Shown here: one piece after another, positions 1 to 64,000 of the stretch
Numbering within the stretch: position 1 is the stretch's first letter
Layout: every line of letters begins with the position of its first letter
Source of the DNA: a virus
Length of the DNA: 64,000 bases
IMG/VR virus record: IMGVR_UViG_3300017989_000003
Coordinates: 70,606-134,605 of that record
Reading direction: 5' to 3' (one strand)
Notes under the pieces: generated by a model
What the model was told of the DNA's origin: nothing
Database searches by the model: none
Seen by the model: the letters and a program-made list of their open reading frames with translations, nothing else
Position numbers and translations under genes: made by a program

Positions 1-9
1 CAAAAATAC

Positions 10-720
10 TTGGATATAATAAAAAAGCTTGATTTTAAGGGGTTAATTATCGAAGTTGATTCACAGTATTTGCAGCAAGATTACGGAACGTTGGAGAAGT
101 TGCGCCGTCTTTATAAATCATATGGTGTTGCTGACCAGGTAATATATGTGTGGCATATGACGGACGGCTTTGATGGTTTTTTTGATATGATGTCCAAGTA
201 TAAAAGGGTGGCTTTCTCTCTCAAAGAAGCTGTAGTACCAATTAAATCAAACGAAAAGAAGCCTAAGAAAAAGCAATATCAGAACTATGTACTGACGTTT
301 ATTCGAAAAATCAAAAATATAACTAAGAATCACCATATTCATTTACTTGGTACAACTGTAGACTGGTTGGCGCATTTACCGCATAACTGGACATGTGATT
401 CAGCTACATGGACTTCTGGATTAACGTGGGGATATTACTTCTTGGAGAATCCATTTGGTTTTGACTTTAGGAAAGGGCGCTTTAGTGTATCTCCGTCCAT
501 TGAGGAAAAGGTAGATGCAGCTATACCAGAATTAATGCGTATATATAGAAGTGCCCCACGATTCTCTAGAAGAAGTAAGTCCAGAGTTGATGCTTTGCGT
601 AAGATGGCAATTATGATGTTGTCCATGATTGAGTGGTGGGAAAGTGAGACACTTAAAAGACTAGGTAACTTTAATAAACCATATGACCCATTAGACGAGG
701 TGAACTATGCCAGAAAATGA
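10..720 (+). CDS. tRNA-guanine transglycosylase (TGT/DpdA)-like protein, probably 5'-truncated by the window edge
   Basis: HIHLLGTT and CDSATW motifs resemble the HxxG...DSxxW signature of phage TGT-like proteins; sits next to ParB-like and methylase genes. Confidence 0.5.
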   Translation: MDIIKKLDFKGLIIEVDSQYLQQDYGTLEKLRRLYKSYGVADQVIYVWHMTDGFDGFFDMMSKYKRVAFSLKEAVVPIKSNEKKPKKKQYQNYVLTFIRKIKNITKNHHIHLLGTTVDWLAHLPHNWTCDSATWTSGLTWGYYFLENPFGFDFRKGRFSVSPSIEEKVDAAIPELMRIYRSAPRFSRRSKSRVDALRKMAIMMLSMIEWWESETLKRLGNFNKPYDPLDEVNYARK

Positions 721-1501
721 GAAGAAGAAAAAGAAGTCTAAGGATTCTGGAAAAGATGGTATAACGACTCTTATCGTGCCCATAGATAAGGTTAGTTGTA
801 ATAGCTTTAATTACAATAGACAGTCGAATTTTATATTCGACAAACAGAAGGAGTCTATCCTGTATTTTGGATTTGTAGAGCCTATTACGTGTAGGATAGA
901 CCCAGGCTCTGAGAATAGCTGGGAGATAATAAATGGAGAGCACAGATACATAGCTCTGAAAGAGTTATTTGAAGCTGGCGAGACTATTTATTTGGACCCC
1001 CCAAATGACAACGGTTCAGATAGACGAAAGCTTAAAAAAGACCATATACCAATTAGGAGTATTGGTTCTATATCAGATGCTGAGGCAAAAAAATTGTGCA
1101 TTGTATTGAATGAGACAAAGGGTAGACCTAACCAAGATGACCTAGCGGATTTGATAGCAGGTCTTAAATCTGAAGATATAGACCTATTGGTATTACCTTA
1201 CACTGAGGAAGAGTTAGATTCGTATCTGAGGCTTGCATCAGGCAATCTTGAGATAGATGACGACGAAGACGACAGTGACGGAGACGATTTAGATGATTCT
1301 GACGATGATGTAGGCGGAGATTATAATAACCAAAATGACATCATAGAGCTGTGTGTTACGTTGTTTTCACTTGATTCTATGCCCAGGGAGGTAATTGACA
1401 AGATTTACCCGATATATACAAAGTTTATAAAAGCTAATAAGATACTCAGAAGTGAGTCATGGAAAGGGCTTGAGGTTCTGTTAGAAAATTGGGATGGGTA
1501 G
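707..1501 (+). CDS. ParB/Srx-like domain protein with acidic tract
   Basis: N-x-x-N-x-N, GFVEPI, EIINGEHRY and LNETKG motifs of phage ParB-like proteins. Confidence 0.75.
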   Translation: MPENEKKKKKSKDSGKDGITTLIVPIDKVSCNSFNYNRQSNFIFDKQKESILYFGFVEPITCRIDPGSENSWEIINGEHRYIALKELFEAGETIYLDPPNDNGSDRRKLKKDHIPIRSIGSISDAEAKKLCIVLNETKGRPNQDDLADLIAGLKSEDIDLLVLPYTEEELDSYLRLASGNLEIDDDEDDSDGDDLDDSDDDVGGDYNNQNDIIELCVTLFSLDSMPREVIDKIYPIYTKFIKANKILRSESWKGLEVLLENWDG

Positions 1502-1533
1502 GTAATATATAGTGTAGTAGTATCCAATAAACA

Positions 1534-1570
1534 CTACTACACCGTTACCGGTTGCAAAATACCCCTTGAC
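1534..1570 (+). repeat. Dispersed ~37-bp element, copy 1 (CTACTACACCGTTACCGGTTGCAAAATACCCCTTGAC)
   Basis: Near-identical copies at 24863-24899, 48985-49012 and (reverse) 29999-30034. Confidence 0.9.
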
Positions 1571-1589
1571 GACAATTGTAGGAGGACTC

Positions 1590-2462
1590 ATGAAAAGGCT
1601 GACGTCTTTTCCATATTATGGTGGTAAATTTCATTTAGTACCAGTACTTAGAGCCATGATACCACCGCATAAAACGTACGTTGAAGTTTTCTGCGGGGCT
1701 GCGAACTTCCTGCTAAATAAAGACAGAAGTAATGTTGAGGTTATTAATGACCTAAACTCATTTATTACGACATTTTTTAAGGTGCTAAGAGATGAAGAAA
1801 CAAGAGCTATATTTTACGACCGTTTACAGTATGTTCCATTCTCAAGAGAAGTATTTAACGAGGAGAAAAAGAAGTACCTGGAGGGTAAGTTTAAGGATGA
1901 TGTAGATAAGGCTATTTGCTGGTTTGTTGGTGTAAGGCAGTCCATGGCTGGAATTCCTTTTAAGTCATGGAAAGTTGGCAAGAGTCCTGTTGTTAAACTA
2001 GCCAATGTGTGGGAAAATTCAAAAGAGTTACTACTCATATTAGCAGCTAGGTTGAAAGGTGTGTCCATCGAAAATTATAGCTTCGAGAAAATATTAAGCA
2101 TATATGACTCAGAGTACATATTTACATATTGTGACCCGCCGTATATTGGTGTCCAGCGCATTGAGAAAGATGTTTACGAATTTGAGATGGACGAAGCCCT
2201 ACATATAAGATTATTGAAGTTAGCTTTGAAATCTAAAGGCATGTTTTTGATTTCAGGATATGTAAACGATTTATACGAAGATTACCTAAAAGATTGGGGT
2301 AGGATTGATATTAAAAGTAAGAATTGGGCTAAAATTCAAAGTAAAGAGAATTATAAGGATACTGGTAGGGGTTCGAAGGTTGAAACTCTATGGTTTAATT
2401 ATATTATTAGCGATAAAAGACTTGTCGCTAAATTTGGAGACACTATAAATATTGTAAGGTAG
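1590..2462 (+). CDS. D12-class (Dam-like) DNA adenine methyltransferase
   Basis: FPYYGGK, YVEVFCG, EVINDLN and DPPY motifs; GGAGG RBS before ATG 1590. Confidence 0.9.
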   Translation: MKRLTSFPYYGGKFHLVPVLRAMIPPHKTYVEVFCGAANFLLNKDRSNVEVINDLNSFITTFFKVLRDEETRAIFYDRLQYVPFSREVFNEEKKKYLEGKFKDDVDKAICWFVGVRQSMAGIPFKSWKVGKSPVVKLANVWENSKELLLILAARLKGVSIENYSFEKILSIYDSEYIFTYCDPPYIGVQRIEKDVYEFEMDEALHIRLLKLALKSKGMFLISGYVNDLYEDYLKDWGRIDIKSKNWAKIQSKENYKDTGRGSKVETLWFNYIISDKRLVAKFGDTINIVR

Positions 2463-2498
2463 TGTCAAACTGTGGTCTTATTACCGAAAGGGAACAAA

Positions 2499-2891
2499 AT
2501 GCACGAACAATGTGAGATGGTAGTGGATAGACTTGTTGTTTTGGATGACAAATCATCATGGGGTCTAGCTAGAAAGTGCGATGGAGAGAAAATTATATGG
2601 ATTTGGGTATTGGTGTCCAGTGACGAAATAAGCGAATTACATTATTATGGGAATATAACCCAGATTTTATCTGAAATGTTTGAGGCTGTTCTTGCCAAAA
2701 AGTTATCTGGGAGTAAAATTAGGAAATTTAAGGATTTTGTTAGTTTATTTATAGAGTCCATGAACGTAATAAAAGCTGTGTCCAGCAAGCTTGGCGAGGA
2801 AGAATTTTTTAATAGTTTTTACGGTATATTTCTGGAAAGGGTTGTACCAAAAAATAAACTTAAAGGCTTAATTCCGTCGCTAGAGAATTAG
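2499..2891 (+). CDS. hypothetical protein
   Basis: ORF with purine-rich RBS, fills gap. Confidence 0.6.
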   Translation: MHEQCEMVVDRLVVLDDKSSWGLARKCDGEKIIWIWVLVSSDEISELHYYGNITQILSEMFEAVLAKKLSGSKIRKFKDFVSLFIESMNVIKAVSSKLGEEEFFNSFYGIFLERVVPKNKLKGLIPSLEN

Positions 2892-2955
2892 TTCTTTACA
2901 AGTTGCGATTTTTATTATACTATACGAGCATTGGTGGTCTCCTTAGGAGGATATT

Positions 2956-3414
2956 ATGTCAGAGGTTGCGAAAGAAAAAAACAAGAAAACACCGCGAAAG
3001 ATTTTTAACCTTGGTTTCATGCCTGTCACGTATGACCATATCGAAACATTGTCTAGAGCTGGTTTTAGGAGCATAGACAGTAGTAAACTCGATAATCTTC
3101 TTCCAGTTATAAGTGCAAATGAGTCTCCTGAAACTGTTCGCTATATCGTTAATACGACTGTATGTGAACTGAGCATTAACGATGGAGATATATTCATTGT
3201 TTCTGGAATACCAGATGTAGGTTACTATGTAGTTCAGGCTTTACTTAAGAGGATAGAGGAACTAGAGTTAAATTTTGTTCCATTGATTCTTGTGCCATTA
3301 GGTAGGCACATTGACGGTACATTTCGTGTATCAGGATTCCGACAAGTTATTGTCCCAGGAGTAGGCGAACCTGCGATACATTTTATTTCTAGAAAGCCCT
3401 TGCGAAAAGACTAA
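2956..3414 (+). CDS. small Rossmann-like protein, possibly Csx20/Csx15-related
   Basis: AGGAGG RBS; GDIFIVSGIPDVGYYVV and C-terminal DG..F...FR pattern recall Csx20-like proteins. Confidence 0.35.
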   Translation: MSEVAKEKNKKTPRKIFNLGFMPVTYDHIETLSRAGFRSIDSSKLDNLLPVISANESPETVRYIVNTTVCELSINDGDIFIVSGIPDVGYYVVQALLKRIEELELNFVPLILVPLGRHIDGTFRVSGFRQVIVPGVGEPAIHFISRKPLRKD

Positions 3415-3415
3415 C

Positions 3416-3443
3416 TTTACAAGATTTTGAAATTTTATACAAC
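3416..3443 (+). promoter_or_regulatory. sigma70-like promoter TTTACA-N16-TACAAC
   Basis: Member of the repeated TTTACAAGATTT...TATAAC promoter family. Confidence 0.6.
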
Positions 3444-3476
3444 GAATTGAAATTACTTTAATTTGGAGTGTAAAAT

Positions 3477-3929
3477 GTGAATTATGAAGAAGATGTCTTG
3501 TCCAAAATACCTAATTTACCTGCTATTGTAAGTCAGATTGTGGACTTTAGCACCTATAGGGTTCTAAGAAAGAGTCTACAGGTAATCTCTGATAGAATAG
3601 CAGATGCGTTGCTTATACCCAGAGTACGTATTAAATTAACTAATAAAGCTACCCTTAAGGAAGGTAAGGTAGCTAGTGGGAACTTTAGGTTACAAAGAGG
3701 AATTCTATTTAAGTTTTGTACGATTACTATGGCTGTAAAAGACCCCCATGGGGTTAAATACTCTGGGGCAACGATATTTAAGACAGCATGTCACGAATGG
3801 CAACATTGGATTGATGCGTTTAAGCTCAATTATATTAATCTGACACAAAGTGAGTATAGGTTAAGAGCGCATAGCGCATTATTTTATATACGTTGTCGTC
3901 AGCTCGAGATTAAACTTACACAGGATTAA
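3477..3929 (+). CDS. SprT/WLM-like zinc metallopeptidase domain protein
   Basis: HEWQH (HExxH) plus downstream HSALF. Confidence 0.65.
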   Translation: MNYEEDVLSKIPNLPAIVSQIVDFSTYRVLRKSLQVISDRIADALLIPRVRIKLTNKATLKEGKVASGNFRLQRGILFKFCTITMAVKDPHGVKYSGATIFKTACHEWQHWIDAFKLNYINLTQSEYRLRAHSALFYIRCRQLEIKLTQD

Positions 3930-3931
3930 AA

Positions 3932-4702
3932 ATGGAAAATTTAGAAGATGTCAAAGAGCGTGTCTTATCAGGTGATATGTCAGTTGATGATGCACTTAAG
4001 ATGGTAAGAAACGAGTCATTATTTGACGCAGATGATTCGTGGGAGTTAGGGTTGTTTATCTATACAAATTTTACACGTAACAGTATGTCCGAAGAATCTT
4101 ATATTTTTGCGTCTAGAGCCAATTACAGAAAGGATTGTGTTGTAGTAATGGCTGATAGTTCCCCAGATAACTACTGGGGTATACAACGTGACGCCAAATC
4201 ACAGTTATGGCGTCCATTTTACAAAGGACTGATATCTAAGTTTTATTTTATTCAAAAGAAATTTTCAGGGGTAGGATGGACGTTTGCTTTTCACAGTATT
4301 GGAGATAGGCTGTTATTCGTTGCTAGTTCTATAGTCAATGGTGAAGTAGGATGGTTTTGTTGGGAGTTACGGAATAACATATGGTCTCCAATTACAGTGT
4401 TAACTAGTCCTGAGGATTGGTTTAGTCCATACAGGGTAGGTAGCTATGTTATTACCGAAATAGAAGGTAAGCCAGACGGAGAAATTTTTAATAAGTCTAT
4501 AGGTTTCAAAAAACAGCATGAATTTACAGGAGTAGTGGATACGTATGCTGTTAATGGAGATTATAACAATATTTACGTGGAAGTGCATGATAATGGAAGT
4601 TTTAATCATTATATTGGTTACGGGATTGACCTTAATCCTGGTTGGTATTGTTTCAAGCAAGTACCGCTCAAATCGACACCTAAATACAACAACACTAGAT
4701 AG
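3932..4702 (+). CDS. hypothetical protein
   Basis: 256-aa ORF tightly packed after the previous gene. Confidence 0.65.
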   Translation: MENLEDVKERVLSGDMSVDDALKMVRNESLFDADDSWELGLFIYTNFTRNSMSEESYIFASRANYRKDCVVVMADSSPDNYWGIQRDAKSQLWRPFYKGLISKFYFIQKKFSGVGWTFAFHSIGDRLLFVASSIVNGEVGWFCWELRNNIWSPITVLTSPEDWFSPYRVGSYVITEIEGKPDGEIFNKSIGFKKQHEFTGVVDTYAVNGDYNNIYVEVHDNGSFNHYIGYGIDLNPGWYCFKQVPLKSTPKYNNTR

Positions 4703-5004
4703 TATTCCGAGTTTTAATTTCTGTGTTGTGGGAACTGTATACAGTGAAATTGAGGACTACGGATTTACAGCCGTTTTTTATCTTGTCGACTTTCCTGTAT
4801 TGTTGCATGACGACAAAGTTAATTGGGCACAATGTTACATCGCTGTAGTAGTGGGTAATACAATAAAAGTTCTTCCTGTGTATAAAATGCGTGAGATTAC
4901 TGAGATTCAGGAAATCGAGAATCCAATGCAAATACATGCGCACTTAGATAATTCTGAAATGGACTGTGCTATTGACGATATAAACTTCGGAAAGGGGTTA
5001 TTTT

Positions 5005-6825
5005 ATGTCTAGTAGGATGAAAAATACTGAATGTTTTGATGTGTTTCCTATCGAAGATGATGCAATTCATATAGATGGTGTGGATATTGACGTATCGGCG
5101 TTCTTACGCCATTGTGCCATACTTGGAGCTTCAGGCTCAGGTAAGACGGTAGCAGCTAAAGTATTATGCGAAGAATTCGCCTTGCGTGGAATACCAGTTA
5201 TAGCTGTGGACCCGCAGGGTGACATAGCCTCACTGATGACTATTGGAAATATGGAGGAGGTGTCCAATAAAGGTGGTGATTTAACCGCTTACCGTCTTTT
5301 TAGGGATAAAGTAGATGTTAAGGTGTGGACTCCTGCGTCAAATGCTGGTATTCCCGTATGTGTTAATCCACTGGAACTTGATTTCGATGGAGACAGTATC
5401 CGCAAGATATCAATGGTATCCCAGAATATAGCATCTTTGCTTGGGTATGACCTTAGGAAAGATTCAGGGAAATTTACAGCGGCGTTTTTTGATATGGTTT
5501 TGTCCTATATTTATAGTAAAAAAATTGACATTAAAGATTTTGCGAAGCTTTCGAAATTTATAGTGAATATCCCAGATGCGCTATTAGATGATGTATCTGA
5601 CGTGCTTAATCCTAACGAAATAAAGGACATAGTTCGTAAAATTAAGCTACTGACTATAGGGTCAAAGAGTTTACTTTTTGGTAATGGTACAGCCTTGGAT
5701 ATACCGTCGCTTCTTGGTATTGAGTCCAATAAACCTAGAATATCCGTGATATATTTGAATACATTAGCGTCACAGGAGGAAAAGAACTTTTTTGTATCAC
5801 AGCTAGCTCTGACATTATACAGTTGGATGATGGATAATCCAAGCGACGCTATTCAGGCTGTGTTTTATATTGATGAGATTGCACCATTTTTACCGCCTAC
5901 ATCAAAACCAGCTTCTAAGGATATTTTACGGTTATTGTTTAAGCAAGCTCGAAAGTACGGGATAGGATGTATACTAGCATCACAGAATCCTGGCGATGTT
6001 GACTACAAGTCTATGGCACAAATATCAACTTACTTTCTTGGAAGGATTATGACTGACCAGGACGTAAAGAAGGTAGACCAAGTAATCAAGGCTCTAACGC
6101 CAGACTATAAAGCTGTAACTAGTAGCCTTCCTAAGCTTAAGGTTGGAAATTTTAAGCTTATATCCCCAGACGTGTCCAGAATTGAGAATGTTAAGTTTAG
6201 ATGGCTATATAGTACTCATTCTACATATGACGAGAGTGACTTAGAGGAGTTAGTTAATAAAGAACTCGATATCCCACTGTCTACTAAACCTAAAAGGATA
6301 GCAACGCCTAGAGACTATGAGTTATCACATACTCTACTGCCTGACGATGAAGTTAAATTGTTAATGCCAGTTAAAGAACTTCAGAAAGGTGTTCTTACTA
6401 AGCATTCTCCATTTAATACTGACTATGTAGTTGTTGGAGAGCCGTCCAGTAGTAACATTCATGTTTATATGGTAGTGGTTTTTGACGATATTATGTATTG
6501 TGGGAAATATGGCATTACGTACGTCACAAAGAGAAACAGGTATAAATACTACCCGCTAAGCAAGATAAAGACTCCATTGTTCCTAAGGGTATTTATAGAC
6601 TCTGGGATGTTCATGTGGTACATAAGACCCTCAATGGATTTACCCTCAGTATTTGTGAGTTATTCTGCTGATTCTACATTTTCGTCATTTGATGCATTTA
6701 TAAAGTACGGTATTACTGACAGAGACAAGATTGAGTCTATGGAGGATGGGGATTTTGTAGACTATGAGAACCCAATTTACGTAAATTATATTGAGAATAG
6801 GGATACGAGTAATACCACCTGCTAA
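5005..6825 (+). CDS. HerA/FtsK-superfamily P-loop ATPase (DUF87/DUF853-like)
   Basis: Walker A GASGSGKT, VDPQGD, Walker B FYIDEIA, ARKYG and SQNPGD motifs. Confidence 0.85.
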   Translation: MSSRMKNTECFDVFPIEDDAIHIDGVDIDVSAFLRHCAILGASGSGKTVAAKVLCEEFALRGIPVIAVDPQGDIASLMTIGNMEEVSNKGGDLTAYRLFRDKVDVKVWTPASNAGIPVCVNPLELDFDGDSIRKISMVSQNIASLLGYDLRKDSGKFTAAFFDMVLSYIYSKKIDIKDFAKLSKFIVNIPDALLDDVSDVLNPNEIKDIVRKIKLLTIGSKSLLFGNGTALDIPSLLGIESNKPRISVIYLNTLASQEEKNFFVSQLALTLYSWMMDNPSDAIQAVFYIDEIAPFLPPTSKPASKDILRLLFKQARKYGIGCILASQNPGDVDYKSMAQISTYFLGRIMTDQDVKKVDQVIKALTPDYKAVTSSLPKLKVGNFKLISPDVSRIENVKFRWLYSTHSTYDESDLEELVNKELDIPLSTKPKRIATPRDYELSHTLLPDDEVKLLMPVKELQKGVLTKHSPFNTDYVVVGEPSSSNIHVYMVVVFDDIMYCGKYGITYVTKRNRYKYYPLSKIKTPLFLRVFIDSGMFMWYIRPSMDLPSVFVSYSADSTFSSFDAFIKYGITDRDKIESMEDGDFVDYENPIYVNYIENRDTSNTTC

Positions 6826-6839
6826 CATAATTTGTTAAA

Positions 6840-6867
6840 TTTACGAAATGCACTGATTCTATATAAC
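6840..6867 (+). promoter_or_regulatory. promoter TTTACG-N16-TATAAC heading the small-ORF block
   Basis: Same family as 15141, 23752 and 27059. Confidence 0.6.
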
Positions 6868-9800
6868 GAAAGCACAGGGTTGTTCCTGTGCTTTATTTTT
6901 AATTTTAGTAAAGGAGTAAATATGAGTAATGTATTTGCTGCGAACGTATGGATACTGGCATCTGAGATGCTATCGGGCTACGTCCGACATTGTGTACCCT
7001 ATACTGAGATGGCTATTGTAACGTTTTATGACGAAGACGAACTGCGGAAACTTTATCGAGCTAAGAAATTACTTACTTATCTTAAAGGCGCATCAATTAC
7101 GATAAGTATTAATTGTGCTGTCTTGGATGATATTGATGATATGACGTTGTCTGACGTTAAGTCTACAGTGATGTTTATCTCAGAGTCTGATTTCCCAGAA
7201 ACGATGAAGCCAGTAGCTGAAAAGCTAAGTGAAGTACCTGAAAAGTCGTATGTTCCAATAGAAACTGCATTGATTTCCACTATAAGACCCTGTAGTGTAC
7301 TTAAGGGTTACCTTTATGCAGTAGTGAGTGAGTATGGTGTTGTATTTGAGTTATTTGATGAGGTTACTACTTCTGAAATAAGTTGGGACGATATACCTGA
7401 GCCAGAGCCTATTGCTGACGAACAGTCTACGTCGTACGACATGTTTTTAGAGGCTGAACATAAATTTGACGCTAGAGAAACATACAATGACGATGAGGAG
7501 TGGATTGACGAGATGCACTATTCGTTTATGGCTCTAGAAGATAAGTTACTAGCTGAAGAAGAATCAGGAGGTAAAGATGTCAAAGATGAGTAGAGCTAAA
7601 AAGGACGCACTGATTGAAAGTGGTAGTGCCAAGATGTTTCACCCTAGGTTGCATAACGTAAAAGGCGGTATAAAGTTTAACGCCTATGGTAAGCATTGGA
7701 CGACTGGGGTTGTAACAAAAAAACAAACGGTGGAGAATGTCGGCGAGTACCCTGTTTGTGTTATTTGTGGAGACGTTATGCAGGAAGAAGCTGAGTATTA
7801 TTACTGCCCATCGTGCGAGAATATCATTGAATTTTCAGATATTGAAAGTGAGTACATGGAGCTATAGGAGGTTAAAGTGAAAATGGAAATGTTTGTCTTA
7901 CATGTTACGTACATAAATGGCACAACGTACGCTTGTGTTTACCATAGTGTAAGCATCGTGTCTGATGTTGTGTTAGAGGTAATCTCAGAGTATGACTATG
8001 ACGATAAAGAGGTTACTTGCGTTATTAACGACGTAACACAACAACTTAGAGATGGGGAGGATATGGTAGAGTTTAGCTTATGCGGTGTTGACTTTGAGGT
8101 ACATAGTGTTGCTGAATCTAACATAAAAAATCTCCTACTTGGTTATAATCGTCGGGATTTACTTAATTACGTTAAGAACAATGGAGGTTAAGGTGGGATA
8201 TGAATATGAAATAAAAACAACTTCGACGTTTAAGAGCGTAAAGACTGCTGATGAGATTCAGGAGTTGGCTGAACGTCGTGGAATTTCAAATTTTAGATTT
8301 TTACTAATACACGTCGAGAATATTGATAATGAAACAGTGTACACAATAGATGTTGAGACACAGATTAGCTACGGAAAATATCCATTTCTTGGTGAGATAA
8401 AACTAGTGTTGCTTATAAAGGACGTGTCGCATAAGTCATCTTATTTTCGCATATTTATGGCTGGTGAATCTGGAGAAAATTGGGGTTACGCTGTCCAGAA
8501 TGATTGCATAAATGAGATTGAGATGCGTATGGTAGAAGTATCTGAAGATGTTACTGACAAACTAAAAAATGAAATAGGAGGTTAAAATGCCAAGAATATT
8601 GGTGGTACTTATTAAACATAGTGTTGTGCACTCTGTGTTTGAGTTTGACTCTGTTGATGAGGCTGAAAATAAATTTCTGGAGTTATGTAAACAACACGTA
8701 AAAAGTAAGTTCGAGGATTGGATGGTACTTGAAGACATCAAGGATATACTAGAAAATGGGTATATTACGTTTGTAGACCCAGAAGATATGTTCGAACTAT
8801 CTGATAACTCCATTTGTATACATCCTGATAACTCTATTTGTATACATCACCTTATGTCACCAGAGGAGAAAAGTAAGAGTACGAGGACAAGGAGGCGAGT
8901 ACACGCTTTTGTTGAAGCAAGAATATCTAAGGATGTAGAAGTTGAATTAGCTGAGGATGACGTGTCTACTGCGAAGGCTGCGTTAAATAAGTTCTGTGAC
9001 GATGTTGACTATCACACTGAGATTAGACAAGCTGAGTGGACTGAGGACGTTATAGAGTTTTGTGTAGACAAGTTTGATGACAATGGAGTGTACTTAGACA
9101 GTGTATCTTTTGACCTTTACAAGAATGTTAAGCACGAAGGATTTGGGATAGGACAGCTTGTTATCGTAAAAGAACCAAAAGATGATAAGCAGGCATGGAA
9201 GTGTTGGTTCCCTGGCACAGTTGTCGGTATTAAAGGCAATCTAATATCTATTCGAGATGAAGCTGGGGCTGTTTTTGATGTTGAAAAAACTTATTTGGAG
9301 GAATGTACATAATGCCACGAAAATACCATAAAGGATTTTGTGGTAAGGTGCAATGCATTTGGGATGGTAATACCTGTAATTGCCCTAGCCCAGATAGTCT
9401 GTGTCCAATTTCTAATATTGAGAACATTGACGTACCTTACTACTTATGTCATGGCGACGAGTGTAATTCCACTCGAGATTTTGTATGTGTTGCCAACGAT
9501 GCTGGTGATGTTAGAGCAGAGGACTTAGTGTTGGTCTCTGATGATTGTGTTGTATACTACCATGGTCAGAAGATTAATACTGACGAGAATGGGAAGCTCT
9601 TTGTTTACAAAACTAAAACTGACAGTGATTGGATTTTGCTGAAGAAATTTGTGGAAGGACATAAATTATTTTTGAAAAGAGGACATAAAGGAGTATATGT
9701 CGCAGATAATTCTGGAGATACACCTGATAAAACAGATGACGGCGAGCTAATTATAGATTGGGGTATATTTACCAAGGATAACCTATACGACAGAGATTTA

Positions 9801-10801
9801 AGGTGCTTTTTTATACCGTTAATTGATTCCAATGGGGATAAATCATCAACGGTTGCTTCAGCTGACGAAATAGACTGGATTTACGATAACCTGTATCCTA
9901 ATTGGAGGGAAACATGTTTCTAGTACAAACCATTAAAGACAATGTTATCGAAGAAAATTTCGATTTCGAGTATAGAACGCCTGCTCAGGAAAAGTTTTTT
10001 GATTTGGTGCGTCCACACGTTAATGAAAGTATGCTTTCAGAGCTACTTGATTTAGGATACTTTACCATTGGAAACTTTTCTGTGTGTTTTTCTGAGATTA
10101 ATAACACTGAACCAAAAGGGGATAAGGAGCTTATTGATAGTGCAAAGATTACTGTGGATTTAGATGATGATGTTACTGACGATGACGATGTATCAATGGA
10201 AATCTTTATTCACGGTAAGTTTCATTTTTCGATTGGGGAGCATGGATTGACAAAGAATGACGTTGATTTCGCCATCAAAGACGCTCTAGAGGAGTGCCAT
10301 AAAAGTATAGGTGACAGATGTGTAGAACTTACAGGAATGGAAGTTGTGGTTTATTGAGGAAAGGATATCAAAATGAACTACTTAAATTGCAAAAATATCA
10401 GTACTGCTATTCGTAGGGCAAAAACTTTGCTAATTAAACACGCAAAAGCAAAAGGATTATACGAAAATTTTGGACAAAAAGAAGTAAGAGAAATAGAGGA
10501 TAAATTTATTCATTCTTCTGATTATTATGCACAAATGAACCTGAACCGCTCTAAACTTAAATCTTTTGTTAATTGGTGCGTTAATTTTGATATTTCTAAA
10601 GTACCAGATTAGAAAGGAATGACATGAGTAGGTTGTATACTAAGACCGAATGTAATGACGTAGGTTGCATATTTAACAAAAATAAATGTGTGTGTGCTGA
10701 TGTCATAGAATTGTGTCCAATTCTTAACATGCACAAATTAGAAACTAAGGCATATAATAAAAAGTTGTTAAAGTTACACCCGAATATAAGGAGTTCAAAA
10801 A

Positions 10802-11458
10802 ATGAAGATTTCTGTAGATGATATAATAGCGTATTTATCATGTCCAAGATACTACTTGAATAAACAGCTTAATCCCAAGCGTTCGTTCCCATCGGACTGG
10901 GTTTACAGAAAGAAAATAGTTATTGCACTAGCCACTGACCCTGAGGCTGATGCAAGGAATTTCATGCACGAAAAAATAGATATAGACGTAGCTTCTGCGT
11001 CTGTCTTAAAAGGTGTAGTAGAGAGGCTGGGGTACTCAAAAAAAACATGGGAGGTTAAGCTCGGTAAATTTACGATAACTCATGATGGATTTGTTAATCA
11101 GGAAAATCTGCCAGTTTATATTCACGTCAGTAGCTCTGAATTTAAGTTTACCCCGATTGTTAAGTTTACTGCTATGATTCTCAATGAGCCTGAATTTATA
11201 ATTCATACACACAGGGAGCATAGATTAAGACAGAAGAAAAATGAGAATATAATGACATTTATGAGTAGGTTTATGACATCCATAGCTACTGGAATTGATA
11301 GGATAAAAGTGACATCACAGGAAATCGAGTCCAATAAACACTGGATTATCAAGACACTGAATAAGATTAAGCGTGGTGATTTCTCTAGCTTTAATCCCAA
11401 ATCTTGTGTTGGAGTTGTTGAGGTGTGTCCATTTTATGGTGTATGCTGGGGGGTGTAA
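10802..11458 (+). CDS. PD-(D/E)XK Cas4/RecB-like protein, catalytic motif not evident
   Basis: N-terminal IS..DI..YL.CPR and C-terminal C....CPF..VC cysteine cluster. Confidence 0.55.
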   Translation: MKISVDDIIAYLSCPRYYLNKQLNPKRSFPSDWVYRKKIVIALATDPEADARNFMHEKIDIDVASASVLKGVVERLGYSKKTWEVKLGKFTITHDGFVNQENLPVYIHVSSSEFKFTPIVKFTAMILNEPEFIIHTHREHRLRQKKNENIMTFMSRFMTSIATGIDRIKVTSQEIESNKHWIIKTLNKIKRGDFSSFNPKSCVGVVEVCPFYGVCWGV

Positions 11459-11459
11459 C

Positions 11460-11954
11460 ATGCGACAGTTAGACTTATTTGATTATAGTGAGTCAAAGAA
11501 TAGGGTTATTAAAACATATGCTCAGGCAATTCCATGTATTAGAAGGATTAGTAAGTGTTATGCACTTCAATTAGATGAGGACAGACGTTACATAACACCA
11601 GGACTGGGTAAGGATATTTTCACTGACTTTAATAACCTAACAAACAAAGAATTTTTATTAAAATGGGAGCGTAGCCTATTCGGTGTTTCGGTAATTTCAG
11701 ACCTTGATTTCCATGACGACGGTACTTACGAAGGCATTGGGATTTCAATGGAGGTGATATATGATGTGTATACCACTGATAGTGGGGTTTTGAGTATAAT
11801 TTTTACTGATATCGCAGGTGTAGGTTATGCTTTTGTTGAGGTTAGTACGAAGTTATCTGAAGAACTAGTAAAAACGTTCGATAGGACGTTGACGCTCAAA
11901 GGTGGGTTTGGTAGCGTCAGACAATTTTTGGAGAGTCAATTCAAATATCAATAA
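11460..11954 (+). CDS. hypothetical protein with N-terminal QLDLF motif
   Basis: ATG 11460 after GGGGTG RBS gives MRQLDLF. Confidence 0.65.
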   Translation: MRQLDLFDYSESKNRVIKTYAQAIPCIRRISKCYALQLDEDRRYITPGLGKDIFTDFNNLTNKEFLLKWERSLFGVSVISDLDFHDDGTYEGIGISMEVIYDVYTTDSGVLSIIFTDIAGVGYAFVEVSTKLSEELVKTFDRTLTLKGGFGSVRQFLESQFKYQ

Positions 11955-11973
11955 AATGAAAGGAAAACAAGTT

Positions 11974-12333
11974 ATGAAACAATTGTCATTGTTTAAGTAT
12001 GTAAGTCCAATAAGTAGGATATCAATAAGTTCCTACGGTAGATACAGTAGTTCAAACTATGGTGTCAGCACTATGATTATCGACCTAGGTTGTATCAAAT
12101 TATATTTTTCGTATAGGACTGTTATAGCGTTTAGAACAGTAGACACTGGGTTGGTCGTTATGAAGAATTATTGGAATTGCACTACAGGTAAGCACATTAA
12201 TTGGGTCGATGGAGGCTCAAAAGAGGCTAGGAAGCAGCGACTTACTGCCGACGAATTTGAAGATAAGTTATCAAAAGTATTTAAGTCATTTGACATGGAT
12301 GTAAGTCTGAAAGATATCACTAATAGTATGTAG
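11974..12333 (+). CDS. phage hypothetical protein with N-terminal QLSLF motif
   Basis: MKQLSLF start; FSY.T.IAF and N.W..TTGKH.N motifs. Confidence 0.65.
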   Translation: MKQLSLFKYVSPISRISISSYGRYSSSNYGVSTMIIDLGCIKLYFSYRTVIAFRTVDTGLVVMKNYWNCTTGKHINWVDGGSKEARKQRLTADEFEDKLSKVFKSFDMDVSLKDITNSM

Positions 12334-15140
12334 GGGTTTACGATGAACAGCGAAACGTTTGTCCAGTATGTTAGTAAATTCACAAAGGATTTTAATTACC
12401 CAGTTCTTGAACCATGTGATGTGGTTATACTTGCTGGAAGTGGCACAGCTAACGACCCATTCGAAGCAAAGGTACACACGAATGTTACATTAGTTGGGTT
12501 TGAGACGAATACTTTTATACTCCGAACGCCAATATTTACATATTATTTAGTGTACGTAGCAGACTCTTTTAAGTACGTATCAAAAATACGAGTAAACCAC
12601 AGCAAAGTCTAAGTTCTGAGGTTTACAGGGTTATCAAAGCACATATAACTTAATACCGAAACTAAAACAAGTTGGAAAGCGAGGTGTAAGATGTTTAGGC
12701 ATAAATGTAAAAATTGGCGTTATTGGACATTGACAAATGATACCAGTGTTCTTTTACGGACATGTAAAAAATGTGGAAAAGTCCAACAATGGAAATATGT
12801 CATGTCTCAATATGCGTGGGTTACACAGATTGAATATAAAGAAAATTATGTCATACAATCCCTAATAAACGAAAGCGAGGTGTAAAGTGAATATAACCGA
12901 ATTTCATAAACTAAGGGATAAAATTAACAATGAGGAAATACCATATTTCCCTAATACAATTCAGGGCTATTGTGACGAAAAGGAATTTTTCGCTGTACAA
13001 AGAGCAAAGTTAAATTTAATGGAAGAAGTATTAAAAATAGCTGGAAAATGGCTTGATAGAGAGTTAGAAACAGCAGAAAAACATAGTGCAGGATTATTAA
13101 AACTTGCATTACATGTAAAACAAGACTAAAAGGAGGTGTAAATGACTTTTTGCATAAATTGTGATTCTGAATTTGAAGATGTGTACGAAAAGGGGCTTCA
13201 ACCGTGTCCTTACTGTGGTGCCCTAAATAAGCCATGCGATACTTGTCCAATAATACTAAACCGTGGTTCCTGCTTAGACTGTGAAATAGGAGAAACAAAC
13301 TATGAACAATAACGAAAAAATAGCATCTGATATAATTCACAAGTTTGAGGAACTTCTTGCTGAGAATGGAATAAAGATTCCAAATTCAGAGCGCACTGGT
13401 GATGAAACCGAAGCGTGTATATTCGGGACTGACTATTATGCTCTTGAGTCAGCAATCGCCGACATTCTCTGTATCCGTACTGTATGTACATCATACAAGA
13501 TAGTTATTGTCCAATCTATTACAGGAGATTCCTTGGATGAACAAGAACCTTTTATTGTTCTAGAGAGCGAAGCTGAGAAAATACGTGATTATATTATTGA
13601 ACAGTCTGACGGACGAAATACGTTGGTGGCAATAGCTGAGTTTCAGATGGATAACTGTAGTAACATACGGTGTCTTCACACATACTGTAATCCTCAAGAA
13701 ACATAGAAAGGATACTATGCGTCATTTCTACTATAAAATAAGTAAACGGGCAGTAGGTAGACTAAAAAGGTACTTGATGATTATTGCTGTACGTGTCCAT
13801 ATAAAACAGGGTGGTGAGGCACCACTAACTTATTTACATGAACAGCTAAGTTACGCACTAGAACATTCCCTTGGTTTTGCAATAAGCAAATCAGACATTG
13901 ATAAGTACTTCGCATCAAAGCTTACACTAAAGAATAAGCTTGCGACCTATAGGCATCTAAAAGAATTGGTACAAGAGTATCTAGTAGCTCAGGAAATCAT
14001 ACCAGAAGATTCAGTTATGTTCGATTAACAATAACATTAAGGGGTTGATATGGAATACGAAGTAGTAAAAACTATGATGGTTCAACTAACCGCTAGTGAG
14101 CTAGATAAAGTAGCGAACGAACGCTTAAATTTTGAGGTTAATGATGTTGGCAAGGTTATTTTAGACACTGATGTACTTACAGAAAATTATGAGGATATAA
14201 CCGTGTGGTTTGAGAGGATGATTGCAGAAATAGAGGGTAAGCTACTAAAAGAGTACTGCCAGAACCTTTCTGACATGGAATATTTGTGGTTTTACGTATA
14301 GTACTATGTCCAGTATTAAGGGGAAGATAATGAAAATAATTTGGGAAAACAAAAATTGGGTTATCTTCAAAGATTGTTTCGATACGCATAAGACGATTAA
14401 TGTCCAAAATAAGAGAACTTTTGAGGTTCAGACTCCGATTTTACATGAGAATTCTTATCCTGTTTACTATAGAGTATTATGGGATTTTCCTGAAAGAATA
14501 CCAAAGTACATTAAAGAAAAGGTTAAAATGTACTTCAGACGCTGTTCTTTTATGAAAGATAGAGGGTATTATGTCCAGTAACATTACTGAGAATGGCGCA
14601 ATTACTCTTGCTGATTTTATTGTTAGCCTTAAGAGTGAATATATTCAACTAGAGCTTTTCCCTGATTGTATAGATATTGATAATATCGAGTTCATGTTCT
14701 ATGTTTCTCTTAACATGGTATTCTTCTTTGACTCAGACCGTGAAGTGCCATCATACGCATCTGACGTGTTGGGAAGTATAACTAAAAAGCTATTGCTTTC
14801 TGAATATGAGATTGAGGACGATGAGTACTTTAGGGAGAATGAGTATTATCATAGTGTGACGTTTGATGGTGTATTGTCCAGTAGTGACTTTAAGGTTATG
14901 CTTGAACGCACTGGAATTAGACCACAATGGTCACGCAATGGCGGTATTCTAACTGAAATTGGTATTATTCCTGCCATTAGTTTTGAAGATAGTGACGACA
15001 GCGAAGTTAAATTTAATGCCTATGTAACACCATTATGCACTGAGAGACGTAGGCTGAATTGGGATATTGTCCGAAAACATTTTATTGAGAAGTACGAGTA
15101 AAATACTTGTTGTTGTACTTAATTTTCAAAACTGTGCAAG

Positions 15141-15168
15141 TTTACAAGATTTCTAAAATTTATATAAC
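15141..15168 (+). promoter_or_regulatory. promoter TTTACA-N16-TATAAC
   Basis: Direct sequence match to the family consensus, upstream of ORF 15197. Confidence 0.7.
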
Positions 15169-15196
15169 TAAGCAACAAGATTAACGGGAGGACAAA

Positions 15197-15745
15197 ATGA
15201 ATATTTTGGATGTGGACGTAAAACTGAACATTTCTAGAAAATCGGGGGATTTCGTTGTCCCCATAGAGCTTACTTTACCTAAGGATACCGAGATAGCAGA
15301 GCGTATCGTGAAAGACAACTTGCTTGTGGACAGTATGTCACCACGGTTCACGGGGTTAAGGTTTAGGAACTATATTATGTATAGCCTAAGTTTAGATAGC
15401 TTAACTAAAATGAGTAAAAAAATATCCGATGCTATTAATGAGGATGAACACGGGTATCACAAATTGGTATTTATGTCTAAGACATTCAATGTGAATCCGA
15501 TTAACGCATTGAAGTTTATGGATAACATCGTGTTCCATGATGGAAAGACTGCTGGTGCAGTACTGAAAGAGAAGTGGGTAGATGGAGAAATAACTGATGA
15601 GGAAATTGAGGATTACATTGATTTTGAAAGAATGGCAGACGAGTCCGACGATTACACAGAAACTCCTGATGGGGTTTTTGAGTTTTGGGATATTTCGCCT
15701 GATGAGGATGATAACCGACTCCTTAGTGACAACGATTTCCAATAA
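15197..15745 (+). CDS. hypothetical protein with acidic C-terminus
   Basis: GGGAGG RBS. Confidence 0.7.
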   Translation: MNILDVDVKLNISRKSGDFVVPIELTLPKDTEIAERIVKDNLLVDSMSPRFTGLRFRNYIMYSLSLDSLTKMSKKISDAINEDEHGYHKLVFMSKTFNVNPINALKFMDNIVFHDGKTAGAVLKEKWVDGEITDEEIEDYIDFERMADESDDYTETPDGVFEFWDISPDEDDNRLLSDNDFQ

Positions 15746-15798
15746 ACGAGTAAACAGTAAGCAGGCACGTTGCCTGCTGAATAACATAGGAGGATGCG

Positions 15799-16233
15799 AT
15801 GGTTGAGATTTTCACTAGCATCATGGAGCTGATAACAGAGTTCCTGACGAGCCTAGGAGTAAGCGAGAACGCTGCTCCAATTGTAAAGATTCTTGTATGC
15901 GCTGTTTCAGTTTTCAGCGTGGTAAGCTCTGTGTATGTTATCACGGTTAAATTCAGGCTTATCAAGCTGATTCTGACACTCCTGCGGTTGAACAAAGAGC
16001 AGCGCATTAGAAGAAAGGAGCGCAGGAGTGCTAAGCGGGCAGAACGGGAGAGGATGCTCCTCTCAGCAGAGAGACGACGAAAGGCGATAGAAAGTATGCC
16101 CGATGACATAGCTGAGTTAAAAGAGAAAGTTAGGCTTTTGAAAGTTGATGTAGACGGCATTAAATATGCTAAGACGTCTAATGCTAAGCCTAAAGAGCAT
16201 CAGGGAGAACCACAGCATTGGGATATATGCTGA
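15799..16233 (+). CDS. membrane protein with basic coiled-coil tail
   Basis: Hydrophobic segment ILVCAVSVFSVVSSVYVITV followed by an R/E/K-rich helix. Confidence 0.6.
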   Translation: MVEIFTSIMELITEFLTSLGVSENAAPIVKILVCAVSVFSVVSSVYVITVKFRLIKLILTLLRLNKEQRIRRKERRSAKRAERERMLLSAERRRKAIESMPDDIAELKEKVRLLKVDVDGIKYAKTSNAKPKEHQGEPQHWDIC

Positions 16234-16371
16234 GGTTTGAAATAAAGCTCAAAAAATATCGCAAAAAAAGCGGTTCCCGTAGTCGGAACCGCTTACGTCG
16301 TTTCAAGTTTAAGCGGAGGAATAATAACAAACTACCCTATTGGTTTGTTAAACTAATAGATGGGGGGTAGT

Positions 16372-16674
16372 ATGAGATATGCAATCGAAATTGATAACTC
16401 TGTAAAGGAGTTCACAAGTCTGGTTACGCTTGCTGGATTCCTTAGAGATAACGGTATATATGAAGTTAAGTATGTGTCTAATGACACGTACAAGTGCAGG
16501 TGTCGGCGCAACAGGTGGAAAGTACTCATTAATATCTGGAGAGAATATGAACTTTCTGGCGAAACAGAGTACTTTACACGAAATGACGAAACTGAGCTTA
16601 ATTTACTTCTTGTACTACTACCAAGTATGTACCGTACAATGCGTAAAGTGACCAAAACAAAAGGGGCGACGTAA
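16372..16674 (+). CDS. hypothetical protein preceding the Ubl operon
   Basis: GGGGG RBS before ATG 16372. Confidence 0.55.
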   Translation: MRYAIEIDNSVKEFTSLVTLAGFLRDNGIYEVKYVSNDTYKCRCRRNRWKVLINIWREYELSGETEYFTRNDETELNLLLVLLPSMYRTMRKVTKTKGAT

Positions 16675-16728
16675 GTAACGTTGCTATTTAATTTACAGAT
16701 TTCTTTATTGTTCAATGGAGGACAAAAA

Positions 16729-17208
16729 ATGGAAAATGCATGGGAAACAGACAGTAACGAAACCAACGAAACCGAAACCAACGAAACCGAAACCAATGTG
16801 ATTTTAACGGTTTCTGGCGGCTCATTTTCGGAACAGGTTCCAGCCCACGAGGCAACTGACGCAATCGAGCGCATCGCATCACGACTCAATCTTGTTGATT
16901 ATATAGTCAAGATTGACGGCGAAGAGAAAGATGTTGATGAAATTGACTTCGAGTCACTTACCAATGGCACGACCATCTCAGTTGAGGCAGACCAGATTCC
17001 AAAAGCGACTTTAAAGGTAGCGGGTGAAGAACCCCGACGTATGCCAGTTGAAGAATTGACCGCCGACTTCGTAAAGTCTGAAGCTCGCAGAAAAGAGTGG
17101 AAACACGCAACAATAAAAAAGAACGGCGTAGTCATTAATAGCCCAAATGACTTCGTTGTTGCGGCAAATGATACTGTAAGCATTGAAGCTTACGTCAAGT
17201 GGGGCTAA
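16729..17208 (+). CDS. ubiquitin-like protein with two tandem beta-grasp (ThiS/MoaD-like) domains and C-terminal Gly
   Basis: GGAGG RBS; two ~65-aa repeats (VKIDG...LTNGTTISV and IKKNG...VAANDTVSI); ends YVKWG; adjacent to E1 and JAB. Confidence 0.75.
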   Translation: MENAWETDSNETNETETNETETNVILTVSGGSFSEQVPAHEATDAIERIASRLNLVDYIVKIDGEEKDVDEIDFESLTNGTTISVEADQIPKATLKVAGEEPRRMPVEELTADFVKSEARRKEWKHATIKKNGVVINSPNDFVVAANDTVSIEAYVKWG

Positions 17209-17219
17209 ACATTTTAATC

Positions 17220-17253
17220 TGGCAGGTAGTTACTACACTACCTGCCATTTTTT
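17220..17253 (+). terminator. intrinsic terminator directly after the Ubl gene
   Basis: TGGCAGGTAGT/ACTACCTGCCA 11-bp stem followed by T6. Confidence 0.75.
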
Positions 17254-17273
17254 TATTTGGGGGAACAAATGTT

Positions 17274-17900
17274 ATGTTGTGGTACATAATAAATATCGAA
17301 AATCCAATCCTGCCAGGTACCAAGAAACTAAATCAAAAAGAAGTATTGGACTATCTGGTAAGAAGCACTGACCAAATTAAAGTGCAGTGTAAATTCCCAT
17401 CTACATCTACTATAAACCTACCAGATGATATTGAGAGCATCAGACGGTTTATGGAACTATCTGACGAAGATAAGCATAAATACGCTTATCTCTCTACGTA
17501 TAGCTCCATTGATACAGACGAGAAGTTTGACACGATAGAGTCTATTGAGATGCTGTCATATTGTACGTCTTTCGGCGAATTTGGGAGGGACATTGTACAA
17601 AAAATGATAGATGATGGGGAACTTCCGTCATATCTTGCGAGTGTTGTCAATGTAGTAGATTTAGTTATAGATAATTTTGATTGCACATCGTCTCCATTTG
17701 GAATATTCGACGTGTCGAATATTAGCCTTAATGACGACGAAGATGAAGATGAAGATGAAGAATATGAGGAGGATTATGCCGAGGATTACGATGAGTATGA
17801 TGATGAACCAGAAGAAGATGAACCAGAAGATGACGATGAAGAAGATGAACCAGAAGATGAACCAGAATTAGCCCCAAATGAAGGTTTTTGGGAAGTTTAA
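17274..17900 (+). CDS. unknown protein with a ~50-residue D/E tail inside the Ubl operon
   Basis: GGGGGA RBS; in frame with ORF 17199-17900. Confidence 0.7.
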   Translation: MLWYIINIENPILPGTKKLNQKEVLDYLVRSTDQIKVQCKFPSTSTINLPDDIESIRRFMELSDEDKHKYAYLSTYSSIDTDEKFDTIESIEMLSYCTSFGEFGRDIVQKMIDDGELPSYLASVVNVVDLVIDNFDCTSSPFGIFDVSNISLNDDEDEDEDEEYEEDYAEDYDEYDDEPEEDEPEDDDEEDEPEDEPELAPNEGFWEV

Positions 17901-17914
17901 CGGGAGGACAAAAA

Positions 17915-18499
17915 ATGGAAAAAGAAGAAATCAAAGAACTTATAAGTGACCAGTTGAGGCAGTGGGAACATTGTGATAACTCTGATGTGGCTCATTGGAT
18001 GGAAAAAGCCGCAACACTTCAATGTCCGATGTTGCATATATACAACTTATGGACATTGCTGTTCCATCACCACTACCGACCAAAATTTGCTACTGAAAAA
18101 CACGGTACGAGCATGTGGGACATATCAAAGTTCTTCCCTACTGGGATTGATATCCTTATAGGCGTACGTTTCACACAAAAAGGTTACTTTGATAGTGTGT
18201 TCTGTTTTCTACCAGACGGAACAAGGTTTCACCACTACCATGGCGGCAGTGGTGACAGCGGGGACTGTATAGGTTCGGTGAAAGTCAATGACATTCCTCA
18301 GTTTACAATGGCTGATGTTGAACTGTTAAAAAATGCGCTGGACGTTGTAGTTGTAAACTCTGTCACTGACGGGTCACCGTCAAACAGAAGTATTGGTGAG
18401 CCATTCCATAACCTACCCAGTGTAGGTCGTTTTGTGGAAATTAGGGATGATGGTGGTGACCCACCTCGCACAATTAGCGCATGGGAGGTGGCATCATGA
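17915..18499 (+). CDS. E2-like (UBC-fold) conjugating enzyme
   Basis: FHHYH-x8-C-IG resembles the bacterial E2 HPH/HPN...C motif; lies between Ubl and E1; ATGA overlap with E1. Confidence 0.55.
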   Translation: MEKEEIKELISDQLRQWEHCDNSDVAHWMEKAATLQCPMLHIYNLWTLLFHHHYRPKFATEKHGTSMWDISKFFPTGIDILIGVRFTQKGYFDSVFCFLPDGTRFHHYHGGSGDSGDCIGSVKVNDIPQFTMADVELLKNALDVVVVNSVTDGSPSNRSIGEPFHNLPSVGRFVEIRDDGGDPPRTISAWEVAS

Positions 18500-19488
18500 G
18501 CACATTAAATCCATTACCCGAATGGTATAATTTTGAGTTTCTCAAAAAGTACCCATATCCTTTATTGCCCTATAACAAACGTTACTTCGCGATGATTCTC
18601 CCAAATGGGAAAGTAACGTTCGACGTTAATCAAAACATCGTCAACATAGAGGGAGAGATTCCTGAAGGAATCAATTTGCGAGATTACTCAAGACAATTTG
18701 ATATGTTCAAGAGAATTCCTGAGAATTTCCTTGTTATTGGCGCTGGTGGAGTTGGTGCGTGGTTTGTTATAACGCTATTGCAAGCGGCGAAGTATGCCAA
18801 GGTCATAGTGTTCGACCATGACGCCATAGAGGAGTCAAATCTTGAACGACTCCCGTATCCGAAGTCATTCGTTGGAGATAACAAAGCGAATTCTCTCAAA
18901 AAATGGGTATGGAACATACTTACTGCAAATATAGTGGCAGTAGATGATATGTTTTACCCAGAGTACTTAGATGATGATACTATGGGCATAACCCCAGATA
19001 TAGTCATCGATTGCTCAGACGATTTTGAGACACAGTTAAGTGTCTACGAGCATTGCTTGAATAACAATATAAGGTTCTTCAAGATAGGTACATTTAGAAA
19101 TTTCGTAGCTATCTCGAGAACTGTTGGGGGCTGGGATTCAGGATTTGACGTTGAAGGAACTTGCGGAAATGGAGTTCCGCAATGGCAAGCTACTCAGATG
19201 CTAGCAGCTGCCCAGCTAGTGTCGTATTTGCTGCGTGACGAGTTTATTCAAACGCAGCTATTCGACGCCGAGATTAAGGATACAAGCCTATTTGATAAAC
19301 ATTATAACCAAATTCTTAGGCTTACAAAGATAACATCAGCTATGCGTACAGCAGAGATGCTGGCAGAAAAGCTAGCTGATATAGGTATTGCAAATGAAGA
19401 ACTCTGTGCAGTGCGGAGTTTATTGTCTAATACATTGACCGAGATGGAGAACAAAAATGAACTGGAAGAAACATCAACCCGTACTTAA
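18496..19488 (+). CDS. E1/ThiF-family activating enzyme
   Basis: DYSRQ arginine finger, GAGGVG, DHDAIEESNLERL, NKA, VIDCSDD, candidate catalytic Cys in EGTCG. Confidence 0.9.
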   Translation: MSTLNPLPEWYNFEFLKKYPYPLLPYNKRYFAMILPNGKVTFDVNQNIVNIEGEIPEGINLRDYSRQFDMFKRIPENFLVIGAGGVGAWFVITLLQAAKYAKVIVFDHDAIEESNLERLPYPKSFVGDNKANSLKKWVWNILTANIVAVDDMFYPEYLDDDTMGITPDIVIDCSDDFETQLSVYEHCLNNNIRFFKIGTFRNFVAISRTVGGWDSGFDVEGTCGNGVPQWQATQMLAAAQLVSYLLRDEFIQTQLFDAEIKDTSLFDKHYNQILRLTKITSAMRTAEMLAEKLADIGIANEELCAVRSLLSNTLTEMENKNELEETSTRT

Positions 19489-20554
19489 TGGTGATGGGTC
19501 TTGGGATACAGGACTCACCGAAGAAAGCCCAGAGGTTAAAGAGTGCGGACACGCAAAGTGTCCAGACGTGAATATAGGTATAACCGTCTTGCGTAAGATG
19601 GACTTGTTAATGGAAAAATACAAGTCTGACGAATGGGCGGCGGACTTAATCGGGTTCTTTGACCCAGATGATAATGAGTACTGGGTTTTAGACTTACGTC
19701 TATTCGAACAAGAGGTTACTGCCTCTAGCGTCGAAAGAAAAGAGCCCGAAGGTGATAGTGTAATTGGCGTAACACACTCCCATCACACAATGGGTGCGTT
19801 TATGTCAGGGACTGACGACGAATACCCGAACAGCAACTACAACCTTTCTGGCGTGGTTTCTAGAAAGACCGACGGACACCACAAGTTAGCGATGAAATTC
19901 TCTATTAGAGTCAAAACTCCTTGTGGATGCTACAGGTACTTTGAGGTCGAAAAGTGGTACATGGCATACCACTACGAGGATTTCGATGTTAAGGAGTTTT
20001 TAGCTCTAGCAGACAAAAAGATTAACAAAAAGACTTACGTTACCAATTTCAATCAATTTAACTATCTTAATCAAATCGGCACGTCATTTAATGTTAAGGC
20101 AAACAATGTGCAACCTGTGTCACCAGTGCAATCACCTGCTTTTGAAGATTATTACGATGAGTGTGACAACTATGACAACTACGGATATTTCGGGCAGAGT
20201 CAAAGCTCTGATGAAGTGTCATGGGACTTAGAGAGCGATGACGACGATGACGATGACGACATAATTGTCGACGATGACGACATACTAGACATAGAGATTT
20301 CGGATACTGTAAGTGACCGAAAAGTTTACTTCCACTTAAAAGACAAAAGACCAATGCTGGTTTATACTCTTATTGAGGATGAATCAGAGGTTGTTGTCAG
20401 AGAAGAAATCAAGTCTATCAATCAATTTGAGGACTTGATTGACTCATTCGCAAGTCGTACGGTTGCCTTCAATGACTTGGAATTAGAGGCTGCTATCGAG
20501 GACTTTTACATGGCGTGTGGAAGTAATACTAGAAATCCTCTTTACGATAAGTAA
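19457..20554 (+). CDS. JAB/JAMM (MPN+) metallo-isopeptidase with acidic C-terminal region
   Basis: Upstream E (DEW) plus HSH-x7-S-x2-D (HSHHTMGAFMSGTD). Confidence 0.9.
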   Translation: MNWKKHQPVLNGDGSWDTGLTEESPEVKECGHAKCPDVNIGITVLRKMDLLMEKYKSDEWAADLIGFFDPDDNEYWVLDLRLFEQEVTASSVERKEPEGDSVIGVTHSHHTMGAFMSGTDDEYPNSNYNLSGVVSRKTDGHHKLAMKFSIRVKTPCGCYRYFEVEKWYMAYHYEDFDVKEFLALADKKINKKTYVTNFNQFNYLNQIGTSFNVKANNVQPVSPVQSPAFEDYYDECDNYDNYGYFGQSQSSDEVSWDLESDDDDDDDDIIVDDDDILDIEISDTVSDRKVYFHLKDKRPMLVYTLIEDESEVVVREEIKSINQFEDLIDSFASRTVAFNDLELEAAIEDFYMACGSNTRNPLYDK

Positions 20555-20576
20555 ATAGTTTATTTGTTCTCCCAAA

Positions 20577-20603
20577 GGGGCTAGTCTATAATGGGCTAGT
20601 CCC
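20577..20603 (+). terminator. hairpin closing the Ubl operon
   Basis: GGGGCTAGTC/GGCTAGTCCC stem with G.U pairs. Confidence 0.45.
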
Positions 20604-20617
20604 TAATCTATTATGAG

Positions 20618-23353
20618 GTGGTTATGCTAAGAATATTTAGTTCAAAGTATGTCTATTCCGCACTTTTTAACAATATTTCTGAAATTGTAGACTGGCTAAT
20701 AACCAGAAATACAGTTGAAGTCATTGCATTAAATGAGTCTATTTTCATTACCAAAGATAAGTACGGTAATGAAATGACTTTCGGAATAGCTAGTGAAGTG
20801 GGTTACTTTACAGGGAGCGTAATGTCTCCTATCAGTTATTTTGTTGTTAATCTATTTAACAGGAGGGCTAGACATGTATCTAGGAGCTTATGCGAAAGTA
20901 GTAGTCGGTGATAAAAACACACTAGACACGATTATAAAATCGTGTAACAGCTGTGACTACACAAGTGAAGATAAACTTCACATATATTGTCCAAAGTGCG
21001 GGGACAAGCTGGTGAAAGATGTACGTAGTACTCCGTTAGACGTAATGGAATTTATAGAAAGCATTGATATAAACGACGTCACAGAGAAAAACGTATATTT
21101 CTTATTTTATGGCGATTCAAACGATGAATACGATGAGGTGTTTTATATCATCAATGATGACGAATCAACTGGTGATGATATGGATACCACAGATACGTAC
21201 GAAATAACGCAAGAATTCATGAACATTAAAATGGAAAGATTCAAAGAAATCTATAACAAGTACCTGAAGGATAAGTTAAAGAGATTCTCCGTGGAATTCA
21301 AGTTTGGATTTGTAAATACCATAAATGGTGGTATTTCGTAATTTTAATATGGAGGTGTCTTATGAAAATTGCTGTGGTTTTAGAATTTAGTGACTTAACT
21401 CCTGAAAAAAAAGAGGAGGTCATACAGAGAGTCACTAATGAAATGGTATGTGCTGAGCTTGATATACTTTTCGAGTCAGTTAGGGCAGGCGAAATTTCTG
21501 AGGATGAAGCCTACGAGACAATCGGCTGTTCGAAGGAGTATGCTTCTTCTACTCCTTGGTTTGTTCCCAGCGTATACTATGAGAACAACAAGGAAAAAGT
21601 CGACAAGGCTGTTAATGGGTTTATTAACAGCCGTGTTTTCGACAAAAACGGAGAGGCTATTGCTGTAGATTTGAACGATGATTCCATAGTAGATATCTGG
21701 GAATCATTGTGCACAGTAGTGTCTAATTTAGACCCAGCTGTATATCACGACAAAGGGATGAGAGAGACTATAAAGAAAGACCTAGAGAACGTACTGAGGA
21801 TATTAAATAAAGAGTTTAATATACCTGAGGTGCCAGATGGAAATTAAGCAGCTCTCATTCCCTTTTGGTTTAAGGGAAAGTCTCAGTAATAGACTAATAG
21901 GACACTACCCGATAATATCAAAAACCAAACTGTTCGAAGAAATACGGGGTCTGGTTAGGAACTTTTATAAGTTTGGTGGTGCCTACTATTCACTCCATGC
22001 TGCATCTGAGGCGATAGAAGCATATATAGATTACAAAAATGTAAGCGCTCCTTTTGAAGTTGATATGTTGGATGCAGACGACGTGCTGTACAACATAATA
22101 CTCAAGAGAGTCAGGGCATGGAGAGGTAATCCTAAATGAGGGGGTTTGTGATGAAACAACTAGAATTTAAGTTTGTACAGACAGGTATGTACAGAGTCGT
22201 CTACGAACTCTGTAAAGAGTGGATAGACGGTACGCTATCCTTTCATACAGAGTCGTTTCGATGCCGTATTAAACGTATTATTCGTAAGTACTATATAGTT
22301 ACAAAGTCACAGGAGGAAGCTCTTATTACAATAAGTAAGAGTATCATGAATAGACTAATGAGTTCTAAAGATTTTGTGACTAACAACATAAGAAAAGTAA
22401 CTTCAGTTACGGTTGAAACTATAGAGCTATTTGTCACGTTTCAAAAGACAGGAACAACAAATGAAATCAAAAATAAATATTAATATATGTAAAGTCTGTG
22501 GTATGCCGTGTTGTAAATTCGATAAGGACAGGACGCGTACGGATTTTATACTGTTGACGCAGAATGAATGTGAAGCGTTGCGACCTGAGCATAAAACAAC
22601 AAGGTTTGGTGTTATAGTCAACAGGTGCGGATTCAGGGTGCGTTTACGGATAGTAAACGATGATGGGGATAAGCAATGTCCCTATTTGTCAGACACAGGT
22701 ACATGTATGATAGCCTACGCACTTCCTAGTACATGAGTGGATTTTATAGAAAACTGTAGTAAGTACTTGCAGTTAAGTAAGGAATCAAAAGTAACCCCGT
22801 TATTCTTTTGGAGGAGATGAGATGAATTTATTCATAAATACAAAGTACGTATGGAAAAATGGGTTTAATAAAACCAAGTCGGGTGTGATGGTTAATCCTA
22901 GGTTATTCTACTTACTATTGGATTACGTCAGGTATATAATTAATGTTGATATTAGTCATTTAGTGACGTCAGTTGTTTACCGTTTTTACAGTGATGAGAT
23001 GAGTTGTCCATCACAGAACTACGTATCATTCCTCAATAGGATTGAGAACATGATTACCAGTATTAAGTACACGACGGGGGTATGCTATGGCTAAGATTTC
23101 GCAGAAACGAGTAAAGGAGCTACAAGACAAAGAAAATAAAGCAGAAGAAAGGAAACAAACATTTCTAGCGTACTCTAATAAGTTAGAACGTGAGGGTATA
23201 AATATAAAAAATTCACTGCATTTATACTCTGAGGACTTTCCAGAGTCAATAGAAGCGTACGTTAAGATGTTGATTAGTAAAAAAGTAGCTGAACGTATAA
23301 TACAGGTAGCTAGGGATATTAGCGCCATTGCCTGTGACATTCCGTTAGAATGA
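20618..23353 (+). other. Block of short hypothetical ORFs (includes Zn-ribbon protein 20874-21341)
   Basis: Abutting ORFs with RBSs; CxxC...CxxC. Confidence 0.7.
22461..22820 (+). pseudogene. YkgJ-like Cys-cluster protein with in-frame TGA at 22734 (pseudogene or recoded)
   Basis: CKVCGMPCC...CPYL...C; read-through aligns with paralog 25360-25707 and ends just before the next gene. Confidence 0.65.
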
Positions 23354-23751
23354 TAAAATGGTGTCCAGTCAGGTATAAGACACCATTAATTAATTAACTG
23401 TATAGACACCTCATAAAGCAAAAAATGCGTGTCCAGTCAGGTATATAGGATTAATTCTATGTATTTGGTAAAAGGATACGCATTTTTGCGTTACATGCGG
23501 GCGGGCGCATTAGGTGCATGTGTGAAACAATTATTTGAACACGCAAGAGTACTCACGTATGTACGTGTGAAACAGTTATTTGATTTCAGGTACATACGCA
23601 GGAAAGCTACGAGTAATTCAAGCTGTTGTTTTCAAACATAATCTCCTTTTAGCATATAGCTATTTGCTCCATATTTCACGCAGGAACCATTTTATGGCAT
23701 TAATCCATATGAAAGTATGCTTTTTGACGAAAAAGCTAAAATAATGGCAAA

Positions 23752-23779
23752 TTTACAAGATTTACATTTTCTATATAAC
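23752..23779 (+). promoter_or_regulatory. promoter TTTACA-N16-TATAAC
   Basis: Consensus match upstream of ORF 23840. Confidence 0.7.
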
Positions 23780-23839
23780 TATGTAGAGCGATAAGGAAGT
23801 CGCTTAAATTTCTAAAACTTTTTTCAAAAGAGGTGTACT

Positions 23840-24043
23840 ATGTCAGAAATCATCATCGGTAAGAACGTAAAAGCAAAAATCGAAAAAAACATTCTTACCA
23901 TCAAAGTTGATTTATCTCAGGATTTCGGTGACACGAAATCAGGTAAGTCGATTTCGATTGGCACTACTGGTGCCCCAGCTACAATCGATAACAATGGAGA
24001 GCAGATTTCGGTCGGACTCAATGTCTACAAGCCGAAAAGCTAA
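23840..24043 (+). CDS. small conserved beta-rich hypothetical protein, monocistronic
   Basis: NILTIKVDLS..FG...SGK...I.TT...GLNVY pattern; own promoter and terminator. Confidence 0.75.
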   Translation: MSEIIIGKNVKAKIEKNILTIKVDLSQDFGDTKSGKSISIGTTGAPATIDNNGEQISVGLNVYKPKS

Positions 24044-24068
24044 ACGAGTAAACTGAACTGCTGAACAA

Positions 24069-24107
24069 GAGTAGCACGAAGCTGTTTTCGTGCTACTCAC
24101 TTTTTTT
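24069..24107 (+). terminator. intrinsic terminator
   Basis: GAGTAGCACGAA/TTCGTGCTACTC stem plus T run. Confidence 0.8.
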
Positions 24108-24460
24108 GAAATTCTTACATAGGTGTATCATGAAAGAATTAACTTTAACTGAACTATTGGATAAAGAGACAGAATTGATAGTGTACTTCAGGAAGCACAT
24201 GCTGGTTCTGATTTCTGAGAATAAGAAGAAAAAATCTCAGAATAACAGAACGACCAGAACTGTGAAAACTAGTTCTGGTAAACTGAGAAGGTACAGAGTT
24301 TTCTTCGGGGCGAACCGTCGACCTGATTTCGATGTTTCAAACCCGACAGAAAAAGACTTTAGATTCAAAACAGTAAATAGCAGTTCCAGATTATTTAGCT
24401 CAAAAGAGCTAACTGAGGAACTGATAAGAATTCTTACTTACCATTCAACAGAGGTGTATT

Positions 24461-24829
24461 ATGTTAGCATTAAACATATCACAGCACGAGCCAACTGAGT
24501 TACAGGTGCTCAGTGGCTTAATGGAGCTGAATAAGAGCGACGTCACAAGTATGAAGAAGCTTCTGACGTTTGACGAGGCTCCAGATATTTCAGAAATGAA
24601 AAATCGTGCAGAACAGCTTGTAAAAATTTGCGCCAACAACTACAACTTGAAAGTAGTTATGCTGGCACCAGCCCCGTTCTTCACATCAATTCTCGAGAAT
24701 ACTTTCAAAGAAAATGGGTACAAAGTTGTGTATTCGTTTTCTCAGCGAAAGTCCGTCGAGAAAAAAATGCCTGATGGAACCGTCAAAAAAGTAAATGTTT
24801 TCGAATTTCAAGATTTCATAGAGGTATAG
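24461..24829 (+). CDS. Csx20/Csx15-like small Rossmann protein
   Basis: N-terminal LNISQH.PT..Q; C-terminal VYSFSQR.SVE...DGTVKK..VFEF..F. Confidence 0.45.
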   Translation: MLALNISQHEPTELQVLSGLMELNKSDVTSMKKLLTFDEAPDISEMKNRAEQLVKICANNYNLKVVMLAPAPFFTSILENTFKENGYKVVYSFSQRKSVEKKMPDGTVKKVNVFEFQDFIEV

Positions 24830-24862
24830 TACAACATGTTGTGGTGTGTAGTATACAAAATA

Positions 24863-24908
24863 CTACTACACCGTTACTGGTTGCAAAATACCCCTTGACA
24901 AAATTGAC
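24863..24908 (+). repeat. Dispersed element, copy 2
   Basis: One mismatch versus copy 1 over 37 bp; shares the AAAATTGAC extension with the copy at 48985. Confidence 0.9.
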
Positions 24909-25359
24909 AAATGGAGGGAAAAACAATGGACTTTAACGAGATTTCTGAAAACAATGAACTTGCTCAGAATCACATAAACGAGCAAAGTTCCACTGAAATA
25001 AATGATTTCGTAGATTTCTTGGAAGCTGTTGAGAAAATCATCGAAGGTGAATCTCACAGCTCATTCGTTTTACGAATTCCACTGGATGACATTAGATTAA
25101 AAAAACTCGAACAGGCACTGAAAGATGTTGATTTGGCGATAAACGCCAATCAACTCTACTGCCACAAAGGATGTGGCAGTAGAATCCTCTGGTTCGGCAC
25201 CGCTGTCGGTGCCGAAACGTTTACCTGCGGTAAATGCACCGCCAGAGTAAATGTAAACCCCCCGTTGAGAAGAAAAAATTAACATGCAATTGGCATGATA
25301 CACCTAGTGAGAGTCTAGCCCTAGTGGCTAGACTCTCTTGTTGTATTTAAGGAGGAACT

Positions 25360-25707
25360 ATGGATGATATGGATATATGCGAAGTTTGCGGCATGGAATG
25401 CTGTAGATTTAAGGATAGAACCAGAAAGGGGTTCATACACATCCACGGTGAAGTGTATGAGAAGCTACTCCCTGAGCATCAAGGCGAATACTATGGAGAA
25501 ACTCGGGACCATGGTTTCAGGGTATTTCTAATAGAAAAGGGCGACTTGTTGGTTTGCCCATATCTATCTGATGATATGAAATCTTGTAAAATCAGTTATT
25601 GTCCTCCACGGACATGTTTGGAGTTCATAAGGAGCTGCGGGAAAGCTAAGCAGATAGTCGCTGAGTTACCGTTATTTATTAAACTGAAAGGAAAAAATGA
25701 AAAATAG
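25360..25707 (+). CDS. YkgJ-like Cys-cluster (Zn/Fe-binding) protein
   Basis: CEVCGMECC...CPYL....C.I...PP.TC. Confidence 0.65.
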   Translation: MDDMDICEVCGMECCRFKDRTRKGFIHIHGEVYEKLLPEHQGEYYGETRDHGFRVFLIEKGDLLVCPYLSDDMKSCKISYCPPRTCLEFIRSCGKAKQIVAELPLFIKLKGKNEK

Positions 25708-27058
25708 CCTAATCGTCGTCAACTTCAACGGTAGGAACCGCATTTTAGAAATCCTCCGTGATATATTCCATCAGGTCGTTTTCGATTATGTATCAGACTA
25801 CAGAGGTGAACGAGCAAAGTTCACTATATTCTGTGTCGGCGAACCAGCTGAAATCGGGCTGTTAAAATCATATTGTCATACTCTAGCCAGATATGACAAT
25901 GACGTATTGGAGTATGTGGCATAACATTGTCCAATCGGGTATATAACATTGTGAGGTTACAAATGACAGAAAAACATAATGAAGTGAATATGGCGTTGTA
26001 TCATCTGGCAAAATTGATGCAATACTGCCAGACAACTAAAATAGAGGAAGTACCCTCTGTTTCAGACACTCCATTAAATATAAGTATTCACTTAATCAGA
26101 TGGATAGAGCTATTATTTATTGGAATAAGCTATGAACTGGCTTTTCCAGAACAGGTTAAGAAAAGGAACGGGGGATTATTAGTACATCTGAAAGATTTGC
26201 CGAATATTGAAAAATTTAGAGGGAAAAAGAAAGTCGAAAAGGCAATCTGGATTTATAAGAAGTATAATAATCCCAAACACCCAATAGCAGTGGATTTATA
26301 TTATATGGATTGCATCCCTGAGATAAGGGATTTTGAAAAAGAGTATTTCGGTAAATAAATACTGTCCAATCGCAAACCTATGGAGGTGGTTATATGAGAA
26401 TAACTAGACACAAACCTAGCAACTTATATCCTAGAGGTTGCATTACAAAGCGAAATACAATTGTAGTTCGTTCTATGGATGAACTCTATAAGATACTAAT
26501 AGGTATCTTTCAAGTTCCAACAATCGCAGTAGATACTTTAGTTCATAAATTAGAAAAGATTGGGATTGTAGAAATACATCATTATAATCACAATATGAAT
26601 ACGTGGTTTGATTATATGTTTATCAAATCACATAACTTCAGATACTAATAGTGTCCAGTCGGATACATAATGAAATATAATATACTGTCCAGTCGGACAT
26701 AATGGGTATAAAGTAGTGTCCAGTCAGGCATTGCTTTATACCCGTTTTGTATATATACACACATGCGTACGTACGTATGTGAAGAATATAGGTAAAGGGA
26801 ATCGAACTACGAGCATAGAGAATAGAATTAGTTATTAATCGGATTAGATTATTATTAACTTGCGATATGTATTGGTTTTTACTAATCTGATAAAATGAGT
26901 ATTTTATCAAATACTGGTACGAGTATAGAGTTGTCTGCGCCTATCTCGCAAGGGTTTATTGCCAGTTGTAAAGCAAAAAAAAACTAGTGGAATTTGTCAA
27001 AAAAATACGATTTTTACTTGAATTTTGATTAGTTTTTTACTAATATATTATTAGCTAA

Positions 27059-27086
27059 TTTACATGATTTGAAATTTCTATATAAC
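27059..27086 (+). promoter_or_regulatory. promoter TTTACA-N16-TATAAC upstream of the sigma factor
   Basis: Consensus match. Confidence 0.7.
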
Positions 27087-27128
27087 TATATAACAAAAAA
27101 GATTTCTTTTAATTAAAAGAGTAAAAAC

Positions 27129-27719
27129 ATGCAAAAAAAGAAATACACTAATAATTATGAAGTATCACTAAAAAACTATGACTTGATTTTTAGTGAAAAC
27201 AAAAATCAAGTGTACAAAGTGATAATAGCTAAATCTAGATTATTCGGATTTAGTTATTTTGAGGATTTTTTACAATTGACTAGAATTGCTTTATTTGAAG
27301 CAATCGAAACATACGATGAAACTAGGTCTGCTTTTAATACTTGGTTTTACATTGTACAATCAAAGCATATTGAAATATATATCCGTACATTTATTAAGCG
27401 AGAGAAATCATTTTCTAATACTATTAATGATAATAATGAAAGTGATAACGAAAATCCAAGTCAATTTCAAATACCAGTTTTTGATTTTGATTTAGCGGAT
27501 TTAGAATATAGGAATTTAAGAATATTAAAGTTTAAGAAATTGTTAAAAGCATCGACCACGCCGTACGAGCGTCGATTGCTTTATATGAATATTGTCGATG
27601 AGTTAAACCAACAAGAGATTGCTAATTCATTAAATGTTTCAAGGCAAACCATTTCAATAAGGATACAACGGGCGATAGCCAAGATACGAGAGTCCGCTTG
27701 GTTATATGATTTAAGATAG
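27129..27719 (+). CDS. sigma-70-family RNA polymerase sigma factor (regions 2 and 4)
   Basis: EDFLQ...IALFEAIETYD....FNTW (region 2); LNQQEIANSLNVSRQTIS..IQRAI.KIR (region 4 HTH). Confidence 0.85.
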   Translation: MQKKKYTNNYEVSLKNYDLIFSENKNQVYKVIIAKSRLFGFSYFEDFLQLTRIALFEAIETYDETRSAFNTWFYIVQSKHIEIYIRTFIKREKSFSNTINDNNESDNENPSQFQIPVFDFDLADLEYRNLRILKFKKLLKASTTPYERRLLYMNIVDELNQQEIANSLNVSRQTISIRIQRAIAKIRESAWLYDLR

Positions 27720-27832
27720 TGATTCTCAATTTTACAGTAAAGGTTTTTGTTTTTTAAGATTTAAGATTTCTAAATTTAACTTTTGACAATTGACCATCTG
27801 TACAGTTGTCAATACAAAAATGAGGTGTTATC

Positions 27833-29227
27833 ATGCGAAAAAATTCCAAAACCAATTCCAAAACCAATTCCAAAACCAATTCCAAAACCAATTCCAAAAC
27901 CAAAACTGACAAACCGAAAACCGAAATCAAAACCGAAAAAACTGAAACAAATGAAATTCAAGTCTTTGAAAACATGATTTCAGATTTTCGAAAATCTGAA
28001 AAGAAAGTGGAAATTGTAAATTTACCGATTACAATTTTTGAGAAAATATCGGGGTTAAAGCCCGATAGTCAATTGTCAAGGTTTGATAGTTTGAAGAAAA
28101 ATTCAAAGAAAAAAGACGACTTGAGCCAGTGTACGAGCTCAAGCCAATTGCCTGCAATAACAATTCAAATTTCACAGAATGATGTGAAATTGACAGATGG
28201 CAATCGTCGGGTTAAATTTTGCTTAAGCAATAAGCAAAATTCTGCTTTTTCACAAATAAAAGCTAGATTAGAAAAGGTAGAGATATCTGACAGTTGTCTA
28301 CTTCAGGATTCTAATCTTACTTTTGATTTTCAATCTTTCTTGTACAACTATCTTCTTGCTAGTGAAGAAGATAAAAAATTGCCAATAGTCAAAAAGCGGA
28401 TTATTGACATATCTTCCTTTTTAGTCGCTTTTGGATTTATCGAAAGCGTAAAAGACATTGAATCTATGGATTTGCAAAAAGTCAAATCATTGCCGAAAAT
28501 CTCAAAATCTTTTCTAGCATTAATGCTGGAAAAGAACTACGAGATAGACGGCAATAAAAAATCTTCCTTAGATTTAATATGTCGAGTATCGAACGAAAAG
28601 AAAACTACAATTCTTAATAGTCTAAAAAAATCAATCAATAAAAAAGACTATTTGTACAGAATTTCATTGCTGTACAATGAATTAAAAGAAAAATCGGAAA
28701 GTGGTAAAACTGATAAGGAAGATAAAAAATCGGAAAATGGTAAAACTGATAAGGAAGATAAAAAATCAAATAAAAAGAAAGCTCCTGCCACGAGCAAGAA
28801 AGAGTCGAATTACACAAATATCAATAATGATAACTGTGTAACTAATGCTTTGATGCACTCGACTGATACACATATAATATTTCTGATACTAACGCAATTC
28901 GTATTTTGCGAATTGTTCAGAAATAAATATCCTATCCGTACAATTTCAGAAGCAGACATAAGCAACGAGAAAAACATTTTTGATGATTGTACTGATATAA
29001 TTAGTGACTATACTGTCACTAATTATAAAGCTGCAATTAAATCATCTAAAAAGAATCTAACTAATATTCGACAGCAATTAATCACATGCCAAAAAAATAT
29101 AGTCGCTAAACAAGATTTAGCGAAAATAGGGTATATTATCAATTATCTAGATGCTTTTATGGAAATAACGACCTTAGATGATATTTATGAGTTATTAGGG
29201 GTAAAAGAATTAATTTCTAATGAATAA
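27833..29227 (+). CDS. ParB-like domain protein with low-complexity repeats
   Basis: LTDGNRR motif; (NSKT)x5 at the N-terminus; duplicated KSExGKTDKEDK. Confidence 0.45.
   Translation: MRKNSKTNSKTNSKTNSKTNSKTKTDKPKTEIKTEKTETNEIQVFENMISDFRKSEKKVEIVNLPITIFEKISGLKPDSQLSRFDSLKKNSKKKDDLSQCTSSSQLPAITIQISQNDVKLTDGNRRVKFCLSNKQNSAFSQIKARLEKVEISDSCLLQDSNLTFDFQSFLYNYLLASEEDKKLPIVKKRIIDISSFLVAFGFIESVKDIESMDLQKVKSLPKISKSFLALMLEKNYEIDGNKKSSLDLICRVSNEKKTTILNSLKKSINKKDYLYRISLLYNELKEKSESGKTDKEDKKSENGKTDKEDKKSNKKKAPATSKKESNYTNINNDNCVTNALMHSTDTHIIFLILTQFVFCELFRNKYPIRTISEADISNEKNIFDDCTDIISDYTVTNYKAAIKSSKKNLTNIRQQLITCQKNIVAKQDLAKIGYIINYLDAFMEITTLDDIYELLGVKELISNE
27842..27901 (+). repeat. 12-bp tandem repeat AATTCCAAAACC x5 (coding)
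   Basis: Directly visible. Confidence 0.9.
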
Positions 29228-29268
29228 TAATAATTTAATGTACAATCGTTAAATTATTTCTCAAAAAT

Positions 29269-29310
29269 AAAAAGCGCTAGAATCACAAAAAAGATTCTAG
29301 CGCTTTTTTT
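29269..29310 (+). terminator. intrinsic, potentially bidirectional terminator
   Basis: AAAAAGCGCTAGAATC/GATTCTAGCGCTTTTT. Confidence 0.8.
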
Positions 29311-29998
29311 GTATTTTCACTTTTTGCATTAATCAATCATATATACAATTGATTATATAAAGCTTGTATTTGCTTAGTCTATACTTTGCAAATACAAGCT
29401 TTTTTTATTGCTTTCATACTTTAATACTAATAGCATATCTAATAAATTCTAGCGCTAATACAATTAAAATAAAAGTATGTTGATAAATGAAAAATAAACA
29501 ATTGTAAATAATTGTATTAGCAAATCTAATGCCAAATATCATATACAATAATACCTAGTCAACTAGTGGATTATCAGCTAATCGTATAAATTCACTTGTA
29601 CAATACAGTATATATTATGATTATGATTTCAACCGATTAGTTAATTATATGATTAGCATTATTGCTTTTTATCAGTATTGACAAATGTATGCGCAATGAC
29701 AAAATAGAAAATAGTAAAATTTCAAATTGACAAAAAGCAATACCGAACCTAAGGCTTAATTGCCAACTGTCAGAGCCACCCATACATTTGTCAATTTTGA
29801 CGGGTGGCGCCCAAGAATGACCACCCCCTCAAGATTTACTGAAAATTCGAATGTCAAGCACTCCACGGTCAAAAATCAGGCTCACGTCAACCACCTCTCA
29901 ACACCCGTCCCACAAAGCAGTCACAACAGCCACCATTGCCAAAACAGCCACCCAGGTACTATGGTGAGTAAAAAAATTTTTGGAAAAAATCTAGGTGT

Positions 29999-30034
29999 GT
30001 CAAGGGGTTTTTTGCAACCGGTAACGGCGTAGTA
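29999..30034 (-). repeat. Dispersed element, copy 3 (reverse)
   Basis: Reverse complement reads TACTACGCCGTTACCGGTTGCAAAAAACCCCTTGAC. Confidence 0.85.
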
Positions 30035-30229
30035 TGGTTTTGGGGGTAGTACACCACAACATATAGTCTCGATGGAAACAGCCGTTTCAGGCGTTATTTA
30101 TCGACTGGACGCCCATTGTACCTGGGTTTATCGTCTCGATGTCATTATTTACTTTTTGGTTCTCATACAAAAATGCTGGAGTTATCATTTGTTCTAATTC
30201 GTAAATCACTTAGTCCATAAACAAGTGAA

Positions 30230-31351
30230 CTACCCTCGCCTAAAGGCGAGAGCTTCCTGTAAAGTTACAGAACACTCTCTTTCGAGAATGGCTTGTCCCA
30301 AGCAAAATATGTTTTTAGCTGCGTTCACGTCTCTATCTTCTTCATAACTACAAGAACACTTATATCGTCGCTTATGCAATGGCATGTCTTGTTTCTGACC
30401 ACAATTGTTACAAGTCTTTGAAGTATCTTGTGGATTGATTTTTACAAGCGTTTTAGTTTTGTAAGAAAGATAGGATATGAATTTCGCTAATTGAGAATTT
30501 CTTAATTCTCTGTTTAATCCTCTTATTTCAGATTCAGACATTTTCTTCAAAGCAAGGTCTTCGCAAATAATTGTATCGTATTTGGAGGATAGGTTTTTTG
30601 AAACCTTATGCAAAAAATCATTAATTTTACGATTCTTTACATCATACAATCTTTGAATAACCTCGCTCAAAAATCTAAAATATCTTGACCCCTTTTTACA
30701 TTGCGTATCCCTCCTTGATTTAAGTTTATTGATTTTCTTATCAAAATATTTTGCGTGTGTTTTATTTTTGATAATTTTACTCTCTGATGTTGCTACAAGA
30801 TTTGTTATACCGACATCTATCCCAATAATGCCGTTACCTAATTTCTCTTTTTCGTAGTCGGTTGTTATACAAAGAAACCATTTATTATTTTCACACTTAA
30901 TAGTTACTGTTTTGATGTTTCCTTGAATATCCCTGTGTCTATTGAATTTCACATCTCCATAAATTTTTGTATGGAAAATATTACCTTGAATCGAATAACC
31001 CGATTGAGGATAAATTATACTGAAGAAATTACGACAACTTCTAAATTTAGGAAACCCTGCTTTTTTACCGCACTTAACCCTACGGAAAAAATTTTTATAT
31101 GAAATATCTAATCTGTAGGTTACCTGTTGGACAACCTGACTGTGAATTTCAGCTAAAACGGGGTCTTTAGATTTCAATTCAGGTATTTGCTTTTGCAAAT
31201 CATATCTTGATAAACTCGTTTTGTCTTTTTTATATGCTTCGATTTTTTGATTTAGAAAATAATTATACAACCAATTGAGCTTATTGGCATGAAACCACAA
31301 CTGGCTTTGCTGTTCTTTTGAAGGATGCAACCTAAACTTATAAGTTATCAT
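30230..31351 (-). CDS. tnpB: RNA-guided nuclease TnpB
   Basis: [31 protein letters not shown]. Confidence 0.95.
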
Positions 31352-31475
31352 TCTTGCAAACTCCTTTGGTTTTCAATATATTCTTTCAAAACATCAATAG
31401 TTACGTTTCCAGTCGTCGCCAAAAAATAAGAAGGCGACCAAAACGAATCCCCCCATAATTTATCTGATATTTCAT
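31348..31475 (-). pseudogene. tnpA: 3' fragment of IS200 Y1 transposase
   Basis: Translates to [32 protein letters not shown] and overlaps the tnpB start (ATGA). Confidence 0.8.
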
Positions 31476-31745
31476 ACCAGTTTGTCAATCAACTGATGGG
31501 TTGGACTCCCCAAGAGCGATTATTTTGACTGTCCCACATTCAGGACAGGCATACAAATTGGTTTTTAAGCTTCTATCCATCATTTTACCGCCAAACACAA
31601 CACCCTCAATCGGGTCTCCAATAATGAAGAACTTAATTTGGTCTGGGTCTTGGTCGTCATAGCCGCATGCTTTACATTTCATGGTAATCCTTTCAGTTTG
31701 TTGTTGTTGTATTACTTCTATTCCCTGTCTTTTTACCTCTTTGGG

Positions 31746-32344
31746 TCAATCACAAAATTCTCTGTCTGCTTCCAATTGCTTCGCAGTTTCATCAATAGCG
31801 TCAAATAGCCCTTCATCTTCGTTTTTACAATATAGTTCTTTCATATAATTGATGATATTTGTGTAGTTAATAGCCTTGGCGTCCATATCTATGAACGCCG
31901 AGTGAATCACGCTTAACCTTTTGCATAAAATCTCGTAGAAAAACTTATAATCAATCGTTTTGTCATAATTCAGGCAGTACTCAGTAATATAAAATCTATT
32001 ATTAGAGTACTCTATCAATCCCCAGCCATCAGGTATTTCAGAAGGTTTAGAAGGTTCTTTGGTGTCACAAAATATCTTATAGCATTAACAGTGCATAATT
32101 TCTTTTTCTTCTGGTTAAAGAAATCTGCTCTACTAATTTTTATTTCAATTAACATAGGCAAACTGATGTAATAACACTTTGGAAAAGCCAGTATATCAAT
32201 TTTTTCGTTGAACTTTCTTGGTTTATGTAATTGGACTTCAGTAAAAACCATCGAGCAATTTAGTCGTCTAGGCATACCACTTTTAGGTTTTAACAGCCAA
32301 GCTATAGTTCTATCAGTTAGTTCTTTGGTTTTTATATCAGCCAT
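31746..32344 (-). pseudogene. frameshifted PD-(D/E)XK (MmcB-like) nuclease
   Basis: IEIKISRADF and YFVTP; a frame change near 32047 restores EIPDGWGLIE and joins the two ORFs. Confidence 0.6.
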
Positions 32345-32505
32345 TTGCTCCTTCTGTTCCTTTTGTTGCTTTATTTACTTCCGAATAATCTTTTGCGCTT
32401 TTTTCGTTCGCCTCTTTTATTATTTTATCAATATCTTTTTTATTAATTAATTTACGGGCTTTTTTAAGCATTTTTTCCATATCTTTCGCTTTCATCGCTT
32501 ACTCC

Positions 32506-32778
32506 TTATTTATTAAATTTTAATAACTTCCAACTAATAGTTAAAAAATCACCATCCTCATAAATTTTATATCCTTTTTCTTCATAATGCTTGACAATTT
32601 GTTTTCTTAAATATTTCAGAGTGATTGATAACTCAATCTCATATAAGCCTCATATTGTATAACTTAGAATGATTTTGTCAATTTTCTCTATCGCTTCTTC
32701 AATAGTATATTCAAAAGAAATTGACAGATAATTAACTCTGTTATTGTCCGATAATTTATAAGCTTCTTCCGCTTTCAT
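32506..32778 (-). pseudogene. 90-codon ORF with in-frame TGA at 32652-32650 (not in the ORF track)
   Basis: AAGGAG RBS; the frame continues to a TAA overlapping the next RBS. Confidence 0.55.
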
Positions 32779-33128
32779 CGCTTACTCCTTATTTAGTTCG
32801 GTATTTTCCACAGCTTTATCTACACTATCCCAATTAATTGTACTTTCTATGTATTCAGTTTCAGAAAGAGAAAACCATTTTTCCCCCCATGGCAATTTGT
32901 TCTCACAAGATTTACAAATAAACTTCTCCCTAAACCTCTTAACCAGCAATTTCAGATTTTTGTTTACAGAGGCGTTCACTTCGTCTCTTGACTTTGGTAA
33001 ACCTTGAGAATTCTTATTCCATGGATTAACTGTTTGCATTGAAACAATGGTTCTCTGTCTATTTTTTCCGCATTTTTCGCAAACACCTTTGATAACTGTT
33101 TTTGATACCACTGTTTGAAAATCTGTTT

Positions 33129-33341
33129 TCATTTTCCCTCACTTTTCTTTGTTCTAAATTCATAAAAATTGTATCCACTTTTATCGTCATATTCTGGTAC
33201 ATCTAGTAATTCGGCTAAAATTCTTTCGTGCTCTCTATGAGCATCAACATCTTCTCAGCAGCTACACCCTTCAGAGTGCATATAATTTGCAACCGCTTCT
33301 CTTATTTTTTCTAATAATTCTTGTTTTTCCGTTTTACCCAT
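33129..33341 (-). pseudogene. 70-codon ORF with in-frame TGA in a GCSC* motif (not in the ORF track)
   Basis: TAATG coupling at the start and ATGA coupling at the end; TGA at 33257-33255. Confidence 0.65.
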
Positions 33342-33766
33342 TAATACTCCTCTATAAGTTCAGGGTTATCGTGAACATTGCCGATAATTTCTTTGAACGC
33401 TATACACAAAGAATTTATTGGCTCAATTCTGGAATCGTCTAAATACATTATGTACCATCCGTTGCCCTCAATGATGTATTCATCGGTTTTTTCATATTCG
33501 CCGAATTTTACTATCATTAATTCATCATTATAGTCGGCAATAATATCATCTTCGTAAATTTCCTTGCCGTTTTCACCGTCTTTTGACCCTGTGTATTGCC
33601 CCACAGTTTTAGGGTCAATAGGAACTTGAACATACGATACACCGCTGTTATCATCAATCTTTACAAGCATCGAATTATTGACTGACAACAACCCATAAAC
33701 CCAGTCACCTTTATCTATTGTATGTATCTGGTCTGTAGCAATTGCTCTAAATTTTATTTCTCGCAT
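33341..33766 (-). CDS. YopX-family phage protein
   Basis: REIKFRA, TVGQYTG, GKEIYEDDI, IIGNVHDNPEL. Confidence 0.85.
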   Translation of the reverse strand: MREIKFRAIATDQIHTIDKGDWVYGLLSVNNSMLVKIDDNSGVSYVQVPIDPKTVGQYTGSKDGENGKEIYEDDIIADYNDELMIVKFGEYEKTDEYIIEGNGWYIMYLDDSRIEPINSLCIAFKEIIGNVHDNPELIEEY

Positions 33767-34361
33767 GACTACTCCTTATTTAATTTCGTCTTCCCAAAAC
33801 ACCATATCTTTAAGTCGCATAATTTGGTTTTCCAGCGACAAAATCTTACTATCACGCAATTCCGTAGCTCTTTTTACCGCCTGTTTTTTACTCGCGAAAG
33901 CACTGAGTCCTATTTTGAACACCCCATAACTTAGTCCTATTCTTTTTCGTTCTTCTTCAGAGATATGGTAATAATTATCATCAACAGGCTTTGCTTCTGC
34001 CGTAATAATACCTCTTGTCAGCGCTTTGTCTGTAATATAGATTTTCATGACTACTCCTTAATTAATTCTTTTAATCTTTTATTTTCATCTTCTGCATTAC
34101 ATAATTTAGAAACTATGCTATCAATAATTTTATCTTTTTCTTTTATTATTTCTTCATAGGTTTTACATTCAAATTTCGGACAATCATTTTCATTTCCATC
34201 ATCCCAATCACCGTCTATCTTACAACCATCTATTTCTCCTTCTCCATATCCGCAACCTACAATTATTGCGTGTTTACAAGCATAAACTTGTAAATCTTCC
34301 CCTGTATAACAATTACCCTCGGCATAAGGTTTGTTATTTACATGCTCTTTTTTGTCCATGA

Positions 34362-35321
34362 CTACTCCTTAAAGTTTTTGTGTCTATTATTATAATCTAT
34401 ACATACGTCTAAACAATTATTTCTACATATTTCATCTTTGTAACAATTATGTTTTATATAGTAATCAAATCTTTGCGCTCGCATAAAACATCCTACCTCG
34501 CCTATAGGTTCACAACCTTCTCGCATTTTGATTATGCAAGGATAATGATAATTTCCTCGAATAGCCATATCATCAAGTATTAACGGGCATTTATGATTAT
34601 CTGTTTTTTGAATGCCTCGAACGTTCCGACCGTTTTTATAATTATTTACTCGATATTTTAATATTGGATGGCTGTTCAATATTTCGTCAGGTATTTTTTC
34701 GCAAAATTCTAACATTTCATTCGATTGTGCAGAACTTATTATTCTTATATCTGCCACACCTAATTTGTGTGCAAGTTCAATTGTTTCTAAAGATTGTTGA
34801 ATATTGTTTTTATCAAATACACAGCCAACCGTAACATAAGTTAATCTTGATAATATCTGAATGTTATTAATGATTTGTTGAAAATATCCTGATGTCCCCG
34901 ACATTTTATCCGCGAAAGATTCACAACAAGCATCTAAAGATATAGAGAAATCGTTAACACCTAATTTTTTTAATTTAATGTAATAAGAAGTTTTTTGCGA
35001 ACCATTAGTTGATATTGCAATTCTTTCTATCGAAGGTTTGTTTTTTGTATATTTTATTAATTCAGGTAACCATTTTACAAGAGTTGGTTCTCCTCCACTA
35101 AATCTTATGTTTTTTAATCCTTCATTACACCACAAATCAACAATATATTTTGCATGTTCGTAGGTAATATTTGCATCTTCCTGTGTTCCACGGCAATATT
35201 TGCAATTAAAATTGCATCTATTAGTCAATAATAACTCACATCTCCACAAAGGGCTGTTTATACCTGAATTTTCTGCTCTTTCGTCAGATAATGTATAAAA
35301 TCCTATATCTTCCAGTTTCAT
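34362..35321 (-). CDS. radical SAM protein (MoaA-like)
   Basis: CNFNCKYC, FSGGEP, ISTNG, ISLDA; true start is probably ATG 35321 after AAGGAG. Confidence 0.85.
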   Translation of the reverse strand: MKLEDIGFYTLSDERAENSGINSPLWRCELLLTNRCNFNCKYCRGTQEDANITYEHAKYIVDLWCNEGLKNIRFSGGEPTLVKWLPELIKYTKNKPSIERIAISTNGSQKTSYYIKLKKLGVNDFSISLDACCESFADKMSGTSGYFQQIINNIQILSRLTYVTVGCVFDKNNIQQSLETIELAHKLGVADIRIISSAQSNEMLEFCEKIPDEILNSHPILKYRVNNYKNGRNVRGIQKTDNHKCPLILDDMAIRGNYHYPCIIKMREGCEPIGEVGCFMRAQRFDYYIKHNCYKDEICRNNCLDVCIDYNNRHKNFKE

Positions 35322-35336
35322 AATACTCCTTAAAGT

Positions 35337-35457
35337 TGGTGGGGCGGGCAAGGTTCGATACTTGCACGACAGGTTTACAGCAACCTTCTTTTACACCTGT
35401 CTTACTGCTGTTAGTATTTGCCACAGACTATTAGCGTCTAACTTTCGCCACCGCCCC
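35337..35457 (-). ncRNA. tRNA-like RNA (121 nt) with encoded CCA and no canonical anticodon arm
   Basis: GGGGCGG/CCGCCCC acceptor plus ACCA; Leu-like D region TGGCGAA...AGACGC; T stem GCAAG/CTTGC. Confidence 0.7.
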
Positions 35458-35579
35458 AATAATTTTTATGTTACTCTTTGGCTAAGTTTGGGTTACAGTG
35501 AATGTTGTCGATAATTTCAAATGAGAAATCCATCATCATTGCAAATCTAACAGTTGTTAGGTCATAAATGCTCTAAATT

Positions 35580-38500
35580 TTATTTCTTGCATGTTTTCTC
35601 TTTCGTATCCTTATACGTTTGTGTCTGTGTTTGCTGCTCTAACAATTCAATGATTTTTTTGTTTTGCTGTTCGATTGGTGATAAAAAACCGTACATAAGT
35701 ATTGCATAACATATCAATATTAGTGCTGTTAATAAATAATGATTAACCATTAAATCAGAACGCAACTTTTCATAATCACTTTTGTTCATTACTCACCTCT
35801 TCAAATAATATTTAATACCCCTCTCCCCAAACAATATGACCAATATCGCTTGTAGAATTTTTATCAAAAGAATAAATAGTACTTATCCCGTTATTGCAAG
35901 CAGGACATACTTCTGGTCATGTACTATCTATTGGAATATAAATAACATTATCACAAATTCCACAATGACATATTTTGACAGTGCTTTCTTCCATCATTCA
36001 CCTTCTTTCATGCCGTCAGAATCAGCACACCTGAAGTCATCAATAACGGATTGATTATCATTAATAAAATCTTTATCTTGCATCGCTTGTTTAAGATTCT
36101 CCAATTTTTCTTCTTTTGATTGTGTTTTAAGTCTTTTTCGTGTTTTAAGTCTTTTTCTTTGTTTTGTTCGAACTATTCCATCTTCTAATTTATCCATTCT
36201 TGCTTTACGTTCATCCTCTATTTTTTCGTTATGCTTAAGAACTTCTTCATAAAGCTCAAGGTCACTAAAAAATTGATGATTATAATCAGGAATATCCCTT
36301 TGCATAATTTCATCTCCACCCATTCTAAAAGTGTCTAATATGACAACTTCATAACCTTTTTGTTTTAATAATTCAATAAGTTCGTTGTATACATCTCTAT
36401 GACCAATAAAATCGTCAGCTATCTTTCCTGACTCTAAAGAATTTTTCTGTGCTTTTGGCAATAATTCTTGGCATAAATCATGCCAATCAATCTCATCACC
36501 GTAAAATATTATTTTATCATATTCATCAAACCACTGATATTCAAGTAAATAATATTCTTTCGGACTTAAGCGCATGACTACTCCTTAATTACATCTGATT
36601 TATTGCAAACTTCAATTAGCTCGATAACTACTTCGAGACGTGTTTTTCCTGTTTGCTCTGCGACATATTCAATATCACCTTGGATATTTATCGAATTAAA
36701 TGTTGGATTGTAGTAGTCTGTGCTGACTAAATAGTTTGTCTCATCGTTAATGCAATACATTTCGAATTTTGTCTGATTCCTGATATCGAAAAGCAACTCA
36801 ATCAGTTGGTCGAATTTATACTTATAGTATTCCTCGCTGGTTTCGTAATGTTTTATGATTTTTTCATAAACTTCTACCTGTGAACATTCCCAATACTTAC
36901 AATACTCTTCTAATTGAATAATTCGTGAACCGTCTAACAACATGTCGTGAATACTAAAATTATCTTTTAGATACCATTCAGCTTTTTCTCTTAGTTTTTC
37001 TCGGCGTTTTACTTCTGTTTGGCAAGCATCATATCCTCTGTTGTCGTCACATGTTTCACATTCTTTGTGAGGATATTCTCCGAAATTCTCACATTCTTTC
37101 TTGCTTTTTTGCTCTTTCAGTTTCTCAAATTGCTGTTTTGCTGATTCTATTTCTTCAGTGTTTAAGTCGCTAAAACCTTTATATATTGTAAATTTTTCTG
37201 TAACAGCACTAATATATTTTCCATCTACATAAAAGTGGTATGGAAAATTTTCGTTTTTCTCAGGTTCATACTTGACCTCGATTTTGCGAGCTTTAGGCTT
37301 TGCCCCATACTCCAGTTTCTCGCAGTTTTCTATTTCTTTTTCTCTATCCTCGACTTCTTCAAGTACTTCAGCCTCTCGCGTCTTCTCTATCACAGTTTGC
37401 TCTTCCTCAACCACTTCCTTTACAGCAATTATCGATATACGCGCTTCAAGGTTTTTAATGCGCTGCGCAAGCGCATCTGTTTGCGTAGCAAGCGCCTTAA
37501 CGTGCTCCTCTATTGGCGCGACTTTTAGAGCACAGGGACAGTTTGTCAGGGCGTCAACTATTAAATTTTTGACATGTTTTTCGTCAATTGGCACTATTAC
37601 ATCGTCAGGACGAAGTTCGTGTGTTTTTGTACACCAATGTTCTGTGTTTACTATTTTTTCAGCTTGCTCAATCGTTATATCTTTGCCGAAATGCTTTGCT
37701 ACTCCTTGAAGTACTTCTGCCGCTGTTTTGGTGCCTCTTTTCGGCATAGAGCTATCATCCTCAATTTCTTTGTTTTCGTTAACAGAATTTTCCATTTTTT
37801 CCTCCATATCTGGGTAACTCATACGTTACTCCTTTATTGGTTTATAGTTTTCTTTATCTTGAGCCTGCGCTAGTGCAATGTCAATTTGCTTCTGTATACA
37901 CGTAGGGCTTCTTCGTACCCTTCCTGTATTAGTTGTTAATAACAACTCGTTGTACACCATACAATAGTAACTACCGTGAATAGGTTTATAGTACAACCTA
38001 CAATTTCCACAAGTTATTTTCCCTACTTCCTGAATAGTTCGAATTTCAATTTTGTGCACTGGTTCCTCCAATTTTAGTATTTAATAAAACAAACCAAACC
38101 AACAATCCTAACCATAAAGCGCACTAAGCAGCCATGTTGGTTGTTTTTTTATTTTATATTTTTTCAGAAACTCTCTGAATTTTTCTTTGGCTTGGTTACT
38201 AACTTTGATTTTTGATATGTTTAATTTCTCGCAGCCGTCAGCACATATAATACTCGAAGGAACACATAGAATAAAGTTGTCGGTATTATCATAGCTCCAA
38301 AAATATAATAATTCGAAAGGCATCGGATATCTTTTGTCCCACTGATGAATATAATCGTAATACCTTTCTTCATCTTCATCAGTAATACCGGGTTTTTTAT
38401 TATCAGCATCTTCCCATATTTCATAAGGATTTTTGTAGCCGTTTATTTCACGCCACCAATCTTCCTCGCTTTCGTAGATATTTTCACCAGTTTCTGGGTC

Positions 38501-39361
38501 GTATTTTTTCCAAGGCAAATCTCCAGAATCGACAACGACTCCAAAACATATTGTTGCATCAACACTAATTCCCATTTTTCACCTCCATTAACAAAAACTA
38601 CACTTACTACGGCTCGTCTAGCGAGTCAGCAACAGTATTATGTTCCATTAGATTGCACACGGCTTCTTCGTGTGCTCGGATTTCGTCCGCATTAAGGGAT
38701 TCTATCAACTCTGGCGTTACAATCACACTCCAGCTGCTATTGCGCAGCTCCCTGTCTAACAAGCTAAACTCTTCTAGCTCGATTACTTTGTACCCTTCAA
38801 GTACTAGTACTTCGATGAGTCCCGTGATAACGTCGTCTGTACCTATATAGTACTCTTTGCCGATACGCTCTAGTAAGTGTTTAACAGCTTTCGGAACTAA
38901 TCTTTGACAGTACTTTTTCCAATTTTCTCTTTGCTTACCGTACACAATTACAGGACTATACGATTCGTTGTCATACGTAGACACGTAATAATACGCATTG
39001 TCTCCAATTGCACCTATCTTACCTGGATTAAACTGACAATTTTTACACATAATCACATTCCTTTCAGTACGTAAGAAAATGCCAATAATAGCATAGAGAT
39101 AGCAAAGGATATAATGATAATCCATACAATTGTGGACTTGCTACATGTTTGCTTTTCTTCAAGTAACTTCTTAATTTTAGGATTAGTGAATAATTCATCG
39201 TAACTTTCATTTCGATGTTCAGGGATACTTTGGATTGTTACGTCCCTAATCATATTGAATAGTAATGATAGTACTCTTTTATCAATGTTATCTTTGTTAC
39301 TTTTATTCTTCATTTTGCCACTCCACATCAAGTAGGTTATCCACTGGTATATCAAATGCAC
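35580..39361 (-). other. Block of hypothetical ORFs (including 414-aa coiled-coil protein 36578-37822; 35994-36575 and 38607-39125 weakly similar)
   Basis: Tightly coupled ORFs; shared W...CQ.L.PKA...IG..DV...LIE.L...GY.V pattern. Confidence 0.65.
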
Positions 39362-39836
39362 TAGCTATCGATTTTAATTCACCAAACGTTAAAAACGCAG
39401 AGTCGCGAGTAACATGCCAGTATTTACCTGAATTTATCCCACATTTTTCACAGAACTTCTTTGGCAGCAATCCTGAGGAAGCGCGAAGTTCCTTAACATT
39501 AAAAGTTACCCCACTATGTCTAACTTCTTCGTCATCACTGTAATATTCTTTTAGAACATCTTCAGTTTCGGCATCTTCAGTTTCGGCAGTGTTTTCAAGT
39601 ACTGTAATATCACCATCTGCGTTACGAACATACTCTGAAGCGTCATTCGGTAGCTTTACAGAATATACCAATGTTGCTATAAAACTTTCATTTACTTTGG
39701 ATACATTGTGTGATATGTATTTAGAACACGGTATTCCTGCGTTTTCTAACCATACCTCCATGTTTTTATCAAGGTCACTAAGTGTTTCCCCCCAAAATAG
39801 TTTTACACGTAGTGCGTCCATTAATTTTCCTCTCAT
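39303..39836 (-). CDS. protein with C-terminal XRE-type HTH
   Basis: NVKELR...GL...FCEKCGI...ELKSIASAFDIPVDNLL. Confidence 0.6.
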   Translation of the reverse strand: MRGKLMDALRVKLFWGETLSDLDKNMEVWLENAGIPCSKYISHNVSKVNESFIATLVYSVKLPNDASEYVRNADGDITVLENTAETEDAETEDVLKEYYSDDEEVRHSGVTFNVKELRASSGLLPKKFCEKCGINSGKYWHVTRDSAFLTFGELKSIASAFDIPVDNLLDVEWQNEE

Positions 39837-39888
39837 TGTTGGATGAAAAGGTGACCCCTTGGCTCAAGGGTCACCTCTTTTGTAGTAG

Positions 39889-40122
39889 TTACTCCTTGAC
39901 GGTATTTCTAATTTCTAATACCGTCTTTCGGATTCCATCCGCTTTTTTCTTTACGTCCATCATAGCGCTTCGTACCCGTGTTCCTGCTGCTTTGTTTCCA
40001 TTGTCGGTTTTTGTTACATCATCCTCGAGAGCAACAAGTTGTTCCATCATTTCATTGTAGAGTACGGAAATTGACAGTTGCGCTTTTTTTACTGTCTTCT
40101 TTTTCTTCGAGCTTTTAGCCAT
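39889..40122 (-). CDS. histone H1-like Hc1-family nucleoid protein
   Basis: GNKAAGTRVR..M..VK......R motif; Lys-rich N-terminus; followed by a hairpin at 39847-39880. Confidence 0.7.
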   Translation of the reverse strand: MAKSSKKKKTVKKAQLSISVLYNEMMEQLVALEDDVTKTDNGNKAAGTRVRSAMMDVKKKADGIRKTVLEIRNTVKE

Positions 40123-40644
40123 AGACATTACTCCTTTCATAAAGTAGTTATTGGCTAAACCTGACTCTCAGGTTTATAAAATCAAAAAATACCACCAAAC
40201 ATATTGTTATTTTTGTCAGTATCGACACTTTTGGATTTTTTATTTGTAGTTCTATTATTTTCAGAATCTATTAGTTTACTAAGTATCAAATATGTTACGA
40301 ATAATACTACAGTAAAGGGGGATATAACTATTAGCAGTATAATGGTACATATAGTGCTAATTTCCCACTCTCTCGGATGCCCAGGTGGATTATGTAGTAA
40401 AACCATTGTTATCCCACCAACGACAAGACCATACGAAAATGTCAAGAAGATTATTGTAAGTATCATATTATCCCCCAGAGTGTAAACATGGGGGTGTTTT
40501 ACCCGTTGATAAAGAGCACAATAAGAAAAAGTTCCTTATAATCAGGAGTTGGGCTATTTTAGTATTGAATGCTCATCTTTCAGTTCCCTAAAACGGGTAT
40601 CTATAAGGGTAAAACACCTATGTTAAGCTACTGCTTAGCCATGT

Positions 40645-41250
40645 TTACAATTTTATATTTTCAAATAACAAAGCTGTATTTCTAAAAATACACGTAATAT
40701 CTTCTGAGATATTGAACCGGGTTTTATTATGCTCTATGGACTTCATAATATCCCCATCTGCATGTCTTCTGGTGGCGGCTACCCAGTCACAGAACATCTC
40801 AACAATATCTACTATAGTCATACTTCGGAGCGTAAATCGTTTCACAATAATTCCATCGCATACTTTACTATTATCAAAATTTTTACCAATGTGTGTAAGC
40901 ACCAATCTTTGGCATTTTTCTCCATCTGTAAATAGTTCAACCTCTCGTCCGCATTTATCACACACTCCTACACAATTTTCGTAGTATTCTGGATGATGTC
41001 TATTGTGTGAATAATGGTGGCTTAGGGCTTCCTGCATATTACCCAGACATTCTTTGTATTCGTCACTTCCATAAGTAAGGGTTTTTAGTTTCGGAGTATA
41101 CTCTGCGAAGACAGATAATTCGGGTTCTTCTAGTTTACTAGAATCATGGTATTCCCCACGTAATTCTAGCATTTTTATTACCTGTGATAGAAGCTGCTTA
41201 ACCGCTTCTATGTGTTTTTTAGTCTCTTGGATTGTCTCATTCTTGTCCAT
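40645..41250 (-). CDS. DUF5662-like HD-type protein with Zn-ribbon insertion
   Basis: HDSSK, HHY.HNRHHPEY, EMFCDW. Confidence 0.7.
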   Translation of the reverse strand: MDKNETIQETKKHIEAVKQLLSQVIKMLELRGEYHDSSKLEEPELSVFAEYTPKLKTLTYGSDEYKECLGNMQEALSHHYSHNRHHPEYYENCVGVCDKCGREVELFTDGEKCQRLVLTHIGKNFDNSKVCDGIIVKRFTLRSMTIVDIVEMFCDWVAATRRHADGDIMKSIEHNKTRFNISEDITCIFRNTALLFENIKL

Positions 41251-41311
41251 TTTATTCCTTAGTTAAGGTTTACTTACCCATGTAAACTTTTGTCTTTGCT
41301 TCACAAATCCA

Positions 41312-41719
41312 TTAAAGCCATCTGCGACAGCATCTGGAACCTCCTTCTGTCTTTGATTTAATGTTACCGCAGTATGAAAGCTCTTTCCAGTCGCTTTTCG
41401 ATATATGGAAAAGTGGGGTAGTTTGCTCTGGTGAGTCTTCGAATGTAAAACACCAGCAACTTAAGATACTATCCCATACTATGTAAGCTCCAGATTCGTT
41501 AATTATATCTCCATCAAATATTTCGTCTCCATTATCATAAAACTTATTGATGCCTATAGCTACAGGGACGTTAAAGTTGTAGTCGTCAGAAAGAACGTTA
41601 TTTTCGACAAACAACGTACGTGTTGTATCGTTACGACTTAACAAGTCTTTTAGTGTTACGAGGTGCCATCGGTTCTCAATAAATACTTTGAACCTAAAGT
41701 TAAAGATTCTGGGAGTCAT
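41312..41719 (-). CDS. YopX-like protein
   Basis: FRFKVF...NGDEIFDGDII...GNI. Confidence 0.55.
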   Translation of the reverse strand: MTPRIFNFRFKVFIENRWHLVTLKDLLSRNDTTRTLFVENNVLSDDYNFNVPVAIGINKFYDNGDEIFDGDIINESGAYIVWDSILSCWCFTFEDSPEQTTPLFHISKSDWKELSYCGNIKSKTEGGSRCCRRWL

Positions 41720-42627
41720 TACTTGCTACTCCTTTTTATAGATTTGTAGTCTACATACTCTGGGCTTACAGGTAGTTCAAAATATTGTTTCAGGTTATTC
41801 CAATCCATGTCCCTGATAGTATATATTTTACTTGCGTTAAAGCTGGCGTATGAATTTCCTATTTTTGATACTCCTCTTTGCTCAGCACGAAGTTTATTTA
41901 GTGTGATGTCAATGTATTTCTCACTAATGTCGATTCCTATATAGTTGCGGTTAAGTCGTTTTGCGGCTATAACTGACGTGCCCGTTCCAACAAATGGGTC
42001 TAACACTATGTCATTTTCGTCTGATGTTAGTAGGATAATCCTTTCTAGCAAATGCAACGGAAGTTGACAAGGGTGTTTATCGCGGTATTTATTATGTTTT
42101 ATTCTATGAATGTCAGTCCATACATCTGAAATAAGGGGTCCAAAAGGATGTATTGTATCCTTTTTTCCGCCATAGTCTTTTAGGAGATAATGACACTTAC
42201 GACATCTCTTGTGCGGGTGTCTTAGTTCGTATAATTTCTGGTTATGAGGCTCTTTAGCGTATAGCAGAATGCCATAGTGGGCAGGTTGTAGGGTTTTACC
42301 CATTGGTCTTGTTGGTGCATCCCAAGAAATCCAGTTTCTGAATGTTGCGTGCTTATTAAGATACCGAGTGTAAAAAGTAAGCCACTTTGGGATATTATGT
42401 ACAATTATAGACCCTGTTGGCTTAGTAACTCGAACCATTTCCATAATCCATTTTTTACACCAACGCATATATCTGTCGAAGTCTTTACAATCTTTGTACG
42501 TATCGTACTTCTTTTGTAAATTAAATGGCGGGTCTGCGAATGAGACGTCAATACAGTTATCTGGCAATTCTTTAAGCGCCATTAAACAATCCCCGGTTAT
42601 AAGTGTATTAATAATACTATTATCCAT
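41719..42627 (-). CDS. beta-class N4/N6 DNA methyltransferase
   Basis: DPPF, HPCQLP, VLDPFVGTGTS. Confidence 0.9.
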   Translation of the reverse strand: MDNSIINTLITGDCLMALKELPDNCIDVSFADPPFNLQKKYDTYKDCKDFDRYMRWCKKWIMEMVRVTKPTGSIIVHNIPKWLTFYTRYLNKHATFRNWISWDAPTRPMGKTLQPAHYGILLYAKEPHNQKLYELRHPHKRCRKCHYLLKDYGGKKDTIHPFGPLISDVWTDIHRIKHNKYRDKHPCQLPLHLLERIILLTSDENDIVLDPFVGTGTSVIAAKRLNRNYIGIDISEKYIDITLNKLRAEQRGVSKIGNSYASFNASKIYTIRDMDWNNLKQYFELPVSPEYVDYKSIKRSSK

Positions 42628-42823
42628 AACTGTAAGTATAGCTGTTGTCTTCGTACATTATTACTCTTGATGAACATACTGTAACGTCGTCACTCGTTGA
42701 GTAAAACGTTACGTATGAACTAACCATTGGAATTGCAAACTTACGTTTGTTGTTCTCGAATGGTAGTTCCAGCTGCTTTACGTTGAAGTTTTTTATACTA
42801 TCATGGTTTGTTTTATTTCCCAT

Positions 42824-44146
42824 TTATACACCTAAGTATTTCGCTAAAGATTCACTTATGATACGACCTATGTCACTCATAAGTCGTTTGTATTCGTCGT
42901 CATTTCTGTCTTTGGATATTATACAGCATAATGACGCAATATTACGGTTTAGTAAAATTTCTCTTATAGTATACGACGCAAACTCACTCCCTAAATGGGC
43001 TTCAATGAAAGTAATTCTATTATCGCAGTCAACTGTTTTGGGTATAGTATCGTGAAAACAGAATAATAGTTTGGATTCTCCTATTTTGTGCATGATGCTG
43101 TGTACATAAATCATGGTGTTAACGTATATTACACTCAGTAACATTTTAAGTGCTATTGTATCGTGTTTATACTGTGTAATTTCCTTGAATCTCAACAAAT
43201 AAGTCTCTCTTATGTTAATATCCTCTGAGTTAATGATGTTATTACAAATCCATTTAGCTATTGAAAGCTCAAGGTGTTCTGTAATATCATTAATAATTTC
43301 TTCTAAATCAGAGAGTATACCGTCAATTGGCATGGTTGTTTTGAACAAAATGGGTATAGAGGCGTACACTCCATCTTTTGCGTTATTATTCTTCTTGTTA
43401 TCTGGTATATCAGACATATTGTATTATCCTGATTAGACAAAAAATTCTAAAATAAGTCTCTTTATGGTAGACAAAATCCCTGAAACTTTTCTATTTTTTT
43501 GTTCTTGCACGAATAGTTCACATAACTCGGCAATGCTGTGTTCAATTAGAATATTCCGTAGCGTGTTTAGGGCTACAACACCTCCGACAGTAACTGTAAG
43601 TGCATTCATATACATATCTTCATCATTTTTTAGTGCATCAGGAATACTACTAATGCTGCCATATTTTTTTATGAAGTTGTCTTTACCTTCTATTCGAGTG
43701 ATGTTCTTGCACATAAGTACACTATTTAGTAGTAACGTTTCAATAATGGCTCCCATAATAACTTGGTTGTATTGCTGTCTAGTACATTCTACGTAACGTA
43801 GAAGTAATGTATCTATATCAACAGAGTTTTTATCTTGTATGATTTTGTCACAAGCAAATCTAGCAATGTGTAGAGCCAATGTAGTAAATATCGACACTGC
43901 TATTTCAGTACAATCGTTGTGTAATTCTGTAAGGTCATCGTGTTGGAATAAAGACGGTATCCCTATGATATTTTCTACATCGTCCTCATTACTCCTATTA
44001 TAGTCACTAGTAACATCGTTCATAGATTGTGTGTGCTCTACGTGTTCGACTTTACCCTCGAACCCCTCGAACATACTAAAATCGATATTTTTTCGAGGTT
44101 CGTCATTATCACCAAATTTTTGTTTATCAGTTTCGTTGTTAGGCAT
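42824..44146 (-). CDS. two tandem paralogous hypothetical proteins (42824-43417 and 43433-44146)
   Basis: Shared L.IA..C..II...LLR and T.R.IL....IA.LC motifs. Confidence 0.65.
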
Positions 44147-44199
44147 ATTTTATTCCTTTGTGGGTTGTTTGTGTATATAGTAGTTTAATCAATTTTTTT

Positions 44200-44227
44200 A
44201 GTTTGTCAAGTACTTTTTACCAAAAAA
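44200..44227. promoter_or_regulatory. 28-bp divergent-promoter element, identical copy at 49284-49311
   Basis: AGTTTGTCAAGTACTTTTTACCAAAAAA; contains TTGACA on the minus strand. Confidence 0.75.
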
Positions 44228-44386
44228 GTACAAAATATTTAATTTTTACCTTTTATCAATTGTGTTAATATATACATAGGACTTACCTCCTTTCTAGGGT
44301 TGTTGTGGTCTGAGGTACGACGTGTGGGTGGTGTTTTCGGTTAGACGCCACCCTACAATTAACTTCAAAGGAAACTTAGGGGATAA

Positions 44387-46042
44387 ATGGCGCAATTACT
44401 TCTTATCTACAAAGCTTTAACCATTACATATTGCGATAAGTGTGGAATGGAATTACCGTCAGAATATACCCAAATTGAGCCAGACACTAAAAGAGTCCAT
44501 AAATTTCTTACTTTGAGTGTAAGGTGTAGTATATGTGGTTCGTTTACAGATGTAAAATGTAAAAATGTTTATAATGAAGTATACGCACCACCTGTTCCAC
44601 CCACTACTGAAAATCTTAGTATTTGGGATTTTAACGAAATAATCGGAACTAATGTTCCTGACTCTAGTGTTAACCCCGATAAATTTGGAAATGGCACTAT
44701 TAATAATGGCGCATTTACGTTGTGGAATCCAGTTTATAATGGTGATACTGCTTTGTTTACGTTTGGTGTCTTGCCTGGTCAACAGTATCTCCCCTACATT
44801 GATTTTCCTCAACTTTCGACAGGGCTAAATTGGATTGGGTTTACAATGTGCGGGTGGCTATATAACTATAGTGTTCCTGCCGACGATATGTACTGTATGT
44901 GGAATATGGCATTTGCAGGAAAAACTGAGATTCTTGTAGCTTCAGGAACCAACGTAGCAGGGGATTTGACACTTCGCATACACATTGGCTCAAAAACGTT
45001 AGAAGTTATAATTCCAGCAGCTGAACTAGCTTTTGATTTTAGCCTTGTATTCTGGCAAATAACGGTGGATGCCTTAGGTAACGCGACGTTAAAAGCTAGA
45101 ACAAAAGACACTAATCCTACTCATACTGACACTGACGTCGGTGTGCCATTGCCAGATAATGTAAAATACTACCTTAGAGCATGGGAACAACGACCCGAGT
45201 CATCGTTTGCGTATCTCCCAGGTGGTGGTATTTTAGGCAGGCATAAAATATATAACGGGGCACTTGACGCAGTTGATTTGGACGCCATATATGCTAGCGA
45301 GTATGATTACTACTATTCTGTAGTACCTCCTATACCAGACCAACAAGGATTATGGGAGATTAATGAGGGTATAGACGTAATTATTAATAATACAAGTATT
45401 ACTCCACCTCCTAAATTTAATGATGGTATTATTGTTCCAGCTGGCATATTTAATTGGACACAAGTTAACCCCCCAATACTGCCTCGAAACGTACTTGATA
45501 TATCAGGTGGTTCGTTTATAGATTTTAGCGGTACTACCCCTAATTTTGATTTTTCGTTAGGATTTACGATAACTGGATGGATAGCTACTAAGAAACTAGC
45601 ATGGATGCCTGACCAAGTTATATTAAGCATTACTAACCCTATGACAGCATTAGAAATATACACATCGATGGTATGGGTAAATCCACCAGGTGAATGGCGG
45701 TGTTCAATAGCTGTTTTTGACGGAGTACTTGATATTAACTTACCTGAGCATAATCTTACTGATGATTTTGTTTTTTATGCTTATACTCAGGGAGCTTTGG
45801 GTTTATCGTCGTTTTACGTATTCACTAGTACTGTAGTAAGTTATGGCGGGTTTGCCATGTTAACACCGTTAGTTCCATTAACTGACTACGATATGTACTT
45901 AGGCGCTCCTACTCCGAATTCAATGCTACCGTTCCCACTTGATGGCAGAGCTGGAAAACACACATTTTATGTTGGCGGAGAGTTGTCTTACCCACAAATC
46001 GAACAGATAGTTTTGGATGAAGCAAGTAACTACTGGGTGTGA
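44387..46042 (+). CDS. Zn-ribbon plus tandem LamG/ConA-like domain protein
   Basis: CDKC...CSIC at the N-terminus; two W.FNE..G...FT..GW...Y.G.L repeats. Confidence 0.65.
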   Translation: MAQLLLIYKALTITYCDKCGMELPSEYTQIEPDTKRVHKFLTLSVRCSICGSFTDVKCKNVYNEVYAPPVPPTTENLSIWDFNEIIGTNVPDSSVNPDKFGNGTINNGAFTLWNPVYNGDTALFTFGVLPGQQYLPYIDFPQLSTGLNWIGFTMCGWLYNYSVPADDMYCMWNMAFAGKTEILVASGTNVAGDLTLRIHIGSKTLEVIIPAAELAFDFSLVFWQITVDALGNATLKARTKDTNPTHTDTDVGVPLPDNVKYYLRAWEQRPESSFAYLPGGGILGRHKIYNGALDAVDLDAIYASEYDYYYSVVPPIPDQQGLWEINEGIDVIINNTSITPPPKFNDGIIVPAGIFNWTQVNPPILPRNVLDISGGSFIDFSGTTPNFDFSLGFTITGWIATKKLAWMPDQVILSITNPMTALEIYTSMVWVNPPGEWRCSIAVFDGVLDINLPEHNLTDDFVFYAYTQGALGLSSFYVFTSTVVSYGGFAMLTPLVPLTDYDMYLGAPTPNSMLPFPLDGRAGKHTFYVGGELSYPQIEQIVLDEASNYWV

Positions 46043-47284
46043 ACTACCCTCGCCTAAAGGCGAGAGCTTCTCGGAATAGTTAGTGAGAGTTTCCGAAGGG
46101 CTGTACCAGCCCTGAGTATATTTAGAGCAGCATTTTCGTCTCTGTCTAGAACTAAACCACAGAAAGGACAATCGTGGACACGGACAGACAAATCTTTTTT
46201 GACAATCTCACCACATTGAGCACACATTTGAGAAGTGTTCTTGGGATTTACTTTGATTATCTCTCGACCAGCTTCTGCCGCTTTGTTTTTGAGAATGTCA
46301 AAGAATTGAAACCAAGACACATCTCTCATAGATTTGTTCAGAGACCGAAAACTATTCCAGTTTTTCATATCTTCGTGAATTATTATTCCGTAATTATCAA
46401 CATAGTGCTTTGCAACTCTATATTGAAAGTCTTTACGTTGATTAGCAACTTTTTCGTGTGCTTTAGCAAGTCTTTGTTTAGTCTTTTTTCTGCGGTTAGA
46501 ACCTTTGACTTGTTTAGACAACCTTTGTTGTATTTTAGCAATTTTATCTTGCGACCGTTTCATATATCGAGGATTCTCAACTTTAAGCCCGTTAGAGTCA
46601 GTCAAAAAGGATTCGCAACCAACATCAAGTCCGATTGCTTCGTTGTTTTTAGGCAGGATATTTGGAGTAATATTATCACAACTGAAAGACACAAACCACT
46701 TTTTAGTAAGAGTTCTGCGGATAGTAACCATTTTGATTTTAGCTTCATTAGGAATGTCTCGATGAAATTTGACCTTGAAACGACCAAATTTCTTAATGAT
46801 AAGATAACTTCCTTCAATCTTCCAGCCAGCTTGAGTCAGAGTAATGGAATCGTAACGACCGTAACCACGAAATCTCGGAAAGCCATTGCTTTTGCCAGCT
46901 TTCAGGCGTCTAAAGAAATTTTTGAATGCTCTGTCAACTCTTTGGCAAACATCCTGCAAAGATTGAGAAGGCACTTGATTGTATTCTGGAAATTCTTTTT
47001 TGAGTTCTGGAAGCTGGTTTTGTTGGTCATAAAAAGAAAGCGAAACTTTGCGTTGCCTATAAGCATAAATTCTTTGTTCGAGAGCAAGATTATATACTTG
47101 CCTGCAAAGCTCCAAAGCAATAAGAGTTTTGTTAGCTGTGTCTTTTTTAGGATATATGCGATATTGGTATGTTCTTTTCATTATTTGTTCTCACTAACTT
47201 ATTATATTATACACAAAATTTTAGGGGAGGGTTCACTTTTTTATTTTTTACCCCCAGCTAAAGCAGGGGGATTTCTTTTTCAGG
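46039..47284 (-). mobile_element. non-autonomous IS200/IS605 (IS1341-like) element carrying tnpB only
   Basis: Right-end hairpin plus TCAC end at 46039; left-end hairpin CCCCCTGC-TTTA-GCTGGGGG; TTAA target at 47285-47288. Confidence 0.85.
46054..47181 (-). CDS. tnpB: RNA-guided nuclease TnpB
   Basis: YQYRIYP, GLDVG, HEDM, TSQMC..CG, CPFCG..LDRDENAALNI. Confidence 0.95.
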   Translation of the reverse strand: MKRTYQYRIYPKKDTANKTLIALELCRQVYNLALEQRIYAYRQRKVSLSFYDQQNQLPELKKEFPEYNQVPSQSLQDVCQRVDRAFKNFFRRLKAGKSNGFPRFRGYGRYDSITLTQAGWKIEGSYLIIKKFGRFKVKFHRDIPNEAKIKMVTIRRTLTKKWFVSFSCDNITPNILPKNNEAIGLDVGCESFLTDSNGLKVENPRYMKRSQDKIAKIQQRLSKQVKGSNRRKKTKQRLAKAHEKVANQRKDFQYRVAKHYVDNYGIIIHEDMKNWNSFRSLNKSMRDVSWFQFFDILKNKAAEAGREIIKVNPKNTSQMCAQCGEIVKKDLSVRVHDCPFCGLVLDRDENAALNILRAGTALRKLSLTIPRSSRL

Positions 47285-47300
47285 TTAACGAAAGGGATAT

Positions 47301-47531
47301 GTGATGTTAGAGATAATGACTTTATACCGTACTGTTTCAAAAAAACCGCAATGTAAAAATGGACACACGCTTAAAACTAAGTATTATATTAAATTTGTCT
47401 ACGGAAACCCACCAGAACAAAATAAAATTATTAGCGTAGAGTGCCAAGAATGCCATGAAGTAGTGGAACTTCAATGTTATAGGACTAATGTTAATACACA
47501 GGTAAGACGTAAGAGATGGTTTCCAGCTTAA
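47301..47531 (+). CDS. small Zn-ribbon protein resembling the N-terminus of 44387-46042
   Basis: CKNGH...SVECQEC...L.C. Confidence 0.5.
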   Translation: MMLEIMTLYRTVSKKPQCKNGHTLKTKYYIKFVYGNPPEQNKIISVECQECHEVVELQCYRTNVNTQVRRKRWFPA

Positions 47532-49248
47532 CGTTTTTTACGTTTTTGTGGACTCATCGCCCTTATTACGGCATCTGTGCTTTTACCAAGATTTTTAGCT
47601 ACGCTAATAGCTACATCTAATTTTCTAGCAATTGTACCAGCAGCTTTAGCTCTTTTGCCGCCTTTTGCAGATAGCGCTGCATTCTTTTTATAGGCACTAT
47701 CTAAGTCGATAAGGTTTTTAGCTTTTACGCCTATTTTATTAGCATACTTTAGTAGCACTTTACCTCGAGGATGTGTTACAGCTTTATTTTTCTCTATTTT
47801 CACAAAATGTTTCATTAAGTCTACTTTTTCAGGGTCATTTAGAAATTTTCCTAGTTTCTTTCTTTTGCGGGGTTTACCTGACTTTGCGGCTAAAAATGCG
47901 TCGGCAGCTTTGCTGACTTCGTCTGACACATACTTGTCGATATAGGCATCCACTTCTGAACCAAATCCTGTCTTTCCAACACTCTTCATTAGTTCTTCAT
48001 CTTGCGCAAGCTTGGTCATATCCTTAAAGATACTCACTATCTCTTTACCCATATTCTTAAACTCTTTTATTGCAGTACGCGTTGGCGTTTTCGCGGCGTC
48101 TTTTACGATGTCGTCAAACTTATTCCATACCACGTCTCTAGTTGCATAGGATACGGACTCGCCGATTTTATTTGTCATGTTAGTTACCTTTCGGCTATAG
48201 TTGTTTCGTTAATGTTTTTAATTATACCAAACATGTCAATAATTTCGAATAATGAATAGTACTTCCCATTTATCTCTTTGGTCATGACGTACTCTACTTG
48301 AATCAAGTTATTGGATTCGAGCATAACATCCTCTTTTACTTGTTTAACATTTACGTTTATACCTAAAGCCATATAGCGCTTAGTTGTGTTTTTGTACTTA
48401 TCGGTGCTTTTAGACAGTATTTGTATGTTACCTGATGTTAGGTCAACAATCTTAAAATCAAGTATTTTGGAGTCTACATAATCCAACACATAAAATTTTA
48501 TGAGTTTATTAAGTACCATGTAACACCTTTTGTATTGCTTTTTTAATATTTATTACAGCTTTCTCTTGCTTAGCTGTGTATGTTTGGTTTCTTTGGGTAT
48601 AGTCTTTTATTCCTAATAGAATTTTAACATTATTTTCTGCAAAGTCCGCCATATTTTTTGGGATTCTATCGACGTCAGATATAGTCTCATCAATAGTATC
48701 GATGAATTCTGGTATTCCTAGTTTTTGATACACTTTCTTGTCTACTGTACTCTCTTGGATACACTCTTCGTAAAAATGCAAAACTGTGTTATAGGACAAG
48801 CCTGTGCTCCATCCACACTCACAAGTCGTTCTGTATCTTGTTGTTTTTTGCGGTCTAACAACTTTACCATTTTTATTCTTTGTGGCTTCTACAATATCAA
48901 TTACCTCACCACATTTTGGGCATTTGAAGTACCTTTCCATTTTTCCTCTTGTTGTTTAATGACAGTTGTCGTCAAGGGGTAATTCGTTACCGGTTGCAAA
49001 ATACCCCTTGACAAAATTGACTAGCGTCTATTCTTTTTTCTTGACGCTTTTTGGGACTTTCGTGTGTTCTTTCTCCTGGTATTATACTTTGGAGATACTA
49101 TCCTACCTTTTTTGTGTTTACTCTGTTTAGCCATAGGAGGTGATTTAGGTAAAGAAATAATCTTCACACCAGAATTTTGTTTCTTATGGTCTGTAAGTTC
49201 TTCTTTGTTTTCTTCTTTGTTTTCTTCGTCCATAGTGCTACCTTTCAA
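47528..49248 (-). other. four hypothetical ORFs (two highly basic; Zn ribbon 48509-48940)
   Basis: ORF track, RBSs, and an upstream TTGACA-N16-TATAAT promoter at 49289-49265. Confidence 0.65.
48962..49021 (+). repeat. Dispersed element, copy 4, with an inverted partial copy
   Basis: 48985-49021 matches copy 2; 48971-48981 is the inverted TACCCCTTGAC. Confidence 0.85.
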
Positions 49249-49372
49249 CTTTTACTTATTTTAATATTATAGACATTAATTTGAGTTTGTCAAGTACTTT
49301 TTACCAAAAAATTCCAAAATTATCTGCATGTTTTTATGATATAATTAGTTTAACAGCTTCGAGGAACTTACT

Positions 49373-49762
49373 ATGATGCTATTCATTATGACTGAAAGTA
49401 TTAGTATTACGCTTATAGCGCCAGTTCTAAGTGCGCTAGTTCTAGCTGTTGGTATTCTTTTTAGACAGTTGTTAAAAGAACGAAAAGAAAAAAGTAAGTT
49501 GGAAAAAGAATTTCGAGGTAAACAGCATGAGCTAGACAAGACATTTACAAAGACTATTCATGAGATGGAGGAAGAGTTTAGAAAAGAAATAAAAAAACTA
49601 TTGGAAGAAAACTACAAAAATGACGTTAAAATTGTGGAAGCTCTCACTAGAATAAACGAAAATAATACGTATGTAATCAAAGAAATCAGTGAGCTACGTG
49701 TAGCTCTTAACGATATTTACATTAACAATAGTACAAACCGTTCTCGTAAAACGACTAAATAG
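49373..49762 (+). CDS. single-TM plus coiled-coil protein (holin-like architecture)
   Basis: Hydrophobic N-terminus, charged helix. Confidence 0.4.
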   Translation: MMLFIMTESISITLIAPVLSALVLAVGILFRQLLKERKEKSKLEKEFRGKQHELDKTFTKTIHEMEEEFRKEIKKLLEENYKNDVKIVEALTRINENNTYVIKEISELRVALNDIYINNSTNRSRKTTK

Positions 49763-50187
49763 GTGGAACATGGAAAGAAAGTTTATTGATGACACAGACT
49801 GGACTAAGTTTAGTCAAGTATCCGAAGAAATAAGTGATATAGTCAGTAATCTTAGGATACAGCATGTTACCAACCCTGACTATATATTTTTAGTCGGTAT
49901 TGATGAGTGTACTAACGACGATGACTCTAAGTTTCTGGATGTAGAAGGCGTAGATATCATAGGGCATAAAGAGGGTACTGTAATACTCGAATTAATGTCG
50001 AAAATTAAGGGTAATATCTTGGGTATAATTGTCGGAAGCTCAATATCTGATATGACGATTAGTCAGTTTGTTAAAAAAGCTGGGGGAGTGTTATCACGTA
50101 AGTTTATTTATATCCAAAAATCAAACACAACTACAGCTAAGTTATTACGTGATATAATACCTAAAAAGAATAGCACGGGGGAAAACA

Positions 50188-50697
50188 ATGCCCAATGAAC
50201 GTACACAGTTTCATAATAACTATGTGGTTTACACTAAAGTGACTAGAGATGGTATTTACTCATTTCCAGAAAATGCCATAAAAGTTTGGAATCCAGTTAC
50301 GGAAAATGAGATTCTAATTGTGCATGACATTGCAGTTCCAGTAGGTGACTTAAACCTAAAACAAGTTCTGGCGTTCATGAACAAAATCGAAATGCTTCCT
50401 GTATACAGGAATACATTTGATGATGTCCTTAACGCTACAATCATAGGAGCTAAAAATTTAATTGTAGAGCTATCTAAAGATTTTGCTGTAATAGTAAAAG
50501 ATGGCTCAGATGAACTGTTTACAGGGTCTAGAAACAAAGAAACTGGAATGTACGACGTAAATTTGTTTTCAAAAGAGTCTCATATAGAAATCGTAGCTGA
50601 GAATGTGTATTTCAAATTGTTGTCAATAATAATACGCGTGTGGTCAGAAAGTAAATTACGTATAAACCACAAACGACGGAAAAGATATGCCAACTAG
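50188..50697 (+). CDS. hypothetical protein, paralog of 58673-59146 and 62100-62639
   Basis: Shared P.GD/NL.F..L..F...I...Y...L and C-terminal Y..LL...L.KW. Confidence 0.6.
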   Translation: MPNERTQFHNNYVVYTKVTRDGIYSFPENAIKVWNPVTENEILIVHDIAVPVGDLNLKQVLAFMNKIEMLPVYRNTFDDVLNATIIGAKNLIVELSKDFAVIVKDGSDELFTGSRNKETGMYDVNLFSKESHIEIVAENVYFKLLSIIIRVWSESKLRINHKRRKRYAN

Positions 50698-51071
50698 ACC
50701 ATTAGAAGTAACATATATTCCCGCTGAAATCATAGGTTTACCATTTATGGTTAACATTGCTGCAAATGTAGTAACACCAGTAGGTGGTATCGAATTTGAT
50801 GATGCTGTAGGAATATGGGTTGTTAGTAATAAAGCGTTTTATTTTACTTTTGCTGATAATGACATAGATGCTACTGCACAACTGAACAACGATGCGACTA
50901 GAGGTTGGAGAGGTGCAGGGTCGTGGTCTTTTACGTATTATGCGGAGGAACGTAAGTTATACTGCAAGAGTATCGATAACGGTACAATAATATCGTTTGA
51001 GAGGCTTAAAGCTTTCTCCCCAATCGAGTAATTTACGTAATTTTTGTTACTGACAGCGAAACAGGTGATAT

Positions 51072-53330
51072 ATGACAGATTTTGGTTGGAATCCAGGATA
51101 CCCATTAGGTGATGGTGGTGGCGGTGGCACTGGAAGTTTTGTAATAAAGGGCACCATTGATTGCTCATTAAATCCGAATTATCCACCTGCTGTACAATGG
51201 GACACATACGTTGTTAGTGTAGCTGGTAAGATAGGCGGTATTGCAGGAAAACCAGTTGAAGCTGGAGATTGGATTGTGGCATTAGCTGCTAATCCAGGAG
51301 GTACAGAAGCTGCTGTAGGTACTATGTGGACTGTGATACAAGTAAACGTGTACCAAGCTACTGAGACATCTATGGGAATAGCTGAGCTAGCTACTAACGC
51401 TGAGGCGTTAGCTGGTGGTGACGATGAAAGAATTGTCACTCCTGCTAAACTTAAAAATTCTTTTGATTCAGCTATAACAACAGTTGTATTTGTGGATGGT
51501 AACAGGGTAGATGCATATCCTGAAAGTGGTTCATGGTTACATCCGTATAAAACAATTCAGGCAGCTTTTAACGCTGTTGGAAATGGCACTAAAATAAGTA
51601 TTAAACCCAAGTCTACGATATATAATGAGGATTTAGTCCTAGTAGACAAAACAGATATATTGATGGAAGGGCAAGAGACAAAGACAGGAGATGTCGTTCG
51701 AGTTAAATCTGTTACTATTAACCAAACTACTACGACTAAAGTTTATCTTAAAGACATTAAGATAGAAACTGACGACATTACTGTAACTGGCTTAACTTAC
51801 AATGATGGTACAGACTGTTTGTTTGAAAATGTGGTGTTTAGAAATCACTCCGGTGGCGGCGGAGTTGTTCCTGTTGTAAATATTGCTGGAAGTACTGACT
51901 ATCCACCATTATTCCATAAGTGCACTATATTTAATGATGGTTCTGGTGTTGTAGTAGGTGGTACTAGTTCTAACGGTTGGGTGAAGTTTATTAGCTGTTT
52001 AGACGGTGCTGATTTTGTAATGAACGGCTTGTACAATGTTCTCATTGATAAATCTACTGGATGGAAAACTATTACGCATCACGCCGGTATACTACACTTT
52101 CTTACGTCACAGGCAGACGATATAGTATCTGATGCGCCAGATGTTCCCACAAACTATCTGTATTGTGATAATTTCTCTCTTCGTAGAGCAAATATGTCAC
52201 AAGGCGGTTTTAATAAAACGGGTTTATGCCAGCATATTATTGGATTTGGGGATTATGATACAACAGCTGGCGCGATTAATGGCGTACGTCAGGACTACAC
52301 TAGAAATTTTGTTGATTTGTTTATACCAGCTTCGAAAGTATTATGGGTAGACCAAAGCCGAACAGACTTGTATCATGAGGATGGTACAATAGCTCGACCT
52401 TACCGTTCACTAACCGCTGCTAATGCAGTCGCGGCTGCTGGTGATACGATATTTTTGTATGCTAATACGTTTAACGAAAACATCACGATGGTTCCAGGAG
52501 TTGAATACACAAGTTTTGACCGCGAGAATACCATTATTACAAGTAACCAGGATACACTAGTTGTGCCTGCTGCTGGTGATGTAACTTTGAGGAACATAAC
52601 TGTGGCGACTATTGGCGCTGGTAAAGCTGCCATTAAAGCTACAACTGTGGTCGGAAATTACATAAAAATGGAAAATGTAATAGTTGAATCATCTAGTCCA
52701 GACTATACATTTTACTTTAATGATGTAACTGCTGATATATCACTCATAAACGTTGATAGTCGAGACGGGCAATCGTACTTCGAGAAGACCTCTCAACTTA
52801 CAGGTGAGAACTTTAATGGGTTTACTACATCAAATATTGTTCCTTTATATCTTAAAGATTGTGATAAACCGATGCCTGCTCTAGATTGCGGCGTAAGACT
52901 TATAGACTGTGGATTTTTGAATATGGACAATATCGTAGGAGATAATGCTGTTATATTCGATGATTCTGATGTAATGGTACATGCTTGTCTTTTTAAGAGC
53001 TTATTGGATGACGCTCTTGTCGTTTCAAACAATTCGTATGTTAACCTAATAAGTGTTTTACTACAAGCTGACAATGCCGCGAAATACGACGTAAATTTGG
53101 ATTCTACGTCAACACTGATACTAAGTGGCGTAGACTTTACAAAATGGTTATTTGCTGGGGGTTGTACTGTAATTTTCAAAATTGACCCTGTGACAGTTAA
53201 ACACGCAGGTAATCCTAATTCTGCGCCAGCATTGAAGGGGCTATTCTCCCAGGAATGCTTTGATACAGTTGCGTCTGTGTGGTACAAGTGTATTGGTGAC
53301 CCAGATGGAACTAGTTGGGTAGTCATTTAA
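51072..53330 (+). CDS. tail fibre/spike-like protein with beta-helix regions
   Basis: ELATNAEALAG.DD.RIVTPAKL fibre motif; two GS/GT..PY....AA beta-helix starts. Confidence 0.7.
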   Translation: MTDFGWNPGYPLGDGGGGGTGSFVIKGTIDCSLNPNYPPAVQWDTYVVSVAGKIGGIAGKPVEAGDWIVALAANPGGTEAAVGTMWTVIQVNVYQATETSMGIAELATNAEALAGGDDERIVTPAKLKNSFDSAITTVVFVDGNRVDAYPESGSWLHPYKTIQAAFNAVGNGTKISIKPKSTIYNEDLVLVDKTDILMEGQETKTGDVVRVKSVTINQTTTTKVYLKDIKIETDDITVTGLTYNDGTDCLFENVVFRNHSGGGGVVPVVNIAGSTDYPPLFHKCTIFNDGSGVVVGGTSSNGWVKFISCLDGADFVMNGLYNVLIDKSTGWKTITHHAGILHFLTSQADDIVSDAPDVPTNYLYCDNFSLRRANMSQGGFNKTGLCQHIIGFGDYDTTAGAINGVRQDYTRNFVDLFIPASKVLWVDQSRTDLYHEDGTIARPYRSLTAANAVAAAGDTIFLYANTFNENITMVPGVEYTSFDRENTIITSNQDTLVVPAAGDVTLRNITVATIGAGKAAIKATTVVGNYIKMENVIVESSSPDYTFYFNDVTADISLINVDSRDGQSYFEKTSQLTGENFNGFTTSNIVPLYLKDCDKPMPALDCGVRLIDCGFLNMDNIVGDNAVIFDDSDVMVHACLFKSLLDDALVVSNNSYVNLISVLLQADNAAKYDVNLDSTSTLILSGVDFTKWLFAGGCTVIFKIDPVTVKHAGNPNSAPALKGLFSQECFDTVASVWYKCIGDPDGTSWVVI

Positions 53331-53401
53331 TAGTTTTGAATGGTGGTCAATTACTTAAAGTATAATTTTATTTTACTATGTAACTACTTGGAGATTACAA
53401 A

Positions 53402-55054
53402 ATGGCTTGGACTAAACCTTACCAATACGCGCACTATATGGGAGAACATGCTAATGACTCTACAGCTTTAGCTTTCATTCAGGCGCTAAAATGGGATTCT
53501 GACGGAGATGGAACTGGTGACCCTCAAGAGGGTATGGTGTATCAAGATAGCACGCTTCATATTATGAAAGTGTACAATGGTACTTCATGGACAGCTATTG
53601 GCGCTGACCAGAATTTGTGGGAAACAATCTCGTCAGATTCAGGAAGCACATCGGCTGATAGCCCAACTGACACTCTTACAATCGCTGGTGGAGAAGGTAT
53701 TGACACGTCTATCACAGACGATACGCTTACAATCGCTGGTGAAAATGCTGATGACGCTGGAAACAAAGGTATTGCATCATTTGCGTCTGACGACTTCGAC
53801 GTGACAGACGGAGATGTGGCTCTTGAAGATACTGTCGTAAAAACTGTAGCTAGTGACAGTGGTTCTGCAACACCATCTACTCATGGATTTGGTATTAAGG
53901 GCGGGGAAGGTATCGACACATCAGGTGCTGGTACAGATATTACAATTGCTGGTGAAAATGCAACTGACACCAACAAAGGTATTGCATCTTTTGATGCAAC
54001 GGACTTCACTGTTACAGATGGAGATGTAACAATCAATGATGGTGGTATTGACCATGGTAATTTGGAAGCAACTTCACTGTTAGACGATGACCATACGCAG
54101 TATATTCTTGTTACAGGTGGTCGTGCATTTACTGGAAACCAGGCAATGGGTGGAAACAAAATCACTGGTCTTGGAACGCCAACAGCCAATGCTGATGCAG
54201 CTACAAAAGAATACGTTGACCAACACCGTGATTGGCAAACTTCTGTTAAAGATAAAGACCTTGCTGTTCCACCAGTTGGACCCAGTGAAGGTGACAGATA
54301 TATTGTCGGTAAACACTCATATGCAATTGTAGCTGTTGACACAGGAAATGAAACTTTCTCAATTGCTGGTGACCATTCTTCTGAATTGAGTGCAACTGAG
54401 AAGTTTGATGTTGTTGGCTCTACTGGTAATGACGGACAGTGGACTGTGCAATCTATCGTGTACAGTGACCCAAATACTGTAATTACAGTAACTGGTGATA
54501 TCACAGACGCTACAGTTGACGGTGACATCGAATTTGCAGAAGACGCTTGGAACACACACGAAAATGATATCGCAGAGTGGGACGGCGTATCTGCGTGGGA
54601 TATGTATGAGCCAGACGAAGGTTGTACAACTCGTGTTGAGGACGAGGATAAATTTTATGTCTTTGATGGAACAAATTGGGGTAGTTGGGATGCGGCAACT
54701 GACCATGGGTTACTCCTGGGTTTAGAAGACGATGACCACGAACAATACCACAATGATACCAGAGGTGACGCTCGTTATTACACGCAAACACAGATTGGTG
54801 GAACCGGTGCTGGGACTGAAGGAGCATTACTTGTCGGAACGGACAGTAAGGGCAATCTTGGTTCTTCAACTACAGTCGAAGCATGCCTGGAAAATTTGAA
54901 CACGAAGAACCCCCCAAAACGTGCGTCTAATGCAGGGAATCCAAATGCAGGCGCTGGAATAGCTGGTGCAGTTGGGGACATTATTGTCGATACAGACAAT
55001 GATGTGCCATACATGAATATAGATGGCACCGCCACTGGTTGGATTGTTATATAA
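53402..55054 (+). CDS. virion fibre protein with internal repeats and a DUF2793-like domain
   Basis: IAGENA...NKGIASF x2; DHG.L...DDDH.QY x2; PP..P.EGDRYIV...W. Confidence 0.7.
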   Translation: MAWTKPYQYAHYMGEHANDSTALAFIQALKWDSDGDGTGDPQEGMVYQDSTLHIMKVYNGTSWTAIGADQNLWETISSDSGSTSADSPTDTLTIAGGEGIDTSITDDTLTIAGENADDAGNKGIASFASDDFDVTDGDVALEDTVVKTVASDSGSATPSTHGFGIKGGEGIDTSGAGTDITIAGENATDTNKGIASFDATDFTVTDGDVTINDGGIDHGNLEATSLLDDDHTQYILVTGGRAFTGNQAMGGNKITGLGTPTANADAATKEYVDQHRDWQTSVKDKDLAVPPVGPSEGDRYIVGKHSYAIVAVDTGNETFSIAGDHSSELSATEKFDVVGSTGNDGQWTVQSIVYSDPNTVITVTGDITDATVDGDIEFAEDAWNTHENDIAEWDGVSAWDMYEPDEGCTTRVEDEDKFYVFDGTNWGSWDAATDHGLLLGLEDDDHEQYHNDTRGDARYYTQTQIGGTGAGTEGALLVGTDSKGNLGSSTTVEACLENLNTKNPPKRASNAGNPNAGAGIAGAVGDIIVDTDNDVPYMNIDGTATGWIVI

Positions 55055-55121
55055 TTGATATTACAAGGGGCTGGTATTTACGTAATACCGCCCCTTTTAC
55101 TAATTTTAATCGAGGCGTGGA

Positions 55122-56861
55122 ATGGCTTGGACTAAACCTTATCAATATGCAAACTATGTGGGTGAACATGCTGATGATGCTACGGCGCTAGCTTTTATTA
55201 AATCTATAAAGTGGGATTCAAATGGCGATGGAACAGGAAATGCGCAAGCAGGCATGTTGTACTATAACACTACTTCCAATAGGGTTAGGTGGTATAATGG
55301 CTCAGGCTGGGTAGAAATAGTTCCAGGTGGCTACACTGGAGTTCAAGTTTACTTTTTCGGAAAACACGGGGACGACGCAAATGATGGAAAGAGCCCTGAA
55401 AACGCAAAAGAAACAATCGGTTCTGCGTGTACGGCGGCTGGTTCCCCGTTAGAAACAGCAAAAGTAATCATTAGAGGTTTAGACGGAGGAACATATTCTG
55501 AGAACGTTACAATACCTCAAAATACCATGCTCTACGCTCCAGCAGCAACAATAGCTGGATACCTTACATTTGGAACTAATTCTAACGCAAATATTTATAG
55601 ATTTTCTGGGCAATCTAGTGTCGACTACACACTGCAATTTAATAGCGGTACAGCCGCAAGCTGCAACTATTGCAAAATTCAAGAAGTGTACCATCCAAAT
55701 AGAAATGTGTGCCTTGTCAATACAGCAGGAAGCGTATATTTTGATGTCGACAAATGGACTAGTGCAGGAAGCACATCATATTCTGCAATTGTCCACCAGG
55801 CAGGAACTATATATGGACAGATTAAGAATTTCACTACAGGCGGACATAGCATTTACGCATATGGTTCTACAGCAAAAAAGATGTACCTTACATTTGAGTA
55901 TATTAATGTATCAAGCTATGGTGGTAGATTCATAAAAACAAATTCAGATGCTAAATTTAACGGATATATAAAGGCGAATTATTTGTATTGTTATGATTGG
56001 TTTATTGATAATGATAGCAGCGAGGGGAGCGACAATTTCTCAGTCGAAATTGACATAAATCATGCGTACATAGGAACTGGATGGACTGCTGTGGATATTA
56101 AGTATGGAAAATTATCCGGAAGAATTGGCGAACTCACGTCGATAGGAACTTTATTTACAGGCGGCGCTGGAAGTATTATAGATTTAACTGTTGGAACGAT
56201 GATATCAACTGGTGCAGGGTCTTACATAGCAAATCTAGCTTACGGTTCTGAATTTAAGCTTTCAGCAAATAAAATTAAGTACTCTAAGTATTTCGTGAAT
56301 TCCACGCATGCAAACAACAAAATAGACATATCAACAAATTATTTGGAAGCAACTGACACAGGAGCCGCTATAGTCGGCGTAACAGCAAGCGCTGGAGAAG
56401 TAAGACTTAATGTCCATAATAATTGGAATTTACACAGTTCTGGCTCCACACCGTGGTCTATCAGTAGCACTGCGGTCTTTAAGGCGAATATAACTGAGTT
56501 GTCAAATTACAATACATCTTATCCGCCAACCTCTAACAGCAACACAGAAGTATACTACAATAAAGGCAACTCGACAATAAGCAGTGCGACTCACTACGAC
56601 GACCTAAATGTTGTGGGAATAAAAACAATTTTTGTCGATACTACTTCTAATGATGTGACTATCGGTGGTTTTTCTGGCGGGACAAAAGGACAAACAATAG
56701 AGATTATTAAAACCGTTACAGCGAATAATTTGATTATTGAATACGCAGAAGACTCAGGAACTCAGCAAATTTATATAGAGGGTAGTGGTGATAAATCTAT
56801 AACAGATTGGGGAATCGCGCAATTAGTATGCGATGGCTCAAATTGGTTCTATTCACCATAA
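55122..56861 (+). CDS. virion fibre/tailspike-like beta-helix protein
   Basis: N-terminal module shared with 53402; GDDANDGKS..AK.TI..A. Confidence 0.7.
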   Translation: MAWTKPYQYANYVGEHADDATALAFIKSIKWDSNGDGTGNAQAGMLYYNTTSNRVRWYNGSGWVEIVPGGYTGVQVYFFGKHGDDANDGKSPENAKETIGSACTAAGSPLETAKVIIRGLDGGTYSENVTIPQNTMLYAPAATIAGYLTFGTNSNANIYRFSGQSSVDYTLQFNSGTAASCNYCKIQEVYHPNRNVCLVNTAGSVYFDVDKWTSAGSTSYSAIVHQAGTIYGQIKNFTTGGHSIYAYGSTAKKMYLTFEYINVSSYGGRFIKTNSDAKFNGYIKANYLYCYDWFIDNDSSEGSDNFSVEIDINHAYIGTGWTAVDIKYGKLSGRIGELTSIGTLFTGGAGSIIDLTVGTMISTGAGSYIANLAYGSEFKLSANKIKYSKYFVNSTHANNKIDISTNYLEATDTGAAIVGVTASAGEVRLNVHNNWNLHSSGSTPWSISSTAVFKANITELSNYNTSYPPTSNSNTEVYYNKGNSTISSATHYDDLNVVGIKTIFVDTTSNDVTIGGFSGGTKGQTIEIIKTVTANNLIIEYAEDSGTQQIYIEGSGDKSITDWGIAQLVCDGSNWFYSP

Positions 56862-56875
56862 ATAAATGGAGACTT

Positions 56876-57607
56876 ATGGAAAAAGTTATATCAAGTAATT
56901 TCAATAATTTTATTGGAGAGTTTGAGAGCGACACTACTGCCATTAATTATATAAAGTCGGGAAAATGGGACTCTAACGGTGATGGAACTGGAGGAGTTGA
57001 TTACGGAGTAGTGTATTACAACTCCACAACCAAGAAACTAAGATGTTTTGATGGCACAAATTGGGGTAATTGCATCAATATGATTGTGTCACTAGAAGAT
57101 AACTCAACAAGCTGGGAACTTAAAGTGGACGCAAACGGTAAGTTGAAATCTAAAAATACCGCAACTGGTGTCGAAGTAGTCCATATTGCAGAAAATTTAC
57201 CATCATCTCCCAATAGTACATTGTATATACACAAAATACTTCGTGATGACGGACTAGAGCAATCACCCTCAGGTATGTTGCTAAAATGGACTAATGTTGG
57301 GAGAACACAAAACAAATGGTTAAAAGGGGGTGAGGGTATACCGTCTAATATAACTGGAGAATTAATATTTAAGGATGCTTACCTTGTTTCAGTGTCTGTA
57401 ATATCTAAACAAGAAGCTTCGTATGATATAAAAATATGTGCAGATAATGACTACAATAATTGGCTCGCAGAATTGGCAATCGAATCTGCACGAAAAGCGT
57501 CATTTACAGGACTGAATATAGCTGTTGATGCAGGTTCGGAGTTACAGTGTTTTTTAAGTGGTGCAGCTACATACCCTACTGTAGTTGCTGAGTTGTTGTG
57601 GAGGTAA
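56876..57607 (+). CDS. virion appendage protein with shared N-terminal module
   Basis: WDSNGDGTG...YYNST. Confidence 0.65.
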   Translation: MEKVISSNFNNFIGEFESDTTAINYIKSGKWDSNGDGTGGVDYGVVYYNSTTKKLRCFDGTNWGNCINMIVSLEDNSTSWELKVDANGKLKSKNTATGVEVVHIAENLPSSPNSTLYIHKILRDDGLEQSPSGMLLKWTNVGRTQNKWLKGGEGIPSNITGELIFKDAYLVSVSVISKQEASYDIKICADNDYNNWLAELAIESARKASFTGLNIAVDAGSELQCFLSGAATYPTVVAELLWR

Positions 57608-57608
57608 G

Positions 57609-58661
57609 ATGACTAACCGTATTATTAAAAATTTAACTGGTTCTGATGAGATGATTGCTGACCTGGGCGTTACTGTCCCTTCGGAATCATCGATAGACTT
57701 ATGTGACTCATGCCAACTTGAGGAAATAGCGAACTCTGATGACTTAATTGAGCTTCTAGGACAAGGAGTCTCTAATTTTGTAATTAATGATGGCGTTCGA
57801 GATTATACAATAGGAGAAGGGATAGACTTAGTTAGACGTATAGTACAGAAATTTCCTACTGACACTGTTAGCCAGACTCCCCGGTTTTCTGTAATTCCAC
57901 CAGAAGGAAATGAAGTAATTATAATATCACACAACTGGTGTGACAAATGTACTTGGTATACGAATAGTACTCGAATTGCCGAAGAAGAAGCTGAGGTACT
58001 TTCCGATAGTGGAGATGGTCTTACGTTTAATTCACAACATGAGTTTTGGATAGACTTGAACCACGGTAGACTTTCGAAAGAAGAATACATAAAAACTGCG
58101 TACTTACCAATTATAAAAGTTAATGGGGTTACAGTTACAGAACGGACACCATTTTCAGACGAAGGTGGTGACTTTGTAATAGATTATGAAAGCGGGAGTG
58201 TAACTTTTAGTAGTAGCCAGTCAGGAAAAACTGTAACGGCTATTTATAGCTATGCTAGTGATAGTGTATTTAGTGTGGTTCCTTCTGGCAGTGAAATTCT
58301 TAGGGTTGAGCGGGCTGAAGTTCAGTTCTCTAAGAACATAGAAATGAATGACTCAGTTGCATTTCAAATTTGGGCTTATAATCCACTGGACTTACCTAAT
58401 AAAGTACAGGTACAAGATTCAGATGTGTTTAAGACAGTCAGAGATTTCGTAGATGACGCAACTGGCTGTTATCCTGAAATACCAGCTTTTGGGGGTACTA
58501 AAAGAGGATTGTCGTATCCTCATATAGTCTTACCCTTTAATTACAGAACTGTTCGCGACTTAAAAGGAAGTGATGGACTGGAGATTAGAATTAAGCTAGA
58601 AAACGATATCCCATTTGGGGGAGAATTTGCTACAATAACATTTTATTGTACGTCTATGTAG
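57609..58661 (+). CDS. probable structural protein
   Basis: Beta-rich; DF.IDY.SG.VTF motif; structural cluster. Confidence 0.5.
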   Translation: MTNRIIKNLTGSDEMIADLGVTVPSESSIDLCDSCQLEEIANSDDLIELLGQGVSNFVINDGVRDYTIGEGIDLVRRIVQKFPTDTVSQTPRFSVIPPEGNEVIIISHNWCDKCTWYTNSTRIAEEEAEVLSDSGDGLTFNSQHEFWIDLNHGRLSKEEYIKTAYLPIIKVNGVTVTERTPFSDEGGDFVIDYESGSVTFSSSQSGKTVTAIYSYASDSVFSVVPSGSEILRVERAEVQFSKNIEMNDSVAFQIWAYNPLDLPNKVQVQDSDVFKTVRDFVDDATGCYPEIPAFGGTKRGLSYPHIVLPFNYRTVRDLKGSDGLEIRIKLENDIPFGGEFATITFYCTSM

Positions 58662-58672
58662 GAGAAAATATC

Positions 58673-59146
58673 ATGCGGAAGCAACTGCCAAATAATTACG
58701 TGATTAACTTCACAGCTAAAGAAAATGACTTGTATGAGGTAGACAGTGTAAAATACTGGGACGTAGAGTTACAAATCGACAAAGATTACCTTGGTTACAT
58801 AGAAATACCAGAAGGTGATTTAACTTTCGACGAGCTTTATGTGTTCATACAAGAAATTCAACGTCGTGAAGAATACCTGAACACTAATAGAAATGTATTA
58901 GATGAACTTCTGTCGAATTTTAGTAGTGTCAAAGTTATGCTGTCGTATGATATGTCAGGTTCATTATTTATAGACAATGAGGGTGAAGATTACGAACTGA
59001 TAACAGCGACTAAAGTAGAAAAAAACTTTTACGTAGTTGCTAATATGACTCTATTTGGAGTTGATGATTTTGACGAGACGCTTAATCTGCATGAATACAT
59101 GGACTTAATTACAGTAGTTTTACAAAAGTGGTATAAAAACACATAA
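58673..59146 (+). CDS. hypothetical protein, paralog family
   Basis: See 50188. Confidence 0.6.
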   Translation: MRKQLPNNYVINFTAKENDLYEVDSVKYWDVELQIDKDYLGYIEIPEGDLTFDELYVFIQEIQRREEYLNTNRNVLDELLSNFSSVKVMLSYDMSGSLFIDNEGEDYELITATKVEKNFYVVANMTLFGVDDFDETLNLHEYMDLITVVLQKWYKNT

Positions 59147-59155
59147 GGATACGTA

Positions 59156-60832
59156 ATGCTAGCAACGACCTATAAAAATTTTGTGGGAGATTACGCAACT
59201 GACGCAGGAGCACTAGTATTTATTCAAACTGCTAATTGGGACGATGCAGGCGATGGTACTGGGAATCCACGTATAGGAATGTTGTATTTTAATACTACAA
59301 GTGAGTTAGTAAGGAGATACACATCGTCAGGTTGGGTTGACGTAGGGACAGACTTACCCCATAATACAATTTATGTCGATGTGAATAACACAAGAACTGG
59401 ACAAGATGGCTCATTTAGAAACCCTTTTAGTTTAGCCCAGGATGCTATCGACTTAGTGGACGCCAGGGCAGATAACAGTCTAGCAAATCCTTACGTAATC
59501 GAACTATTTGTAGGGGATTACACTGCTCAGGGAGCTTTAGATTTAAGTAAGCCTAATTTGGTTAATTTAATTATTAAGGGTCAGGGCGACGGAACGGCTA
59601 TGCCAGCGAATAGTGTTCAGGTAGCTGGATTATCATGCACGACTAATAACGATGGATTTTTATCTCTAAGTGTTATAGACGTGTACTTTACTGAATTATT
59701 CCATATGGAAGGGGCATCTAATAGTACTTTATTTATGTCGTGGATTGCTACTATAGAGAGATGCTCTTTCAACGCCTCATCAGGAAATTGTCTATATCTT
59801 TACAATATGTGGGGGATAAGATTTCGTAATTGTTACATGGATAGTAAAGACACAGATATACTAAATGTTTATTCAGTGTACTTTGACCATACCATAAATA
59901 ATTCAGACACTACGTTTAATGCTGACAATGCTTCTAAATCACCAATAGCTCCAGGTTTTGGAGTTTGTAACAGTCAGGCGTTCTCTACACAATTAGGTAA
60001 TAACCTGACATTTCTAAATACAGCTTTGTTTGCTACACATTGCGAGTTTTTTACGTGTACTATAGGTTCGACTGCTTTTGTGTCTGCTATGAGTTTGCCA
60101 AATGCGAATACCACTGTAGTTATCAACAACTCTGAGGTTATAGAGAACATTAATGTTAATGGCGGGTCTATGGTGGTTAATGGTACATGGTATGACCCAG
60201 CGAAATTAACTGTACTAGCTGGTACATTTACTAATAATAATCTCAGTCAGGCAGTTGCTTATACTCCAGCTGTTCCAGGGGATTGGTCTGTCGTACCAGA
60301 CGATGTAAAAGAGGCGCTAGATACACTAGCTGCTAACTTTGCAGCAACTATTACCGTATTAGCAAAGTTTACAGCCAATGACTCCTTATTGCCCGCAGTA
60401 AATCCAGCTAGTATTTCTGGTAGAAACGGCATTCCAGTAGCTGAGTTTGATGACACAATTAACGAAAATATTGTATTTAGCGATATTGTACAAAAAGGGT
60501 ATAGTGGTTCAAACATCGAAGTAAAAATTTATTGGGTAGCTGCCTCAGCTATACTTGGGGACGTTAAATGGAATGCGGCATTTGAAAGGAAACAGGATGG
60601 TGGAAGCTCAATAGATGTAGATTCATTTGCGGCAGCTAGAAGTGTAACTGACACGACTAGCGCAGTTCTTGGTAGTATAAAAGTATCTACAATTACATTT
60701 ACCCAAGCTCAGGCAGATGGAATTGTGTCTGAAGATAAATTTCGTGTAAAATTTACAAGAGATGCGTCAGATGTTGCTGATACTTTGATTGGTGACGCCC
60801 AAATAGTAGCTGTAGAGATTGGAGTGGCATAA
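59156..60832 (+). CDS. virion fibre/beta-helix protein with shared N-terminal module
   Basis: WDDAGDGTGNP..GMLYFNTT; DGS..NPF...Q.AI. Confidence 0.7.
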   Translation: MLATTYKNFVGDYATDAGALVFIQTANWDDAGDGTGNPRIGMLYFNTTSELVRRYTSSGWVDVGTDLPHNTIYVDVNNTRTGQDGSFRNPFSLAQDAIDLVDARADNSLANPYVIELFVGDYTAQGALDLSKPNLVNLIIKGQGDGTAMPANSVQVAGLSCTTNNDGFLSLSVIDVYFTELFHMEGASNSTLFMSWIATIERCSFNASSGNCLYLYNMWGIRFRNCYMDSKDTDILNVYSVYFDHTINNSDTTFNADNASKSPIAPGFGVCNSQAFSTQLGNNLTFLNTALFATHCEFFTCTIGSTAFVSAMSLPNANTTVVINNSEVIENINVNGGSMVVNGTWYDPAKLTVLAGTFTNNNLSQAVAYTPAVPGDWSVVPDDVKEALDTLAANFAATITVLAKFTANDSLLPAVNPASISGRNGIPVAEFDDTINENIVFSDIVQKGYSGSNIEVKIYWVAASAILGDVKWNAAFERKQDGGSSIDVDSFAAARSVTDTTSAVLGSIKVSTITFTQAQADGIVSEDKFRVKFTRDASDVADTLIGDAQIVAVEIGVA

Positions 60833-61515
60833 TGGCTAGGAACTTTAATGGAACAACACAACGGCTTGTAAACGTCACTGGAGTTCCTGTATCAGTTGCT
60901 CCACTTACGGTATCTGCGTGGGTTAATCCGTCTACAGCTGCACCATTAGACGATATGGTTATTATAAGTCTTTGTCGTACTGATAGTGCCCAACATTGGT
61001 TTAGGCTACTTATCGAAGGAAATACAATAGCCGACCGTGGTTATCCCAGATGGGCAGTAACAGCTGGTGGAGTAGCTGGAAAAGCTCAGGCTACAAGTCT
61101 TATTTTAGCGAATACATGGCAGCATTTATGTGGCGTGGAATACTCAAGTAGTAATCGCTCTGTATTTCTAAATGCTGGAAGCCAGGGAAGTAATTTTGAC
61201 CTAAGAGTACCTGCTGGTGTTAATCGAATAGACATAGCGCATTGTAACTGGATAGGAAACCCAGACTGGTTTTCTGGAAGTATCGCACATGTTGCAATTT
61301 GGAATGTAGCGTTATTAACTAATGAAATAAAAGCACTCTCTTCTGGATTATCCCCACTTCAAATACGACCTGATAAATTGGTGGCGTATTATCCGCTAAA
61401 TGGAAGACCTACAGAGCCTGATGTTGTCAGAAAGTTAAATCTAACGGTAGTTAATGCACCGTTGGTAGTTACTGAACCAAAAAATTTATTGGGTAAATTT
61501 ATAATTGCTGCGTAG
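60832..61515 (+). CDS. LamG/ConA-like lectin domain protein
   Basis: TVSAWV, NTWQHL, FSGSIAHVAIWN.AL...EI, LVAYYPL. Confidence 0.8.
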   Translation: MARNFNGTTQRLVNVTGVPVSVAPLTVSAWVNPSTAAPLDDMVIISLCRTDSAQHWFRLLIEGNTIADRGYPRWAVTAGGVAGKAQATSLILANTWQHLCGVEYSSSNRSVFLNAGSQGSNFDLRVPAGVNRIDIAHCNWIGNPDWFSGSIAHVAIWNVALLTNEIKALSSGLSPLQIRPDKLVAYYPLNGRPTEPDVVRKLNLTVVNAPLVVTEPKNLLGKFIIAA

Positions 61516-61523
61516 AGGTAAAT

Positions 61524-62072
61524 ATGGCGACAGTTATCCATAGGGAAACGAAACAGATTCTGTATAGCGTTAATACCCCCGACTATACTGAAGAAATATG
61601 GGTGATTAACCCAGATTTTAGTAATGTCGATGGAGTTCCTCAAAAGTATTGGAAAATATCTGGTGATTCTATAGTGGAGATGACGCAAGAAGAAAAAAGC
61701 GTAGTTGATGCAGCTGAACTTGTAGAATATAAAAATTTAATGCTTACTGAAATCTCAAATAACTCACCTGTCGTACTAGAACGCGACGGATTTGAATTTG
61801 ACTCCTACGTATTTCCTCTCACTAAAGAATCTCGAGAACAATACCTAATGCTAGCTTCTATGAAAAGTGTTTTACAGTATCCATTGTTACTCGACAAAAA
61901 AGACGAGACGTTACCCCAGTATTCTATATTAGACGAGCAGGTGTTAGATTCATTTTTACTTACTGTAATGGGGTATGCCAATTCAGTTATTGATGCAGGT
62001 GAGGCATTAAAAGCTGATATTAGAGCGGCTACGTCAAAAGAAGAAGTTGACGCAGTAATAGATAACCGTTAA
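61524..62072 (+). CDS. DUF4376-like tail fibre assembly protein
   Basis: PQKYWKI.GD.IVEMT.EEK; LKADIRAATSKEEVDAV. Confidence 0.55.
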   Translation: MATVIHRETKQILYSVNTPDYTEEIWVINPDFSNVDGVPQKYWKISGDSIVEMTQEEKSVVDAAELVEYKNLMLTEISNNSPVVLERDGFEFDSYVFPLTKESREQYLMLASMKSVLQYPLLLDKKDETLPQYSILDEQVLDSFLLTVMGYANSVIDAGEALKADIRAATSKEEVDAVIDNR

Positions 62073-62099
62073 AATTGAATTAACTAACGAGGGTCAGGT

Positions 62100-62639
62100 A
62101 TGTCGAAACTTATTAAATATACGCTAGACAACAAATTAGGTGTGAATGTTACCTTGAACGACGATTTAACTTATCGTGTGGAGTCAGTTTACTATATTAG
62201 CTCTGATGGATTCGAAACTTTATATCGTGGTGACATAGTTAAACCAGCAAGTAACATCTCATTCAAAGAGCTTCAAGCTTTTCTTGACATACTACGGGCT
62301 AGACCCACTTACACAGATAGTCCACTAGATGTACTGCTTACGCGAATTATTCCCCATATAGACACAATTTTCCTCAATTTAGGTGATAATTTGTCCGGAA
62401 GTATAAGAGTAGGTAGCGCAGATGGTGATGAAATAGTGACAGCTACTTACGATTCTGACACTAGAAAGTACTTACTGCGTGCGGATTTATCTTCGATAAC
62501 AGGAGCACCAGAAATTTTGGAAGATTCGGCGTCTTTGTCTGAGTACGTGGTATTACTTCAGAAAGTACTTGAAAAGTGGTCAATTGGTTTATTGAATGTG
62601 TCTGTTTCTCCTGCAAAACTAAAATTTATGAGTCAATAA
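62100..62639 (+). CDS. hypothetical protein, paralog family
   Basis: See 50188. Confidence 0.6.
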   Translation: MSKLIKYTLDNKLGVNVTLNDDLTYRVESVYYISSDGFETLYRGDIVKPASNISFKELQAFLDILRARPTYTDSPLDVLLTRIIPHIDTIFLNLGDNLSGSIRVGSADGDEIVTATYDSDTRKYLLRADLSSITGAPEILEDSASLSEYVVLLQKVLEKWSIGLLNVSVSPAKLKFMSQ

Positions 62640-62875
62640 AAATAGAAGAAGACAAGAAAAAACACGCTATAGTCGGTGGTCTAATGGGATTAATTTTTGG
62701 ATTCCTAGGCATCTGGGGTTGGGTATTAGGATTTGTTATAATTGTTGGGTGGGAAATACAACAATATGTATTTGACACCGGTACTCCAGAGGTAGCAGAT
62801 GTTATATACGGAATAGTTCCGTTTACAATTTTGTGGTTAATAGGTTATCTGAATTATTACACTCGAAATAAATAA
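62576..62875 (+). CDS. small membrane protein (start uncertain)
   Basis: DK..H...G, WE..Q, D.I.G with hydrophobic helices. Confidence 0.5.
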   Translation: MVNWFIECVCFSCKTKIYESIKIEEDKKKHAIVGGLMGLIFGFLGIWGWVLGFVIIVGWEIQQYVFDTGTPEVADVIYGIVPFTILWLIGYLNYYTRNK

Positions 62876-62890
62876 ACTGAAAGGTTAATC

Positions 62891-64000
62891 ATGGCAGAAT
62901 TAAACACATTAGCACCAAAAAAATGGGTGCAAAATTTTGGCGGTGTAGCTCCAACTTTGGATTCTTCAAATACCGTCAGTAATGGTGATATTGCTATTGA
63001 CACGTCTACTACTCCAAATGCCTATTGGAGATGTCTGGCTAATACACTTGGAAGTCCAACGTGGGTTAATATTGTGGCTAAGTCTTCAAAGACTATTTAT
63101 GTTAATGGTGCTGTTGGAGCTGGCGATTATATGAATGGCTCGTTTGAGTACCCTTACAAAACCATTCAAGCTGCAATTAACGTAGCTAGTGCAGGTGATG
63201 TTATCGTAATATCTTCTGGTGTGTACACAGAGAATTTAACGTTAAACAAACTTGTTTACATCAAAAGTATGTTTAACAGTTCATTCTATGACGTTACTAT
63301 CATCGGAAAACACACTTTTGACGTTGGAGGTGGTACCTTATCACTCAGTGGATTACATTTTTATAACACTACCGACACAGCATTTGTATTTGGTGGAGCA
63401 CTTTCTCAAAAATTACGTGCATATAAGTGTAAGTTTGAGACAAATGGTGCAGGTGCTTACCATGGTATTGATGTTACTAACACACATGCTGGTAGTGAAA
63501 TTCTGCTCAATGACAGTATGGTTCAAGTTCTAGACTCATCGGCAGGCGCAAAATGTATTAACACTCTTAATACTTGTCAGTGCCAAATAGGACTTATGGA
63601 CACTACAGTTAAAGTCGATGACGACGATGACAACGTAGCAGTGGATATCAATGGTTCGATTGCTTACTGGCATACACAAGACACTGTTCATGGAACTGTT
63701 CAGGTAGCTGATACAGCAACTTGTTCTATTAGTTTTGTGGCTATGTACAGCACAACCCAGCCTAATATAACTACTAATAGTACTGGATTTACGACTACTA
63801 TTGGTGTTGTGTTAAATACGGGTGCTTCACCAGCTATAACTGGCGCTGGTGCGTTTGCTTATAGCATGGTAAGCTATTCGGGAGCTGGTTCAGGATTTGC
63901 AGGAACATTAAATGGTGGTGGTGGCGCAGACCCGGGAGCTATTTTGACTGAATCTGGAAAGAACATGGTGTATACAGCTAATGCACCAGACTGGGTTATG
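62891..64000 (+). CDS. beta-helix fibre/tailspike-like protein, runs off the window (absent from the ORF track)
   Basis: MAELNTLAPK...NGSFEYPYKTIQAAINVASAGDVI.ISSGVYTENL; open to the end of the window. Confidence 0.75.
   Translation, partial: MAELNTLAPKKWVQNFGGVAPTLDSSNTVSNGDIAIDTSTTPNAYWRCLANTLGSPTWVNIVAKSSKTIYVNGAVGAGDYMNGSFEYPYKTIQAAINVASAGDVIVISSGVYTENLTLNKLVYIKSMFNSSFYDVTIIGKHTFDVGGGTLSLSGLHFYNTTDTAFVFGGALSQKLRAYKCKFETNGAGAYHGIDVTNTHAGSEILLNDSMVQVLDSSAGAKCINTLNTCQCQIGLMDTTVKVDDDDDNVAVDINGSIAYWHTQDTVHGTVQVADTATCSISFVAMYSTTQPNITTNSTGFTTTIGVVLNTGASPAITGAGAFAYSMVSYSGAGSGFAGTLNGGGGADPGAILTESGKNMVYTANAPDWVM

Follow-up and report, generated by a model that had tools for sequence, protein, structure and literature searches.

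The locus is a compact operon of about 3.9 kb, located in the genome of an uncultured complete phage of ~155 kb. Its five separate genes encode, in this order, a ubiquitin-like (Ubl) tag, an acidic orphan protein, a 194-aa candidate carrier (E2) enzyme, a putative minimal E1 enzyme, and a putative JAB peptidase (Table 1). The source record (IMGVR_UViG_3300017989_000003 of IMG/VR) is 155,386 bp long, has direct terminal repeats and a CheckV completeness of 100%, and carries tail-fibre and baseplate genes, in agreement with the first-pass annotation, which had taken the contig for a phage. All coordinates are positions in the window, the stretch of 64,000 nt of this record that was analysed. The five co-oriented genes previously claimed at 16729-20554 are all present as ORFs on the + strand. 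They are tightly packed, with Shine-Dalgarno-led starts, an ATGA overlap between the genes of the E2 candidate and the E1, and a 32-nt overlap between those of the E1 and the JAB protein. The cassette is surrounded by small ORFans, typical of accessory regions. In profile searches covering the whole phage genome, ThiF and JAB each occurred once, and a canonical UQ_con was found nowhere else in it. Copies of the cassette found in other samples were all identical to the present one.

Table 1. Genes and sequence features of the cassette, in window coordinates
Feature	Position	Strand	Basis or detail
Weak terminator-like hairpin	16665..16685	+	8 pairs, then A/T-rich tail
Translation-initiation region of tag gene	16717..16736	+	Shine-Dalgarno GGAGGA, A-rich spacer, ATG
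Predicted ubiquitin-like tag, 159 aa	16729..17208	+	AF2 fold, Foldseek, Atlas, BFVD
Intrinsic-terminator-like hairpin	17220..17257	+	11-bp stem, 6-nt loop, then TTTTTTTATT; 12 nt past tag stop
Orphan acidic protein, 208 aa	17274..17900	+	ORF; start from hairpin and GGGGGA Shine-Dalgarno
E2 candidate, 194 aa	17915..18499	+	Conserved His/Cys block; one relative
Putative minimal E1, 330 aa	18496..19488	+	Pfam ThiF; motifs; ATGA coupling
Putative JAB/JAMM metallopeptidase, 365 aa	19457..20554	+	Prok-JAB; JAMM residues; overlaps E1 gene by 32 nt
13-bp hairpin	20576..20604	+	22 nt past JAB stop; tail not T-rich

The product of the first gene starts with a low-complexity stretch of acidic residues, Thr and Asn, encoded by a 15-nt tandem repeat, followed by two beta-grasp domains (~residues 23-87 and 92-154). 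Such a two-domain protein ending in VKWG had been anticipated, with AlphaFold and Foldseek named as the check. The AF2 model (pLDDT 79.2) indeed displayed two beta-beta-alpha-beta-beta(-beta) units, and its best Foldseek matches in the PDB were ISG15 and linear di-ubiquitin (E 9e-7, probability 1.0). A shape search of the ESM Atlas listed a ThiS-family cluster first and gave polyubiquitin-like matches at TM 0.51/0.52, and the matches in BFVD were phage and giant-virus Ubl proteins. Sequence searches found no relatives of the tag, and Pfam gave no ThiS/MoaD match to it. The protein does end in ...VKWG, with the stop codon directly after the Gly (G159). The modelled fold identifies it as a ubiquitin-like tandem beta-grasp modifier with an exposed C-terminal Gly, and because the tag already ends in Gly, it should need no processing by the JAB peptidase.

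The first-pass annotation had also pointed out that the tag and E2-candidate genes share an identical 20-nt translation start. This sequence, GGAGGACAAAAAATGGAAAA, occurs in exactly two copies, at 16717 and 17903, against 0 expected by shuffling; the copies are the starts of these two genes, and no further close copy was found elsewhere in the window. The weak hairpin upstream of the tag gene may be the 5′ boundary of the cassette, and the one past the JAB gene is likely the 3′ boundary of the operon. The hairpin that follows the tag gene has a folding energy of -20 kcal/mol (z = -4.2), and 0 of 200 shuffled sequences fold as well. We propose that it acts as an attenuator which raises the tag over the enzymes; since a terminator hairpin follows its gene, the tag is probably in excess over them.

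Judged from the hairpin and the GGGGGA Shine-Dalgarno, the most likely start of the acidic gene is the ATG at 17274, past the terminator hairpin, which revises its start; gene prediction in another sample also yields 208 aa. Its product has a globular N-terminal region and ends in ~50 Asp/Glu residues, in line with the acidic protein described previously. No match to this protein was found in Pfam, PHROG, PADLOC, NCBIfam, or the Atlas, and it is a candidate adaptor or substrate.

The overlaps noted earlier among the last three genes were retained (4 nt and 32 nt), and the E1 start was moved: it most likely lies at 18496, not 18481, because that ATG overlaps the stop codon of the E2 candidate as ATGA and is preceded by the Shine-Dalgarno GGGAGGTG. 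Gene callers likewise give 330 aa. Pfam ThiF matched the protein once, at residues 83-205 (E=1.8e-17, 63.8 bits against a cut-off of 28.1; 64 bits in the genome search). The RQ finger, GxGxxG, SNLxR, and Cys in GTCG previously attributed to a ThiF enzyme were recovered among its motifs, namely SRQ, GAGGVG, SNLER, NKA, IDCSDD, and the Cys in GTCG. R71 (Arg finger), G87-G92 (P-loop), N120/R123 (SNLxR), K135 (catalytic Lys), and D177 (Mg-binding Asp) were invariant in the alignment with relatives. By these motifs, we assign the protein to the E1-like superfamily (ThiF/MoeB/UBA, PF00899). Its ThiF-type adenylation domain is flanked by an N-terminal extension of ~60 aa, conserved in L010, and a C-terminal extension of ~70 aa; as extensions of 60-70 aa are too short to hold them, the enzyme lacks both a second adenylation-like domain and an inserted Cys domain. 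Where the crossover loop is expected, the sole Cys is C237 (335-aa numbering), a candidate residue that the nearest relatives do not share. The only PADLOC matches in the cassette were those of the E1 to E1-E2 models, limited to the adenylation part (E ~1e-8). Its sequence matches in the PDB were TcdA, UBA5, Cap2, and MccB (E 6e-5 to 4e-3), and its best NCBIfam rows were ThiF, UbaA, and MoeB, all far below their cut-offs (best equivalog 46.6 vs 275 bits).

The JAB protein consists of a JAB domain (~residues 36-180), a poly-Asp linker, and an uncharacterised C-terminal domain. The full JAMM motif claimed for it is complete, comprising E59, H107-x-H109, S117, and D120. Prok-JAB scored 23.9 bits (E 4e-5) on the whole protein and 26.1 bits in the six-frame genome search, above the cut-off of 25, and the JAB family PRTRC_A matched with an E of 2.9e-4. 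By motif and profile, the protein belongs to the JAB/JAMM (MPN+) metallopeptidases.

The earlier reading of the cassette as tandem-Ubl/unknown/E2/E1/JAB stood for the tag, the E1, and the JAB protein. For the E2 it is neither demonstrated nor refuted, and fold, profile, and sequence searches gave no significant E2 match. The 194-aa protein does carry the HYH-x8-C reported previously, in the form FHHYH-x8-C. An exhaustive search of ~1.8 billion representatives retrieved one relative, P0010 (30% identity, E 5.9e-11), whose gene lies upstream of a homologue of the E1 N-terminus and which keeps the HYH-x8-C block. Their alignment defines the conserved block LPxGxRFxHYHxG-x5-DCIG, in which C118 is the candidate for the active-site Cys, and the two proteins share a UBC-like succession of secondary-structure elements. 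Those predicted for the E2 candidate run from two helices through five strands to the His/Cys loop and a helix 14 residues past the Cys; its spacings are E2-like (His-to-Cys 9, Cys-to-helix 14), with the element order taken from a poor AF2 model (pLDDT 44). With this model, Foldseek returned a best E of 0.25 and no significant E2/UEV match, and VIA returned best Z-scores of 4.7 and 3.6, with TSG101 UEV and Cap2 only at 2.5-2.6 and none of them significant. No E2 family match was found in Pfam, NCBIfam, PADLOC, or PDB sequences. Both hhalign and BLASTP placed the HYH..C of this protein on the HPN..C of related loci, without significance. The pattern C97-x9-HxH-x8-C118 can alternatively be read as a metal site. 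From its sequence, the 194-aa protein may be a carrier enzyme.

Based on these findings, we favor, with moderate confidence, the reading that the phage has a ubiquitin-like protein-modification module of its own, made of tag, E1, E2-like carrier, JAB peptidase, and accessory acidic protein. The ISG15-like tag would be synthesised with its C-terminal Gly ready for use and in no need of processing and, by way of the terminator hairpin past its gene, probably in excess over the enzymes. The minimal ThiF-type E1 would adenylate the Gly of the tag, which would then be passed, possibly via Cys237 of the E1, to Cys118 of the 194-aa protein in a presumed thioester. Acting as a very divergent E2-like carrier, this protein would deliver the tag to target lysines in the infected cell, while the JAB peptidase would reverse or edit the conjugates and the acidic protein would be an accessory factor, whether adaptor, substrate, or regulator. 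We lean towards a pro-phage role, in which host or phage proteins would be modified during infection. The roles suggested in the first-pass annotation, namely modification of host or defence proteins or the jamming of host Bil/CBASS conjugation, are speculative.

A doubtful but still credible alternative is a system free of E2, like archaeal SAMP/UbaA/JAMM or Thermus TtuB/TtuC. Both the activation of the tag and its transfer to targets would then fall to the E1, with reversal by the JAB peptidase, and the 194-aa and acidic proteins would serve as targets or adaptors, or bind metal in an unrelated role. In its favor, there is support for the tag, the E1, and the JAB individually while no search finds an E2, the E1 is of the minimal single-domain type of UbaA and MoeB, and C97, H107, H109, and C118 could form a metal site. 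However, the ATGA overlap couples translation of the 194-aa gene to that of the E1 gene, the sole relative of the 194-aa protein also adjoins an E1 homologue, its most conserved block has the E2-like His-to-Cys and Cys-to-helix spacing, and distant E1/JAB loci have HPN-Cys proteins in the same place, all of which speaks against this alternative. We regard as rather unlikely that the same chemistry is defence cargo, tagging and disabling the virion proteins of competing phages in a Bil-like superinfection exclusion. Among Ubl+E2+E1+JAB sets with an ISG15-like tag, function has been characterised only for those of Bil, an anti-phage system that tags the phage tail fibre (10.1101/2023.09.04.556158; PMC11601596), and small ORFans such as those next to the cassette are typical of accessory regions; yet the architecture is unlike that of Bil and has no IAD-AAD-CYS E1, PADLOC defence models match only as Cap2-type E1 fragments, and no regulator of the CapW or CapH/CapP type was seen among the neighbours. 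That nothing is tagged, and that the cassette instead encodes a sulfur carrier (ThiS/MoaD/CysO type, with a Mec+-like JAB) or an MccB-like peptide adenylation for cofactor, thionucleoside, or antibiotic synthesis, is highly improbable: the ThiF, UbaA, and MoeB rows, the MccB and TcdA matches of the E1, and the ThiS-family cluster heading the Atlas search of the tag point that way, but the family scores are far below their cut-offs, rhodanese, ThiG/ThiH, MoaE, CysM, and tRNA-thiolase genes were not found among the neighbours, and the tag is two-domain and ISG15-like, unlike single-domain sulfur carriers, and already ends in the Gly that makes JAB processing unneeded. The sulfur-transfer context was earlier said to be absent, and no thiamine, Moco, or cysteine genes were found among the ten neighbours checked.

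A bolder and less probable reading is a conjugation pathway owned by a lytic-type phage, which would combine a minimal E1, an ISG15-like tag, a previously unrecognised carrier family (two members among ~1.8 billion representatives, being either an extreme UBC derivative or non-UBC), and an acidic adaptor directing the tag onto host or defence proteins. If true, a virus would here be using for offence a chemistry that bacteria are known to use only in antiviral defence. To our knowledge, prokaryotic ubiquitin-like conjugation (Bil, Bub, CBASS Cap2) is currently read as a means by which hosts resist phages. A kit owned by a virus would show the same chemistry used from the phage side, and would raise the testable question of what is tagged and why. 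Being compact, complete, and equipped with a ready Gly terminus and a mutable candidate catalytic Cys, the cassette lends itself well to experimental tests. Its carrier-enzyme family may be new, and its internal terminator may be an example of how the dosage of a tag is set above that of its enzymes.

The closest kin of the cassette are uncultured phage-like contigs with a layout of Ubl, HPN-Cys protein, E1, and JAB. In the loci L005-L009 and L072, the E1 is 33% identical to ours over the adenylation core, and a protein with an E2-like HPN-x7-C or HSH-x9-C is encoded upstream of it. L005-L009 share the order seen here (small tag candidate, Cys-motif protein, E1, JAB), while L072 has the Cys-motif protein followed by JAB and then E1; the JAB of L005 matches that of the cassette by BLASTP (E 2e-6). 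The candidate tag of L005 is a single domain of 82 aa and would need trimming because it ends in ...AGE, whereas the cassette tag is two-domain and ends in Gly. The Cys-motif proteins of these contigs are larger (371-445 aa vs 194 aa) and have a canonical-looking HPN-x7-C, with no match among the E2 families searched; their E1s (203-222 aa) lack both extensions and the Cys, and the acidic protein is missing. Our literature search found no paper on phage-borne Ubl cassettes, of which the present one is a very divergent example.

Among known systems, Bil Types I and II comprise BilA (Ubl), BilB (E2), BilC (JAB), and BilD (E1), corresponding to class 6d of Iyer et al. 2006 (PMC1779556; 10.1101/2023.09.26.559546; 10.1101/2023.09.04.556158). 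In both Bil and the cassette, a multi-beta-grasp tag ending in Gly, a JAB, an E1, and an E2 (here a candidate) are each encoded by a gene of their own, and there is no E3; an extra fast-evolving operon protein also has a precedent in class 6d. BilD is a multidomain IAD-AAD-CYS E1 (PMC11601596), whereas the cassette E1, with 330 aa and a single ThiF domain, does not fit this architecture, by which Bil is defined. The cassette further differs from Bil in being phage-borne rather than in a host defence island, in gene order, and in the terminator between the tag gene and the enzymes. PADLOC 2.0 gave no match for the tag, the E2 candidate, or the JAB, and the Bil components were compared by description only.

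Bub systems encode Ubl-E2 and JAB-E1 fusions or an E2-E1 fusion, together with a DUF6527 serine protease (BubE), and use oxyester (Ser) intermediates (PMC11601596). A Ubl with 1-3 beta-grasp domains and an operon uniting E1, E2 (here a candidate), and peptidase are reminiscent of them (6E/DUF6527), but we rejected membership given five unfused genes and no DUF6527 or other Pfam match on the two orphan proteins. PRTRC was likewise rejected (ThiF TIGR03736, 26.8 vs 144.75 bits; JAB-like protein A TIGR03735, 20.5 vs 101.8 bits; no ParB-like neighbour). In Type II CBASS, Cap2 is an E2-E1 fusion encoded beside a CD-NTase and an effector, Cap3 is a JAB, and the C-terminus of the cyclase is the substrate. 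The E1 core matches Cap2 (PADLOC, PDB) and a JAB partner is present; this membership was rejected as well, there being no fusion, no CD-NTase among the neighbours, and a dedicated Ubl as presumed substrate.

The SAMP/UbaA/HvJAMM1 and TtuB/TtuC systems of archaea and bacteria are cellular, lack an E2, have tags of a single domain, and serve sulfur transfer as well. The cassette resembles them in its minimal single-domain E1, its beta-grasp tag ending in Gly, and its JAMM peptidase, but the E1 scores only 40.5 against the 450-bit cut-off of the UbaA model. A ThiF/MoeB sulfur-carrier pathway was rejected on 46.6 vs 275 bits, no ThiS/MoaD Pfam on the tag, and no pathway genes nearby. Finally, lambdoid and T1 phages encode the tail-assembly proteins TAPI (Ubl) and TAPK (JAB+NlpC) inside the tail module, without E1 or E2 (PMC1779556). 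The cassette shares with them a phage-encoded beta-grasp protein accompanied by a JAB peptidase, but it lies among early/accessory ORFans and includes an E1.

The ubiquitin-like protein (the tag), the E1 and the JAB encoded by this cassette very probably form a phage-encoded modification module, and we lean slightly towards a fuller model in which the 194-aa protein acts as its carrier enzyme. The first-pass annotation had proposed a phage-borne protein-tagging operon with a double beta-grasp tag, an E2 of UBC fold, a ThiF enzyme and a protein with a full JAMM motif. Its five co-oriented ORFs were all found on the + strand, and the tag, the E1, the JAB and the viral origin were borne out by the evidence described here; the UBC fold and the E2 assignment were not.

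The source is a phage and not a cellular chromosome, since the IMG/VR record (155,386 bp, of which the window spans bases 70606-134605) is a complete virus record with direct terminal repeats and a CheckV completeness of 100%, and since tail-fibre and baseplate genes are present in the window. One tail-fibre domain displayed 60% identity to its Methylophilales and Synechococcus myophage counterparts. The window also encodes a Dam methylase, a HerA-like ATPase and a sigma factor. At least four other samples yielded contigs with a copy of the cassette at 100% identity. Upstream of the cassette, 172 bp are absent from a contig of another sample (L091) in which both flanks are 100% identical; this difference is an indel polymorphism within the ORFan region. 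Elsewhere in the window, a 606-aa protein displayed a HerA/DUF87 ATPase match at its N-terminus and a match to the PHROG terminase large-subunit family limited to a short internal segment (residues 283-367), for which reason it may be mosaic or hold an inserted element. The sigma factor gene lies near a switch from + to - strand genes, and a transposase gene was also detected inside the phage genome.

Features of the cassette and of the surrounding phage genome (window coordinates)
Feature	Position	Strand	Remarks
606-aa protein gene	5005-6825	+	
Indel region	13972-14143		
Tag gene	16729-17208	+	159 aa
Hairpin 3' of tag gene	12 bases past tag stop codon		11-bp G+C-rich stem, then TTTTTTTATT
Acidic-protein gene	start ATG 17274 (most likely)	+	
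194-aa protein gene	17915-18499	+	E2 candidate
E1 gene	start ATG 18496 (most likely)	+	
JAB gene	start 19457	+	GGAGAA upstream; 32-nt overlap with E1 gene
Hairpin 3' of JAB gene	past JAB stop		13-bp stem
Sigma-70 family factor gene	27129-27719	+	regions 2 and 4
Transposase gene	30230-31351	-	phrog_506, E 1.4e-80

The 20-nt initiation region GGAGGACAAAAAATGGAAAA, which had been described as common to the tag and 194-aa genes, indeed occurs in exactly two copies, one ahead of each of these genes, with 0 expected by chance; no further close copy was found in the window. Two gene starts were corrected to their most likely positions. That of the E1 gene was chosen because of its ATGA overlap with the upstream stop, the GGGAGGTG found 5' of the ATG, and the gene callers of other samples, which give 330 aa; for the acidic protein, gene callers give 208 aa. 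For the hairpin that follows the tag gene, the folding energy is -20 kcal/mol (z = -4.2), a stability that was not reached in any of 200 shuffles. We infer that this hairpin attenuates transcription, which would keep the consumable tag in excess over the four downstream proteins. An Rfam search of the cassette region returned no match. Short tandem DNA repeats, built of 6- to 27-nt units, encode the acidic tails of both the 208-aa protein (17731-17867) and the JAB linker (20236-20281); slippage may thus alter the length of each tail. Comparable acidic tracts at G000:C1:43691-46340 resemble this DNA, with a 70-74% match.

Searches for sequence relatives of the tag, or for a family match, returned none, and it was therefore modelled from a single sequence. 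The resulting AF2 model is confident (pLDDT 79.2) and comprises one beta-grasp unit at residues 23-87, followed by a second at 92-154. The best Foldseek matches in the PDB were ISG15 and linear di-ubiquitin (E 9e-7, probability 1.0), with 77 rows below 1e-3; a differing inter-domain angle accounts for the low TM-scores of these matches. A shape search of the ESM Atlas recovered a polyubiquitin-like cluster (TM 0.51/0.52 over 134 residues), along with ThiS-family clusters, and BFVD matches comprised uncharacterised phage proteins and giant-virus ubiquitins. Residues 1-22 are a Glu/Thr/Asn repeat derived from a 15-nt tandem repeat, while the C-terminus reads ...VKWG with the stop codon immediately after the Gly; as the protein already ends at this Gly, no trimming is needed.

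The E1 displayed a Pfam ThiF score of 63.8 bits, and the Arg finger, GxGxxG, SNLxR, Lys and Mg-binding Asp are all invariant between it and its few relatives. Its closest solved sequences are TcdA, UBA5, Cap2 and MccB, and in PADLOC it matches Cap2-type E1-E2 models over their adenylation part only. Scores against the equivalog models ThiF, MoeB, UbaA and PRTRC ThiF all fell far under the cut-offs. The enzyme is minimal, with one domain and with N- and C-terminal extensions, the former being kept (31% over 71 residues) in the sole other contig with a relative of the 194-aa protein. When the E1 dimer and the C-terminal beta-grasp domain of the tag were predicted as a complex, the score was 0.14 relative to a mark of 0.32, which speaks neither for nor against binding. 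The JAB carries the complete motif E59 / H107-x-H109 / S117 / D120 and matched Prok-JAB above the cut-off in the six-frame search (26.1 bits; 23.9 bits in the whole-protein scan), while PDB sequence and profile searches with it were uninformative. Exactly one ThiF and one JAB are encoded in the genome.

The nearest E1 relatives (33% identity) are on phage-like metagenome contigs, in the order 82-aa protein ending ...AGE, 371-374-aa protein, 203-aa ThiF and JAB. There, the 371-374-aa protein has the C-terminus FHPN-x7-CLGEL (hereafter HPN-Cys protein), and the JAB matches that of the window at E 2e-6. A variant order was observed at L072:2805-6053, with a 445-aa protein (AHSH-x9-CLGD) followed by a 469-aa JAB (HSHNSMETFFSGTD) and a 222-aa ThiF. 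The E1 alignment also recovered 80 loci of a separate, much larger IMG/VR family (L011-L090), many on contigs of 90-95 kb. Most of these encode a ThiF of ~185 aa and a JAB of ~190 aa (HTHPFGxAYFSGTD) at most 2 kb apart, and 65 loci also encode a conserved ~400-aa protein in which the Cys of W.GPICIDN is invariant; this protein has neither a PDB nor a Pfam match. In both loci that were read (L011, L017; L011:3743-7874), a TFIIB-like zinc-ribbon/cyclin gene lies between ThiF and JAB, a hint that this family may belong to archaeal viruses. Among the cultured phages of INPHARED, there was no detectable relative of the window E1 or of the 194-aa protein; the sole E1 matches were ygdL/moeB genes in 'Acinetobacter phage MD-2021a' records, which look like host-type genes.

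The 194-aa protein is the weak link of the carrier-enzyme model. When 1.84 billion representatives were searched exhaustively with HMMER, only one relative emerged (P0010; 30% identity, E 5.9e-11), on a 1-kb contig whose adjoining downstream gene encodes the E1 N-terminal extension. The best-kept block between the two is LPxGxRFxHYHxG-x5-DCIG, which is in keeping with an E2. A word-index search returned only the self-match, an ESM Atlas search no usable match, and tblastn against 50,697 phage records none; viral and metagenome contigs, scanned at the DNA level with a degenerate motif, contained 0 matches, and a locus search with the alignment of the two sequences found none. In the AF2 model, helices and a run of strands precede the His/Cys loop, and another helix follows 14 residues past the Cys; the predicted elements have the order and spacing of a UBC core. 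Since its pLDDT was only 44 and neither Foldseek nor VIA returned a significant match, the UBC fold is kept as a candidate only. The best Foldseek match in the PDB had an E-value of 0.25, with UBE2H, TSG101 UEV and Cap2 only at E near 1. VIA-wide, the top Z was 4.7 with no E2 among the matches, and a second look gave TSG101 UEV at Z 2.6 and the Cap2 E2 domain at Z 2.5, with unrelated rows higher. Alignments by hhalign to the HPN-Cys proteins (E 0.39) and to the marine GPICIDN family (E 0.23) were not significant; BLASTP and hhalign alike placed HYH..C on HPN..C, again without significance. Canonical UQ_con was absent across the phage genome, and Pfam searches to E 10 found no E2 family for the 194-aa, HPN-Cys or GPICIDN proteins. 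PDB profile and sequence searches with the latter two were empty, and no link of the GPICIDN family to the 194-aa protein or any solved E2 was found by hhalign, PDB or Pfam.

Our literature search, necessarily partial, found no paper on a phage-encoded cassette of Ubl, E1 (with or without E2) and JAB; operon classes and a lambdoid TAPI/TAPK pair are listed by Iyer et al. 2006 (PMC1779556). Among the known systems, Bub consists of fusion proteins and a DUF6527 protease and works via oxyester intermediates, Cap2 of CBASS is an E2-E1 fusion, and Bil comprises BilA, BilB, BilC and a multidomain IAD-AAD-CYS BilD (PMC11601596, PMC11601603, 10.1101/2023.09.26.559546). The cassette lacks the defining features of Bub, of PRTRC and of CBASS. 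Bil is the closest to it in predicted working, although the cassette departs from the E1 architecture of Bil.
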